Shown: positions 1 to 34,779 of the stretch, piece by piece | How positions within the stretch are numbered: the stretch's first letter is position 1 | Layout: each line of letters starts with the position of its first letter | Origin: Minisyncoccia bacterium | GTDB lineage: Bacteria > Patescibacteriota > Minisyncoccia > Phycocordibacterales > UBA9973 | Reading direction: 5' to 3' | Assembly (NCBI GenBank): GCA_038323465.1 | Contig: JBBQGX010000003.1 | Span: 1 to 34,779, forward strand | Length of the DNA: 34,779 nt | Notes under the pieces: model-generated | Told to the model about the DNA's origin: nothing | Databases searched by the model: none | What the model saw: the letters and a program-made list of their open reading frames with translations, nothing else | Translations under genes and position numbers: made by a program

Positions 1-8
1 ACTTTTAC

Positions 9-1742
9 TTACATTTTTTCTGGAGTTTCAATACCGAGTAAATACAAACCATTTTTCATAGTTTGATAAAAAGATTTAATCAAATCTAATTGATAGACAA
101 CATGAGGGTTATTCTCTTCTAAAATTTTAGTGTTACCATAGAAAGAATTAAAAGAACTTGCAAGCTGTGTCAGATAAGTAGCGACGTGATGTGGCTCAAG
201 GGCAAGATAAGCCTTTTCTACTACTTCAGGAAATTGATAGAGTAAATGTTCTAACTCTGTAATTTCTTCTGGAAATTTATTTAGTGATTGGTAATCAGTA
301 ATTGGTAATTGCTGTTCTTTCGCTTTGCGAAGAATAGCAGCAGCTCGAACAGCTGTGTATTGAAGATATGGGCCAGAATCACCCTCGAAAGATATAGACT
401 TTTCAAAATCATAAATAATATCTGACCCGAGAGATGATTTCAATATTGAATATTTCAAAGCTGAAACTCCTACAATTTTTGAAATATTTTCTTTCTCTTC
501 GTCTGTGAATTCTCTTGTCTCAACTTTTTCTCGGACAACATCCATGGAGTCACGAAGTAGAGACTCACCTGTAACAACATTCCCCATTCTCGAAGACATC
601 TTCCCATTCGCGAAACGCATCATACCGTGAGCAATATGCTTCATCCTACTTTCTAAATCTGGGTGTAAAAGTGAAAGAGCCTTCTGCACAACTTTAAAAT
701 ATTCAGCTTGTTCTGTGGCTGTCACGACAATAGAAGTATCGGGATTCTCCTTTTCAAACTTTGTCATTGTCAGACCTATCTCTTTCGTCTCATAAGTAGG
801 AAGTCCTTGTGAGTTTATAAATACTCTAGTGTGCAACTTCTTATCAAAATTCTCACCGTGAAAAACTACGGCTCCATCTGATTCACTAAATGTTTCTCCA
901 GTATTTGCACGGACTATCTTCTCTCCAATAGGAGCCATCTCACTTTCAAAAAAATAATATTCAAATTTTGTTCCAAGAATTTTATATATTTCTTCAAATG
1001 CATCGAGTGTCACCCTTCTTCCCCAATCATATATTTTATTTATTTCACCATCACTCTTGTCATAAACTTTTTTATTTATAATTTCTATTTCTTTTTTAGC
1101 ATTTTCATCTGTATCATATAAATTACTACCTTTTGAATAACACTCACCAATATATTGAGCCTGGAGAGATATCGATATACTACTATCTGGTAGGCCTCTC
1201 TTCTGTATCCCATAGATAGCTTTTGCTACATGAGGACCAACATCTCCCTGATAGTTTGCATGAACTGTCTTTGCTCCAGAGAAACTTACAATCCTCGCTA
1301 CAGATTCACCGATAGCATTCGTCATTAGATGTCCTATGTGAAAAGGTTTAAAAGGATTTGGGTCTGTATATTCAACCATAATCTTTTTTCCTTCTGATAG
1401 ATTATTCTTTCCCCAGTTCTCACCCTTATTTAAGATATCTTTTATACTTTCTGTAAAAAATTCACGTGATAAATAGAAGTTTATAAACCCCGGTCCGGCA
1501 ACTTGAATTCCCTGTATAGACCCCCTCCCAGCCTCCCCCTTAGTAAGGGTGAGGAGAACTTCAACTATTTTTTCAGCTAATTCTTTTGGATTGGTCTTTA
1601 TTTCTTTAGCACAAACCATCGCTACATTTGTAGAATAATCCCCCATTTTTAAATCTGCAGGATGTTCCACACTAAAATTACCTTCTGGTATCCCAAGATT
1701 TTTCAAAGCTTCCTGTATTAATTTTTCTATTTGTTCTTTCAT
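9..1742 (-). CDS. argS: Arginine--tRNA ligase
   Basis: 577 aa; GDYSTNVAM, GPGFINF, HIGH motif (PFHIGHL), KMSSRMG, GDSGPYLQY and C-terminal DALR-type anticodon-binding region. Confidence 0.97.
   Translation of the reverse strand: MKEQIEKLIQEALKNLGIPEGNFSVEHPADLKMGDYSTNVAMVCAKEIKTNPKELAEKIVEVLLTLTKGEAGRGSIQGIQVAGPGFINFYLSREFFTESIKDILNKGENWGKNNLSEGKKIMVEYTDPNPFKPFHIGHLMTNAIGESVARIVSFSGAKTVHANYQGDVGPHVAKAIYGIQKRGLPDSSISISLQAQYIGECYSKGSNLYDTDENAKKEIEIINKKVYDKSDGEINKIYDWGRRVTLDAFEEIYKILGTKFEYYFFESEMAPIGEKIVRANTGETFSESDGAVVFHGENFDKKLHTRVFINSQGLPTYETKEIGLTMTKFEKENPDTSIVVTATEQAEYFKVVQKALSLLHPDLESRMKHIAHGMMRFANGKMSSRMGNVVTGESLLRDSMDVVREKVETREFTDEEKENISKIVGVSALKYSILKSSLGSDIIYDFEKSISFEGDSGPYLQYTAVRAAAILRKAKEQQLPITDYQSLNKFPEEITELEHLLYQFPEVVEKAYLALEPHHVATYLTQLASSFNSFYGNTKILEENNPHVVYQLDLIKSFYQTMKNGLYLLGIETPEKM
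1521..1556 (-). repeat. GC-rich 36-bp palindromic mini-element in frame inside argS (encodes LLTLTKGEAGRG)
   Basis: ccccctcccagcctcccccttagtaagggtgaggag; stem 1532-1541/1545-1554 pairs 9 of 10; GC far above the surrounding gene; lies just before the VAGPGFINF motif. Confidence 0.7.
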
Positions 1743-1787
1743 ATTTAATTGAAGATTTTCAAATTATTTTATAAAAAAATGTCTGGC

Positions 1788-1819
1788 CCCTCGTCCTCCC
1801 TCGTCCGAGGACTTTTTTT
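1788..1819. repeat. GC-rich hairpin with 9-bp direct repeat between dut and argS
   Basis: gtcctc(1793-1798)/gaggac(1807-1812) followed by T7 on +; ccctcgtcc at 1788 and 1798. Confidence 0.5.
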
Positions 1820-1855
1820 AGAATATAATTTGTAAATCTTTTAAATCCAATTTAA

Positions 1856-2278
1856 TTATTTTCTCCCAGTACTTCCAAACCCTCCCTCCCCCCTATCTGA
1901 TTCACTCAAACTATCAGTTTCCTCAATTTCCGCAATAGCTACTGGAAAAATAACAATTTGAGCAACTTTATCTCCCTCTTCTACAGTATAGGGTTCACTG
2001 CCAAGATTTACAAGGTGCGTATTGTATTCACCCCTATACCCAGCATCAAATACGCCCCCCATAGAACTAAGCCCTGCTTTTGAAATACTACTTTTGTCTT
2101 TTACAATAGCAGCATACCCTACTGGGAATTCCATAGCAAAACCATGCCAAAAGAAACGATGATCCCCTGGTGCGAGTGTATAAGTCTCCATAGAATACAC
2201 ATCCATACCAACATCACCAATATGGTGATACTTTGGTAACTTTGCTCCTTCTTTTAATTTTTTAATTTTGATTAACAT
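1856..2278 (-). CDS. dut: dUTP diphosphatase (trimeric dUTPase)
   Basis: 140 aa; GDVGMDV, KSS, GVFDAGYRGE, DKVAQIV and C-terminal RGEGGFGSTG motifs. Confidence 0.96.
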   Translation of the reverse strand: MLIKIKKLKEGAKLPKYHHIGDVGMDVYSMETYTLAPGDHRFFWHGFAMEFPVGYAAIVKDKSSISKAGLSSMGGVFDAGYRGEYNTHLVNLGSEPYTVEEGDKVAQIVIFPVAIAEIEETDSLSESDRGEGGFGSTGRK

Positions 2279-2281
2279 TTA

Positions 2282-2989
2282 TTATTTAACTATTTTTTTA
2301 ACTTTTTCATAAACCATATCGTGAATGGCTTCACGAGAAAGTATTCCACTTTTATCTGAGCAGTCAATTTTAGTCCAGCCTTTCTGTGTTTCGGCAAGCC
2401 AGAGAGCACTTTTGATAGAATTATTTAGATGTTCAGTATCACTCTCAGCGACATCTTTATTCTTCTTTAGATATTCTCTTTTCATCTGACTACTTTCTCT
2501 CTTTTCTAAAAGCTCTAGAACTATCTTAATGGGTAAACTTAAATATACAGTTAAATCAGGGCGAGGAATACCAAAGACTTCATATTCCATCTTGTTGAGC
2601 CACCCTATAAAACTATTACGTTTTTTTGTATTACTTATTTTTCCTCCCTGATGAATCTGATTCGCTGATACGTAACGATTGGCAATCACAACATAACCCT
2701 TCTTAAGCCATCCTTCTAATTCCTTACTAGATTCCCATCTATCTGCAGCATATAAAACAGATGCTATTTTTGGATGAACATGCAAGAAATTATAATATTG
2801 TTCTGAAAGACAATGACCGATAAATTCACCAAAAAAGTTTTTGTAATACTCTGGAAAATCAACAATCTTTACAGTATGACCCTCTTTTCTTAAATGCTTC
2901 ATCAACAAATCCACTTGGGTAGCTTTCCCACTGCCATCTGTTCCATCTATCACTATTAGTTTTCCTTTGTATTTTTTATTTTTTATCAT
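2282..2989 (-). CDS. tmk: Thymidylate kinase family protein
   Basis: P-loop IDGTDGSGKATQ, LYAADR, RYVSAN; start moved to ATG 2989 (MIKNKK), overlapping the NUDIX stop (track start 3019). Confidence 0.9.
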   Translation of the reverse strand: MIKNKKYKGKLIVIDGTDGSGKATQVDLLMKHLRKEGHTVKIVDFPEYYKNFFGEFIGHCLSEQYYNFLHVHPKIASVLYAADRWESSKELEGWLKKGYVVIANRYVSANQIHQGGKISNTKKRNSFIGWLNKMEYEVFGIPRPDLTVYLSLPIKIVLELLEKRESSQMKREYLKKNKDVAESDTEHLNNSIKSALWLAETQKGWTKIDCSDKSGILSREAIHDMVYEKVKKIVK

Positions 2990-3404
2990 AATAATTCTTG
3001 CCTGTTTTATATGAATCAATTGTTATTTTAGTTGGATAAAAAAGAGGAGAAGGAAGTTCTTCGAGAAAATACCAACTCCAATCGCCAATTCTTTCTTTTG
3101 GATCCGTTCTTTCGTTCCCTTCTTCCCAATCTGCTTTAAAAGAAATAAGAATATCGTGTCGATAAGAATATCGATCAATATTTGCGACACTTAAAAATTC
3201 AATATTTTTTATTTTTATTCCTGCTTCTTCTTCTGTTTCTCTTCTAATAGCACTTTTAAAACTTTCCATATAATCTATCCGACCACCAGGAAAAGAATAC
3301 TCTCCTGTGGCATGTTTGCCACTTCTTTTACCAAGAAGGACTTTTCCGTCTTTCCAAATCATCACTCCGACACATGGTTGTATCTCTTTACTTAAATCCG
3401 TCAT
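2976..3404 (-). CDS. NUDIX hydrolase (MutT/NUDT15-like nucleotide sanitiser)
   Basis: 142 aa; Nudix box GGRIDYMESFKSAIRRETEEEAGI; VLLGKR upstream. Confidence 0.9.
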   Translation of the reverse strand: MTDLSKEIQPCVGVMIWKDGKVLLGKRSGKHATGEYSFPGGRIDYMESFKSAIRRETEEEAGIKIKNIEFLSVANIDRYSYRHDILISFKADWEEGNERTDPKERIGDWSWYFLEELPSPLFYPTKITIDSYKTGKNYYDKK

Positions 3405-3407
3405 AAT

Positions 3408-3740
3408 CTAAAAATTATAAATTTTAATAAATCTTTTAATTACAATAAAACCATAACCCCATAGAAATGGTAGCCATAATGGCATTAAGCCAAACAAAGT
3501 ATTCCTTTCAAAAACTTCTACTTTAGTGCTAGTAAAAATAATCTCTGAAATTATCATGATAAAAAAACCTAAGAAAAATAATTTAATTTCTTTACTTTCT
3601 TTCTTGATAGAAAAAGAAATAAATATTATTAAAATATACAAAAATGTCAAAATATAATCATTTAAAATAAAAGGAATCAATCCAATCATCAAAACTAATG
3701 GGATTATATTTAGAAAAGTAATTTTTATCTTATTTCCCAT
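3408..3740 (-). CDS. Small integral membrane protein, unknown function
   Basis: 110 aa, about four hydrophobic segments, PLWLPFLWGY; 1-3 bp gaps to neighbours in the operon. Confidence 0.75.
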   Translation of the reverse strand: MGNKIKITFLNIIPLVLMIGLIPFILNDYILTFLYILIIFISFSIKKESKEIKLFFLGFFIMIISEIIFTSTKVEVFERNTLFGLMPLWLPFLWGYGFIVIKRFIKIYNF

Positions 3741-3741
3741 A

Positions 3742-4959
3742 TTATTTTCTTAAAATCTTATCCATCTTTATTGCGAGTTTGACCATATCAGTTTCCTTTT
3801 TACCACGAGTAGTTTCTGCGCAAGTTCCTAGACGGATTCCTGATGGATCCATAGGTCCTCGTGGGTCACCGGGGATAGTATTCATGTTTACGATGATGCC
3901 TGCTTTCTCCAAGCGCTCACTTGCATCTTTCCCAGGGATCCCCTTGCCTTCCATCCATGTATCCATAAGTATAAGATGTGAATCAGTACCACCTGAGATA
4001 ATATGCCAGCCGAGCTTTTGTAATTCTTTTGCTAAAACTTTCGCATTCTTCACAACTTGTTTTGCATACTTTTTAAATGCTGGGGTATCTGCTTCTTTTA
4101 AGGCGACAGCAACAGCCGCAATATTGTTCTCATGTGGACCACCGAAAAGTCCTGGAATAACCATCTTGTCTAATTTTTTATCAAAACCTCTCTCATCCTT
4201 TTTCACAAAAAGAATCGCTTGGCGTGGTCCACGAAGACTCTTGTGAGTCGTCGTCATGACAGAATCAGCATAAGGGAATGGTGATGGATAAGCTCCACCT
4301 GCTACAAGTCCCGCAAAATGTGACATGTCCACATGGAGAAGTGCTCCGCATGCGTCAGCTATTTCTCTGAATTTCTTGAAATCTACAATGCGAGGATATG
4401 CAGTGAATCCAGCTACGATAATATTGGGTTTCTCTTCTATTGCAAATTTCTTTAGTGCATCATAATCTATAACTTCAGTTTTAGGATCGAGTTCAAATTG
4501 TGCAGGCTTCCAAAGCTTCCCCGTCATAGATCCTGGATATCCGTGAGTAAGGTGACCACCTGCTGATAACTTCATACCCATTATTTTTCCACTGACTGGA
4601 ACTAAGGCAGAATACAAAGCAAAGTTTGCAGGAGAGCCTGAGAGAGGTTGGACGTTCACATGCCAAAAATCACCAGATTTTTGGTCCTGAACTTTTTTAG
4701 TGAAGGACTTATCACCACCTTTTAGTTTGAAAAGTTTCAAAGCTCTATCCATACAAAGTTGCTCCACTTTATCTACAACTTGATTTCCACCATAATATCT
4801 TCTTCCTGGATAACCTTCTGCATATTTATTTGTAAGCTTAGAACCAAGTGCACGAAGAACATCGTCAGAAACAATGTTCTCTGATGCTATTAAATTGATG
4901 ACACTCTTCTGTCTCTTCTCCTCTTCTTTAATTAATTTTTCTATTTGTTTGTCTTTCAT
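3742..4959 (-). CDS. glyA: Serine hydroxymethyltransferase
   Basis: LIASEN, NKYAEGYPGRRYYGG, GGHLTHG, PLP lysine TTHKSLRGPR, GGTDSH, SGIRLGT; probable start ATG 4959 (MKDKQ) rather than TTG 4986. Confidence 0.97.
   Translation of the reverse strand: MKDKQIEKLIKEEEKRQKSVINLIASENIVSDDVLRALGSKLTNKYAEGYPGRRYYGGNQVVDKVEQLCMDRALKLFKLKGGDKSFTKKVQDQKSGDFWHVNVQPLSGSPANFALYSALVPVSGKIMGMKLSAGGHLTHGYPGSMTGKLWKPAQFELDPKTEVIDYDALKKFAIEEKPNIIVAGFTAYPRIVDFKKFREIADACGALLHVDMSHFAGLVAGGAYPSPFPYADSVMTTTHKSLRGPRQAILFVKKDERGFDKKLDKMVIPGLFGGPHENNIAAVAVALKEADTPAFKKYAKQVVKNAKVLAKELQKLGWHIISGGTDSHLILMDTWMEGKGIPGKDASERLEKAGIIVNMNTIPGDPRGPMDPSGIRLGTCAETTRGKKETDMVKLAIKMDKILRK
4669..4717. repeat. 42-nt in-frame insertion in glyA: hairpin bracketed by a 7-bp direct repeat
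   Basis: atcacca at 4669-4675 and 4711-4717; between them gtcct-ga-act-ttttt-agt-ga-aggac. Confidence 0.6.
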
Positions 4960-5040
4960 TTGATTTCGCGAAATCATGTCGCGCAATCGTCCGCTAAGCG
5001 CGACGATAGATTAGATTATTAATAGGCCAATTTTACCACA
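4960..5040 (-). promoter_or_regulatory. glyA promoter (extended -10) and structured 5' leader
   Basis: TGgTAAAAT on minus at 5038-5030; leader holds perfect palindrome 4961-4976 and GC-rich stems at 4978-5007. Confidence 0.55.
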
Positions 5041-5052
5041 ATAGATAAAAAC

Positions 5053-5082
5053 AAAAAAGTCGACAATGTTGCCGACTTTTTT
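5053..5082 (-). terminator. Intrinsic terminator after the deaminase gene
   Basis: aaaaaagtcggcaa-ca-ttgtcgactttttt on minus; G-U pair favours the minus strand; directly after the stop codon. Confidence 0.85.
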
Positions 5083-5595
5083 TTATTCAAATTGATGTCG
5101 TATAATGTTACTTGGTTCATCTTTATTAAAGAGTATTTCACTTTTTTCTAAAAGATAAACATTGTTGATACCAACTGATATCATAGTATTCCAGCATGGT
5201 TCACAACACCACCAATGCCCCCAAAGATAAACATCTGCTCCTGTTAGATCATTTCCTTTACTAATAGCATCCTGGATAGCTTTTGCTTCACCGTGATTAT
5301 TTGGACTACATCCATCACAAAGTTCATATCCTACACCAGTAGGCATATTGTGTTCTTTTCTGTAACAACCATGTTTTTCATGATAATCACTTCCATTTGC
5401 GCCAATACCAATAATTTTATTATTTTTTACTATCACACTAGCATTAGGCATAGATTTATCTAAAGAATTTTCTTTAGCAAAATTTTTAGCTGTTTGCATA
5501 AACTCATTATCCTCTGTCACATAAAGAATAGTGCGTCCTTCTGGTAAATAAGGATAAACTACTTTATTACTTTCTGTTTTTGTTTCCTTTTCCAT
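5083..5595 (-). CDS. dCMP deaminase family zinc-dependent deaminase (ComEB/DCD-like)
   Basis: 170 aa; HGE catalytic motif, WWCCEPC (CxxC), GCYR...PTGVGYELC segment typical of dCMP deaminases. Confidence 0.85.
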   Translation of the reverse strand: MEKETKTESNKVVYPYLPEGRTILYVTEDNEFMQTAKNFAKENSLDKSMPNASVIVKNNKIIGIGANGSDYHEKHGCYRKEHNMPTGVGYELCDGCSPNNHGEAKAIQDAISKGNDLTGADVYLWGHWWCCEPCWNTMISVGINNVYLLEKSEILFNKDEPSNIIRHQFE

Positions 5596-5623
5596 AAATT
5601 GATTATAATGTATAATACATTAT
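5596..5623. promoter_or_regulatory. 28-bp divergent double promoter, both leaderless-type
   Basis: TATAAT 5611-5616 (+) 7 nt before thyA ATG; TATAAT 5607-5602 (-) 6 nt before deaminase ATG; 8-bp inverted repeat ataatgta-taa-tacattat. Confidence 0.7.
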
Positions 5624-6472
5624 ATGACAACTTTTGATATAATATACAAAAATTTAATAAAAAAAATAATGGAAGACGGGATAGAAGAATTAAACGAAAG
5701 AACTGGTCATAAAATAAAAATTTTACCAGGACTTACTTTCCAAACAGATATAGGAAAAGATGGTTTTCCTGTTTTAACTTTACGGAAAAATCCAATAAGG
5801 TCCCCTATCGCTGAACAAGTATGGTTTATCACTGGTGATAAAGATACAGAATTTTTAAGAAAATACACAAAAATGTGGGATGAGTTTATTGAGGAAGATG
5901 GAACAATTACTTCTGCTTACGGATATCGATGGCGACATCATTTTAAAAGAGACCAACTAGACCAATTAATAAAACATCTAACAGAAGAACCTCATTCAAG
6001 ACAAGGAGTAGTCATCACTTGGGACCCAAGTGATGATGGTTTGTATGGAAAAGGATTAAAAGCCACTTATAAAAAGAATGCTCCTTGCCCATTTGCGTTT
6101 ACTGTAAATATAATTGGGGGTAGACTTCATTTACATAACATAATCCGTTCAAATGATATGATGCTCGGATGTCCTTTTGATACTTTTGGGTTTAGTCTCC
6201 TTATGTGTACACTCGCTCAAAAACTTGGGGTTAAGCCAGGAATTTATACTCACACAATTTCAAACGCTCATATATACGATACACACTATGAAGGAGCTAT
6301 TGAATTAATAAAAAGAGAAAATGATCATCCAAATATATATCCAATACTACCAAATAATATTTACGATAGAGCAGAGAAAAAGGACGAGACATTGGTTGAT
6401 GAAATATTCCAATCTTTCAAACCATTTTATAACCCAAGTGAACCAATAGAAGGTCTTGATATAATAAAATAA
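5624..6472 (+). CDS. thyA: Thymidylate synthase family enzyme with Asp at the Asn177 position (possible dCMP methylase)
   Basis: 282 aa; ELNERTG, EQVWFITG, AYGYRWR, SRQ, catalytic PC (C155), RSND, NAHIY; D186 aligns with E. coli N177. Fold confident, substrate uncertain. Confidence 0.9.
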   Translation: MTTFDIIYKNLIKKIMEDGIEELNERTGHKIKILPGLTFQTDIGKDGFPVLTLRKNPIRSPIAEQVWFITGDKDTEFLRKYTKMWDEFIEEDGTITSAYGYRWRHHFKRDQLDQLIKHLTEEPHSRQGVVITWDPSDDGLYGKGLKATYKKNAPCPFAFTVNIIGGRLHLHNIIRSNDMMLGCPFDTFGFSLLMCTLAQKLGVKPGIYTHTISNAHIYDTHYEGAIELIKRENDHPNIYPILPNNIYDRAEKKDETLVDEIFQSFKPFYNPSEPIEGLDIIK

Positions 6473-6476
6473 CATT

Positions 6477-7001
6477 ATGATTCTATCTATAATTTCTGCT
6501 ATCGCAAATAATAATGAAATAGGAAGGAAGAATGAGCTTCTGTGGGATTTACCTATAGATATGAAGCATTTTAGAGAGACAACTTCAGGTCATCCTATCA
6601 TAATGGGTCAGCGTACATACGAGTCTCTTGGAACTGATTCTAATGGTTTGCCAGGGAAACCACTCCCAAACAGGAGAAACATAGTTCTTACCCTTGATAA
6701 AGATTTCAAAAGAGAGGGTATTGAAATATATTACTCAATCGAGGATTTAGAAAAAGTGCTAAGTGAAACAATGCAAGAAAATGAAGAGGCTTTTATCATT
6801 GGAGGAGGAATGATATATAAACTCTTTATAGATAAAGCAGACAAACTTTACATCACACATGTCAACGCAGAATTCGGAGATGCTGATACACTCTTCCCTG
6901 TTATAGATAAAGATAGATGGAAAGTAATATCTGAAGATAAACATGAAAAAGACGAAAAAAATATTTATGATTGCAATTTTGTAATTTATGAAAAAATATA
7001 A
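6477..7001 (+). CDS. folA: Dihydrofolate reductase
   Basis: 174 aa; IG.KNELLW.LP.DMKHF, IMGQRTYES, PLPNRRNIVLT, IIGGG, DADTLFP; 4 bp after thyA. Confidence 0.96.
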   Translation: MILSIISAIANNNEIGRKNELLWDLPIDMKHFRETTSGHPIIMGQRTYESLGTDSNGLPGKPLPNRRNIVLTLDKDFKREGIEIYYSIEDLEKVLSETMQENEEAFIIGGGMIYKLFIDKADKLYITHVNAEFGDADTLFPVIDKDRWKVISEDKHEKDEKNIYDCNFVIYEKI

Positions 7002-7038
7002 AAAAATCCCCGCTAATTTCATTAGCGGGGATTTTTTT
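7000..7038. terminator. Bidirectional intrinsic terminator between convergent folA and MazG-like gene
   Basis: Perfect 18-bp inverted repeat aaaaaaatccccgctaat-ttc-attagcggggattttttt. Confidence 0.92.
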
Positions 7039-7366
7039 ATGGATCTATATCTGTTTTTTCTCTTATAAATACATCTTTACCGTCTGGGGATTTTGATTTT
7101 ATATATTTACGATTTTTATTCTTTTCTATTTTTTCAACTAATTCTTTTTCTAAATCATAACCGAGAATTTCACACATTCCAAGTATAAATATTGCAACAT
7201 CAGCAAATTCTTCAGCCACACCATCCTGACTTTTACTGAACTTAGAATAAGCCTCTGACAGCTCTTCATGGGCACGACAAAATTCTACTGCAACATCAGT
7301 AGTATTGAAACCTTTCTCTAGCTTATTTCTCATTACTTCCTTTTGTAATTCTTTAAGATCTATCAT
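7037..7366 (-). CDS. MazG-like all-alpha NTP pyrophosphatase (DCTPP1/RS21-C6-like size)
   Basis: 109 aa; EELSE...EEFADV acidic metal-binding motif, KIEKNKNRKY tail; TATAAT (7378-7373) 6 nt before ATG. Confidence 0.85.
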   Translation of the reverse strand: MIDLKELQKEVMRNKLEKGFNTTDVAVEFCRAHEELSEAYSKFSKSQDGVAEEFADVAIFILGMCEILGYDLEKELVEKIEKNKNRKYIKSKSPDGKDVFIREKTDIDP

Positions 7367-7405
7367 AAATTTATTATATTATGTTTCTTAAAAATATGCG
7401 AGTCT

Positions 7406-8020
7406 TTATCTGAGAATGAAAAAACCCAATATCATCGCTACAAAGTTTAGGATAGTATGAGCGACAGATACCAGAGGTAGATTTTTATATTGATAATACA
7501 TCCATGCAAAACCTACCCCTGCGATAAACGTCATCGGCAATACAAAGATAGAGTTTAAATATATAACATGCATCATCGCAAAGACGAGAGCGTTTAGAGT
7601 TATTATGAAAATAGGACTCTTAAATGCACATGTAAGCATATTCATCAAAACTCCACGAAATATAATTTCTTGCAAAATACTAAGAGGTATAAAAAGCAAC
7701 AGAAAACGTATATTGTCATCCCATTCTAAAAAAGGATTATGAGGCACAACTTGGGCAAGCCAAATAAGAAAAAAAACTCCACCAACAGTAAAGAGTGAGT
7801 ATGGAATTATATCTTTTAAGAAATCTCTAGTAATTCCAATGTCAGAATGAGTCCACTTTGCATGTTTAATAATTCCAAGTAACATCATAGCCACACCAAG
7901 CAACATCATAAAACGAAAGTTGCCTGGTAAAACTTTAAAATATAACAATAGGGTTGGAATAATAAACAAATATAATATTTGAAGGAGAACAATCTCTTTT
8001 TGCATCTTTGTATTATCCAT
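7406..8020 (-). CDS. CPBP family intramembrane glutamic endopeptidase (Abi/CAAX protease-like)
   Basis: 204 aa, multi-TM; QEIIFRG, FAMMH, AHTILN motifs. Confidence 0.88.
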   Translation of the reverse strand: MDNTKMQKEIVLLQILYLFIIPTLLLYFKVLPGNFRFMMLLGVAMMLLGIIKHAKWTHSDIGITRDFLKDIIPYSLFTVGGVFFLIWLAQVVPHNPFLEWDDNIRFLLLFIPLSILQEIIFRGVLMNMLTCAFKSPIFIITLNALVFAMMHVIYLNSIFVLPMTFIAGVGFAWMYYQYKNLPLVSVAHTILNFVAMILGFFILR

Positions 8021-8042
8021 GATTCTATTATACTATAGAGAT
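8021..8042. promoter_or_regulatory. 22-bp divergent double promoter with overlapping -10 boxes
   Basis: TATAAT (-) 8032-8027, 6 nt before CPBP ATG; TACTAT (+) 8031-8036, 6 nt before ATG 8043. Confidence 0.6.
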
Positions 8043-9692
8043 ATGATTAAACTCAAATATATAATAATTCTTTTAATCGCTCTTATCGGAATTAATCAAG
8101 CAGAAGCGTTGGACATTCAATATGGAAGTCTGAAAAGTTATAGTGGGTCAAATGTTTTAATAGAATATTATGGCCTCGGAAATAAAAACAATTATCTTTG
8201 TAATATTTCAAATTTCAAATGCTCATCAACAAAAAAGACAATTTTGGGTAAATCATCAAACCCACCTATATTAAAAAATTCAATTAAACAAGAATTAAAA
8301 GACAAAGGGGCTAGACATGAAACTTTATCAAAGTCAGGGAATTGGCTAGCTTATTATATTCCCGCTTCTTCTCCTCTTAACATTCGAACTTATGTTATAA
8401 AGAACACAAAAACTAACGATAATTATATACTATCAAGCAGTGTCTCATATTGGGATTTGGTTGACGAGCAAATAAAGATATTTGAATTTTCATCAGATGA
8501 AAAATCTTTATATTATTTAGATGACAAGGACGGCTTGATGTCGATTTATAAATCTAATTTAAAATCACTCAAGGATGGAATTTTTGAAAATACTAAAATT
8601 CAAACCACTGCATTTCATATAAATTATTTTATTATTTATGATCCCACAAATATATTTTATGTTGGTAATACAAAAGAAAATCCCTACAAATGGACAATAC
8701 GCTCTCTCGATCTAAAAACTGGAAAAGAAAAACTTATAGAATCAAATGTCTCTTACCTCGATAGGATAACAAAGATAGGAACATCTCTGATTTTTATTCG
8801 AATGCAAGAAAAAGGTTATGGCCCAGAAGTATATAATGTTAAAACAAAAAAAATCGGCTATTTTAAAGTTCCCAAAATTAATACAAGAATAACACTAAAG
8901 AATGAAGAACCAGTAAAAATCGGAAACCAAAATGCTATTGTGATGACTCCTCCTTCATATGATTCCAAAAAAACTTATCCAGTAGTAATATGGCTTCATG
9001 GTGGACCACTTCGTCAAACAAGTTTAGGTTATCATCCATATCATAGTTATGGAATATATGATTCGATTCTAAAACTATTACAAAAAAATAATGTCATCGT
9101 TCTTAAATTAGATTATAGAGGAAGTTTTGGAGCTGGGCGCACCTATTCAGAAGCAATAAAGGGCTCTGTTGGTAAAGGCGATACTGAAGATGTAATGGAA
9201 GCTGTTACTTATATACGTAAACAATATAGCGTTAGTGATATTTACCTAGCTGGAAATAGTTATGGTGGATATATGTCACTCCGTGCTGTAGTAGAGCATC
9301 CTGATACATTCAAAGGAATATTTTCTATTAATGGTGTAACTGATTGGGAAAGTTTGCTTGTGAAAATGCAGACCTCAATATTTAATACTCAGTTTTATGG
9401 ATTACCAAACGAAAGTAATAGAAATCTTTACGACCAAGCTTCTATTATTAAAAAAATAGAAAATTTAGGGAATCAAAGGATCGAAATAATCCAGGGGGAA
9501 GCTGATAGAACTATTCCCGCTTGGCAGGCAACTTTACTTTACGATAAATTGAAAGAAGCAGGGAAAAATGTAAATATTACAACCTATAAAGGAGAAGATC
9601 ATGTATTCAAAGAAAAAAAGAATATTGGAGATATATGCGTCAGACTTTTTGGCTTAATCGGAATCCCAGTAGATAAAGAATGTACCAAATAA
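8043..9692 (+). CDS. Secreted S9 family (prolyl oligopeptidase/DPP-like) serine peptidase
   Basis: Signal peptide ending AEA; WLHGGP, DYRGS.G.G, nucleophile GNSYGG, GEADRTI, EDHVF; start moved to 8043 (track 8019). Confidence 0.9.
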   Translation: MIKLKYIIILLIALIGINQAEALDIQYGSLKSYSGSNVLIEYYGLGNKNNYLCNISNFKCSSTKKTILGKSSNPPILKNSIKQELKDKGARHETLSKSGNWLAYYIPASSPLNIRTYVIKNTKTNDNYILSSSVSYWDLVDEQIKIFEFSSDEKSLYYLDDKDGLMSIYKSNLKSLKDGIFENTKIQTTAFHINYFIIYDPTNIFYVGNTKENPYKWTIRSLDLKTGKEKLIESNVSYLDRITKIGTSLIFIRMQEKGYGPEVYNVKTKKIGYFKVPKINTRITLKNEEPVKIGNQNAIVMTPPSYDSKKTYPVVIWLHGGPLRQTSLGYHPYHSYGIYDSILKLLQKNNVIVLKLDYRGSFGAGRTYSEAIKGSVGKGDTEDVMEAVTYIRKQYSVSDIYLAGNSYGGYMSLRAVVEHPDTFKGIFSINGVTDWESLLVKMQTSIFNTQFYGLPNESNRNLYDQASIIKKIENLGNQRIEIIQGEADRTIPAWQATLLYDKLKEAGKNVNITTYKGEDHVFKEKKNIGDICVRLFGLIGIPVDKECTK

Positions 9693-9696
9693 CTAA

Positions 9697-9731
9697 TAAA
9701 AATAACATAGACATTGCCTATGTTATTTTTA
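9697..9731. terminator. Bidirectional terminator between convergent S9 peptidase and adenosyltransferase genes
   Basis: 14-bp perfect inverted repeat taaaaataacatag/ctatgttattttta, 7-nt loop. Confidence 0.8.
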
Positions 9732-10334
9732 TTTCTTATTGTAATCTGGATGCTCTTCTTTTATAGATAAGACAAAGTTAACATGACGAGATAGTGCAAA
9801 GAGAACACTTGAGAGTCTGTTTAGATATGCAACAGTTTGAGGGCTTATTTTTCTAATTCCTTCTTCACTTACTCCTACTATTTTTCGTTCACAGTTACGA
9901 GCAAGCGTACGAGCATAATCCAGATGAGCAGAGAGTAAACTTCCACCAGAAATCGTAAAAGAAGTGATAGGTGGCAAAACTTCTCCAATGGAATAAATTA
10001 TTTTTTCAAGTTTTTTTGTATTATTCTTTCCTACTTTTATATTTGAACCTGCAAGTTCTGCTTGAATGATAAATAATACCTGCTGGATGTCATTTATAAT
10101 GTCTGAATACAGAATTTTTTTATTTCCAAATATGACTTTCAATTGTTCAATTTCAGAATAAACCTTCACTATTCCTAGATAAGCATTTAGTTCATCTGTT
10201 GACCCAAGTGCTTCTATAATACTGGCACTTTTGGATATGCGCCCTTGGTCACAGCGAAAAAGTGTAGTGGTCCCCTTGTCTCCAAATCCAGTATATAGAA
10301 TATTTTTTTTATTCCTAAAATCTTTTTTTACCAT
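9729..10334 (-). CDS. PduO-type ATP:cob(I)alamin adenosyltransferase family protein
   Basis: 201 aa; YTGFGDKGTT, EALGSTDELN, SGG...AHLDYARTLAR.CER, YLNRLSS. Confidence 0.9.
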   Translation of the reverse strand: MVKKDFRNKKNILYTGFGDKGTTTLFRCDQGRISKSASIIEALGSTDELNAYLGIVKVYSEIEQLKVIFGNKKILYSDIINDIQQVLFIIQAELAGSNIKVGKNNTKKLEKIIYSIGEVLPPITSFTISGGSLLSAHLDYARTLARNCERKIVGVSEEGIRKISPQTVAYLNRLSSVLFALSRHVNFVLSIKEEHPDYNKK

Positions 10335-10426
10335 ATATAATAATAATTATATCATATTTATATTTCTCCCAAATTTTGACATATATATCATAACGTGCTA
10401 TATTAAATTGAACCAAAAAATAAAAA

Positions 10427-10756
10427 ATGAAAAAAATAATTATGGTCTTGTCAAAAAGACCATTGGGTAAGGAATTGGATCCATTTAGAAATGATCCTGA
10501 TTTAGACCTTGTAAATAAGGTCTTTATCAAAAACAAATCCCCACAGATACTTGAGGGTATTGAGGGAATTATCTTCTATCACAATATTGATTTGTGGGAA
10601 GTAGAAGGTGTCGTCGGGGTCGTGCCAACTGAAATCAAAAAAGTGAGGGTTTTCCCTCCTGATTTTCATGGTAGGCATGAGAGAAACATGTTGGCATTTC
10701 CAACACTTCTAACAATCCAAAGTGCTTTCGAGAAGATGAAAGAACTTCTGAATTGA
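10427..10756 (+). CDS. Hypothetical protein
   Basis: 109-aa ORF with plausible composition; TGcTATATT extended -10 upstream. Confidence 0.6.
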   Translation: MKKIIMVLSKRPLGKELDPFRNDPDLDLVNKVFIKNKSPQILEGIEGIIFYHNIDLWEVEGVVGVVPTEIKKVRVFPPDFHGRHERNMLAFPTLLTIQSAFEKMKELLN

Positions 10757-10824
10757 CTATGATGTTTGAATTATTTTGTAAAATAATTAAAACTTTTTTA
10801 TTTTTATTGTTATTTAAAAAAATT

Positions 10825-11109
10825 ATGAAGAAAATATTGCTAGTGGTTACAAGCTTCGCTCACCTAAATAAGGTTGAGATTCGCGAAAAAGAATCTCGTT
10901 TTATGAAAGAAAAAAACTTGGATTATAAAGTTTTTTTCTTTCACCCAAAGATTCAAGGATCACAGGTTCTTGAAGATTTAGTTGATAAAATGATTGAGTT
11001 TCCAGTTATTTATGTTTTTTTTCAAGAAGAAATCACCAAAATGGGACAGGATTTCTACAAAGAATATCTCTCTCATAAAAAAGAGATTATTTACTTGGAA
11101 AAAATATAA
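10825..11109 (+). CDS. Hypothetical protein
   Basis: 94 aa from ATG 10825 (MKKILLVV); track start at 10753 adds a low-complexity AT tract; followed by a terminator. Confidence 0.55.
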   Translation: MKKILLVVTSFAHLNKVEIREKESRFMKEKNLDYKVFFFHPKIQGSQVLEDLVDKMIEFPVIYVFFQEEITKMGQDFYKEYLSHKKEIIYLEKI

Positions 11110-11136
11110 AAGTAAAAACTTATATAATAAAAAACA

Positions 11137-11163
11137 AAAGAACGACAGATTGTGTCGTTCTTT
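11137..11163. terminator. Bidirectional intrinsic terminator
   Basis: aaagaacgaca-gattg-tgtcgttcttt between convergent genes, A/T tracts on both sides. Confidence 0.8.
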
Positions 11164-11184
11164 CTTTTTACCTATTTTACAAAA

Positions 11185-12297
11185 CTACTTATGATAAACT
11201 CCTACAGCTTCACTTATATTTTTATATCCATCTTTTTTGAGTAATTTTGCTAATTCTCTATTTATTTGTCCTATTTGTTGTGGTCCCACATAGATCATAC
11301 CGGTAATCATCTGAACAAGTGAGGCGCCTCTTTTGATCTTCTCATAAGCATCAGCCCCAGTAAAAATTCCACCCGTACCTATAATCACAAACCTATCTTT
11401 ATATTTTTTATAAACTTCACTTATTAGATTATTAGAAAGTTCTTCTGTTGGTTTACCACTGAAGTTTCCTTTTCCTGCATTTTCTATTTCTTCTTTATTA
11501 AAAGATGGATTAGTCCGGTCTTTTACTAAGTTTGAAAAAATAAAACCACTAATCCATTTATAATCTTTAGCCACATCACAAAGAGCCATAGTATCATCTA
11601 CACTTTTTTCTAAATACATTTTTATATATAACGGCTTATCTATATTTAAATATGACAATTTATTGAGTAACATTCCAAAGCCAAGAGGCTGATCAAATTT
11701 GTCTTTTAGATTTTCAACATTTATCAGATTTGGACAACTTATATTAAGTTCAAAGTAATCAAAATAATCTTCTTTTAAAGCTATTTCAAAGGAAGATACT
11801 ACATCATCTATCATATCTTCAATCTTTTTATATGATTGATTAGTGGAGCCAATACTTAAGCCTAGTGGAATTTGCTTTTCATTTTTATTTATTTTTCTTA
11901 AAACATGAAGAAGGCCTCTGCTTTTAAAACCTTTATTTACAAGGAGTGATCTTGATTTAGGAAGTCTTCCTAGCATTGGTTTAGTATTTCCTTCATAAGG
12001 CAATAAGGTCACGGTCCCAATCGTGTGATATCCAAAACCAACATTAGGTAAAATATCAATCAGATCAGCATCATAATCAAATCCAGCAGCAAGCCCAATA
12101 GGATTTAAAAAAGTAATTCCAGAAACATTTATTTTTAGTGTTTTATTTTTATAACAAAATAGTTTTTCAATTAGAGATTTAGTAAAATTATAGCGACCCA
12201 AAAAACTTCCCTGTTTTAAAAAGAAAACATGTACATCATCAGCTGGGAATAAAAAGAGTATCGGCTTAATAATTTTTCGATATATAATTCCTATCAT
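11185..12297 (-). CDS. pyrD: Dihydroorotate dehydrogenase, class 2 architecture with Cys catalytic base
   Basis: 370 aa; N-terminal helical extension (KPILF.FPADDVH), NPIGLAAGFD, GTVT..P.EGN, ELNISCPN, GNFSGKP, IIGTGGI, GASLVQ. Confidence 0.85.
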   Translation of the reverse strand: MIGIIYRKIIKPILFLFPADDVHVFFLKQGSFLGRYNFTKSLIEKLFCYKNKTLKINVSGITFLNPIGLAAGFDYDADLIDILPNVGFGYHTIGTVTLLPYEGNTKPMLGRLPKSRSLLVNKGFKSRGLLHVLRKINKNEKQIPLGLSIGSTNQSYKKIEDMIDDVVSSFEIALKEDYFDYFELNISCPNLINVENLKDKFDQPLGFGMLLNKLSYLNIDKPLYIKMYLEKSVDDTMALCDVAKDYKWISGFIFSNLVKDRTNPSFNKEEIENAGKGNFSGKPTEELSNNLISEVYKKYKDRFVIIGTGGIFTGADAYEKIKRGASLVQMITGMIYVGPQQIGQINRELAKLLKKDGYKNISEAVGVYHK

Positions 12298-12298
12298 T

Positions 12299-12703
12299 TT
12301 ATTGTTCAGTTGTTACGCCGTCAAATTCTGGACCATCGGCAAGAGCGACCTCTTTTGTGGCACGAGTAATCCCATCCTTGTGATGAGCTGGAGAATAAAT
12401 AGTATAAAGCTTGAGCATCTCAACATCTGAAACATTTATAACATTGTGCTCTGCTCCCGATGGGACGATCACAGCATCCCCATCTTTGACGTCGTATGAA
12501 GTGCCATTAATAATTACTTTCCCAACACCACCTTCAAATCGAAAAAACTGGTCATTCTCTTCATGTATCTCCATACCAATATCTTCCCCAGGTTTGAGGG
12601 CCATTAAGACAAGCTGACAATGAGCCCCCGTATAAAGCACCTCTCGAAAATTTTTATTGTTTAAAGTTAACTCCTCAATATTTTGTTTAAATCCTTTTTT
12701 CAT
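12299..12703 (-). CDS. Cupin domain protein
   Basis: 134 aa; IGMEIH...DQFFRFEGG and VIVPSGAEHNVIN cupin motifs. Confidence 0.88.
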   Translation of the reverse strand: MKKGFKQNIEELTLNNKNFREVLYTGAHCQLVLMALKPGEDIGMEIHEENDQFFRFEGGVGKVIINGTSYDVKDGDAVIVPSGAEHNVINVSDVEMLKLYTIYSPAHHKDGITRATKEVALADGPEFDGVTTEQ

Positions 12704-12713
12704 ATTATATATT

Positions 12714-12837
12714 ATCTCGACACCAATACACGAATGAGAGCGAATAACACGAATGAAATATATTTATATTTATGTGTAAATCCGTTTTCATTTGTAATTT
12801 GTGTTGTGTTTATTAATTAATAATCTCTTTTATTATA
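12714..12837. repeat. Direct repeat copy 1: imperfect palindrome plus degenerate copy of the zwf 3' end
   Basis: 12714-12754 matches 13449-13489 at 38/41; 12791-12837 matches 13531-13577 at 40/47. Confidence 0.88.
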
Positions 12838-12841
12838 ACAT

Positions 12842-13438
12842 TTATTGCTTAAAAATCATTGAACCTGAATCAAAATCAAAACCTAAAACAAGATTTTCCT
12901 CTCCATTAAACATAAACCCATTCACTTGTCCTAAGTAAGTAATAAATTTTACTTCCTCAGAACCTTCACAATACATCTCTGTCTGTCCAAGAGATAGAAT
13001 CTTTAAAACTTTATTTTTCAAAGTATATTTACCAAAAAAACTATTACAATCAGTCGTACCACTCAAAATTCCATCTTTTTTAAATGTTATCGAAAATGCA
13101 CCACTTTTCTTTGGAGTAAAGATTGTGTCATCATAGTTTACTACTTCTACTAGTTGCCATTTCTTGTCTAAAATCTTACTCAGACTAACTTCATATTTAA
13201 AATTAGCTTTAATAGCTTCCTCATCTTTTGCTGGTGGTAATGGTTTTTTAGATTCAACGATAATTGGATTAACTTTATTTTCTATTGGCGTTGTTTCTTT
13301 GGCATTATCAGAAATAACCGACTTACCAGAGTTACCTAGAGGAGTCACATTTTTAATTTTATTTTTTTGCCAAAATATAATTACAATAATCACTAAAACT
13401 ATAATTATCAAAATAGAAATTATTTGATTTTTTTTCAT
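12842..13438 (-). CDS. META domain protein with N-terminal membrane anchor
   Basis: 198 aa; N-terminal TM helix; KKWQLV, SITF...G.LSGTTDCNSFFG.Y, GQTEMYC META pattern. Confidence 0.85.
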   Translation of the reverse strand: MKKNQIISILIIIVLVIIVIIFWQKNKIKNVTPLGNSGKSVISDNAKETTPIENKVNPIIVESKKPLPPAKDEEAIKANFKYEVSLSKILDKKWQLVEVVNYDDTIFTPKKSGAFSITFKKDGILSGTTDCNSFFGKYTLKNKVLKILSLGQTEMYCEGSEEVKFITYLGQVNGFMFNGEENLVLGFDFDSGSMIFKQ

Positions 13439-13448
13439 ACCATATATA

Positions 13449-13577
13449 ATCTCGACACCAATACACGAATTAGAACGAATGACACGAATAAATTTATTTT
13501 GTATTTTATTTGTGTAATTCGATGTATTTATTCGTAATTTGTGTCGTGCTTGTTAACTGATAATCTCTTCTATTATA
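13449..13577. repeat. Direct repeat copy 2: imperfect palindrome plus genuine zwf 3' end
   Basis: Left arm ctcgacaccaatacacgaat is near-complementary to right arm attcgtaatttgtgtcgtg; three CGAAT units. Confidence 0.88.
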
Positions 13578-14887
13578 CTGCCTTTTTTATAAATAATTAA
13601 ATCGTAAGTAGACTTCGCCCATGATTTTTGTAAATCATCCAATATTCTCCAAGTCTCGATTACCTCTTCGCTTGAAGTAAATAAACTATGATCACTATTA
13701 ATAGCATTAAAAAGTACTTGCTCGTAAGCCTCAGGTAGTGATAAGTAATGATCCTTAAAAGAGAAATCTAAGATGTGACGACTAACTTGATGCTCATAGC
13801 CAGGACGTTTAGCCCAAACATAAAAAGATATTCCTTCATCTGGTTGAAGCCTTAGAAGCAATTCGTTTGATTCATGCTCATTATCTTTTTTATACAGTAT
13901 TTTTATGAAAGTTGTTTTTTCTTTTAAAGCTTTACCTGTGGTCAGATTAATTTTTACTCCTTCCCACTTAGGATCAGAAGAAACCAGATCGAGAGAAACA
14001 AAAGTTTCTGTCACACTATCATTATTGCCAACTTCTTCTCTATAACCTTTGTATTGTCCACGCTTAGCATAAGTTGATAATGATTTCCCTTTTACAAGTG
14101 AGAGCTTAGAAAGAGCCTCGAATCGTAATTTAGGAACATCCTCTAGGTTATCAGCATTAGGTACTTCCATTAAGGTTAGTGCTAATAGTTGTAAAAGATG
14201 ACTTTGGACCAAATCTCGAAGAGCACCAGTTTGTTCATAAAAATTGGTGCGACCTTCGATACCAATCTCTTCGCTAACAGTCACTTCAATCTTTTCAATA
14301 AAATTCTTATTCCAAGTCTTTTTAAAAAGAGAATTTCCATCTCGGAAAACTATAATATTTTGAGCTATTTCTTTAGCTAGATAGTGATCAATACGATAAA
14401 CTTGATCAGTCTTCCAAAATTTATCAATATGAGCAACTAAATCAATAGCACTAGACAGATCCACTCCAAATGGTTTTTCTAATAAGATTTTTGAATTTTC
14501 TCTTTCTGAAAGTCCCGACTTACCAATAAATTCAATAATGCCTTTCGAAACATTTGGCGGAACAGAAAGATAAAATAAATATTGAGTAGAAGAACCAAAA
14601 TCTTTTTCTATTTCATCTAGTCGATTTTTCAAATTAAGATAATCATCAGAACTTTCTAAATCCATTTGAAGCAACTCCATATTCTCTATTAAATAATCTT
14701 TATTGGAAGTTTGATTTAATAAATTATCTAATTTAATATCACCTCGTCTCGTAACTCCGACAATTCTAAATTGTGACGGAATCATACCTGTTTTAGCGAT
14801 CTGACCAATAGCCGGTAAAAGTTTTCTCTTGGATAAATCTCCAGAGACTCCAATGATGACAAGAATTGTAGGTGTTTTATTACTCAT
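13553..14887 (-). CDS. zwf: Glucose-6-phosphate 1-dehydrogenase
   Basis: 444 aa; GVSGDLSKRK, LEKPFG, YRIDHYLAKE, YEQTGALRDLVQSH, RGQY.GY, TETF, AYE. Confidence 0.96.
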   Translation of the reverse strand: MSNKTPTILVIIGVSGDLSKRKLLPAIGQIAKTGMIPSQFRIVGVTRRGDIKLDNLLNQTSNKDYLIENMELLQMDLESSDDYLNLKNRLDEIEKDFGSSTQYLFYLSVPPNVSKGIIEFIGKSGLSERENSKILLEKPFGVDLSSAIDLVAHIDKFWKTDQVYRIDHYLAKEIAQNIIVFRDGNSLFKKTWNKNFIEKIEVTVSEEIGIEGRTNFYEQTGALRDLVQSHLLQLLALTLMEVPNADNLEDVPKLRFEALSKLSLVKGKSLSTYAKRGQYKGYREEVGNNDSVTETFVSLDLVSSDPKWEGVKINLTTGKALKEKTTFIKILYKKDNEHESNELLLRLQPDEGISFYVWAKRPGYEHQVSRHILDFSFKDHYLSLPEAYEQVLFNAINSDHSLFTSSEEVIETWRILDDLQKSWAKSTYDLIIYKKGSIIEEIIS

Positions 14888-15782
14888 TTATTTTATGACC
14901 ACCAAAAGCATTTCGCATTGATGCTAATACTTTGGTTGCAAAATTAATTTTCCCAACCTGTGAATCTAATCGAACTTTAAACGAAGCTGCTATTGCTGGT
15001 GTTTCTATATTGAAATCTTTCGCGACAGCAAGAGCCCAACGAGCTTCACCTGATTCAGCCACAACCCCACTAATACCTTCTTGATTTGGATTTTCTTTCA
15101 AGAAATCCCGAGCTAATTCATTGAGCCAGCAAGTGATCACACTGTGATGTTGCCAAACTTCTGCCGCCTCAGATAAATTGATGTTTTTGTATGGTCCCTC
15201 TTTTAGAAGATGATAACCTTCAGCAAGACTTTCCATCATTCCATATTCTATCGCATTATGAACCATTTTGACATAATGACCTGAACCGTTTTCTCCAAAA
15301 TGATGATAGGCTCCATTTGGTGCTTTTAAACTTTCCAGAATAGGCACAATAGTATTTACAGCATCCTTATCGCCCCCTACCATCATCGAAAAACCATTTT
15401 GGTATCCCCAAACCCCACCACTAGTACCGACGTCTAAAAGAACAGAACCTTTATCTTGCACATAAATTGCTCTTTCTTTAGTCAGATTATATGGGGAGTT
15501 GCCTCCATCTATTAAAATACTTCCTGGTGGTATTATAGAAAGCCAAGAACTCAATTCTTTATCCACAGCATCCGAAGGAATCATTATCCAAACAATAACT
15601 TGATCATCTCCAAAAGATTTGATCACTTCTTCTTTTGTATAACAAGCAATCATGCCAAAAGACTTCATTTCATCAACAAGACCACTACTCCTATTGTGAG
15701 CAATTACATTATACCCACTTTCGTGTAACTTTTTAGCTATTTGTGAACCCATTTTACCTAAACCTGATATTGCTATTTTCAT
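14880..15782 (-). CDS. gnd: 6-phosphogluconate dehydrogenase (decarboxylating), short form
   Basis: 300 aa; GLGKMG, IDGGNS, DVGTSGG, GHYVKMVHNAIEYG, MRNAFGGH. Confidence 0.93.
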   Translation of the reverse strand: MKIAISGLGKMGSQIAKKLHESGYNVIAHNRSSGLVDEMKSFGMIACYTKEEVIKSFGDDQVIVWIMIPSDAVDKELSSWLSIIPPGSILIDGGNSPYNLTKERAIYVQDKGSVLLDVGTSGGVWGYQNGFSMMVGGDKDAVNTIVPILESLKAPNGAYHHFGENGSGHYVKMVHNAIEYGMMESLAEGYHLLKEGPYKNINLSEAAEVWQHHSVITCWLNELARDFLKENPNQEGISGVVAESGEARWALAVAKDFNIETPAIAASFKVRLDSQVGKINFATKVLASMRNAFGGHKINE

Positions 15783-15783
15783 T

Positions 15784-16464
15784 TTATTTGTGATCGCTAA
15801 AAATTGTTAATATTGGGACTTTTTTTAATATTTGAGCAGGTTGATCCTCTATTGATATATCTTTTGATAATAATGAAACAATAGGCCATTTATCTTCTCC
15901 CATTGCAATAACTATAACTTCATTTAATTCTGATATTAATTTTGGAGTTATCGTAATTCGGTCATAAGTAGGTGTTTCAAAAAAACAAATATTTTCTCTA
16001 GAAGTGACAGCATCTGAGTAAGGTAAAATACCAGCTGTATGACCATCAAGACCCAAGCCCAATATTGCAATTTTATATTCAGCTTTACTTAACTCTTCAT
16101 TTAATTCACCTTTGATTTTTTTCATAGTTTCTGATAACGATAAACCAGAAAGATATGGGACCAATTTTGCTTCTGGCAAATCGAAACCTCTACTGACCAA
16201 TTTAAACCAATTAGAATCAGAACTGTCTGGTAATCCAAATCTCTCATCAGCCAAAGTAACAACTAAGTTTTTATTAGAAAAATCTTTGATCTTTTTTGTA
16301 GCTTCAATTTCAAACGGGATAACCGATCCACCTGAAATAAAAAGTAAAACTTTTTGTCCCATTTTCAATGGCCATAGAACAGAAGAAGAAATAAAATCTG
16401 AAACTTCTTCATTATTATTTATTATTTTTATATTTAGATTCATCTGGTTAGTAATAAATAACAT
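15784..16464 (-). CDS. pgl: 6-phosphogluconolactonase / glucosamine-6-P isomerase family
   Basis: ISGGS, LADERFG..DSSDSN, LGLGLDGHTAG, RITIT; alternative start 16443; adjacent to gnd and zwf. Confidence 0.85.
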   Translation of the reverse strand: MLFITNQMNLNIKIINNNEEVSDFISSSVLWPLKMGQKVLLFISGGSVIPFEIEATKKIKDFSNKNLVVTLADERFGLPDSSDSNWFKLVSRGFDLPEAKLVPYLSGLSLSETMKKIKGELNEELSKAEYKIAILGLGLDGHTAGILPYSDAVTSRENICFFETPTYDRITITPKLISELNEVIVIAMGEDKWPIVSLLSKDISIEDQPAQILKKVPILTIFSDHK

Positions 16465-16522
16465 TATTTTTTGCTATTTAAATTTTATTTAATAAAACAA
16501 TTGACCTTTATTTATAAGCTTT

Positions 16523-17836
16523 TTATTTTTCTTGAGATTTTATAATTTTATCAAACTCTACTTCAGTAAGATCACCATTTCTAATAGTTATTTCTCTAAG
16601 GGTACTATTTGACAAAACAGCTTTTTCTACTATATTTGAGACTACATCATAACCTAAATATGGAACGAGAAGCGTCGCATAGGCCGTCGAATTTTCGAGA
16701 TGATATTTGCACATCTCTCTATTAGCTTCTATTTTAGAAACACACAATTTATCAAATACTCCAATAACTTCCGTCGTAACTTTTATCGATTCAATTAATT
16801 TATCAACAATAACTGGCAACATAACTCCGAGCTCCATTTGAGCATTTTCTACGGCCTTTTCAATAGTTAAATTATTACCCGAGACTAAATAATACAACTG
16901 ATTAACCGTCTCAGGTATTACTGGATTTACTTTACCTGGCATTATAGAAGAACCCTTTTGTAATTTAAGAAGGATTATTTCACCAATTCCACCACGAGGA
17001 CCAGAAGACATAAATCTGAAATCATTGGCAATTTTTGATAGCTCTACACACAAGGATGTTATAGTCTGCGATATTATTAAAAAATCAATTTGACTGCTAG
17101 TTTTGGACATTAAATTATTGGCTTTGTGAAAATTACCACCTGTAATTTTATTCAACTCTATATAAACATTTTTAATATATAAAGGACTCGCATTCATAGA
17201 ATTACCAATAGCTGTACCTCCTAAATTCAAAACCCTAGAAAGATCTTCTATTCTTTTTATCTCATTTCTATATCTTATCAAATTTTCATAATAAGCTTTA
17301 AATTCCTCACCGAGAGTGGTTGGAATAGCATCCTGTAAATGAGTACGAGCGAGTTTTGAAATATTTTTAAAACTTTTAGCTTTTATCTCAAAAGATTTTA
17401 CCAGAGATGATAATTTCAAATCTAAATCTTTTAATAAATAAAATGTAACAATTCGAAGAGCTGAGGGATTCACATCATTCGTTGATTGACTATTATTTAC
17501 ATGATCATTTGGGTGAACTATAATTTTACCTTTCAATATTTCGGTTGCACGATTTGCAATAACCTCATTTACATTCATATGATTTGCAGTCCCCGCTCCA
17601 CCCTGAAGTGAAGGCAACTGAAATTGCTCTTTGTGTTCACCACCAATAATTTCATCACAAGTTTTCTCGATAGCATTCTTTTTATCTTTACTTATATTAC
17701 CAGCGATAAAATTTGCTCTAGCAGCAGCTTTTTTAATCTTGATGATAGCCAAAATAAATTCAAAATGTGTCTTGTGAGTAGAAAAAGGGAAATTATTTAA
17801 TGCTTTCTTGGTTTCCTTACCATAATATATTTTCAT
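16523..17836 (-). CDS. aspA: Aspartate ammonia-lyase (fumarase/aspartase superfamily)
   Basis: 437 aa; QGGAGT..HMNVNEV, HPNDHVN.SQSTND, RTHLQDA, LGGTAIGN, GSSIMPGKVNPVIPE (AspA-type ending). Confidence 0.9.
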   Translation of the reverse strand: MKIYYGKETKKALNNFPFSTHKTHFEFILAIIKIKKAAARANFIAGNISKDKKNAIEKTCDEIIGGEHKEQFQLPSLQGGAGTANHMNVNEVIANRATEILKGKIIVHPNDHVNNSQSTNDVNPSALRIVTFYLLKDLDLKLSSLVKSFEIKAKSFKNISKLARTHLQDAIPTTLGEEFKAYYENLIRYRNEIKRIEDLSRVLNLGGTAIGNSMNASPLYIKNVYIELNKITGGNFHKANNLMSKTSSQIDFLIISQTITSLCVELSKIANDFRFMSSGPRGGIGEIILLKLQKGSSIMPGKVNPVIPETVNQLYYLVSGNNLTIEKAVENAQMELGVMLPVIVDKLIESIKVTTEVIGVFDKLCVSKIEANREMCKYHLENSTAYATLLVPYLGYDVVSNIVEKAVLSNSTLREITIRNGDLTEVEFDKIIKSQEK

Positions 17837-17962
17837 AAAAAATAATGAGATATAAGCTATTTATATAACTTAATAGTAGCATAAAATTGAATACTTGTGT
17901 AAATCAACATTTTGGGATAATATTTCAGGGAAAGTTTTAGTATAAATCTCAATTTAATAATT

Positions 17963-18490
17963 ATGAAGAAAGTGTGGTTATTAATCAGCACCTTTTTTAT
18001 AATATTAAAAAAGGTGTATCTATGGGCGGATTCGTTCATAATCCTTATGGGAATAGATGCCATCATTAAATTAGTTGAGTATAACTTAATTTATACAAAA
18101 TTAGTATTCCCATTTAATTTCATTCTCATGTTTATTTATAGCTTAATTCTTCGTCGTATATTAATATTAATATACGACATAAGGAGGAAGGATGATTTTA
18201 CATTTGAAAAAATTAAAGAAAAAAATAATGAGATTAAAAATAAAATGACAGAAAAAATTAAAAAATATAAATCATTTGGTAATTTTGCCTTATTTATATT
18301 TTTCAATTTCTACCAACCAATCTTTGTTATTATTTATTATAGAGAAGGAACAAATAAATGGAATGGTATTCCTAATCTTAGGATTCTATTATATTTTATA
18401 ATCAGTATTTTTTCTTGTAATTTAATTTTATTTGTATCTTTTACAGGTATAAATAAAGTTATTGAATTAATTATTAAAAACATATTTTAA
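17963..18490 (+). CDS. Hypothetical membrane protein, extremely AT-rich
   Basis: 175 stop-free codons in very low-GC DNA; several hydrophobic segments; weak hairpin 18489-18524 downstream. Confidence 0.5.
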   Translation: MKKVWLLISTFFIILKKVYLWADSFIILMGIDAIIKLVEYNLIYTKLVFPFNFILMFIYSLILRRILILIYDIRRKDDFTFEKIKEKNNEIKNKMTEKIKKYKSFGNFALFIFFNFYQPIFVIIYYREGTNKWNGIPNLRILLYFIISIFSCNLILFVSFTGINKVIELIIKNIF

Positions 18491-18593
18491 AGATCCTTAT
18501 ATTCTAAAAAATATTTGGATCTTTTTTAATTACCAAAAGTCATAAAATTTGAACTCTCATATTTACGGATAGAGTTATTAAATATTTTAATTG

Positions 18594-18633
18594 AAATAAA
18601 AAAACCTTATCAATGAATAAGGTTTTTTTATTT
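18594..18633 (-). terminator. Intrinsic terminator
   Basis: Perfect 17-bp inverted repeat aaataaaaaaaccttat/ataaggtttttttattt right after the 18635 stop. Confidence 0.8.
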
Positions 18634-18634
18634 T

Positions 18635-18913
18635 TTATTGAATTATCTTAGGTGTCTCAATCTTTGTAGTTTTTAATGAATTTTTATCTGTTTTTTTATT
18701 TTTTGAATACTTTTTTGTAGAGGCAACTTTGATCCCTTCTTTCAGTTCTAACACTGAATCTCTCTGCATCTTTGGAACTACTTGTTTAAATCCTATATCA
18801 TTTGGAGCAACAGAAGGCAGAGTAGAAGCATAACTAATATTTGTTATTCCGGTCATACCCATCGTTGCGATTAAAGCAAACATTGCGATTTTTTGTCTTT
18901 TATAAGCTTTCAT
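18635..18913 (-). CDS. Small secreted Lys-rich protein
   Basis: 92 aa; signal-peptide-like N-terminus ending SYA; own terminator. Confidence 0.7.
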   Translation of the reverse strand: MKAYKRQKIAMFALIATMGMTGITNISYASTLPSVAPNDIGFKQVVPKMQRDSVLELKEGIKVASTKKYSKNKKTDKNSLKTTKIETPKIIQ

Positions 18914-19009
18914 AATTTTAATTCGTTTAATTTTTAATTATAATTCCAATTAATTTTTAAATGATACTTCATGTGACTAGGATGAAGTAGTTTAATTATA
19001 AATAATCAA

Positions 19010-19030
19010 CATGAAGAAATTGTGAAGTTA
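19010..19030 (-). promoter_or_regulatory. Candidate OmpR-family binding box (TGAAG direct repeat, 11-bp period)
   Basis: catgaagaaattgtgaagtta; 16/21 identical to 20701-20721. Confidence 0.5.
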
Positions 19031-20056
19031 CTATGCTTTAGGAATTCTAACAGAGACGCTTGTTCCTTGACCTATCTTACTCTCAATTGTGATATTTCCA
19101 CCATGTTGTTCTATTATTTGCTTGGCGATTGGTAACCCTAACCCTGAACCAGAACCATCATTTCTCGAATGTGATGCTTTGTAGAATCTATCAAAAACAT
19201 AAGGTAAGTCTTCATCTGATATTCCTACCCCTGTATCAATTATTTTTATTGTAAAAGAAGATCTTTGACCTAAAATATTTATTGTAATATTCCCATTTTT
19301 TGGTGTGTAGTTTATTGCATTCTGTAAAATATTTTGTATTGCCCTTTCAAAGTTATGTGCGTGGACCTTTATATCTCCACTAATATTTGTATTTACCTTT
19401 ATATTAATATTCTTTTTTTCAGATTGAGATTTCATCCTATCTAATATTTTATATATAGGATCCTCAATAAAAACTTTTATTAAATTTTCTTTACTAACTT
19501 CATTTTCAGTTCTCGCAATCATTAACAAATCGGAAATAAGTAACGACATTCGATTCGTCTCTTCCAGATTACTTTCAAAAACTTTTCTGCATTCTCCTGC
19601 GGAAATATTTTTATCACTTAGTGCTATTTCTGTTTCGGTTGTGATTATCGCAAGTGGAGTACGAAGATCGTGAGAAGCATCAGCAGAAAAACGCTTCTGC
19701 GAATCCATAGCTTTTCTTATAGGTTTCAATGTTTCACCTGCAAGAAAATAACTTGCAGCACCTATCAACAATAGCAATAATCCATCAAGTGAAAAGACCA
19801 ATGTCTCTATACCTTTATTTGTTTCAGTAATAGCTTTAGTAAAAACTTCGCCTTGTTCAATTCTTACAGAAAAAGACTCTTCAATATTCTTTTCGAGAGC
19901 AACAATAAGCACAGAACTAAATATAAAAAGAACAACAACCATGATAGCTATATAGAAAATAGTTAAACGAATACGAGCCTTTTCAAAAATATTATTTTTT
20001 ATTTTACGACTTAAATCGATAACCGACTCCATGAATTGTTTCAAATAATTTTTCAT
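19031..20056 (-). CDS. Sensor histidine kinase (HisKA + HATPase_c)
   Basis: Two TM helices; H-box DASHDLRTPL, N-box QNILQNAINYT, DTGVGI, FDRFYK, GSGLGLPIAK; true start may be 20032. Confidence 0.95.
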   Translation of the reverse strand: MKNYLKQFMESVIDLSRKIKNNIFEKARIRLTIFYIAIMVVVLFIFSSVLIVALEKNIEESFSVRIEQGEVFTKAITETNKGIETLVFSLDGLLLLLIGAASYFLAGETLKPIRKAMDSQKRFSADASHDLRTPLAIITTETEIALSDKNISAGECRKVFESNLEETNRMSLLISDLLMIARTENEVSKENLIKVFIEDPIYKILDRMKSQSEKKNINIKVNTNISGDIKVHAHNFERAIQNILQNAINYTPKNGNITINILGQRSSFTIKIIDTGVGISDEDLPYVFDRFYKASHSRNDGSGSGLGLPIAKQIIEQHGGNITIESKIGQGTSVSVRIPKA

Positions 20057-20678
20057 TTTTATTTTGTAATTTACGACGTAAATTCTTTATGTGTACATCG
20101 ACCACATTACTAACTCCACCAAATGCAAAATCCCAAACATGATTCATTATCTTTTCACGAGATAATACTTCATTGGGGTGTCTCATAAACTGTTCAAGAA
20201 TTGCAAATTCTTTGGTTGTTAGAGTTATTGCTTTTTTACTTTTAAAGACTTCTCTTGTGGCTGTATTTAATGATATATTTGCTACTACTATAAGTGGGGA
20301 TATATTTGTCTCGACTGGTCTACGTGTCAACGCTCCTATTCTAGCCAGCAACTCAGCAAAAGCAAAAGGCTTTGTGAGATAGTCATCTGCTCCAATATTT
20401 AAACCTGTGACTTTATCTTCTAGGGTATCTTTTGCTGTTAGCATTAATATTGGAATTTTAATGCTTTGATTCCTTAAATTTTTACAAATAGTTATTCCAT
20501 CAATCGTTGGAAGCATTAGGTCTAAAACAACTAAATCATAATCCATATGATTACCTTCAAGCCTTCTTAATCCCTGTTCTCCATCAAAAAGTGTATCGAC
20601 AGCATAGCCATTAAATTCTAATCCTTTTTTGATAGATAGAGCTAATTTTTCTTGATCTTCAATAATTAATATTCTCAT
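20004..20678 (-). CDS. OmpR-family response regulator
   Basis: 224 aa; MRILIIED, DLVVLDLMLP, MLTAKD, GADDYLTKPF, winged helix VDVHIKNLRRKL, TIHGVGY. Confidence 0.97.
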   Translation of the reverse strand: MRILIIEDQEKLALSIKKGLEFNGYAVDTLFDGEQGLRRLEGNHMDYDLVVLDLMLPTIDGITICKNLRNQSIKIPILMLTAKDTLEDKVTGLNIGADDYLTKPFAFAELLARIGALTRRPVETNISPLIVVANISLNTATREVFKSKKAITLTTKEFAILEQFMRHPNEVLSREKIMNHVWDFAFGGVSNVVDVHIKNLRRKLQNKNEKLFETIHGVGYRFKS

Positions 20679-20700
20679 ACATTATATAATGATATCAGAT

Positions 20701-20721
20701 TGTGAAGAATTCATGAAGTTA
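20701..20721 (-). promoter_or_regulatory. Candidate autoregulatory OmpR-family box upstream of the response regulator
   Basis: tgtgaagaattcatgaagtta, TGAAG at 20703 and 20714, 22 bp upstream of the ATG. Confidence 0.5.
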
Positions 20722-20753
20722 ACTACTATCCATGTCGGACATGGATAGTAGTT
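20721..20753. terminator. 16-bp perfect inverted repeat after the copper operon (terminator-like)
   Basis: aactactatccatgtc-g-gacatggatagtagtt; T-tract only on the + side. Confidence 0.55.
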
Positions 20754-20757
20754 TTTA

Positions 20758-21168
20758 TTACTGAAATTGAATTTCAAATGGGTACATCCCCATACCACAA
20801 ACACCTTGAAGTGTGCCTGCTTTTTGAACACCTAAATCAATATCTGTTATGCCGGAATTTGGTAATATTTTCCCTATATTCATACTTGGGATACGAACAG
20901 AGGAAGAACAATCAAAAGTACCCTTGGTATTGAAACGCAAAATAGTAGGGATCCCCGATGCTGCAATACTCACACGTGGAGTATATCCACCCTTGGCGCT
21001 TATTTCAATAATTTGTTTACCGTCAACAACTGCCACATTTTTAATATTTTGTTTTTGTTCATTTTGAGAAAGATTTTGATCTTGCGGTTGATTTCTATTA
21101 CTTGTAAAGTAAATAGCTCCTCCTACAAGAATTATAACTACAACGATTGAAATAATTGTTGATTTCAT
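20758..21168 (-). CDS. Cupredoxin domain-containing membrane-anchored protein
   Basis: 136 aa; N-terminal TM; GGYTPR, FDCSSS, GVCGMGMY. Confidence 0.88.
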   Translation of the reverse strand: MKSTIISIVVVIILVGGAIYFTSNRNQPQDQNLSQNEQKQNIKNVAVVDGKQIIEISAKGGYTPRVSIAASGIPTILRFNTKGTFDCSSSVRIPSMNIGKILPNSGITDIDLGVQKAGTLQGVCGMGMYPFEIQFQ

Positions 21169-21173
21169 GTTAT

Positions 21174-22232
21174 TTAAAAGTTAAATATTGGTGGTATGAC
21201 CCCGATGACCACTAGGCTATTAATGAGATTAAATAGGGCAAACATTATAACAATTAATCCAGCAGATTTAAAGAAGATACCGGAGTTTTTGTTGTTTTGA
21301 ATACTAAAAGAAGAAAAACTAATAAGAGCAAGAACTGGTAGAGTTCCTAATGCAAATGATAGCATAGAAAGACCGCCTTTTAGAAAGCTTCCGGTTCCGA
21401 GTGTGTATATCTGCATAGACTGAGTAAAACCACAAGGTAGAAAAAATGTAGCAACTCCAACAAGAAGTGGTGTGAGGGTGTGGTTGAATTTACTAACACT
21501 AAGTGCATTTTTCCCTAGAAACTTTGGCATAGATAGCTGTAATTTTTTAGCCCAAGGGAAGACATCTAATAGATTAATTCCTAAAATAAACATAACAATA
21601 GCAATAATTACTCCAAGAATAAATGTCGCTATTGTACTGAGAGTGAAAGCAGAACCCACAGCTCCGATCACACCACCGAGAATAAAGAAGGAAACTATTC
21701 TACCTACATGAAACATCATTTGAGGAGATACTATCCAGCTTCTTCGGCTAGTCTCCGAAGAGGTGACTTTATCAAAAGTGGCTGACATGGATAATATAAG
21801 TCCTCCAACAACAGCCATACAAGTAGAAAGCGAAGCAATAATTCCGATAACAAATGCTGTACCATAAGTAACCTTACCCGAACCAATAATATTTATCAAT
21901 CCAACCTTTTGTAAAACAAAAAATAAAATTGTAAAAACAATTGCAACAGGAACAGCTATTTTAAAATCTCCCAAATTTTTAGTTTTTATTTGTTTTTCTA
22001 CAGAAAGTGTATATCCATGCTTTTTTAAAACTTCATTTAATTCGCTTGCAATTTGCTCTTGGCTCTTATCTCCAAAATCTCCAGTAACTTCTACAGAATT
22101 ACTTTGTAAACTTGTTTTTACTTTTTTTATTTCAGGCTGTTTACCTAGTTCACTCTCTGTCATTAAGACACAGGAGTTGCAGTGCATACCAGAAATATGA
22201 AAACTGTATGTTTGTTTATTATTCATAATCAT
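21174..22232 (-). CDS. HMA domain + TauE/SafE (DsbD_2-like) membrane protein of copper operons
   Basis: GMHCNSC at N-terminus; [35 protein letters not shown]. Confidence 0.9.
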
Positions 22233-24523
22233 AATTTTTTAGTTTTAATTCGTAATGAGTTTCCGACGACTGAAACACTTGAAAATGCCATAGCAAGTCC
22301 TGCAAATACAGGATTAAGTAACCATCCAAAAATAGGATAGAAAACTCCAGCAGCAAGAGGTATTCCTATTATGTTATATATAAATGCCCAAAAAAGATTT
22401 TGTTTAATACCTCGCATTGTCATTTTTGATAATTTGATAGCTTTAACAAGTTTTGAAATATCTCCATTAAGAAGTGTGATTCCAGCACTTTCTATCGCGA
22501 CATCTGTCCCAGTGCCCATAGCTATACCTACATCAGCCTGCGCGAGTGCTGGGGCATCATTTACCCCATCTCCTGCCATTGCTACTACCTTACCATCTAT
22601 TTGTAATTCTTTTATCTTGGCAAGCTTATCAGCAGGCATAACATGAGCTACAACTTCATCTATGCCAACGAGTGAAGCCATATATTTAGCGGCTTTTTCG
22701 TCATCTCCAGTAAGCATAACAACTTGAATTCCGAGTGCATGGAGATCTTTTACTGCTTGTATTGCATCTTTTTTAATCTCATCGGAAACCATAACAAATC
22801 CAAGAACTTTTTCTTTTGTAGCCAATATTACTGGGGTTTTTCCTTGAGATGTATATTTACTGAGTAATTCTTCATCAAAAGAAATTCTTAAATCATTTAT
22901 AAGTTTTGCATTTCCGACAAAATATTCAGTACCGTTAATCACCCCCCTTAATCCTCTACCTTGTATGCCCTCAAAATTTGAAATTTCTAATGTGGAAATA
23001 TTTTTTTCTTTGGCATAATTTATAATAGCGGAAGCTATAGGATGTTCTGATTTATTTTCAAGAGAAGCAATTATGGAAATAAATTCTTGTTCACTCATGT
23101 CTCCATAATTTTCAATATCAACTAGTGTTGGGCGACCAATGGTTATAGTACCAGTCTTGTCTACAACCACCGTATTTACTTTATGAAGTTTCTCGAGTGT
23201 TGCAGCATCTTTAATTAATATTCCTTCTCTCGCTCCTTTACCTACTCCAACAATAATTGCAGTCGGAGTAGCAAGCCCGAGAGCACAAGGACAAGCAATA
23301 ACAAGAATTCCAACAAATGAAACCAAACCATAAGATAGAGCTTGTGAAAATCCCAAATAATTACTTCCTACTATAAGCCAAACTCCTAAAGTTAAAAATG
23401 TAATAATCAAAACAATAGGAACAAAAATTCCTGATATTTTATCGGCCAATGCTTGTATTGGGGCCTTACTTCCTTGCGCTTCTTCTACCATTTTTATTAT
23501 CTGAGCAAGTAGTGTTTCCGAACCAACTTTTGTCGCCGAGAATGTAAATGACCCACTTGTATTAAGTGTTCCAGATACAACACTATCTCCAACTTTTTTC
23601 TGCACTGGCATAGGTTCTCCTGTTACCATTGATTCATCAATAAATGAAACTCCTTCTGTTATTACACCATCAACTGGAATTCTTGTTCCTGGTTTTACAA
23701 TAATTAAATCCGCGTGGATAACTTCACTAATAGGAATTTCTATTTCTTTTCCACCACGAATAACCAGAGCAGTTTTAGCTTGAAGATTTAAAAGTTTCTC
23801 AATAGCATCTCCTGTTTTTATTTTTGAACGAGCTTCTAAATATTTTCCTAATGCAATAAATGTAATAACAACAATCACCACATCAAAATAAGTATTTTCA
23901 ACATTAATAAAGACTTTCAATACATCTTCAAATGCACCAACAATAAAACTATATAAAAAAGCAGAAACTGTACCAATACCAATTAGTGTATCCATATTAG
24001 CTTTACCATATCGAAGAAATCTATATAAACCAAGAAGATAAGGCTTTCCTACAACGAAAAGTGTATAAGTTGCCATTACTGGAAGTAAATGATGAAAAAA
24101 TTCCTTTATGGTATAACTCATAGGAGCTATTACACTATACTGAGATAAAATATCCCAAGCCATAATAAAGATACTAATTAAAGCCAGAGGGAAAGCTCTG
24201 ATTAACAATAATTTCTGACTTGATAATTCTACTAGTTTTTCTTTTTTTGATTGATCTAAACCCAAATGTTCCGCATGTTCATTTGGAGACATTCCCATTC
24301 CCTCGGTCGTTGGCAATACAATAGAATACCCAAGTGATTCTATCTTTTTTGAAAGATTTTCTAAATTGTTCTTTGTGTTATCGTAAGAAAGTTTAACAGC
24401 TTCAGTTCCATAATTAACAGAAACATTAGAGACCCCATCTTCCTTCTTTAGTATTTTTTCTATAATAACAGCACATGAAGCACAGTGCATTCCTTTTAGT
24501 TTATATATTTTAGTATTATTCAT
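22229..24523 (-). CDS. copA: Copper-translocating P1B-type ATPase
   Basis: 764 aa; [39 protein letters not shown]...IP, MAFSS. Confidence 0.96.
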
Positions 24524-24528
24524 CTAAA

Positions 24529-24789
24529 TTACTTACGCTTTAAACGATAAACTTTAATAATCTCCTCGGTAGCTTTCTTTGTTTTACCTGCTTTGATTTG
24601 ATTAACCAAACAATGCCCCAAATGTTGTTCGAGAAGTATATCTTCTACGTTTGATATACCTTGCTTTACAGCACTGGCTTGAGTAATGATATCTATACAA
24701 TACACACCACTATCGAGCATCTCTTGTAAACCACGAATCTGCCCCTCAATAATTTTTAAACGTTTTATAAGTTTTTGTTTATCATACAT
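24529..24789 (-). CDS. csoR: CsoR/RcnR family metal-sensing repressor
   Basis: 86 aa; RLKIIEGQIRGL, YCIDIITQ, EQHLGHC (C-H-C copper ligands). Confidence 0.93.
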   Translation of the reverse strand: MYDKQKLIKRLKIIEGQIRGLQEMLDSGVYCIDIITQASAVKQGISNVEDILLEQHLGHCLVNQIKAGKTKKATEEIIKVYRLKRK

Positions 24790-24796
24790 ACAAATA

Positions 24797-24826
24797 AGTA
24801 TATACCCCCTAGGGGGTATATGTCAA
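24797..24826 (-). promoter_or_regulatory. CsoR operator within a sigma70 promoter
   Basis: Perfect 22-bp palindrome atataccccctagggggtatat (24800-24821) between TTGACA (24826-24821) and TATACT (24802-24797); ATG 7 nt downstream. C-tract/G-tract palindrome is the known CsoR operator type. Confidence 0.9.
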
Positions 24827-24842
24827 GGAGTTACTAATTATT

Positions 24843-27473
24843 TTATATCCACCCGTATTTTTTAATAAACCATTTTTTTAGAAGTTGAGTAATTATAAAG
24901 TATAATATTAATCCAATAAATAATAACCCAAAGTAAAGAGGTGGAAGTGGAACAAAATGTAAAGCAGAAGCAAGTGGTGAAAATGGTAGATAAATTCCAA
25001 TTGAAATTATAACTGCAGTGGATACAATAAGAGACCAACTTGCACGACTTTGTATAAATGGAATCTTACTCGTCCTTATAATATGCACAATTAAAGTTTG
25101 AGTTAAAAGTGACTCTACAAACCAACCTGTTTGAAATAATGTAGGATTCCCAAATGTATGAAAAACATAAAGCATCACAAAGAAGGTGGCATAATCAAAA
25201 AGAGAACTTATGGGACCAAAAAAAAGAATGAATTTCTTTATTTTATTAAAATCCCATTTTTTTGGTCTTATTAATTGATCTTCATCTACGTTATCAGTAG
25301 GTATTGTCATTTGAGAAAAATCATAAAGCATATTGTTTGCTAAAATTTGAATTGGAAGCATTGGTAAAAATGGTAAAAATATACTTCCACCAACGACTGA
25401 AAACATATTCCCAAAATTTGAACTAGCTGCCATTTTTATATATTTAAGTATATTATCAAAAATCCTCCTCCCCTCTTTGACTCCTTCTTTAAGTACGAGT
25501 AAACTCTTTTCAAGTAATATCAAATCAGAGGATTCTTTTGCAATGTCAGCAGCGGTATCTACAGATATTCCTACATCAGCAGCGATAAGAGAAAGAGAAT
25601 CATTAATCCCATCTCCTAGAAACCCCACTATGTGACCATTGGTTCTTAAAATTTTTATTATTCTTTGTTTATCATAAGGGGAGAGCCTAGCAAAAACTGA
25701 AACATTTTCTATCTCTTTTGATAACTCATCATCATTAAATTTTTCAATATCTTTTCCAGTTAAAATTTTATCGACTTCAATACCAACATCTTTGCATATC
25801 TTTTCTGTCACAATTTCATTATCTCCAGTGAGAATCTTGATATTAACACCTAGTATTTTTAAGTCTCTTATTGTTTCTAAGGCACTAACTTTAGGAGGAT
25901 CAAAGAAAGCCAAAAACCCCACTAAAATAAGATTACTCTCATCTGTATTATTAAAAACTTTCTTATCTTTATCTACTTCTTTATAAGCTACAGCGATAAC
26001 CCTGAATCCTTCTCTATTTAAACCTTCTTTTATAGAAAACTTTTCACTCTCAGAAAAATTAGAAATAGGAATAACTTCATTATTAACTAAAACTCTCGTG
26101 CAATTATCCAATATTTCTTCAACTGCACCTTTACATATAAATAAGTGTTTGTTTTTATTATCAGAAACAACAACAGACATCATCCTGCGACTAAAATCAA
26201 AGGGGAGTTCGTCTATTTTTGTAAAATCCTTTATTGTAAATCTTTCATTTACTTCTTCATGTTTTAAAATAGCATTATCTATAATATCATTCATACCTGT
26301 TTGAAAATAACTATTGAGATAAGCAAAATGGAGAGATTCATTATTTTCTTTTCCATTAATATCTAAATATTTTTCTAATACTATTTTACCTTCTGTTAAT
26401 GTTCCTGTTTTATCAGTGCATAAAATATCCATAACTCCCAGATTCTCAATCGAGTCCAAATGTTTTACAATAATTTTATTTTTAGACAAAGCAAGTGCCC
26501 CTTTTGAAAGATTTACTGCTACAATAGTAGGAATCATCTCTGGGGCTACTCCTACAGCCACAGCCAGAGCAAAGATAAATGCTTCAAACCAATTACCCTT
26601 AAATATTCCATTTAAAAGAAAGACAGCAGGAACCATAAATAACATAAACTTAATAATTAGCAGTACAAATAATTTCAATTCTTTATTGAAATCAGAAATA
26701 TGTTCAGTTGTATCCATATCAAAAGCGATACTACCTAGATATGTGTTTTTACCAGTACTTACCACGATAGCTTCCGCCATACCACTCTCAACACTAGTTC
26801 CAAAGAAGCATAAATTACAAAATTCTATTACATTTTTATCAACCAAATTATTATCCACAACATGTTTTTCTACAGGTAATGATTCACCAGTTAACATAGC
26901 TTGATTTATAAATAGATCTTTTGAAGAGACTAGTCTTATATCACCAGGAATAACTGTACCTGAGTATAATTCTACAATATCACCAGGAACAACTTCCCTC
27001 GATGGAATTTCTATTTTTTGACCGTTGCGTAACACTGTCGTTTTTGTGTGGATAATAGCTTTTAGCTTATCAGCCGCGATAGAAGCTTTTGTCTCTTGAT
27101 AAAAATTCAATACAATACTAAGAATAACCATCATTATAATAATGGCAAAAGCTTTCATGTCTCCAACGAAAAATGAAATGGTAGCAAGTATAAACAAGAG
27201 AATCTTGAGTGGGTCTTTCACAATATTAAAAAGTTTACGAAAATGATTCGTTTTTTTATCTTCAGCAATATTATTATAACCAAAAATTTTTATTCTTCTT
27301 TTTACTTCATTACTATTTAACCCATCAATATCTGTATTCAATTCTTTCAAGGCAAAACTTGGATCATTTTGTGCATATTTTAAAAGCTTATCAAAAAGCT
27401 CTTTCTTTATGGATTCCAACTCTTCAGTTCCATCTTTTCTTTTCGCCTTAAAAATATGTTTAAATAAATTCAT
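24843..27473 (-). CDS. mgtA: Magnesium-translocating P-type ATPase
   Basis: 876 aa; LTGESLPVEK, AVGVAPEM, DKTGTLT, GDGINDS, SSNFGNMFSV, QTGWFVESL. Confidence 0.95.
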   Translation of the reverse strand: MNLFKHIFKAKRKDGTEELESIKKELFDKLLKYAQNDPSFALKELNTDIDGLNSNEVKRRIKIFGYNNIAEDKKTNHFRKLFNIVKDPLKILLFILATISFFVGDMKAFAIIIMMVILSIVLNFYQETKASIAADKLKAIIHTKTTVLRNGQKIEIPSREVVPGDIVELYSGTVIPGDIRLVSSKDLFINQAMLTGESLPVEKHVVDNNLVDKNVIEFCNLCFFGTSVESGMAEAIVVSTGKNTYLGSIAFDMDTTEHISDFNKELKLFVLLIIKFMLFMVPAVFLLNGIFKGNWFEAFIFALAVAVGVAPEMIPTIVAVNLSKGALALSKNKIIVKHLDSIENLGVMDILCTDKTGTLTEGKIVLEKYLDINGKENNESLHFAYLNSYFQTGMNDIIDNAILKHEEVNERFTIKDFTKIDELPFDFSRRMMSVVVSDNKNKHLFICKGAVEEILDNCTRVLVNNEVIPISNFSESEKFSIKEGLNREGFRVIAVAYKEVDKDKKVFNNTDESNLILVGFLAFFDPPKVSALETIRDLKILGVNIKILTGDNEIVTEKICKDVGIEVDKILTGKDIEKFNDDELSKEIENVSVFARLSPYDKQRIIKILRTNGHIVGFLGDGINDSLSLIAADVGISVDTAADIAKESSDLILLEKSLLVLKEGVKEGRRIFDNILKYIKMAASSNFGNMFSVVGGSIFLPFLPMLPIQILANNMLYDFSQMTIPTDNVDEDQLIRPKKWDFNKIKKFILFFGPISSLFDYATFFVMLYVFHTFGNPTLFQTGWFVESLLTQTLIVHIIRTSKIPFIQSRASWSLIVSTAVIISIGIYLPFSPLASALHFVPLPPLYFGLLFIGLILYFIITQLLKKWFIKKYGWI

Positions 27474-27558
27474 ATATTATATATAATAACATTAAAATTG
27501 TGAAAAAAATATAAATATCTTTTTATATCATTATTTGATATAATCAAACAATAATTTT

Positions 27559-28557
27559 ATGCAACACACTACCGGGAATAAATCAGTTGTTTTCGCCCTT
27601 ATCGGTAACACCTTTGTAACTTTTATAAAAACAATTGTCGCTGTTTTGACGGGATCAGCCAGTATGTTTGCTGAAAGTGTTCACAGTTTTGCTGATACTC
27701 TCAATCAGTCACTACTTCTAATAGGACTCAGGCGTTCAAAAAGACCCGCTGATGAAGTCCATGGTTATGGATACGGTATTGAGCGATTCTTTTGGTCACT
27801 TATTTCAGCTTGTGGAATTCTTTTCATTGGAGCTGGAGTTACGGTTTATCACTCTATAAACTCTTTAATAGAGAATAATCACATTTATCACTTTAATTAT
27901 AGTATTAGTTTAGTTTTAATCATTGCTCTCTTTGTTGAGGGGTCAACTTTATATATTGCTATAAATGAACTCCGCGGAAAAAGAAAATTATCAAAGAAAA
28001 TATTTGAGGATGCTGATCCTGTAACCCTCTCTGTTGTATATGAAGATTCGGCTGCTGTCCTCGGTGTTCTCGTGGCACTCTTGGCTCAGTTATTAATGTT
28101 TTTAACACATGATGTCTTTTACGACTCAATCGGGGGAATAATTGTCGGTTTTATCCTCGGATTTTTGGCAATTTTACTCATTATAAAAAATCACAATTAT
28201 ATTATAGGCAAATCTCTAAAAGAAGACAGAACAGAAGAAGTTATAAAATTTTTACTTAAAGATCCTTGTATTGAAAATATTTCGGAATTCAAATCCGTAG
28301 CTATAGATATAAATAAATACAGAATCTATGCCACAGTAGAGTGGAATGGTTCCCCTCTTTATGAAGAGATATACGAAGCTGGTGACCTAAGAAAAGAATT
28401 CGATGATATAAAGGATGATTTCCGAGAATTTACAAAACTGATGTTTAAAACTACAGACCGTATACCAAGGCTTGTAGGAAATCATATAGATGAAATCGAG
28501 AAGAAAATAAGAGAAGAATTCCCTGAAATTGTTTATGTTGATATTGAGATAAATTAG
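27559..28557 (+). CDS. Cation diffusion facilitator family transporter
   Basis: 332 aa; SASMFAESVHSFADTLNQ, H.YGYG.ERFFWS, EDSAA; TGaTATAAT upstream. Confidence 0.92.
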   Translation: MQHTTGNKSVVFALIGNTFVTFIKTIVAVLTGSASMFAESVHSFADTLNQSLLLIGLRRSKRPADEVHGYGYGIERFFWSLISACGILFIGAGVTVYHSINSLIENNHIYHFNYSISLVLIIALFVEGSTLYIAINELRGKRKLSKKIFEDADPVTLSVVYEDSAAVLGVLVALLAQLLMFLTHDVFYDSIGGIIVGFILGFLAILLIIKNHNYIIGKSLKEDRTEEVIKFLLKDPCIENISEFKSVAIDINKYRIYATVEWNGSPLYEEIYEAGDLRKEFDDIKDDFREFTKLMFKTTDRIPRLVGNHIDEIEKKIREEFPEIVYVDIEIN

Positions 28558-28563
28558 CCCACT

Positions 28564-29166
28564 CTATTTTTTGGTAATAGAAAAAATTTTTTTTCGGAAA
28601 GTAATAAATAATAAAAACAAAACAAAAATAATACCCAAAAACAATTTACCAATAAAGCTGGTGATTGACTGGAGATTGTACCCAAAGAGATATCCAATTA
28701 AAGAATACAGTAACACTTGTAATATTGTGCCAGATAATTCATGTAAAAGATATTTCTTATAAGGAATTTTCCCCATTCCTGAAATAAGATTTACAAACAA
28801 AGTAGATAAGACTTCAAAGCGACTAATAAATATAATAAAACCAGGATGAGCTCTAAATTTATGTTCAATTACTTTAAATCTATCTGATTGTAAAATAAAA
28901 CGAAACCCAACATTTGAAAGTATCTTGCTTCCAAATTTATATGAGAGCCAATATCCAATATTATCTCCTAATATATTCGCAATAATTGAAATGATTACGA
29001 CAAGAGTAATATTAAAGTATCCAATACTTGCAAGTGCCGCGGTTGTCATTAAAACACTGCCTGAAGGAATCGGGATAATAAGAGCCGTCAAGAAAGAAAC
29101 AATAAAAATTGCCAAATATTTATAAACAACGAGATAAGGAATGATATATTGAACTAAAAAATCCAT
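28564..29166 (-). CDS. DedA/VTT family membrane protein
   Basis: 200 aa; IPIPS, ANILGDNIGYW, ISRF, SGMGKIPYKKYL; TGcTATTAT 6 nt before ATG. Confidence 0.88.
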   Translation of the reverse strand: MDFLVQYIIPYLVVYKYLAIFIVSFLTALIIPIPSGSVLMTTAALASIGYFNITLVVIISIIANILGDNIGYWLSYKFGSKILSNVGFRFILQSDRFKVIEHKFRAHPGFIIFISRFEVLSTLFVNLISGMGKIPYKKYLLHELSGTILQVLLYSLIGYLFGYNLQSITSFIGKLFLGIIFVLFLLFITFRKKIFSITKK

Positions 29167-29217
29167 AACCTAATAATAGCAGATATATATCAATTATTAT
29201 ACAAAGAATCTAAATAG

Positions 29218-29246
29218 TGGACAAATACTTCTAAAAATTGTATTAT
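29218..29246 (+). promoter_or_regulatory. sigma70-type promoter of the cold-shock gene
   Basis: TGGACA-17 bp-TATTAT; implies a ~70-nt 5' UTR. Confidence 0.55.
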
Positions 29247-29321
29247 AGTAGGTACAAAAGGCGATCGTTAGAAGTAGTCGAAATTATCTCAATTTGTAAT
29301 TATCATTAAACAATCAAATCT

Positions 29322-29519
29322 ATGAAAGGAGCAATCAAAAAACTTACTGACAAAGGTTTCGGTTTCATCACAGCAGAAGGACTTGCGAAGGATTTATTCT
29401 TCCATTCTAATTCTCTTGTAGGAGTAACATTCGAAGAGTTACGTGAAGGTGACGCTGTATCTTTTGATGTAGAAGAAACTGCAAAAGGACCAAGTGCAGT
29501 AAATGTACAACGTGCATAA
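29322..29519 (+). CDS. cspA: Cold-shock domain protein (CspA family)
   Basis: 65 aa; RNP1 KGFGFI, RNP2-like LFFH, KGPSAVNV. Confidence 0.95.
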   Translation: MKGAIKKLTDKGFGFITAEGLAKDLFFHSNSLVGVTFEELREGDAVSFDVEETAKGPSAVNVQRA

Positions 29520-29526
29520 TATCGGT

Positions 29527-29566
29527 TAAACAAAAACCCTCGGCTTTGGCCGAGGGTTTTTGTTTA
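29527..29566 (+). terminator. Intrinsic terminator of the cold-shock gene
   Basis: Perfect 18-bp inverted repeat taaacaaaaaccctcggc-tttg-gccgagggtttttgttta. Confidence 0.92.
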
Positions 29567-29585
29567 CAATTATTTCTATCTTATA

Positions 29586-29610
29586 ACAAAAACCCCCTTT
29601 CGGGGATTTT
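29586..29610 (-). terminator. Intrinsic terminator of the small acidic ORF
   Basis: Minus strand aaaatcccc-gaaa-gggggtttttgtt, GNRA loop. Confidence 0.8.
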
Positions 29611-29618
29611 CACTTGAA

Positions 29619-29714
29619 CTAAACAGCAGCTTCTTCAGTTGGAGTCTCTTCTTCTGAAGATTCTACAGGAGCTTCAACTACTACTTCATCTTCTACTTTT
29701 GTTTTTTCATCCAT
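29619..29714 (-). CDS. 31-aa highly acidic small protein (not in the ORF track)
   Basis: MDEKTKVEDEVVVEAPVESSEEETPTEEAAV*; biased GAA/GTA/GCT codons; dedicated terminator 8 nt after the stop. Confidence 0.7.
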   Translation of the reverse strand: MDEKTKVEDEVVVEAPVESSEEETPTEEAAV

Positions 29715-29784
29715 ATATTTTTTAATTCTAAATTAGCGAATAATAATACAACCATAACATGTAAATAAATATTAACCTAATTAA

Positions 29785-31611
29785 TTAGTTATTTAAAATG
29801 CTTTTTATATTTTCTGTTCCCAAAATATGAAGTTCCGTTATAGCCCGAGTAATAGCCACATAAAATAAATCTTTTTGTATTCTTTTCCTCTCTTCTGTGT
29901 GCTCTGGCGATATGTCCACATTGTGCTTGATCTGAAAAGATTTATGGCTGACACCAACAACAATAACTAAATCAAATTCAACTCCTTGTGATTCAATCAT
30001 TGTAAGTACATGAATATTTTTTACTCCTTCAAATTCCTTTCTAAGCTCGAGAAGAGATGATTCCTCTTTTGCTAAGATTCCGATACTTCCTTCTTTGTAT
30101 CTTCCAATATGTTCTTTAATGTGAAATATCTCCTCATCTTTACTATTTACTATTTTCTCTATAACAGCTGGACCTTCTTTTACCTCCTCTGGAACAGTAA
30201 TCCCGTAGCCAAGATTTTTTATAAAAGTTAGTATATTTTTTGTATTTCTATATACTTTATTTAATTTAACATTTCTATCAAGAGGTATAACCTCCTCTAT
30301 CTCTTTAAAATCACGAAGCGTTCCAAGTTTTACTTGTTGAGCTATATCCCCTACGTAGACCAATGATTTCGTCTCTTCATTCAGACAATTCTTAAATATA
30401 TTTAATTGTTCTGGTAAATAATTTTGGAATTCGTCTATCACCATCAAGGAATAAATAACAGGCATTTTCTCAACTTTGCGAGTTATAACGTCTTTTACAA
30501 AAGTATTATATTCTCTTCTTATTTCAAATTTCTTATATTTTTCAAAATACGACTTGAGTAATATAACTAAATCAAATCTATCTAATTTCTTCTCATTTTT
30601 TTGTTGATTAAATAAAGTAGCACTTGAATTCAAAAGGTATTTATCGTATTGAGAATTTAGCACCTTAAATATATTTTTATTCCAAGTAGATATAGAGTGC
30701 TCACGAAGTGCGCGAAGTTTCTGATATTCATACAAATCAGCTTCTTCCCTACTTCCACCATATTTTTCTATATAGGTATATTCACTTAAACCGAGAACCT
30801 TTATTGCCCATTCTGAAAACGTTGTGATCTCTACATCATTTATTCCAAGCCCTGGTAAAAGCACTGAGAAATAATCTTTTGTTCCATTATCTTGGACAAA
30901 GACAATAACAGAGCGTGGAGGATAAAATTCTCCTGTATCAGGAGCCTGTGTTAGATATGCAACTCTATGAAGTGCAAGAGTAGTCTTCCCTGATCCAGCT
31001 GGTCCTGAGATCACAAGTGGACCCTTATGATTCGCACGAATAACTTGGTCTTGGGCTTTTTCCATCTGTGCTACAATTTCAGGAAGAGCAAATTCGGATT
31101 TCTGTTTTGTAAAATGTTCTTGGTATATTAATTCGCGTGGACTATCACCATCTTCAAGAGCAAAGAAGATCACTTTCCCATCAACTATCATATACTGTTC
31201 TTTCTTTTTAATAATTATATTTTTCTTTGTACCGTCTGGGAGTCTATATGAAACTTTACCTGGAGTCTCAAACCGAATAGTAGCAACAGGTGCCACCCAA
31301 GAAAAGATGGATTCCTCTGAGAGTTGATGTTTTGAGAAAAAATAATCTTTTTCTATCTTATCATCATCTGTAATCACACATTTAATAAAATAAGGTGAAC
31401 CATAGAGATGACCGAGCTCGACTATTCTATTTTCAGCATTTGCTTTCAATTGCATCTGAACCAGCTGGTCTTCGGGTGCCATCCTTGTTATCTCTTTTAT
31501 GCTTTTACTAGCTAAAACTTTAGTTGTTTCCAACTTAGATAAAACCTTGCCACGGATAAAATCAATATGTAACTTAAGGCTATTTAACAATTTTTCTTTG
31601 TATTTTTCCAT
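29785..31611 (-). CDS. HelD-like superfamily 1 (UvrD-type) helicase/ATPase
   Basis: 608 aa; LPEIVAQM...QDQVIR, GPAGSGKTTLALHRVAYL, IDEFQN, GDIAQQ, YRNT, QGVEFD, YVAITRA. Confidence 0.88.
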   Translation of the reverse strand: MEKYKEKLLNSLKLHIDFIRGKVLSKLETTKVLASKSIKEITRMAPEDQLVQMQLKANAENRIVELGHLYGSPYFIKCVITDDDKIEKDYFFSKHQLSEESIFSWVAPVATIRFETPGKVSYRLPDGTKKNIIIKKKEQYMIVDGKVIFFALEDGDSPRELIYQEHFTKQKSEFALPEIVAQMEKAQDQVIRANHKGPLVISGPAGSGKTTLALHRVAYLTQAPDTGEFYPPRSVIVFVQDNGTKDYFSVLLPGLGINDVEITTFSEWAIKVLGLSEYTYIEKYGGSREEADLYEYQKLRALREHSISTWNKNIFKVLNSQYDKYLLNSSATLFNQQKNEKKLDRFDLVILLKSYFEKYKKFEIRREYNTFVKDVITRKVEKMPVIYSLMVIDEFQNYLPEQLNIFKNCLNEETKSLVYVGDIAQQVKLGTLRDFKEIEEVIPLDRNVKLNKVYRNTKNILTFIKNLGYGITVPEEVKEGPAVIEKIVNSKDEEIFHIKEHIGRYKEGSIGILAKEESSLLELRKEFEGVKNIHVLTMIESQGVEFDLVIVVGVSHKSFQIKHNVDISPEHTEERKRIQKDLFYVAITRAITELHILGTENIKSILNN

Positions 31612-31620
31612 AAATTTGTA

Positions 31621-31645
31621 TTAAAAAAACCGCTTCGGGCGGTTT
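31621..31645 (-). terminator. Intrinsic terminator inside the helicase 5' leader (attenuator)
   Basis: Minus strand aaaccgc-ccgaa-gcggtttttttaa, ending ~10 nt before the helicase ATG. Confidence 0.75.
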
Positions 31646-31700
31646 ATATGATGGTTCTCTCTCCAATTTTATTTGAATAATAATTTAACCTAAATAACAT
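31644..31700 (-). CDS. Candidate leaderless leader peptide (18 aa)
   Basis: MLFRLNYYSNKIGERTII*; ATG 7 nt after TATAAT; stop overlaps the 5' arm of the terminator. Confidence 0.5.
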   Translation of the reverse strand: MLFRLNYYSNKIGERTII

Positions 31701-31707
31701 AAAATAT

Positions 31708-31736
31708 ATTATACCAGATAGTAAAAAACAATGCAA
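31708..31736 (-). promoter_or_regulatory. sigma70 promoter of the helicase leader
   Basis: TTGCAT (31736-31731)-17 bp-TATAAT (31713-31708). Confidence 0.75.
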
Positions 31737-31785
31737 ATTTTGGAATCATCAGAACTATAACTAAAATAAGTCTTTTTTAGTTATT

Positions 31786-32655
31786 TCAAACCTCAGGCTT
31801 AGGAGTACTTATAGCTTCTTTTATTATCGAAGAAGAAAATCCATTTGGAATTACCCCTGTTTTGGCATATTCATACAATGCTAACTTAAATACAGTTCCT
31901 AGTGTTGATGATATTATACTCATAACCACTAAGAAAATAATAAACAAACCAGCAATAATTAAAGCTGGCAAAACCTTCCCTATCATATAAGCGACACCAA
32001 CCGCAACAACAAACCCACCAAATATTACAATAGAAAAGAAAAATCCTACACCTAGAGTTACAACTATTGTCTCACCCCAAGTCTTTCTAATCACAGAGGC
32101 AGAATCTTTAAAAGAGTCTCTTACTGTTGTCTTACCTACAACAAGTGAAGGTAGACTAAAATACGTAAGAATATTCCAAGCAGCACCAAAAAGTGAAGCT
32201 ACTATTTTACCAACAATCTTTGATTTTTCAGATATGATACTTAGTATCATACCAACTGTTGCTGAGATAGCAGATAGGGCAAAGATTTTCCCGATATTAT
32301 TAAGGGCTCCTTTAAATCCATCCTTAAAACTTAAATTTTCTCCGTTAAATCTTGCATGAGCTATAGTTATAATCCCTGCTTGAAAAAAATATGAAATAAA
32401 AAATGAAACTATATAATATACAAAAATAACGGCATATTTTATTATATTTGAATTAACTTCATTACTATTACCTAGCACACTTGATAAACTACCAGTTTTA
32501 AACAATACATAAAAAAATGCAACGATGAATAATATATTTGTCAAAGATGAAATCAACGGGAACCACATCATTTCTTTGTCTTGTTTTAAAATAGTCCATG
32601 ATTCTTTTGCAATTTGTAAACCTCCATCAAATCTACCTAATTTTTTTTCTGACAT
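31786..32655 (-). CDS. Multi-pass membrane protein (DUF6159-like)
   Basis: 289 aa; SWTILKQDKEMMWFP, AWNILTYFSLP, KTWGE, LALYEYA pattern recalled for this family. Confidence 0.75.
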   Translation of the reverse strand: MSEKKLGRFDGGLQIAKESWTILKQDKEMMWFPLISSLTNILFIVAFFYVLFKTGSLSSVLGNSNEVNSNIIKYAVIFVYYIVSFFISYFFQAGIITIAHARFNGENLSFKDGFKGALNNIGKIFALSAISATVGMILSIISEKSKIVGKIVASLFGAAWNILTYFSLPSLVVGKTTVRDSFKDSASVIRKTWGETIVVTLGVGFFFSIVIFGGFVVAVGVAYMIGKVLPALIIAGLFIIFLVVMSIISSTLGTVFKLALYEYAKTGVIPNGFSSSIIKEAISTPKPEV

Positions 32656-32684
32656 ATTTTTTTAATTAAATAATAAATTTAGTT

Positions 32685-32816
32685 TTATTTTGCTCTTTTA
32701 CTCTTTGGCTTTAGATTTGGAGGAGTTTTCAGGGCTAAACCTATCTTGATATCTTTCTTTGTATCAGATGGAATAATAAGAGATGGAACCTTCTTTAATT
32801 TTTTTGTGATTTTCAT
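32685..32816 (-). CDS. 43-aa Lys-rich small protein (not in the ORF track)
   Basis: MKITKKLKKVPSLIIPSDTKKDIKIGLALKTPPNLKPKSKRAK*; fills an otherwise empty gap, co-oriented with neighbours. Confidence 0.45.
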   Translation of the reverse strand: MKITKKLKKVPSLIIPSDTKKDIKIGLALKTPPNLKPKSKRAK

Positions 32817-32991
32817 CCTGTTAGTTAAAATGGCATTGATTTCGCCATTTCATAATTATCATTAATAATAAGACATTACCTGTACTTTCTTAAATATAAA
32901 TCCAGAAATTCCTTTTCACAAATAAATGGCAATGCCATTTTTATACTACGGGATTCATAGTTATATTATAGCATTAAATATTAAATAAAAT

Positions 32992-33696
32992 TTAATTATT
33001 ACCATATCTTTCTAATAAATATTCACGGGTCATAAAAGCACTGTGAATCGGGATGTCTTCACCCTTCCAATTTTTTTCTTTCTCTTCTTTAGATATTTCT
33101 CCTTCTATTGTAAACCCTAGCTTTTTCAAACGTTCTGGACTTTTTGCAACAATCCAAGAAATAGCAATAACTTTATCTATGTTCTCATTAGATTTAACTA
33201 TCTCTGCTAATTTTTTCAAACCATTTTCCAAATCACTATTAAAATCTTCAATTCTATCTTTTGTCATGAAATCTCTTGAAGAAGAAAGATGGATATGAAC
33301 AATTCTTTCTTCTTCTTCAATCCCACAATACATAACTTGACTTAACTGAATCATCCCAACTTTATCTAAACCTCTCATATGTACTTCTCGTTGAATTTTA
33401 TCAAATATTTTTGATTGTGTTACTTTTAGCACTATTACAGGGTCCAGTACTTTTGATCCATAAGAAATAAAGATATCCCGATCTTTTATTTCTATAAGTT
33501 GTTCCAACCCTTTATATATCTCTTCTTTGTTAAAAACCAAACCTTGTTCCCCCATTTCAACAAGACTATCTTTCAATTTTTTAATATCATTTTCAAAAGT
33601 ACTTCTGTTGTCAAAAATATAACCAAGATTGCCTTTTAACTCTTCTCTTCCTTTATTAATCCTTATATTCTGTTGTTCTAAGGGATTTTGTTCCAT
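32992..33696 (-). CDS. Hypothetical protein
   Basis: 234-aa ORF; TATAAT 7 nt before ATG; no family recognised. Confidence 0.75.
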   Translation of the reverse strand: MEQNPLEQQNIRINKGREELKGNLGYIFDNRSTFENDIKKLKDSLVEMGEQGLVFNKEEIYKGLEQLIEIKDRDIFISYGSKVLDPVIVLKVTQSKIFDKIQREVHMRGLDKVGMIQLSQVMYCGIEEEERIVHIHLSSSRDFMTKDRIEDFNSDLENGLKKLAEIVKSNENIDKVIAISWIVAKSPERLKKLGFTIEGEISKEEKEKNWKGEDIPIHSAFMTREYLLERYGNN

Positions 33697-33790
33697 GAAT
33701 TATATTATACACCATCTCTAAAATCTCGGTAGATAGAGCATAAACCTCTACTTATAATTCTTAGTTTCTTGTAAAAATGACATAGGGATA

Positions 33791-34231
33791 TTATATAATT
33801 GTATTTGTAATATATTCTTCTGCTGAGTCAGCATTCTCAATTGATATAATTTTATGATTATATCCAAAATATTTAAGTATCAAATCTGCTTCTTCTTTAG
33901 GAATATCACTCCAGCTTTTATAATCCATTGTTCCATCTACGGCGAATACTTTATGATCTCCATCATCTCTTATAATGTATCCAAATGGGACAACTTCTAC
34001 TCCTTCACCAATTTTAAAATCTTTACTAGAAAAAACAAGAATATCCACATTATCTTTTTCTGCTTCATTTTCTGTATCTTCCAAATATCCATACGCAACA
34101 GGCATCACACCATCATTCACAGGTATTCTTTCTTTAATTAGCCCAAAATCCTCTATAGCACTTTTATCATAATTTAAATGCCATCTTCTGTCATTCCCTT
34201 TTGGTATTTCAATAATTGCTTTTAATTTCAT
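33791..34231 (-). CDS. ppa: Inorganic pyrophosphatase (family I-like, short)
   Basis: 146 aa; IEIPKG, PVAYGYLEDT, DNVDILV, RDDGDHKVFAV. Confidence 0.8.
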   Translation of the reverse strand: MKLKAIIEIPKGNDRRWHLNYDKSAIEDFGLIKERIPVNDGVMPVAYGYLEDTENEAEKDNVDILVFSSKDFKIGEGVEVVPFGYIIRDDGDHKVFAVDGTMDYKSWSDIPKEEADLILKYFGYNHKIISIENADSAEEYITNTII

Positions 34232-34233
34232 AA

Positions 34234-34779
34234 CTATAATATATTTAAATCATCTCTTTCAACCCTAAAAGAATAATCTTCCAAGCTCCATAATTCTAAA
34301 TCAAATTTATCTTTTTCAGACAAAACCGTAACTCCAAATTGCTCTCTTCTTTCTGCGCATTTTTTCTTAATATCTTTTCGCAATAAATCAGTTTCACCAT
34401 TTCGAGCTCTATTTATTCTTCTATTTACTTCTACATTAAGATCACTTATTAGTAAAATACTATATACCATGTCATTTTTTTCAAGAAAAGCAGAAGCGAT
34501 ACCTTCAATTATAGTTATGGGTAAATCTGATTTAATTTCTATTAATTCCTTACTTTTTTTAGATTCATAAGAAGAATCTTCATTATTTAATAAGGAATGA
34601 ATTATATTCTCTAGTGAATCTAAATGATAAGCTTCTTTAAAAACTGAACCGTGGTCACTTATACGTTTATTATTTTTATTATCTATCCATTCTATTTTTG
34701 AATTTTTTCGTATCTCAGTATCAATCATAAATTCATCTGTATCTATATAATTAGCTTTCAATCCACGTAAATTTACTTC
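34234..34779 (-). CDS. Uridine kinase-like P-loop kinase, 5' truncated by the window edge
   Basis: Frame open to the window end; YIDTDEF, IIEG, ..NRRINR match uridine kinase/PRK C-terminal motifs; P-loop not visible. Confidence 0.5.
   Translation of the reverse strand, partial: EVNLRGLKANYIDTDEFMIDTEIRKNSKIEWIDNKNNKRISDHGSVFKEAYHLDSLENIIHSLLNNEDSSYESKKSKELIEIKSDLPITIIEGIASAFLEKNDMVYSILLISDLNVEVNRRINRARNGETDLLRKDIKKKCAERREQFGVTVLSEKDKFDLELWSLEDYSFRVERDDLNIL

Follow-up and report, generated by a model that had tools for sequence, protein, structure and literature searches.

A predicted route to thymidylate in a Minisyncoccia bacterium in which cytosine nucleotides would be methylated before they are deaminated

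In the canonical route to thymidylate of Gram-positive bacteria, eukaryotes and those Patescibacteria whose ThyA carries Asn at position 177 (E. coli numbering), a ComEB/DCTD-type deaminase and ThyA convert dCMP to dTMP by way of dUMP. Mammals also possess DCTPP1, an all-alpha pyrophosphatase that acts on dCTP and 5-methyl-dCTP, and with it a clearance reaction in which DCTD converts 5-methyl-dCMP to dTMP, keeping 5-methyl-dCMP from phosphorylation and incorporation. DCTD-type enzymes accept 5-methyl-dCMP (PMC12088426). In the phages Xp12 and PaMx74, thymine nucleotides are derived from a deaminated 5-methylcytosine nucleotide, and a ThyA homologue, a 'dCMP deaminase' and dihydrofolate reductase (DHFR) lie side by side in one cassette, to which PaMx74 adds an NTP pyrophosphatase where Xp12 has a HAD hydrolase. 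The only characterised deaminase partners, XP-12 DCTD and mSCD-B5, are of PF00383/MafB19 type, lie beside an Asp-type ThyA and are proposed to yield thymine nucleotides; they require the triphosphate, deaminating 5-methyl-dCTP and not the monophosphate (bioRxiv 10.1101/2024.12.05.627091), and their 5-methylcytosine selectivity is polyphyletic. Phage T4 gp42, an Asp-type ThyA homologue acting on dCMP, is fed by the dCTP pyrophosphatase gp56 (dCTPase); it has Asp145 at the Cys-minus-3 position, lacks the C-terminal tail and, as hydroxymethylases do, releases THF without need of DHFR (PMC6400193).

The module described here occupies positions 1856-7366 of a 34,779-nucleotide stretch of a Minisyncoccia genome (the window), and its genes were called from the list of open reading frames with Pfam and NCBIfam searches. 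A first-pass annotation had described a deaminase gene and thyA head to head across 28 bp, surrounded by folA, glyA, tmk, dut, NUDIX and MazG-like genes, and the observed gene content agrees with this description throughout:

1856-2278, minus strand: dut, trimeric dUTPase (PF00692; TIGR00576, 116 bits against a cut-off of 102.6)
2282-3019, minus strand: tmk, dTMP kinase (PF02223; the ATG at 2989 is the likely true start)
2976-3404, minus strand: NUDIX hydrolase of undetermined specificity (PF00293, E 1e-20)
3408-3740, minus strand: 110-aa predicted membrane protein (open reading frame; no family at cut-off in Pfam or NCBIfam)
3742-4986, minus strand: glyA, serine hydroxymethyltransferase (PF00464, E 1e-146)
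5083-5595, minus strand: CDA-fold zinc deaminase of the 'GHWWCCxPCW' clade (PF00383, E 1.6e-12)
5596-5623, no strand: divergent control region, the 28-bp gap between the deaminase and thyA start codons
5624-6472, plus strand: Asp-type ThyA homologue (PF00303, E 1.7e-53)
6477-7001, plus strand: folA, dihydrofolate reductase (PF00186, E 4e-54)
6998-7040, no strand: bidirectional terminator hairpin with a 20-pair stem, shared by folA and the MazG-like gene
7037-7366, minus strand: MazG-like all-alpha NTP pyrophosphatase (PF12643)

The module resembles the canonical route in its two enzyme superfamilies, its folA/glyA/tmk/dut partners and its net conversion of dCMP to dTMP, but the two steps are predicted to run in the opposite order. 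From the Xp12/PaMx74 module it differs in its linked tmk, glyA and dut genes and in its location in a cellular core chromosome, where it holds the only thymidylate synthase.

HMMER alignment to solved thymidylate synthases ('lgcpfDtfgf' in the window against 'lgvpfNias') and MAFFT alignment with E. coli ThyA confirmed the Asp type assigned at first pass, with D186 at the position of Asn177, C155 at C146, P156 at H147, F88 at W83, Q127 at R127 and N152 at L143. All 81 members of the family and some 125 of the 150 best representatives carry the signature formed by D177/P147/F83, against N177/H147/W83 in the canonical enzyme, and by a hydrophobic residue at position 165, whereas Asn-type rows retain W83/H147/N177 and have Gln or Met at 165. 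Asp177, Pro147, Phe83, a KNxPCP motif (KN(V/A)PCP) and a TS-like C-terminal tail are shared with the Xp12 dCMP methylase, and the best phage matches among 3905 records fall in the Xp12/PaMx74 group (33-38% identity over 96% of the length, ~185 bits). The tree unites the window ThyA with the proven dCMP methylase of Xp12 in one Asp-type clade (SH-aLRT 100), within which the Patescibacteria sequences form a separate, cell-associated subclade, sister to the phage subclade and differing from Xp12 by Gln or His at Arg127. The two positions most diagnostic of whether an enzyme comes from a modified-cytosine or an unmodified contig are 177 and 147 (PMC8670742). In vivo, 5mdC was produced by the Xp12 enzyme and by five of seven metagenomic Asp-type enzymes; the other two of the seven, from phages, gave no detectable 5mdC (bioRxiv 10.1101/2024.12.05.627091). 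We predict that the window ThyA is a dCMP C5-methyltransferase (5-methyl-dCMP synthase) using CH2-THF and releasing DHF, a substrate assignment that remains inferred, no member of its clade having been assayed; DHF is the product expected because folA starts only 4 bp beyond the thyA stop codon.

The deaminase is the sole PF00383 gene product of its genome and belongs to a Patescibacteria-specific zinc deaminase clade whose GHWWCCxPCW motif contrasts with the canonical xxPCxxC, and in which the allosteric G(Y/W)N(A/G) motif reads GANG in the window protein, without the aromatic residue. The NCBIfam ComEB model gives it 27.5 bits, where 219 is the cut-off. Invariant residues comprise H101, E103, C131 and C134 as well as C77, R79, Y90, C93, H127, W129 and W135, and an AF2 model (pLDDT 85) finds its top structural matches in the dCMP deaminases of T4, PBCV-1, S-TIM5, S. 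mutans and human (TM 0.44-0.50). It shows no BLAST similarity to its Xp12 counterpart, and a scan of IMG/VR viral contigs recovered its clade at only two loci. The clade is unassayed, and its predicted substrate is a 5-methyl-deoxycytidine nucleotide.

The MazG-like protein matches a pyrophosphatase family (phrog_3301, E 1e-12) and carries an EExxE...EExxD motif. Of 81 loci, 40 have such a gene and 25 a DCD-like gene, in whose product Pro replaces the catalytic Glu; none has both (p 3e-10). A PRA-PH/MazG-type enzyme stands beside Asp-type ThyA in phage cassettes, that of PaMx74 among them, and is fused to ThyA in one protein (P0196). The slot resembles these two PRA-PH arrangements, but its occupants in the window's relatives are PF12643 or DCD-like proteins, not PRA-PH. 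The MazG-like protein is a candidate supplier of dCMP from dCTP, remover of 5-methyl-dCTP, or both, its substrate being inferred.

Among the other neighbours, folA adjoins thyA in at least 58 of 81 loci and its product recycles the DHF left by reductive methyl transfer, while GlyA, whose gene is kept upstream of the deaminase gene in close relatives, supplies CH2-THF; these two roles, and the deamination of 5-methyl-dCMP by DCTD, had been taken as established at first pass and hold. The single-copy tmk encodes a protein whose best solved relative is M. tuberculosis TMPK, and the TMPK residues F70, R74 and N100, which we take to be its thymine contacts, align with Y, R and N in the window Tmk. 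The NUDIX gene, kept in the closest relatives only and with every NCBIfam equivalog match far under cut-off, may serve nucleotide-pool sanitising, and the 110-aa membrane protein, seen in one other locus only, is probably outside the pathway. Two overlapping promoter-like sites, TTGTCA-17-TATAAT on the minus strand (5630 to 5602, 11 of 12 consensus matches) and TTTCCA-16-TATAAT on the plus strand (5589-5616), would give leaderless or near-leaderless deaminase and thyA transcripts, a function inferred from consensus matches alone. The stem of the hairpin between folA and the MazG-like gene is bordered by A and T runs.

In the window's genome, which is only 88% complete, PF00303 has one match, the window ThyA, and searches found no second ThyA, ThyX, thymidine kinase or Dcd (dCTP deaminase) elsewhere in that genome. 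The same sole-synthase status was observed in a sample of 401 Patescibacteria genomes, 19 with Asp-type ThyA and 382 others: none of the 19 has a second ThyA, and 17 of the 18 Asp-type genomes other than the window's lack both a second ThyA and ThyX, a one-contig genome scored 100% complete being among those without either. Co-occurrence of Asp-type ThyA with the deaminase clade, which the first-pass annotation had put forward as a check, is borne out: 14 of the 19 Asp-type genomes carry the clade, and 1 of the remaining 382 does (p about 7e-21). A deaminase homologue lies no more than about 6 kb from thyA in 74 of 81 related loci, in two different gene orders, and the arrangement is not due to chance; one protein (P0137) fuses the deaminase to an Asp-type ThyA. 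All 17 low-identity ThyA genes sampled from other Patescibacteria are Asn-type, and nine of them adjoin an ordinary ComEB-like dCMP deaminase gene in the same dut/tmk/folA/glyA context. Exceptions occur in genome G370, where a Tmk-ThyX-ThyX fusion adjoins the module, in G274, which has the module without this deaminase, and in G383, which has the deaminase and no ThyA of any kind.

An only thymidylate synthase with an Xp12-type active site, combined with an unusual deaminase, indicates that cytosine nucleotides are probably methylated first and deaminated second. A housekeeping route from dCTP through dCMP and 5-methyl-dCMP to dTMP is our best reading and a reasonably probable one, and the inference of methylation before deamination made at first pass was supported by all computational tests available. 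Against this reading stand the lack of any assayed member of the two clades, the two phage enzymes without detectable 5mdC, the triphosphate requirement of the characterised deaminase partners and the absence of BLAST similarity to the Xp12 one, the Gln or His at Arg127, the exceptional genomes and the incompleteness of the window's genome. The dut gene within or adjoining the module also counts against it, because Dut makes dUMP, for which no user is apparent should the ThyA be unable to act on it; the gene would suit an ordinary thymidylate operon in which a divergent dCMP deaminase makes dUMP and ThyA methylates dUMP in vivo despite its Asp. That conventional order also gains from the dut, tmk, folA and glyA context of Asn-type Patescibacteria operons, from the dCMP deaminases that are the deaminase's nearest structural neighbours and from the retention of all remaining ThyA catalytic residues. 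We nevertheless consider it unlikely, since the exchange of Asn177 for Asp shifts the activity of both the E. coli and the L. casei enzyme to dCMP, as cited in PMC8670742, every assayed natural Asp-type enzyme in the literature surveyed acts on cytosine nucleotides, the signature common with Xp12 is fixed and multi-residue rather than a single substitution, and the joint replacement of ordinary deaminase and ThyA would be left unexplained.

The set of pyrophosphatase, Asp-type ThyA, deaminase and DHFR also occurs in phages with all cytosine replaced by 5-methylcytosine, a further point against the best reading and the basis for supposing an Xp12-like cell. There 5-methyl-dCMP would be phosphorylated, dCTP depleted by the pyrophosphatase and 5-methyl-dCTP a main polymerase substrate, which would leave chromosomal cytosine largely or wholly as 5-methylcytosine and make the 5-methyl-dCTP pool the deaminase's source of dTTP. 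The characterised phage deaminases do work on the triphosphate, and no C5-DNA methyltransferase was found in the window's genome. A fully substituted genome would, however, leave sequence-specific C5-DNA methyltransferases without a substrate, and intact ones are not depleted (6 of the 19 Asp-type genomes have them, as do 93 of the other 382; p 0.58). Moreover, the cluster Tmk keeps the residues taken to be thymine contacts and no other kinase is encoded in the cluster, BLAST finds no relationship between the deaminase clade and the Xp12 enzyme, viral contigs almost lack that clade, and the literature searched holds no report of 5-methylcytosine-substituted Patescibacteria DNA. The competing model of the first-pass annotation, a genome carrying replication-derived 5-methylcytosine, is thereby weakened to an improbable one: full substitution, as in Xp12, is disfavoured and not expected in this organism but not excluded, and unmodified chromosomal cytosine remains an inference. 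Membership of T4 gp42 in the Asp-type clade, on a long branch, and Ser97-x-Tyr99 of the window ThyA, like the Ser-x-Tyr half of the hydroxymethylase signature, leave a very slim case for a hydroxymethylase, or a hypermodified-base or nucleoside-natural-product enzyme such as MilA or gp42, acting outside thymidylate synthesis. The window ThyA lacks the hydroxymethylase signature itself; Cys-minus-3 is Asn, as in Xp12, where Asp or Glu marks hydroxymethylases and where the T4 D145N mutant yields no 5hm-dCMP; the protein has a TS-like tail, and folA adjoins its gene; no glycosyl- or carbamoyl-transferase lies near by the open reading frame list and Pfam; and the cell, with no other thymidylate synthase, would lack a dTMP source. 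Equally hard to credit is a prophage or mobile island whose task would be the modification of phage DNA and not the metabolism of the host. Phage sequences abound in the Asp-type clade, and the patchy spread over Patescibacteria families suggests horizontal transfer, but the flanks are argS and glyA in the window and rpsB in G274, with phage genes absent from both, GC content is even along the window, and the Patescibacteria enzymes keep to their own subclade and are the only thymidylate synthases of these genomes.

On the preferred methylation-first reading, dCMP would be supplied, probably from dCTP, by the MazG-like pyrophosphatase or, in other lineages, by the DCD-like protein without its catalytic Glu, and the Asp-type ThyA would convert dCMP and CH2-THF to 5-methyl-dCMP and DHF, with FolA and GlyA regenerating CH2-THF. 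The clade-specific zinc deaminase would then turn the methylated cytosine nucleotide into a thymine nucleotide, most likely 5-methyl-dCMP into dTMP; within this model we lean toward the monophosphate over the triphosphate, in view of the 5-methyl-dCMP use by DCTD-type enzymes and the presumed thymine contacts of Tmk, an inference that leaves the level of deamination unresolved. Canonical Tmk would phosphorylate the dTMP, and Dut, perhaps with the NUDIX enzyme, would be limited to policing nucleotide pools. The chemistry is not new, being that of the Xp12-type phage route, and what is a salvage or cleaning side reaction in mammals would here be the main de novo route; its use as the housekeeping route of a cell was not found in the literature searched. 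If the reading is true, a route otherwise known from phages alone would be the way in which an ultra-small bacterium obtains its thymidine.

The window, a contig, comes from a Patescibacteria genome of 753 kb (88% complete; Nomurabacteria/Paceibacteria type), and our analysis points to thymidylate being made there by methylating the cytosine nucleotide before deaminating it. We consider this methylate-then-deaminate order, serving as a housekeeping route, the probable reading, though far from a settled one. The first-pass annotation had described a cluster of nucleotide genes at 1856-7366 with the start codons of the deaminase and thyA genes only 28 bp apart; the spacing is correct, and the gene map was borne out by the ORF list and family scans.

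Genes of the proposed thymidylate cluster in the window (coordinates, strand, product)
1856-2278, minus strand, dut
2282-3019, minus strand, tmk
2976-3404, minus strand, NUDIX gene
3408-3740, minus strand, membrane ORF of 110 aa
3742-4986, minus strand, glyA
5083-5595, minus strand, deaminase (PF00383)
5624-6472, plus strand, ThyA homologue
6477-7001, plus strand, folA, starting 4 bp past the thyA stop codon
7037-7366, minus strand, MazG-like gene

The module is chromosomal, with argS and glyA on its flanks. Divergent promoter-like sites close to consensus are found on both strands at 5589-5630, overlapping in and around the 28-bp gap, with the -35 element of the putative deaminase promoter falling within the first thyA codons; the deaminase and thyA mRNAs would, we infer from these positions, be leaderless or near-leaderless. 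A 20-pair hairpin at 6998-7040 could act as a shared terminator of folA and the MazG-like gene. For tmk, the TTG listed as its start produces a 44-bp overlap with the NUDIX gene (2976-3019); translation more likely begins at an ATG at 2989, just 5' of the P-loop. Separately, ARAGORN calls in the genome contigs, which are predictions only, include tRNA-Ser(ACU), tRNA-Gly(ACC) and tRNA-Ile(UAU) at C27:2196-2285, C50:1632-1702 and C27:5607-5681, two of them with unusual A34 anticodons.

The ThyA homologue belongs to PF00303 (E 1.7e-53) and meets the superfamily criterion, with Cys146, Glu58, Arg166, Ser167, Asp169, His207 and Tyr209 all conserved. When aligned with E. coli ThyA and with solved thymidylate synthases, the protein has Asp186 at the position of Asn177, and further changes are His147 to Pro156, Trp83 to Phe88, Arg127 to Gln127 and Gln165 to Ile174. 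The requirements for a canonical dUMP-dependent thymidylate synthase (Asn177, His147 and an equivalog score) are not met: NF002497 scores 146.6 against a cut-off of 327, and the broad TIGR03284 is the only thymidylate synthase model passed (115 vs 108). Across the window copy and 80 related genome loci, Asp177 and Phe83 are present in 81/81 copies and Pro147 in nearly all, and the signature is common to about 125 of the best 150 matches when 1.8 billion representatives were searched; Asn-type rows among those 150 carry W83/H147/N177, and their residue 165 is Gln or Met. The D177/P147/F83 set is a family signature and no private mutation. Positions 177 and 147 are the best two at separating the enzymes of modified-cytosine contigs from those of unmodified ones (PMC8670742). 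The existing annotation of these proteins is plain 'thymidylate synthase'.

The nearest relatives of the Asp-type protein use dCMP as substrate. Among the 3905 phage records matching the ThyA family, the best are Xp12-type phages such as Xp12, Mallos and PaMx74, with 33-38% identity across 96% of the protein. Maximum-likelihood analysis groups the Asp-type enzymes into one clade (SH-aLRT 100), the change between Asn and Asp having occurred a single time; inside this clade the Patescibacteria subclade (89) and the phage subclade holding Xp12 (96) are sisters, the former not being nested in the latter. The window protein satisfies the Xp12-type criterion of D177, P147 and Asn at the catalytic Cys minus 3, its motif reading KNAPCP where Xp12 has KNVPCP and PaMx74 RNVPCP; the same region is SDFMC in T4 and ALAPCH in E. 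coli. Its C-terminal tail aligns with that of Xp12, both ending in a PxYNP-like sequence, and DHFR, encoded immediately downstream of thyA in the window, lies in the same cassette as ThyA in Xp12 and PaMx74. The adjoining DHFR, the tail and the Asn motif together lead us to predict reductive methyl transfer, in which dCMP and CH2-THF yield 5-methyl-dCMP and DHF; this evidence is indirect, and neither the product nor DHF release has been shown. The Xp12 enzyme and 5/7 metagenomic Asp-type enzymes make 5mdC in vivo (bioRxiv 10.1101/2024.12.05.627091). Hydroxymethylases are marked by Asp/Glu at the catalytic Cys minus 3, a Ser/Thr-x-Tyr motif and the lack of a C-terminal tail, and the D145N mutant of T4 dCMP hydroxymethylase forms no product (PMC6400193). 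We rejected a dCMP hydroxymethylase of the T4 gp42 type for the window protein, which has N152 in place of Asp/Glu and retains the tail, Ser97-x-Tyr99 being the only match.

The genome appears to hold no other route to dTMP. It contains one PF00303 gene, and neither ThyX nor thymidine kinase was found in its 88% complete sequence; no dCTP deaminase was found there either, with only dut cross-matching that model, and each cluster gene is present once. As part of the genome is missing, we checked relatives for thymidylate synthases, using 401 evenly sampled Patescibacteria genomes. A ThyA-family gene is present in 178 of the 401, and 19 of these, the window genome included, belong to the Asp clade as defined by at least 43% identity and E <1e-50. 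All 19 have a single ThyA match, and ThyX is absent from 17 of the 18 other Asp-type genomes, among them a one-contig genome scored 100% complete. About 5% of sampled Patescibacteria, from at least a dozen families, carry the module.

The deaminase is the only PF00383 gene of the window genome (E 1.6e-12) and meets the dCMP-deaminase criterion of a CDA fold with zinc motifs, H101-G-E103 and C131-E-P-C134 being invariant in its clade. The residue preceding C131 in the clade is Cys or Ala, not Pro, and further clade features are a GHWW(C/A)CxPCW block and an extra C77/C93 pair. The ComEB equivalog TIGR02571, whose cut-off is 219, gives the protein only 27.5 bits. Unlike DCTD enzymes, which carry the allosteric motif G(Y/W)N(A/G), the clade does not meet that criterion and reads GANG, without the aromatic residue. 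An AlphaFold model (pLDDT 85) finds its nearest folds in the dCMP deaminases of T4, PBCV-1, S-TIM5, S. mutans and human, at TM-scores of only 0.44-0.50. BLAST detected no similarity to the Xp12 deaminase (E 0.28), and alignment around Xp12 Trp128, the 5-methyl contact, is unreliable; selectivity for 5mC is a polyphyletic trait among deaminases. The phage collection yielded only 5 weak matches. A TadA identity was considered and rejected because the genome lacks tRNA-Arg(ACG), the tRNA that calls for A34-to-I34 editing, and because the clade, unlike the universal TadA, is confined to genomes with Asp-ThyA; the tRNA-Arg set of the genome is GCG and TCG, no TadA-like gene is present, and the TadA model matches the deaminase at E 0.007. 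One IMG/VR locus, L110 (IMGVR_UViG_3300028274_000021), is a true phage contig with a Mu-like portal, DUF3310, an N6/N4 methylase and a SAM synthetase; it encodes a 43%-identical member of this otherwise cellular clade at 5001-5495, with no ThyA within 5 kb of it. The deaminase of Uhrbacteria-type loci is a fusion protein whose C-terminal domain belongs to PF05014, the nucleoside 2-deoxyribosyltransferase family (L051:8949-9872, L052:7381-8292, L063:8012-8896 and L080:11105-12040), which we take to include dNMP-binding enzymes of the DNPH1/Rcl type.

The first-pass annotation had proposed co-occurrence of the two proteins as a check, and the outcome agrees with its expectation. With clade membership set at E <=1e-15, the deaminase is found in 14/19 Asp-type genomes vs 1/382 others (Fisher p 7e-21), and two more Asp-type genomes have weaker matches, one of which adjoins thyA. 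The gene lies within about 6 kb of thyA in 74/81 loci: Nomurabacteria have it in divergent orientation at about -530 bp, and in Uhr-, Falkow-, Kuenen- and Taylorbacteria it is found downstream of thyA and on its strand. Low-identity ThyA proteins of other Patescibacteria were all Asn-type in the 17 fetched (W83 or N83, H147, Q165, N177), and at 9 of the 17 an ordinary ComEB-like dCMP deaminase (TGYNG...HAExNA...PCxxC) adjoins thyA in the same dut/tmk/folA/glyA operon context. So the phylum holds one operon in two versions, Asp-type ThyA with the clade deaminase and Asn-type ThyA with ComEB, from which we conclude that ThyA and deaminase were exchanged together. An independent link between both activities is a 433-aa protein (L086, Logan SRR28892722, 6001-7302) in which a canonical-type dCMP deaminase is fused to an Asp-type ThyA; it is encoded on a phage-like 58-kb contig beside a DCD-family gene and a ribonucleotide reductase.

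A third, previously unremarked slot in the module can be taken by either of two proteins. The MazG-like protein of the window (PF12643, 28 bits vs a cut-off of 27) has an intact metal motif, HEELSE...AEEFAD, fulfilling the EExxE...ExxD criterion, and its nearest solved sequences are 1vmg and 4qgp. Such genes occur in 40/81 loci, a DCD-like gene (PF22769, about 215-240 aa) occurs in 25 others inside Asp-ThyA modules outside Nomurabacteria (among loci L046-L081, e.g. L072:7370-8029 and L105:2583-3236), and no locus has both (p 3e-10). We considered and rejected the DCD-like protein as a true dCTP deaminase: with the catalytic Glu replaced by Pro in 27/27 copies (ITLELxN to LxxPIxN), deamination would be unlikely. 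The RSSxxRxG motif is retained, and several of these genomes show an additional, shorter dUTPase-family match. By analogy, we infer a non-orthologous displacement of an NTP pyrophosphatase that may supply dCMP from dCTP or remove 5-methyl-dCTP, both substrates being inferred. The PaMx74 cassette with its PRA-PH enzyme, a PRA-PH-ThyA(Asp) fusion and T4 gp56 offer parallels.

These observations bear on two competing interpretations. If the conventional order held, the deaminase would make dUMP and ThyA would methylate it; we judge this unlikely, for a deaminase still producing dUMP would leave the joint exchange of ThyA and deaminase difficult to account for, and a swapped reaction order predicts such an exchange. 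A genome built with 5mC receives an equally low weight. Intact C5-DNA methyltransferases are as common in Asp-type genomes as elsewhere (6/19 vs 93/382, p 0.58), which speaks against a fully 5mC genome since they would have no substrate there, and the module has a linked, canonical dTMP kinase. McrBC (PF10117) is found in just 2/401 Patescibacteria, so its absence is uninformative about a 5mC genome, with which McrBC would be incompatible. In genome G147 (C14:32800-35107 and C14:46885-47319), we observed a full-length C5-DNA methyltransferase about 500 bp downstream of an Asp-type thyA and a deaminase with an in-frame TAA. More speculatively, and in our view improbable, 5-methyl-dCMP might also be phosphorylated and incorporated, giving a free-living lineage that replicates its chromosome with a large share of its cytosine as 5mC in every context, as in Xp12, and draws thymidine nucleotides from the same pool.

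For methylation followed by deamination, the phosphorylation level is less firm. The exact scheme of the first-pass annotation, with monophosphates throughout, is favored by four observations but is not guaranteed, because the characterized phage partners, XP-12 DCTD and mSCD-B5, use 5-methyl-dCTP and not the monophosphate (bioRxiv 10.1101/2024.12.05.627091; PMC12088426). DCTD-type enzymes generally take 5-methyl-dCMP (PMC12088426). A canonical dTMP kinase linked to the module favors the monophosphate level, as dTTP formed directly from 5-methyl-dCTP would leave such a kinase without a use. Aligned to 1g3u, the Tmk has Y, R and N at M. tuberculosis F70, R74 and N100, meeting the criterion for a dTMP kinase, although its TIGR00041 score falls slightly below the cut-off (77 vs 83). 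We take those three residues to be the thymine contacts of the M. tuberculosis enzyme. The Uhrbacteria fusion with PF05014 is weak evidence in the same direction, and the frequency of intact C5-DNA methyltransferases in Asp-type genomes is the fourth observation. We therefore favor a monophosphate route with ordinary cytosine in the DNA, none of the four observations being decisive.

Several exceptions must be absorbed by any model. In genome G370, the sole ThyX-bearing genome among the 18 Asp-type genomes, a 786-aa Tmk-ThyX-ThyX fusion (L105, G370:C1:196000-206000, ORF 5182-7542) adjoins Asp-ThyA, the deaminase, folA and a DCD-like gene. Genome G274 (L104, G274:C3:37000-50000) has Asp-ThyA, folA and a DCD-like gene but no member of the deaminase clade, and its next gene (ORF 7995-9050) encodes a very divergent second ThyA-like protein of 351 aa (PF00303 E 1e-4). 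The one-contig genome G383 (L103, G383:C1:152000-164000) has a clade deaminase at 57% identity with about 65 extra N-terminal residues (ORF 5644-6357), no ThyA-family match, and deaminase neighbors without a Pfam match. The same applies to the dUMP formed by Dut, which has no visible consumer if ThyA cannot use it.

The chemistry itself is already known, being that of the Xp12 phage route, which combines a dCMP methylase, a 5-methylcytosine-nucleotide deaminase and DHFR. Unlike in Xp12, the module here sits in a cellular chromosome between argS and glyA as the sole thymidylate synthase, with its own ThyA subclade, its own deaminase clade (represented in IMG/VR by 2 loci) and different pyrophosphatases. 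In the literature searched we found no description of a methylate-first route in any cellular organism and nothing relevant on 5mC or Asp-type ThyA in Patescibacteria; the one Patescibacteria paper mentioning thyA handled it as an ordinary gene. Known cellular thymidylate synthesis starts from dUMP and proceeds via ThyA or ThyX. If our reading is true, dCMP to 5-methyl-dCMP to dTMP, to our knowledge so far solely a phage device, would be a third arrangement and the only route in several lineages of Patescibacteria (some 5% of the genomes sampled), and the question arises whether any cellular genome contains replication-derived 5-methylcytosine. The system would offer a natural case of two consecutive enzymes switching specificity together, and a cellular deaminase clade that may be 5-methylcytosine-selective, a type of enzyme wanted for methylation sequencing. 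The substrate would be wrong in thousands of 'thymidylate synthase' database entries, and pathway reconstruction for ultra-small bacteria would change.

Follow-up and report, generated by a model that had tools for sequence, protein, structure and literature searches.

Gene organization of the locus

The window, a stretch of 34,779 nucleotides from the genome of a Minisyncoccia bacterium (contig JBBQGX010000003.1), carries a gene of the thymidylate synthase (TS) family within a cluster composed of the following features:

1856..2278, minus strand: trimeric dUTPase, the sole PF00692 match in the genome
2282..3019, minus strand: thymidylate kinase-like gene (Tmk)
2976..3404, minus strand: NUDIX hydrolase
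3742..4986, minus strand: serine hydroxymethyltransferase (SHMT), CH2-THF supply
5083..5595, minus strand: dCMP-deaminase-family gene, predicted 5-methyl-dC nucleotide deaminase (PF00383, 1.6e-12), divergent from the TS gene
5596..5623: putative 28-bp control region between the divergent deaminase and TS genes (consensus scan only)
5624..6472, plus strand: ThyA-family enzyme of the Asp177/Pro147 type, predicted dCMP C5-methyltransferase (282 aa)
6477..7001, plus strand: dihydrofolate reductase (DHFR, folA), starting 4 nt past the TS stop codon
6998..7040: terminator-like hairpin of 20 pairs with a T-run, called on the minus strand only
7037..7366, minus strand: MazG-like NTP pyrophosphohydrolase, with a comparable gene in phage modules

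The idea that the window might be prophage or phage DNA was rejected, since the TS locus is flanked by argS, peptidase, DHODH, zwf, gnd, P-type ATPase and similar genes, along with a fumarase-like lyase gene. The consensus scan of the 28-bp region detected two promoter-like sites lying back to back, on the minus strand TTGTCA-17-TATAAT and on the plus strand TTTCCA-16-TATAAT, whose positions predict leaderless mRNAs for both the deaminase and the TS. The DHFR and TS genes form one transcription unit. The hairpin lies where folA and the MazG-like gene converge and, being palindromic with A/T flanks, could terminate transcription in both directions. The MazG-like gene is a candidate supplier of dCMP from dCTP or, alternatively, a candidate sanitiser of 5-methyl-dCTP; it is not specific to loci of this type, since a congener (L085) has one beside a ThyA with Asn at position 177. 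A search of the genome for cytidylate kinase returned one weak Cmk-like match.

Active-site residues and predicted fold of the TS-family protein

In canonical ThyA (E. coli numbering), Asn177 reads the O4 and N3 of uracil and His147 is part of a water network. The product of ORF 5624-6472 has Asp186 (GAT, 6179-6181) and Pro156 (CCA, 6089-6091) instead, the latter preceded by Cys155 (TGC, 6086-6088). These three residues correspond to E. coli positions 177, 147 and 146, an assignment made in the original prediction and now confirmed from the sequence itself and from HMMER and MAFFT alignments. With solved ThyA structures, HMMER aligned 'LGCPFDTFGF' over 'LGvPFNiasy' and 'APCPFAF' over 'pPCHclF', both in gap-free stretches. 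The MAFFT alignment used E. coli ThyA from NC_000913, whose sequence agrees with the gap-free alignment quoted earlier for this protein. When positions 21/58/80/82/83/94/126/127/146/147/166/169/176/177/207/209 were scored, the signature read REWEFYRQCPRDFDHY in the window TS versus REWEWYRRCHRDFNHY in E. coli ThyA. The alignments thus place Asp186 at position 177, while the residues of the TS fold (Cys146, Arg166, Asp169, Glu58 and Tyr94) are all present.

Of the 120 database sequences closest to the window TS (67-100% identity), 118 had a readable motif, and all 118 keep Asp186, which is also invariant across alignments of remoter homologues. This residue is neither a sequence error nor a one-off. 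Pro156 is likewise conserved among the relatives of the window TS. The AlphaFold2 model (pLDDT 91, pTM 0.91) superposes on full-length E. coli TS with TM-scores of 0.81/0.86, and its top structural matches are TS. Together with the Pfam match (PF00303, 1.7e-53), these data identify the ORF as a full-length, well-folding ThyA-family protein.

Profile scores for this protein are mixed. It passes TIGR03284 marginally (115.1 versus a cut-off of 108.35), so that pipelines label the gene thymidylate synthase; it scores well under the cut-offs of the other seven of the eight matching NCBIfam TS models (NF002497, the best of those seven, 146.6 versus 327; NF002495, 136.5 versus 327). At the deoxyribose determinants (Ser167 and Arg126') the window TS carries Ser176 and Arg126. 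The CMP enzymes MilA and BcmA have Ala and Lys at the ribose-determinant sites (Ala176, Lys133'; PMC5175136), and these determinants are missing from the window TS.

Relationship to phage dCMP methyltransferases

The best phage matches of the window TS are members of the Xp12 group. Identity to the Xp12 TS is 36% over the full length (E 6e-62), and P147, D177 and F83 are common to the window TS, Xp12 and PaMx74. A tree was built from 179 TS-family sequences, including 21 sampled CPR loci and 26 Patescibacteria TS with Asn177 (Asn-type). The window TS and all 21 CPR loci fall inside a 40-tip subclade, the sister of which is a 91-tip subclade containing Xp12, PaMx74 and T4 gp42; the two make up a 131-tip clade in which every member has Asp177. 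The subclades have SH-aLRT support of 81-95, against 65 at the node joining them. E. coli ThyA groups with all 26 Asn-type Patescibacteria TS, and three changes of the D/N state at position 177 suffice to account for the whole tree. By this phylogeny, the window TS is a member of an old all-Asp clade and not a mutated ordinary ThyA. Asp177 is shared with gp42, in line with the earlier statement that T4 dCMP hydroxymethylase has Asp here.

The L. casei H199A/N229D double mutant is reportedly an engineered dCMP methylase. Work cited in PMC8670742 has the Asn177Asp change switching TS to dCMP. The Xp12 TS and five of seven metavirome Asp177 TS have been found to produce 5mdC; the deaminases encoded beside those TS are 5mC-selective and were proposed as the source of thymidine nucleotides (bioRxiv 10.1101/2024.12.05.627091). 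The Asp177/Pro147 pair, the placement in an all-Asp177 clade with Xp12 and PaMx74, and the residues at the Ser167/Arg126' sites lend computational support to the original prediction that the substrate is dCMP.

Distribution of Asp-type TS and exchange with canonical ThyA

The genome of origin (88% complete) was searched for a second thyA and for thyX, and contains a single TS-family gene (one PF00303 match) and no ThyX that could be found. Each of 40 other carrier genomes, among them the closed chromosome OZ246400.1, has exactly one TS-family gene, and 39 of the 40 lack ThyX, which is present in the remaining one. A search for related loci, built from 8 closer sequences, found Asp-type TS in 263 GTDB species. 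We considered whether the Asp type might be lineage-wide and rejected this: 3 of the 301 sampled genomes of the class carry it, congeners have canonical ThyA, and ThyX occurs in 137 of the 301. The module is patchy within the class. As to how widespread such enzymes are, a question that the original prediction had raised, Asp-type TS is widespread yet patchy in Patescibacteria. The Asp177 dCMP-methylase class as such is already known from phages; in the papers searchable here, we found no publication describing a member as a cellular housekeeping enzyme.

Congeners carry the canonical enzyme at the same place. ThyA with H147 and N177 was found in two genomes of the same genus (G255, G273) and two of the same family (G121, G214). 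The gene order ArgRS-dut-tmk-SHMT-[TS]-DHFR is shared by both congeners and by a genome of the same order (G092); the two same-family loci retain only the TS with DHFR nearby. Tmk orthologues with 63-72% identity are present in the Asn-type congeners. Searches for a deaminase gene in the loci of these Asn-type relatives found none, and genome-wide searches of the same relatives for a homologue of the window deaminase gave no match above the search threshold. ThyA alone and the deaminase plus Asp-type TS thus replace one another at one syntenic slot. Median GC content is 38% for Asp-type and 42.5% for Asn-type loci, with a broad overlap that makes the difference uninformative as a 5mC footprint.

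Linkage to the deaminase and to DHFR

The deaminase has an HGE...CCEPC catalytic zinc site and a second conserved Cys/His cluster; no other CDA-fold gene was found in the genome. The PDB structures nearest to its predicted fold are the dCMP deaminases 4P9E, 1VQ2 and 7FH4, at modest TM-scores (0.47-0.63); as generic dCMP deaminases, these neighbours do not discriminate between mono- and triphosphate substrates. The gene adjoins the Asp-type TS in 77 of 80 related loci. Two of the other three loci end at a contig edge, and in the third, on the closed chromosome, the deaminase lies 10.5 kb away. By contrast, a homologue is present in 12 of 100 other TS-only genomes. Since the association is partly inherited linkage, these counts are not independent events.

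Nor is the deaminase a dedicated partner of the Asp-type TS. Exclusivity was rejected when close relatives (45-59% identity), nested within the clade of the window deaminase, turned up in four genomes that have ThyX and no TS-family gene (G110, G048, G250 and G011); the gene neighbourhoods are unrelated in the two of these four that were examined. Enzymes of this clade are therefore presumably able to make dUMP from dCMP. Orthology with the Xp12 deaminase was likewise rejected, as BLASTP detected no similarity between the two, which makes the partners analogous rather than orthologous. Certain lineages encode the deaminase as a fusion with a DNPH1/Nuc_deoxyrib_tr-like domain (weak Pfam scores). 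This fusion and the Tmk orthology with Asn-type congeners hint at deamination at the monophosphate level.

DHFR adjoins the Asp-type TS in 68 of the 80 loci. Across the class, DHFR was found in 70 of 108 genomes with a TS-family gene, in 6 of 132 with ThyX only and in 1 of 61 with neither. DHFR therefore tracks ThyA-type genes and not ThyX, a pattern that argues indirectly for reductive methylation over hydroxymethylation. The same argument, put forward originally from the folA coupling at this one locus, holds at scale.

Proposed route to thymidine nucleotides and alternatives

The dCMP-methylase signature, the family membership, the status of the gene as sole TS and the deaminase partner together suggest that cytosine is probably methylated first and deaminated afterwards. 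We think it reasonably probable that the cell converts dCMP to 5-methyl-dCMP and then deaminates the product to a thymidine nucleotide, using an Xp12-type route as cellular housekeeping; substrate, product, order of steps and phosphorylation level are what we infer here. Cys155 would attack dCMP at C6, with Asp186 reading the cytosine N3 and the N4-amino group. Carbon and hydride would come from CH2-THF made by the neighbouring SHMT, and the co-transcribed DHFR would recycle the DHF formed by the methylase. The divergent deaminase would then act on the 5-methyl-dC nucleotide to yield a thymidine nucleotide. Most economically, this step would run from 5-methyl-dCMP to dTMP, followed by phosphorylation by the Tmk of the cluster; alternatively, deamination may take place at the triphosphate level, as with the phage enzyme mSCD-B5. 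Deaminase and Asp-type TS would jointly do the job that a lone ordinary ThyA does in sister species. Several observations count against this route, chiefly the extension of the deaminase clade to ThyX genomes. In addition, the dUTPase of the cluster yields dUMP, for which there would be no obvious fate, the deaminase is only analogous to that of Xp12, and its association with the Asp-type TS is in part inherited linkage.

Could the enzyme simply methylate dUMP despite Asp186, or accept both dUMP and dCMP, with the deaminase feeding it dUMP made from dCMP? The gene set (dUTPase, Tmk, SHMT, deaminase, TS, DHFR) is that of a textbook dTTP cluster, the Asp type takes the slot of canonical ThyA, the relatives of the deaminase in ThyX genomes must have dUMP as their product, and the TIGR03284 cut-off is exceeded. 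However, all characterised natural Asp177 members (T4 gp42, MilA, Xp12 and the five metavirome enzymes) use cytosine nucleotides, Asn-to-Asp mutants switch to dCMP, and the window TS belongs to an old all-Asp clade rather than being a recent ThyA variant. Its scores against seven of the eight NCBIfam models are also low. Furthermore, dUMP from the dUTPase would be enough, as in the sister species, so that frequent loss of the deaminase would be expected, contrary to its presence in every carrier, against 12 of 100 other TS-only genomes. We thus consider a dUMP-methylating or dual enzyme rather unlikely. A dCMP hydroxymethylase like T4 gp42, making 5-hydroxymethyl-dCMP without oxidizing folate, would share Asp177 and the same large Asp clade, yet is very improbable: DHFR is translationally adjacent and follows the Asp-type TS across genomes, the protein differs from gp42 at positions 21, 82, 83, 127, 147 and 176 while agreeing with Xp12 at 21, 83 and 147, its fold is full-length and TS-like with TS as top matches, and it is the only possible thymidylate source in the genome.

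A further scenario follows Xp12 more closely, with 5-methyl-dCMP being phosphorylated, 5-methyl-dCTP entering the chromosome through the replicative polymerase and thymidine nucleotides arising from deamination of 5-methyl-dCTP. The gene set is identical to the Xp12/PaMx74 modules, the cluster includes MazG-like and NUDIX pyrophosphatases, the genome has the weak Cmk-like kinase, and the sole phage deaminase studied in vitro uses 5mdCTP and not 5mdCMP (bioRxiv 10.1101/2024.12.05.627091). On the other hand, no special dNMP kinase arrived with the module; Tmk, NUDIX and, in one congener, a MazG-like gene are common to Asn-type sister species; the within-genus Asn/Asp swap would imply repeated changes in the DNA chemistry of whole genomes; and the GC contents of the two kinds of loci overlap. 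This scenario therefore strikes us as distinctly unlikely, and we rate just as low the chance that part or all of the 5-methyl-dCMP pool reaches the triphosphate and the replisome, which would make this a free-living cell with pre-replicative, all-context 5mC. In such a cell, the MazG-like, NUDIX and deaminase enzymes would set the 5mC:C:T ratio. To our knowledge, pre-replicative all-context 5mC is found only in phages such as Xp12; its possible derivation from the nucleotide pool in a cellular genome is testable.

Thymidylate synthesis is taught to proceed, in every cell, by ThyA- or ThyX-catalysed methylation of dUMP, and we know of methylate-dCMP-then-deaminate chemistry only from phages that replace C with 5mC. 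If the dCMP route proposed here is correct, several hundred species of ultra-small bacteria would make thymidine nucleotides in the reverse order, and "thymidylate synthase" would be a mis-annotation in hundreds of genomes. ThyA and the deaminase/Asp-type TS pair would provide a natural, repeatedly swapped set of equivalents for the study of pathway replacement, and the enzymes would add new dCMP methylases, possibly also 5mC-acting deaminases, to the tools of methylation-sequencing technology.

Comparison with known systems

The dCMP methyltransferases (EC 2.1.1.54) of Xanthomonas phage Xp12 and Pseudomonas phage PaMx74 resemble the window TS in Pro147, Asp177 and Phe83, in the level of identity (36% for Xp12) and in belonging to the all-Asp clade. 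Their modules likewise combine an Asp-type TS with a deaminase, DHFR and a MazG-type pyrophosphohydrolase, and thymidine nucleotides are proposed to come from deamination of a 5-methyl-dC nucleotide. Unlike them, the window TS comes from a cellular core chromosome, where its gene has argS, SHMT, peptidase and pentose-phosphate genes around it; it is the only TS of its cell, falls in a sister subclade outside the phage one and has Gln for Arg127. The deaminase is without detectable similarity to that of Xp12. Replacement of cytosine in DNA is a trait of the phage.

Canonical ThyA (EC 2.1.1.45), from E. coli or from Patescibacteria of the same genus, shares with the window TS the fold (TM 0.81-0.87), Cys146, Arg166, Asp169, Glu58, Tyr94, His207 and Tyr209, the coupling to DHFR, the position in the chromosome and, presumably, the net role in physiology. 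The window TS differs in having Asp for Asn177, Pro for His147, Phe for Trp83 and Gln for Arg127; it is only 26-29% identical, forms part of a separate clade and would depend on a linked deaminase. T4 gp42 (EC 2.1.2.8) and the CMP hydroxymethylases MilA/BcmA have in common with it an Asp that occupies the base-reading position, as well as the catalytic Cys and the equivalents of His216 and Tyr218. However, gp42 is shorter, sits on a very long branch and has no link to DHF recycling, while MilA/BcmA have Ala and Lys where the window TS has the deoxy-type Ser176 and Arg126. The engineered enzymes (E. coli N177D, L. casei N229D and H199A/N229D) parallel it in the change of position 177 to Asp and of position 147 away from His, but the window TS represents a natural and ancient lineage with many further substitutions.

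Active-site residues of the TS homologue

The open reading frame at 5624-6472 encodes a 282-aa thymidylate synthase (TS) homologue (Pfam PF00303, 1.7e-53), in which codons TGC (6086-6088), CCA (6089-6091) and GAT (6179-6181) specify Cys155, Pro156 and Asp186. The original prediction had equated these residues with positions 146, 147 and 177 of E. coli ThyA. The assignment was confirmed by the codons, by comparison with E. coli ThyA and by HMMER alignments with crystallised thymidylate synthases, which are gap-free in this vicinity and pair Pro156 with His147 and Asp186 with Asn177. Read at ThyA positions 21, 58, 80, 82, 83, 94, 126, 127, 146, 147, 166, 169, 176, 177, 207 and 209 (from NC_000913), the active-site signature is REWEFYRQCPRDFDHY, its E. 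coli counterpart being REWEWYRRCHRDFNHY. Full-length TS are the top PDB matches of an AlphaFold2 model (pLDDT 91, pTM 0.91), with TM scores of 0.81/0.86 against E. coli TS. The protein has the ribose determinants Ser176 and Arg126; under the rule drawn from the structure of the CMP enzyme MilA, Ser167 with Arg126' is deoxy-specific and Ala/Lys denotes CMP enzymes (PMC5175136). Asp at position 177 characterises the family: all 118 readable members of the 120 database clusters nearest to the window TS (67-100% identity) have it, and it is invariant in broader alignments of relatives.

A deoxypyrimidine gene cluster in an ordinary chromosome

The TS gene belongs to a deoxypyrimidine gene cluster:

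1856-2278, minus strand: dUTPase
2282-3019, minus strand: Tmk-like gene
2976-3404, minus strand: NUDIX gene
between the NUDIX and SHMT genes, minus strand: small membrane protein
3742-4986, minus strand: SHMT
5083-5595, minus strand: dCMP-deaminase-family gene
5624-6472, plus strand: TS homologue
6477-7001, plus strand: DHFR (folA), starting 4 nt past the TS stop codon
7037-7366, convergent with DHFR: MazG-like gene

Genes for argS, a CAAX protease, an S9 peptidase, cobalamin adenosyltransferase, DHODH, zwf, gnd, pgl, a fumarase-like lyase and P-type ATPases flank the cluster, marking the window as ordinary chromosome and ruling out a phage origin. Judged by how its homologues are named, the organism falls within the Paceibacteria/Nomurabacteria section of Patescibacteria. 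In the 28 bp between deaminase and TS (5596-5623) a consensus scan found promoter-like sites arranged back to back. Each -10-like TATAAT stops about 7 nt ahead of its ATG, and no Shine-Dalgarno sequence is present. Judging from the positions of these predicted sites, both transcripts appear to be leaderless. The scan also called a terminator-like hairpin, on the minus strand, between folA and the MazG-like gene.

In the genome of origin (753 kb, 57 contigs, 88% complete) the TS-linked deaminase is the one CDA-fold gene (PF00383) found, as is the case in many of 40 other carriers of close relatives (G301-G340); a separate TadA-like tRNA adenosine deaminase was not detected in this 88% complete assembly. 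Several Asp-type loci have a second, canonical CDA-like gene (about 130 aa) just past DHFR/MazG (G324:C16:53906-54238, G307:C5:73024-73359, and in G320, G340, G321, G308, G314 and G316). This gene, possibly for a (deoxy)cytidine deaminase, is absent from the window.

The Asp-type gene as probable sole thymidylate source

The same genome has a single PF00303 match and ThyX was not found in it; neither of the additional genes considered in the original prediction, a further thyA or a thyX, was detected in this 88% complete assembly. Each of the 40 other carriers, among them the closed 931-kb chromosome OZ246400.1, has exactly one TS-family gene, and ThyX occurs in one of the 40. In this lone co-carrier (G335, bin RFQR01000008.1) contamination is possible, because the bin is unusually large (1.6 Mb) and ThyX is encoded apart, on a small contig (C99:809-1396). 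Across 301 genomes sampled from the class, ThyX was found in 137, a TS-family gene in 108 and both in 5. Given this near-exclusivity and the sole TS-family gene of the carriers, the Asp type fills the thymidylate-synthase niche.

Three loci in records titled Gammaproteobacteria or Saccharibacteria (L077-L079: CAZVIA010000007.1, OZ246400.1, CAZVGV010000017.1) group by TS locus with the Paceibacteria/Nomurabacteria type, and many "uncultured Candidatus Saccharibacteria" records show the same mismatch. The taxonomic labels of such MAG records look unreliable.

Natural exchange with canonical ThyA

Close relatives of the window TS are patchy, occurring in only three of the 301 class genomes (the window's own, G093 and G003). 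All 31 of the remaining TS genes that were fetched and readable are His147/Asn177 (Asn type). Two congeners (G255, G273) and two other species of the family (G121, G214) have a canonical ThyA of about 320 aa. In both congeners, and in G092 from the same order, the gene occupies the identical slot, ArgRS-dUTPase-Tmk-(NUDIX)-SHMT-[TS]-DHFR. The flanks of G255 are orthologous to those of the window (SHMT 83%, DHFR 70%, Tmk 72%, ArgRS 71% identity), as are the more diverged ones of G273 (49%, 49%, 63% and 65%, respectively). The TS in this slot is just 28-29% identical to the window TS, and there is no trace of, and no room for, a deaminase. The same-family loci retain only TS with DHFR nearby and have no deaminase, and no homologue of the window deaminase was found genome-wide in any of these four same-genus and same-family genomes (E <= 1e-3; all rated 100% complete).

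Of 80 Asp-type loci, sampled from 263 GTDB species with a match, 77 have the deaminase beside TS; of the 100 other genomes in the class sample that have TS only, 12 have any homologue of it. Common ancestry inflates such co-occurrence counts. Two of the three exceptional loci end at a contig edge and the closed chromosome has its deaminase 10.5 kb away. The two genes are divergent in most loci and co-directional, with the deaminase 1-5 kb downstream, in others; their linkage has outlasted rearrangements. Altogether, the slot swap and the deaminase counts show that deaminase plus Asp-type TS is interchangeable with Asn-type TS alone.

The TS-linked deaminase

The window deaminase represents a distinct subfamily. 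Its catalytic site is of the form HGE...CCEPC, not HAE...PCxxC; it also has an LYLWGHWWCC motif and a second Cys/His cluster, which is invariant. Its clade is distinct from the canonical deaminases near Asn-type TS. The nearest solved relatives, by sequence (2HVV, E 5e-4) and by fold (4P9E, 1VQ2, 7FH4; TM 0.47-0.63), are generic dCMP deaminases, and no similarity to the deaminase of phage Xp12 was detectable. The clade also includes four members, nested within it as two separate pairs, whose genomes have ThyX and lack a TS-family gene; the neighbourhoods of the two examined are unrelated. This distribution suggests that enzymes of the clade can presumably make dUMP from dCMP. For the window deaminase, promiscuity or adaptability is a better description than dedication to 5-methyl-dC.

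TS-linked deaminases of 290-370 aa (L068, L074, L076, L077, L090 and OZ246400.1 at 812605; Uhrbacteria-like and other lineages) have a domain at the C-terminus that matches Nuc_deoxyrib_tr (DNPH1/Rcl-like) weakly, with E values (4.6e-6 to 3.6e-3) that miss the Pfam cut-off. These sub-threshold fusions, and a Tmk that is unchanged in Asn-type congeners, are hints of deamination at the monophosphate level; the only phage deaminase characterised in vitro works on triphosphates (10.1101/2024.12.05.627091). Two deep subclades can be told apart among the TS-linked deaminases, one about 40-47% and the other about 55-66% identical to that of the window, out of step with TS similarity: L004 and L007 both have a TS at 90-91%, with deaminases at 43% and 66%. 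The mismatch points to an exchange of partners or to very uneven rates.

Reaction and pathway

DHFR is present in 70 of the 108 class-sample genomes with a TS-family gene, in 6 of 132 with ThyX only and in 1 of 61 with neither, and is thus retained where a DHF-producing TS exists. In the sample, all three Asp-type genomes have it, and in 68 of 80 loci it directly adjoins Asp-type TS. Co-occurrence, adjacency and the 4-nt spacing, along with Pro147/Phe83 as in the Xp12 enzyme, support reductive methylation. The earlier argument that folA coupling favours methylation over hydroxymethylation is backed by these numbers; that the enzyme is a hydroxymethylase, a reading opposed by both the DHFR distribution and the Xp12-like residues, seems very improbable.

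A third kind of TS-family protein, of about 480-560 aa, was seen at L122-L132 (G044, G262, G200, G045, G268, G073, G196, G112, G005, G193), its match to the query confined to residues ~95-230. Four genomes (G044, G262, G200, G268) have the motif RSHD.FGGWPLN / RSHDMTQGWPEN, with PC[IL] replacing PCH; the motif search was empty in the other six. DHFR is mostly absent from these genomes.

The interchangeability of the two gene sets is a prediction of a pathway in which dCMP is methylated and a 5-methyl-dC nucleotide is then deaminated, and we consider this reversed order in carrier cells the probable one. Residue signature, clade placement, deaminase pairing and DHFR coupling likewise support the dCMP methylase originally proposed, an activity that is predicted from sequence. 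Were the enzyme an ordinary or dual-specificity TS, the dUMP yielded by the cluster's dUTPase, which has no nameable fate under the reversed pathway, would be accounted for, and the presumed dUMP makers in ThyX genomes would fit as well. Such an enzyme leaves the deaminase pairing unexplained and does not predict the swap, because dUTPase-derived dUMP suffices for ThyA in the sister species; we regard it as unlikely. Less likely again is an Xp12-like DNA substitution, in which 5-methyl-dCTP accumulates and the chromosome could carry pool-derived 5mC: recent within-genus swaps of TS type with no kinase change oppose a wholesale change of DNA chemistry. GC content did not discriminate (medians 38% in Asp-type and 42.5% in Asn-type loci, with overlapping ranges).

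Kinship with phage enzymes

When 1.84 billion cluster representatives were searched with the window TS, about 120 of the best 150 matches had Asp177, 95 of them also Pro147; His/Asn types were first seen from about E 1e-36 downward. Top matches among deposited phages were the Xp12 group (Xp12, Mallos, Elanor) and PaMx74/PaMx28 with their relatives, the Xp12 enzyme being 36% identical over its full length (E 6e-62). In a maximum-likelihood tree of 179 sequences, the window TS, all 21 sampled Patescibacteria Asp-type loci and others form a 40-tip subclade. Its sister is a 91-tip subclade holding Xp12, PaMx74 and the long-branched T4 dCMP hydroxymethylase gp42. Every member of the joint 131-tip clade has Asp177, whereas all 26 Asn177 TS of Patescibacteria group with E. 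coli ThyA, and three changes suffice for the Asp/Asn state. The tree, of the kind originally suggested, thus rules out a canonical ThyA with an acquired mutation; by its placement the window TS is a member of an old cytosine-type lineage. Fusions within the Asp177 clade join TS to a dCMP deaminase (P0137, 433 aa), a MazG-like PRA-PH (P0196, 424 aa) or an HNH endonuclease (P0153, 432 aa).

The Asp177 enzyme class is already known from phages. In MetaGPA, positions 177 and 147 were the two that best separated the TS of viral contigs with modified cytosine from those of unmodified contigs, and its authors cite the classical Asn-to-Asp specificity switch (PMC8670742). 5mdC was made in E. coli by the TS homologue of Xp12 and by five of the seven Asp177 homologues taken from metaviromes; a dCMP-deaminase gene is close to TS in 70% of modified contigs against 6.1% of unmodified ones; the TS-neighbouring deaminases of modified contigs favour 5mC, one of them, mSCD-B5, being active on 5mdCTP and inactive on 5mdCMP. 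These authors proposed that TS-linked deaminases turn 5-methyl-dC nucleotides into thymidine nucleotides, bypassing normal TS (10.1101/2024.12.05.627091). We found no description of an Asp177-type enzyme as a cellular housekeeping gene in the searchable literature, and what would be new here is that cells rely on it as their only housekeeping route to thymidylate. The window TS shares Pro147 and Phe83 with the Xp12 enzyme, whereas the gp42 residues differ, and the functions encoded around it are the same set as in the modules of Xp12 (HAD, TS, dCMP deaminase, DHFR) and PaMx74 (pyrophosphohydrolase, thyA, cd, frd).

What the first reader, a model, noticed from the sequence alone, without database searches (positions are those of the whole stretch)
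12714..13577. META gene sits in a cassette bounded by ~125-bp direct repeats that duplicate the zwf 3' end plus a palindromic element
Seen: 22 bp identical (ATCTCGACACCAATACACGAAT, 12714 and 13449), 38/41 over the left arm and 40/47 over the right part, where all 7 differences are transitions. The right part of copy 2 is the real zwf end (IIEEIIS*); copy 1 holds a gene-less ghost of it (IIKEIIN*, 12813-12837). Each copy contains an imperfect hairpin with three CGAAT units. Inference: the META gene arrived by Campbell-type integration of a circle, or by recombination at the palindrome that regenerated the zwf end, with no recombinase in the window. The motif recalls hairpins I associate with GxxExxY/four-helix-bundle cassettes, which is unverified recollection. 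It may mark a gene-capture hotspot.
Basis: partly seen in the sequence, partly recalled or inferred. Interest (0 to 1): 0.68.

Follow-up and report, generated by a model that had tools for sequence, protein, structure and literature searches.

The report
Gene-less hairpin repeats flanking META gene
The two ~145-bp repeats around this small membrane-protein gene are real, but the gene is an old resident of the operon; the repeats are two copies of a gene-less hairpin element added later, from a widespread and barely described repeat family that elsewhere carries a small nuclease gene.

Summary
The cassette-arrival reading fails. zwf-META-cupin-DHODH synteny occurs in at least 7 related Paceibacteria (CPR) genomes or contigs with short spacers and no palindrome. 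META's tree matches the species tree, and the sister lineage has simply lost META.

The repeat is composite:
- 25 nt where the zwf end resembles the start of the META-cupin spacer. This resemblance is older, and the spacer carries a TGTTATAAT promoter-like box.
- Two sister copies of a ~100-nt inverted doublet.
- The native MKK starts of both genes.

Each doublet arm carries three CACGAAT words spaced 9-10 nt apart. The same arms bracket GxxExxY (TIGR04256, PD-(D/E)XK-type) nuclease genes in two genomes of this genus and in metagenome contigs. More than 120 metagenome contigs hold the arm, mostly without a gene. The nearest relatives have no copies.

The doublets are therefore gene-less, REPIN-like hairpins added in this lineage. 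The second copy probably arose by local homology-templated copying. There is no evidence for a gene-capture hotspot.

The parts
13553..14887 (-). zwf (glucose-6-phosphate dehydrogenase). Its last 25 nt (13553-13577) form the outer end of repeat copy 2.
   Evidence: Pfam G6PD_N and G6PD_C. The C-terminus is conserved in relatives.
13430..13577 (.). Direct repeat copy 2 (R2). It comprises the zwf end, doublet 2, a 12-nt leader and the first codons of META.
13451..13552 (.). Doublet 2, a gene-less inverted pair of CACGAAT-type arms. The ATG-proximal arm is 13451-13489 (three CGAAT), the loop is 13490-13507, and the stop-proximal arm is 13508-13552 (two ATTCG left). It begins directly after the zwf stop codon.
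   Evidence: Sequence. DNA fold -20.0 kcal/mol, z = -6.2. Relatives' zwf-META spacers lack it.
12842..13438 (-). META-domain (HslJ-like) protein with an N-terminal membrane anchor. It is a resident gene, not cargo.
   Evidence: Pfam PF03724. Orthologues at 54-81% identity sit in the same position in at least 7 other contigs. Its tree is congruent with the species tree.
12695..12837 (.). Direct repeat copy 1 (R1). It comprises the ghost, doublet 1, a 12-nt leader and the first codons of cupin.
12813..12837 (-). The 'ghost' of the zwf end, which is the start of the conserved META-cupin spacer. Together with 12838-12840 it reads TGTTATAAT on the minus strand (12832-12840), an extended -10-like box.
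   Evidence: 22/25 identity to 13553-13577. Local alignment score 19 against a shuffle maximum of 14. The orthologous spacers of all META+ relatives start AATG[GT]TATAAT and end TAATTAA.
12716..12812 (.). Doublet 1, the sister copy of doublet 2. The ATG-proximal arm 12716-12754 is intact (three CGAAT). The loop is 12755-12771. The stop-proximal arm 12772-12812 is decayed, with every CG changed to TG or CA.
   Evidence: Sequence. DNA fold -9.8 kcal/mol, z = -1.55. 80% identical to doublet 2 against 70-73% to the C5 doublet.
12299..12703 (-). Cupin_2 protein, downstream neighbour. Its MKK start is native.
   Evidence: Pfam. All relatives start MKKGFKQ or MKKGYKD.
11185..12297 (-). Dihydroorotate dehydrogenase, the last gene of the conserved block.
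   Evidence: Pfam. Synteny.

Best explanation
The ~145-bp direct repeat has three components of different age.

1. The core is two sister copies of a ~100-nt gene-less inverted doublet (hairpin). Each arm is a 40-45-nt unit, (T)CAAACACGACACMAATACACGAATGnnnnCGAATGACACGAAT, with three CACGAAT words spaced 9-10 nt apart. This unit is the terminal arm of GxxExxY (TIGR04256, PD-(D/E)XK-fold) nuclease cassettes. The copies in this window are ORF-less derivatives, comparable to MITEs or REPINs.

2. The doublets were added in this genome's own lineage. They went into two pre-existing short spacers of an old, vertically inherited operon, pgl-gnd-zwf-META-cupin-DHODH. Each sits directly after a TTAA: the zwf stop codon in one case and the stop-like end of the META-cupin spacer in the other. 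META was already there.

3. The 25 nt outside the doublet reflect an older resemblance between the zwf terminus and the start of the META-cupin spacer, which carries a TGTTATAAT promoter-like box. The shared ATGAAAAAA is simply the native start of both genes.

Inferred steps. One doublet landed first, probably after zwf. The second arose by local homology-templated copying, that is ectopic gene conversion using the paralogous flanks, which dragged the zwf end along. The non-coding copy then decayed by GC-to-AT transitions. I put this at about 55%, against about 45% for a second independent insertion into the look-alike target.

The hairpins most likely have no host function. They are tolerated inside the operon and co-transcribed. 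Their practical consequences would be an intercistronic stem-loop in the mRNA and a 145-bp direct repeat that could delete META by recombination, as the sister lineage L084 appears to have done through the older short repeat.
For: Shown:
- Synteny exists without the element in L068, L069, L072, L089, L090, L091 and the P0008 contig.
- The five-gene tree is (L091,(L068,(G000,L084))) with support 98/98, 100/100 and 100/99. The META tree is congruent, with G000+L068 at 97/96 (zwf alone).
- L084 reads zwf-37 nt-cupin.
- The nearest relatives G109, G110 and G111 have no units. G000 has 8 more arms at 6 other intergenic sites.
- The arms flank GxxExxY ORFs in G088 and G017, as nusG-arm-ORF-arm-rplK, and in 5 metagenome loci.
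- Within the genus the arm occurs in 7 of 93 genomes and the GxxExxY gene in 3 of 93. All 3 are arm-positive, Fisher p = 2.7e-4.
- At least 120 metagenome contigs of 33-68% G+C hold the arm. Of 60 evaluable hits, 17 are gene-less doublets and 36 are solo arms.

Support for a single copy event:
- R1 and R2 share derived arm features and are 80% identical, against 70-73% to the C5 doublet.
- Identity runs without a break across the element/flank boundary.
- All 7 differences in the 47-nt stretch 12791-12837 (stop-proximal arm plus ghost) are transitions, with A/T in R1.
- G000's ghost is closer to zwf ends (22/25 to its own, about 20/25 to L068's) than to L068's orthologous spacer (about 17/26, read).
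Against: - No GxxExxY gene was found in G000. The assembly is 88% complete, so no cognate enzyme is in hand.
- No target-site duplication or other insertion scar is visible at the filled sites when compared with empty ones.
- The C5 doublet shares the same ATG-proximal arm and GAGATTATAT leader at 92-95%, so two independent insertions from one source remain plausible.
- The zwf-end/spacer resemblance is statistically solid only in G000. In relatives it is weak or absent: L090 p = 0.04, L069 p = 0.07, others not significant.
- The ATG-proximal arms are better conserved than hairpin pairing would require, which could mean a sequence-specific host function.
- No reads or transcripts could be examined.
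Confidence: 0.72

Rival explanations
1. One reading: META is a captured cassette. A circle carrying META plus one repeat integrated by Campbell-type recombination, or by recombination at the palindrome, between zwf and cupin. This regenerated the zwf end and marks a gene-capture hotspot.
For: The ~145-bp direct repeats flanking a single gene, including a duplicated gene end, have the expected footprint. Empty zwf-cupin sites exist in G003 and L084. The region downstream of zwf varies across the genus.
Against: At least 7 relatives carry META at the same place without the palindrome. META's tree matches the species tree. The empty L084 is nested inside META+ lineages, which makes it a loss. The palindrome is specific to G000 among its close relatives. 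No other cargo is seen at the site. META's MKKN start is shared with its orthologues (L091 MKKN; L069 MKNN; L072 and L089 MNKN), so it was not copied from cupin.
Confidence: 0.04
2. Two independent insertions. The same gene-less doublet inserted separately into the two spacers, because both offered the same preferred target (directly after ...ATTATYARTTAA). The flanking similarity is only the older paralogy, with no gene conversion. This differs from the best explanation only in how the second copy arose.
For: Arms begin 0-4 nt after a stop codon at most sites: zwf, the ghost stop, rpmF, gatC, the C10 gene, a pilin gene, and G068 L079. The gatC-gatA junction is filled in G000, G068, G017 and metagenome contig L180 but empty in their nearer relatives, which suggests a site preference. 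The C5 doublet has an equally similar ATG-proximal arm and leader. The META+ relatives' spacers align with the zwf end.
Against: R1 and R2 share derived left-arm features and loop length that C5 lacks. The flank is more similar in G000, and free of indels, than in any relative. Every difference in the 47-nt stretch is a transition.
Confidence: 0.3
3. Host-functional element. The arms are binding sites for a host DNA-binding protein, or the hairpins are intercistronic RNA processing or stability signals selected at these junctions, rather than selfish insertions.
For: The three CGAAT words are phased at 10 and 9 nt, on one face of the helix. The ATG-proximal arms are 92-95% identical among R1, R2 and C5, while the other arms decay. 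Arm sequence is about 90% conserved between genomes whose proteins are 65-80% identical. The rpmF-nusB spacer holds some hairpin in every genome examined.
Against: The arm is absent from the three nearest relatives and from 86 of 93 genomes in the genus. It occurs in both orientations and at a convergent gene end. There is no Rfam match and no terminator or promoter signal above background. The same arms bracket a nuclease ORF elsewhere.
Confidence: 0.12
4. REP/REPIN proper. The doublets are REPINs mobilised by one of the genome's RAYT-like Y1 transposases.
For: The genome has 4 PF01797 (Y1_Tnp) genes. The doublet-plus-singlet population structure is REPIN-like.
Against: Three of the four Y1 genes (C5:24101-24745, C28:8377-9051, C5:11759-12454) are flanked by their own different GC-rich hairpins, not by CGAAT arms; the fourth, on C51, is interrupted by a stop and lies at a contig end. 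Y1 genes also occur in genomes without the arm, G003 and G021.
Confidence: 0.04

Closest known systems
REP / REPIN elements with RAYT transposases (Bertels & Rainey 2011, PMC3116915; PMC3337134)
   Same: They are short extragenic repeats that occur as inverted doublets forming ~100-nt hairpins, alongside decayed singlets. They sit in intergenic spacers, often just after stop codons, and the doublets are non-autonomous.
   Different: No cognate RAYT flanks these arms, and the genome's Y1 genes have other hairpins. The arms are built from phased 7-nt words rather than a single GC-rich palindrome. The associated gene elsewhere is a PD-(D/E)XK-type GxxExxY protein that sits inside the doublet.
GxxExxY protein family (NCBIfam TIGR04256; Pfam PF13366 according to the earlier scan notes) in repeat-bracketed cassettes
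   Same: The same arm sequence, with the same polarity, flanks TIGR04256 ORFs in G088, G017 and five metagenome loci. In some cassettes the arm encodes the ORF's first residues (L155, L195, L180, L181) or its last residues (G088).
   Different: This locus, and the whole G000 assembly, has arms but no GxxExxY gene. I found no experimental description of the family's function or mobility in the searchable literature.
Ssn single-strand nucleases with NTS/SRM repeats (Chenal et al. 2025, PMC11893778)
   Same: A small nuclease gene is associated with many dispersed copies of a short repeat that it recognises, and the repeats surround ordinary genes.
   Different: The nuclease fold differs (GIY-YIG against PD-(D/E)XK) and so does the repeat design. 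Binding or cutting of CACGAAT arms by GxxExxY is not shown.
Integron gene cassettes with attC sites, such as the ~120-bp Vibrio VCRs
   Same: Imperfect palindromes of about 100-125 bp recur on both sides of a single small gene.
   Different: The ends lack the GTTRRRY and RYYYAAC core sites. No integrase was found in the 36 window ORFs scanned. The flanked gene is vertically inherited and present in relatives without the repeats.
MITEs (miniature inverted-repeat transposable elements)
   Same: They are ORF-less, have terminal inverted repeats matching those of an ORF-bearing relative, and are dispersed in intergenic DNA.
   Different: No target-site duplication is seen, and the ORF-bearing relative encodes a small nuclease rather than a recognised transposase.

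Membership tests
Captured cassette by Campbell-type integration | Relatives show an empty site with a single repeat copy, or different cargo, and the cargo's phylogeny is discordant with the host's. | tested here: not met
   Relatives carry META without the repeats. The empty sites in L084 and G003 have no palindrome. The META tree is congruent with the species tree.
Captured cassette by Campbell-type integration | A circular excision product or deletion junction is present in reads. | not testable with these tools
GxxExxY-type hairpin element (gene-less form) | Two inverted arms built of a 7-nt word repeated at 9-10-nt phase. | tested here: met
   CGAAT starts at 12731, 12741 and 12750 in copy 1 and at 13466, 13476 and 13485 in copy 2, and the opposite arm is in reverse complement.
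GxxExxY-type hairpin element (gene-less form) | The same arms bracket a TIGR04256 ORF elsewhere. | tested here: met
   G088 L254, G017 L255, and L155, L195, L138, L180 and L181. Genus-level association has p = 2.7e-4.
GxxExxY-type hairpin element (gene-less form) | A GxxExxY gene is present in the same genome as a cognate enzyme. | tested here: not met
   No TIGR04256 match in G000 by six-frame search, in an 88% complete assembly.
GxxExxY-type hairpin element (gene-less form) | Presence or absence differs between related genomes at otherwise conserved junctions. | tested here: met
   zwf-META, META-cupin, gatC-gatA and rpmF-nusB are filled in G000 and empty or different in G109, G110 and G111.
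REPIN/RAYT | A RAYT (Y1 HUH transposase) gene is flanked by the same REP sequence. | tested here: not met
   Four PF01797 genes; the three with readable flanks (C5:24101-24745, C28:8377-9051, C5:11759-12454) have other, GC-rich hairpins.
REPIN/RAYT | Inverted REP doublets that form hairpins, plus singlets, all extragenic. | tested here: met
   G000 has 3 doublets (R1, R2, C5) and 5 solo arms, all intergenic.
Integron cassette / attC | R''/R' core sites (RYYYAAC ... GTTRRRY) at the ends of the palindrome. | tested here: not met
   The ends read CAAGCACGACAC...GGTGTCGAG and TAAACACAACAC...GGTGTCGAG, and neither contains GTTRRRY.
Integron cassette / attC | An IntI integrase and attI site adjacent to the array. 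| tested here: not met
   No integrase domain in any of the 36 window ORFs of 90 aa or more that were scanned. The rest of the genome was not searched for IntI.
MITE | A target-site duplication flanks the terminal inverted repeats. | tested here: not met
   Comparison of filled and empty sites shows no duplicated flank.
Known RNA family (Rfam) | A match to a covariance model. | tested here: not met
   Only chance-level hits, all with E above 2.

The most novel reading that the evidence does not exclude
The R1/R2 pair may be a natural record of how gene-less GxxExxY-type hairpins multiply. On this reading they do not spread by cut-and-paste transposition. They spread by homology-templated copying, a homing-like repair or ectopic gene conversion, into a site whose flanks resemble the donor's flanks, with the flanks co-converted. 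Here the co-converted flank is the last 25 nt of zwf. This would explain three things: the absence of target-site duplications, the repeated filling of the same junctions (for example gatC-gatA) in different lineages, and the persistence of arms in a genome with no GxxExxY gene in its assembly.
Probability: 0.2. Interest if true: 0.6.

Novelty: new variant of a known kind. Interest (0 to 1): 0.35.

Why it matters
For this locus the result is deflationary. There is no gene capture. An ordinary pentose-phosphate/pyrimidine operon in a CPR bacterium picked up two copies of a selfish-looking hairpin.

The wider value is as a clean, datable example for a repeat family that seems to be missing from the literature. 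That family consists of arms of phased CACGAAT words which bracket GxxExxY nuclease genes and occur far more often without a gene. This genus supplies four useful things:
- filled and empty versions of the same junctions in related genomes;
- the full cassette and its gene-less forms side by side;
- a genome that has arms but no nuclease gene in its assembly;
- a pair of copies whose homology runs on into flanking host DNA, which bears on the mechanism of spread.

The case also shows how such hairpins create direct repeats that can delete resident genes.

Tried and rejected
- Rfam on 12500-13800 at permissive thresholds gave only chance hits.
- The promoter/terminator scan found no terminator, and promoter-like sites were at background level.
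- A link to RAYT/REPIN was rejected, because the Y1 genes have different hairpins and also occur in arm-free genomes.
- The four-helix-bundle family TIGR02436 shows no correlation with the arm.
- An integron attC reading was rejected, because the core sites are absent.
- I considered that the element supplies the zwf C-terminus. This was rejected because IIEEIIS-type ends are native in relatives that lack the element.
- I considered that META's ATGAAAAAA start was copied from cupin. This was rejected because META orthologues start MKKN, MNKN or MKNN.
- I tested for co-converted flanks between G000 and G068 at gatA. Only the first 60 nt show an excess (47/60 against 36-39/60), which is too weak to use.
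- The arm pattern has a single hit in viral contigs, so there is no phage link.
- The literature on GxxExxY gave nothing relevant.
- The scan's earlier findings held nothing for this sequence itself.
Full report
**Observation.** All genes lie on the minus strand, in this order:
- pgl 15784-16464
- gnd 14880-15782
- zwf 13553-14887
- META-domain gene 12842-13438
- cupin 12299-12703
- dihydroorotate dehydrogenase 11185-12297

The spacers zwf-META and META-cupin are direct repeats of each other: 12695-12837 against 13430-13577. The repeat finder gives 77 nt at 84% plus 54 nt at 83%, and a whole-genome search gives E = 1.3e-33. Every number in the finding checks out:
- 22 of 22 identical at 12714 and 13449.
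- 38 of 41 over the left arm.
- 40 of 47 over the right part. All 7 differences are transitions, always A/T in copy 1 and G/C in copy 2.
- A 22 of 25 match between the last 25 nt of zwf (IIEEIIS*) and a gene-less look-alike after META (IIKEIIN*).

No recombinase, integrase or transposase domain occurs in the 36 window ORFs of 90 aa or more that were scanned.

**Whose genome.** The assembly is 753 kb, 32.7% G+C, in 57 contigs and 88% complete. The nearest named records are Candidatus Paceibacteria MAGs, which belong to the CPR/Patescibacteria.

**META is an old resident.** META homologues at 54-81% identity were looked up in their contigs. In every case examined the order was (pgl)-(gnd)-zwf-META-cupin-DHODH. 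The cases are L068, L069-L071, L072-L074, L089, L090, L091 and the P0008 contig. Their two spacers are short, mostly 12-65 nt. Where they are longer, in L090 and L091, they hold unrelated sequence. None contains the CGAAT palindrome.

A concatenated pgl+gnd+zwf+cupin+DHODH tree gives (L091,(L068,(G000,L084))) with supports 98/98, 100/100 and 100/99. The META tree is congruent, with G000+L068 at 97/96 (zwf alone). L084, the sister of this genome, reads zwf-37 nt-cupin and has no META. G021, the sister of META+ L090, reads zwf-DHODH.

The parsimonious history is therefore vertical inheritance of META with at least two losses. Recent arrival is not supported. META's start (MKKN) is shared with its orthologues and cupin's MKKGFKQ with its own, so the shared ATGAAAAAA at the inner end of the repeat is coincidental.

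**The ghost.** IIEEIIS* is the native zwf end, since relatives end in STIEEIIS*, IIEEVTN* and EIEEIIN*. The look-alike after META is the beginning of the META-cupin spacer. In all META+ relatives that spacer starts AATG[GT]TATAAT and ends TAATTAA, some 10-16 nt before the cupin ATG. The exception is L091, whose spacer is longer and ends TTCAA at that point. The spacers align end to end with the last 30 nt of zwf.

The TGnTATAAT box is an extended -10 consensus and probably the cupin promoter. That is an inference and was not tested.

The resemblance to the genome's own zwf end is statistically strong only in G000, where the local score is 19 against a shuffle maximum of 14. It is marginal in L090 (p = 0.04) and L069 (p = 0.07) and absent elsewhere. 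I read it as an old duplication of the zwf terminus that has decayed differently in each lineage. In G000 it is unusually fresh: indel-free, in frame, and differing only by transitions.

L084's zwf ends SSIISEIIN*, which is more spacer-like than zwf-like. This fits loss of META by recombination between the zwf end and its ghost, but it is suggestive only.

**The palindrome is a dispersed element.** Apart from the two window copies, the arm occurs at six other intergenic sites in this genome:
- a third full doublet between rpmF and a nusB-nudix gene (C5:14787-14886);
- solo arms after gatC, between two pseudopilin genes, after an M23/LysM peptidase gene, between yidD and yidC, and on C28.

The forward arm begins 0-4 nt after a stop codon in most cases. 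In the three doublets the reverse arm ends 6-12 nt before the next ATG, with a shared GAGAT(T/A)ATAT leader.

The three nearest relatives (G109, G110, G111) have no copies. Within the genus only 7 of 93 genomes have any. Junctions filled in G000 are empty in those relatives. For example, gatC and gatA overlap by ATGA in G109, G111 and G112, but are separated by an arm in G000, G068 and G017.

**What the arms belong to.** Their G+C ranges from 33 to 68%. The commonest recurrent neighbour is a ~125-aa ORF that scores as GxxExxY protein, TIGR04256 (E = 5e-34 to 2e-15). In those loci a forward arm precedes the ORF and a reverse arm follows it. In several cassettes the ORF's first residues are encoded by the arm itself.

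One such cassette, L180, sits between gatC and gatA, the very junction that holds a solo arm in G000.

In this same genus, G088 and G017 have nusG-[arm]-GxxExxY-[arm]-rplK. Across the 93 genomes, GxxExxY genes occur in exactly three (G017, G068, G088). All three are among the seven arm-bearing genomes, giving Fisher p = 35/129766 = 2.7e-4. G000 has none.

Of 60 evaluable metagenome hits, 17 are gene-less doublets, 7 have the reverse arm 120-700 nt away, and 36 are solo arms. So R1, R2 and the C5 copy are gene-less doublets of a family whose full form carries a small PD-(D/E)XK-type nuclease gene.

Earlier notes of this scan describe the same family in many other genomes. I reached the link independently before reading them.

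**How two copies came to flank META.** R1 and R2 are 80% identical over the whole element, against 70-73% to the C5 doublet. They share derived features in the stop-proximal arm (AAATTAC for AAATACAC, and TTACACA) and a longer loop. Three points favour one copy event that spanned the zwf end, the doublet and the leader, followed by GC-to-AT decay of the unconstrained copy R1:
- The similarity continues without a break into the 25-nt flank.
- All differences in the 47-nt stretch 12791-12837 are transitions toward A/T in R1.
- G000's ghost is nearer to zwf ends than to the orthologous spacer of its closest META+ relative.

Such an event would be ectopic gene conversion seeded by the older paralogy. 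The alternative is two independent insertions into look-alike targets. It is kept alive by the C5 copy, whose ATG-proximal arm and leader are just as similar, and by the recurrent filling of gatC-gatA. I put conversion at about 55% and independent insertion at about 45%. No target-site duplication is visible in either case.

**What it does.** I expect the doublets to be co-transcribed with the operon, for two reasons: there is no terminator-like T tract, and the spacers are otherwise tiny. Doublet 2 is a strong hairpin: as DNA -20.0 kcal/mol with z = -6.2, and as RNA on the coding strand -25.6 kcal/mol with z = -2.5. Doublet 1 has lost its stop-proximal arm through CG-to-TG changes and is barely better than shuffles.

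The most likely status is selfish or neutral DNA tolerated at operon junctions. The side effects would be an intercistronic stem-loop and a 145-bp direct repeat able to delete META. A host function, as an operator or an RNA signal, cannot be excluded, because the ATG-proximal arms are conserved beyond what pairing requires. I give that about 12%.

**Comparison with known systems.** The closest described kinds are REP/REPIN doublets with RAYT transposases (PMC3116915, PMC3337134) and the Ssn nuclease/NTS repeat systems (PMC11893778). Membership of REPIN/RAYT fails on the defining feature. Of the genome's four Y1 genes, the three with readable flanks sit between their own different hairpins and also occur in arm-free genomes. 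The integron attC reading fails on the core sites and the integrase. The MITE reading fails on target duplication. The Campbell-cassette reading fails on synteny and phylogeny.

**Limits.**
- G000 is incomplete.
- The relatives are species-level, not strain-level.
- The function of GxxExxY proteins is not established.

Noticed in passing
G000 contigs C5:24101-24745, C5:11759-12454, C28:8377-9051, C51:2527-2859: Four Y1_Tnp (IS200/RAYT-like) genes. Three of them are each bracketed by their own short GC-rich hairpin on both sides (for example CCCAGCCTTGCTGG, TTCCCACACCCGGTGTGAGGA, CCTAGG...CCTAGG). These are REP/RAYT-like pairs distinct from the CGAAT arms.
   Followed up: partly
L090:3870-4000 (zwf-META spacer of a relative): A different palindromic insertion (CCATAGGTCGGACCTAGGG ... 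CCCTAGGTCCGACCTATGG) occupies the same zwf-META spacer in another lineage. This spacer has therefore been hit by unrelated hairpin elements more than once.
   Followed up: no
L075 (G017:C3:17000-20500), about 1137-1220 and 2296-2430: Tandem arrays of 2 and 3 CGAAT units with a 49-52-nt period flank a 275-aa ORF with a winged-helix-like C-terminus. Perfect DnaA boxes (TTATCCACA / TGTGGATAA) lie immediately outside both arrays, so this may be an origin region.
   Followed up: no
rpmF-nusB junction: G000 C5:14785-14882; L112-L119: Every genome examined has a ~75-100-nt hairpin-forming spacer here, but the sequences are unrelated between lineages. G000 and G068 both use CGAAT doublets.
   Followed up: partly
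L256 (G068:C3:3300-4300): G068's GxxExxY gene is flanked by arrays of a different word (CACTGAT / ATCAGTG) rather than CACGAAT, while the same genome has CACGAAT arms elsewhere. This suggests that protein and word specificities come in several variants.
   Followed up: no
L155:3099-3125, L195, L180, L181: In GxxExxY cassettes the ATG inside the arm (CGAATGACACGAAT) is the ORF's start, so the first residues (MTTNNTN, MPTNDTN, MTRI) are encoded by the repeat. In G088 the last residues are encoded by the reverse arm.
   Followed up: partly
L084:5288-5372 (sister genome, zwf-cupin junction): The zwf C-terminus is SSIISEIIN*, against STIEEIIS* in the META+ relatives, and META is absent. This pattern is expected if META was deleted by recombination between the zwf end and its ghost.
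   Followed up: partly
L069, L072, L089: These relatives lack gnd between pgl and zwf, while G000, L068, L084, L090 and L091 have it. The pentose-phosphate block varies in content within the genus.
   Followed up: no
window 19031-28557: A histidine kinase and OmpR-type response regulator pair lies next to a metal-handling cluster: cupredoxin-like protein, DsbD_2-HMA protein, two P-type ATPases and a cation-efflux protein.
   Followed up: no
L120:5301-5327 (IMG/VR contig): This is the single viral-collection contig with an exact CGAAT arm match, and it shows additional CACGAAT words upstream.
   Followed up: no
G000 C6:22696-22755 versus G068 (L106): gatA in G000 and G068 shares an N-terminal extension MKINL next to the arm, and 47/60 identical bases against 36-39/60 for the other genomes. 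Overall identity to G068 is no higher (67.3% nt; lowest at the protein level, 62.7%). This is a possible shared flank tract.
   Followed up: partly
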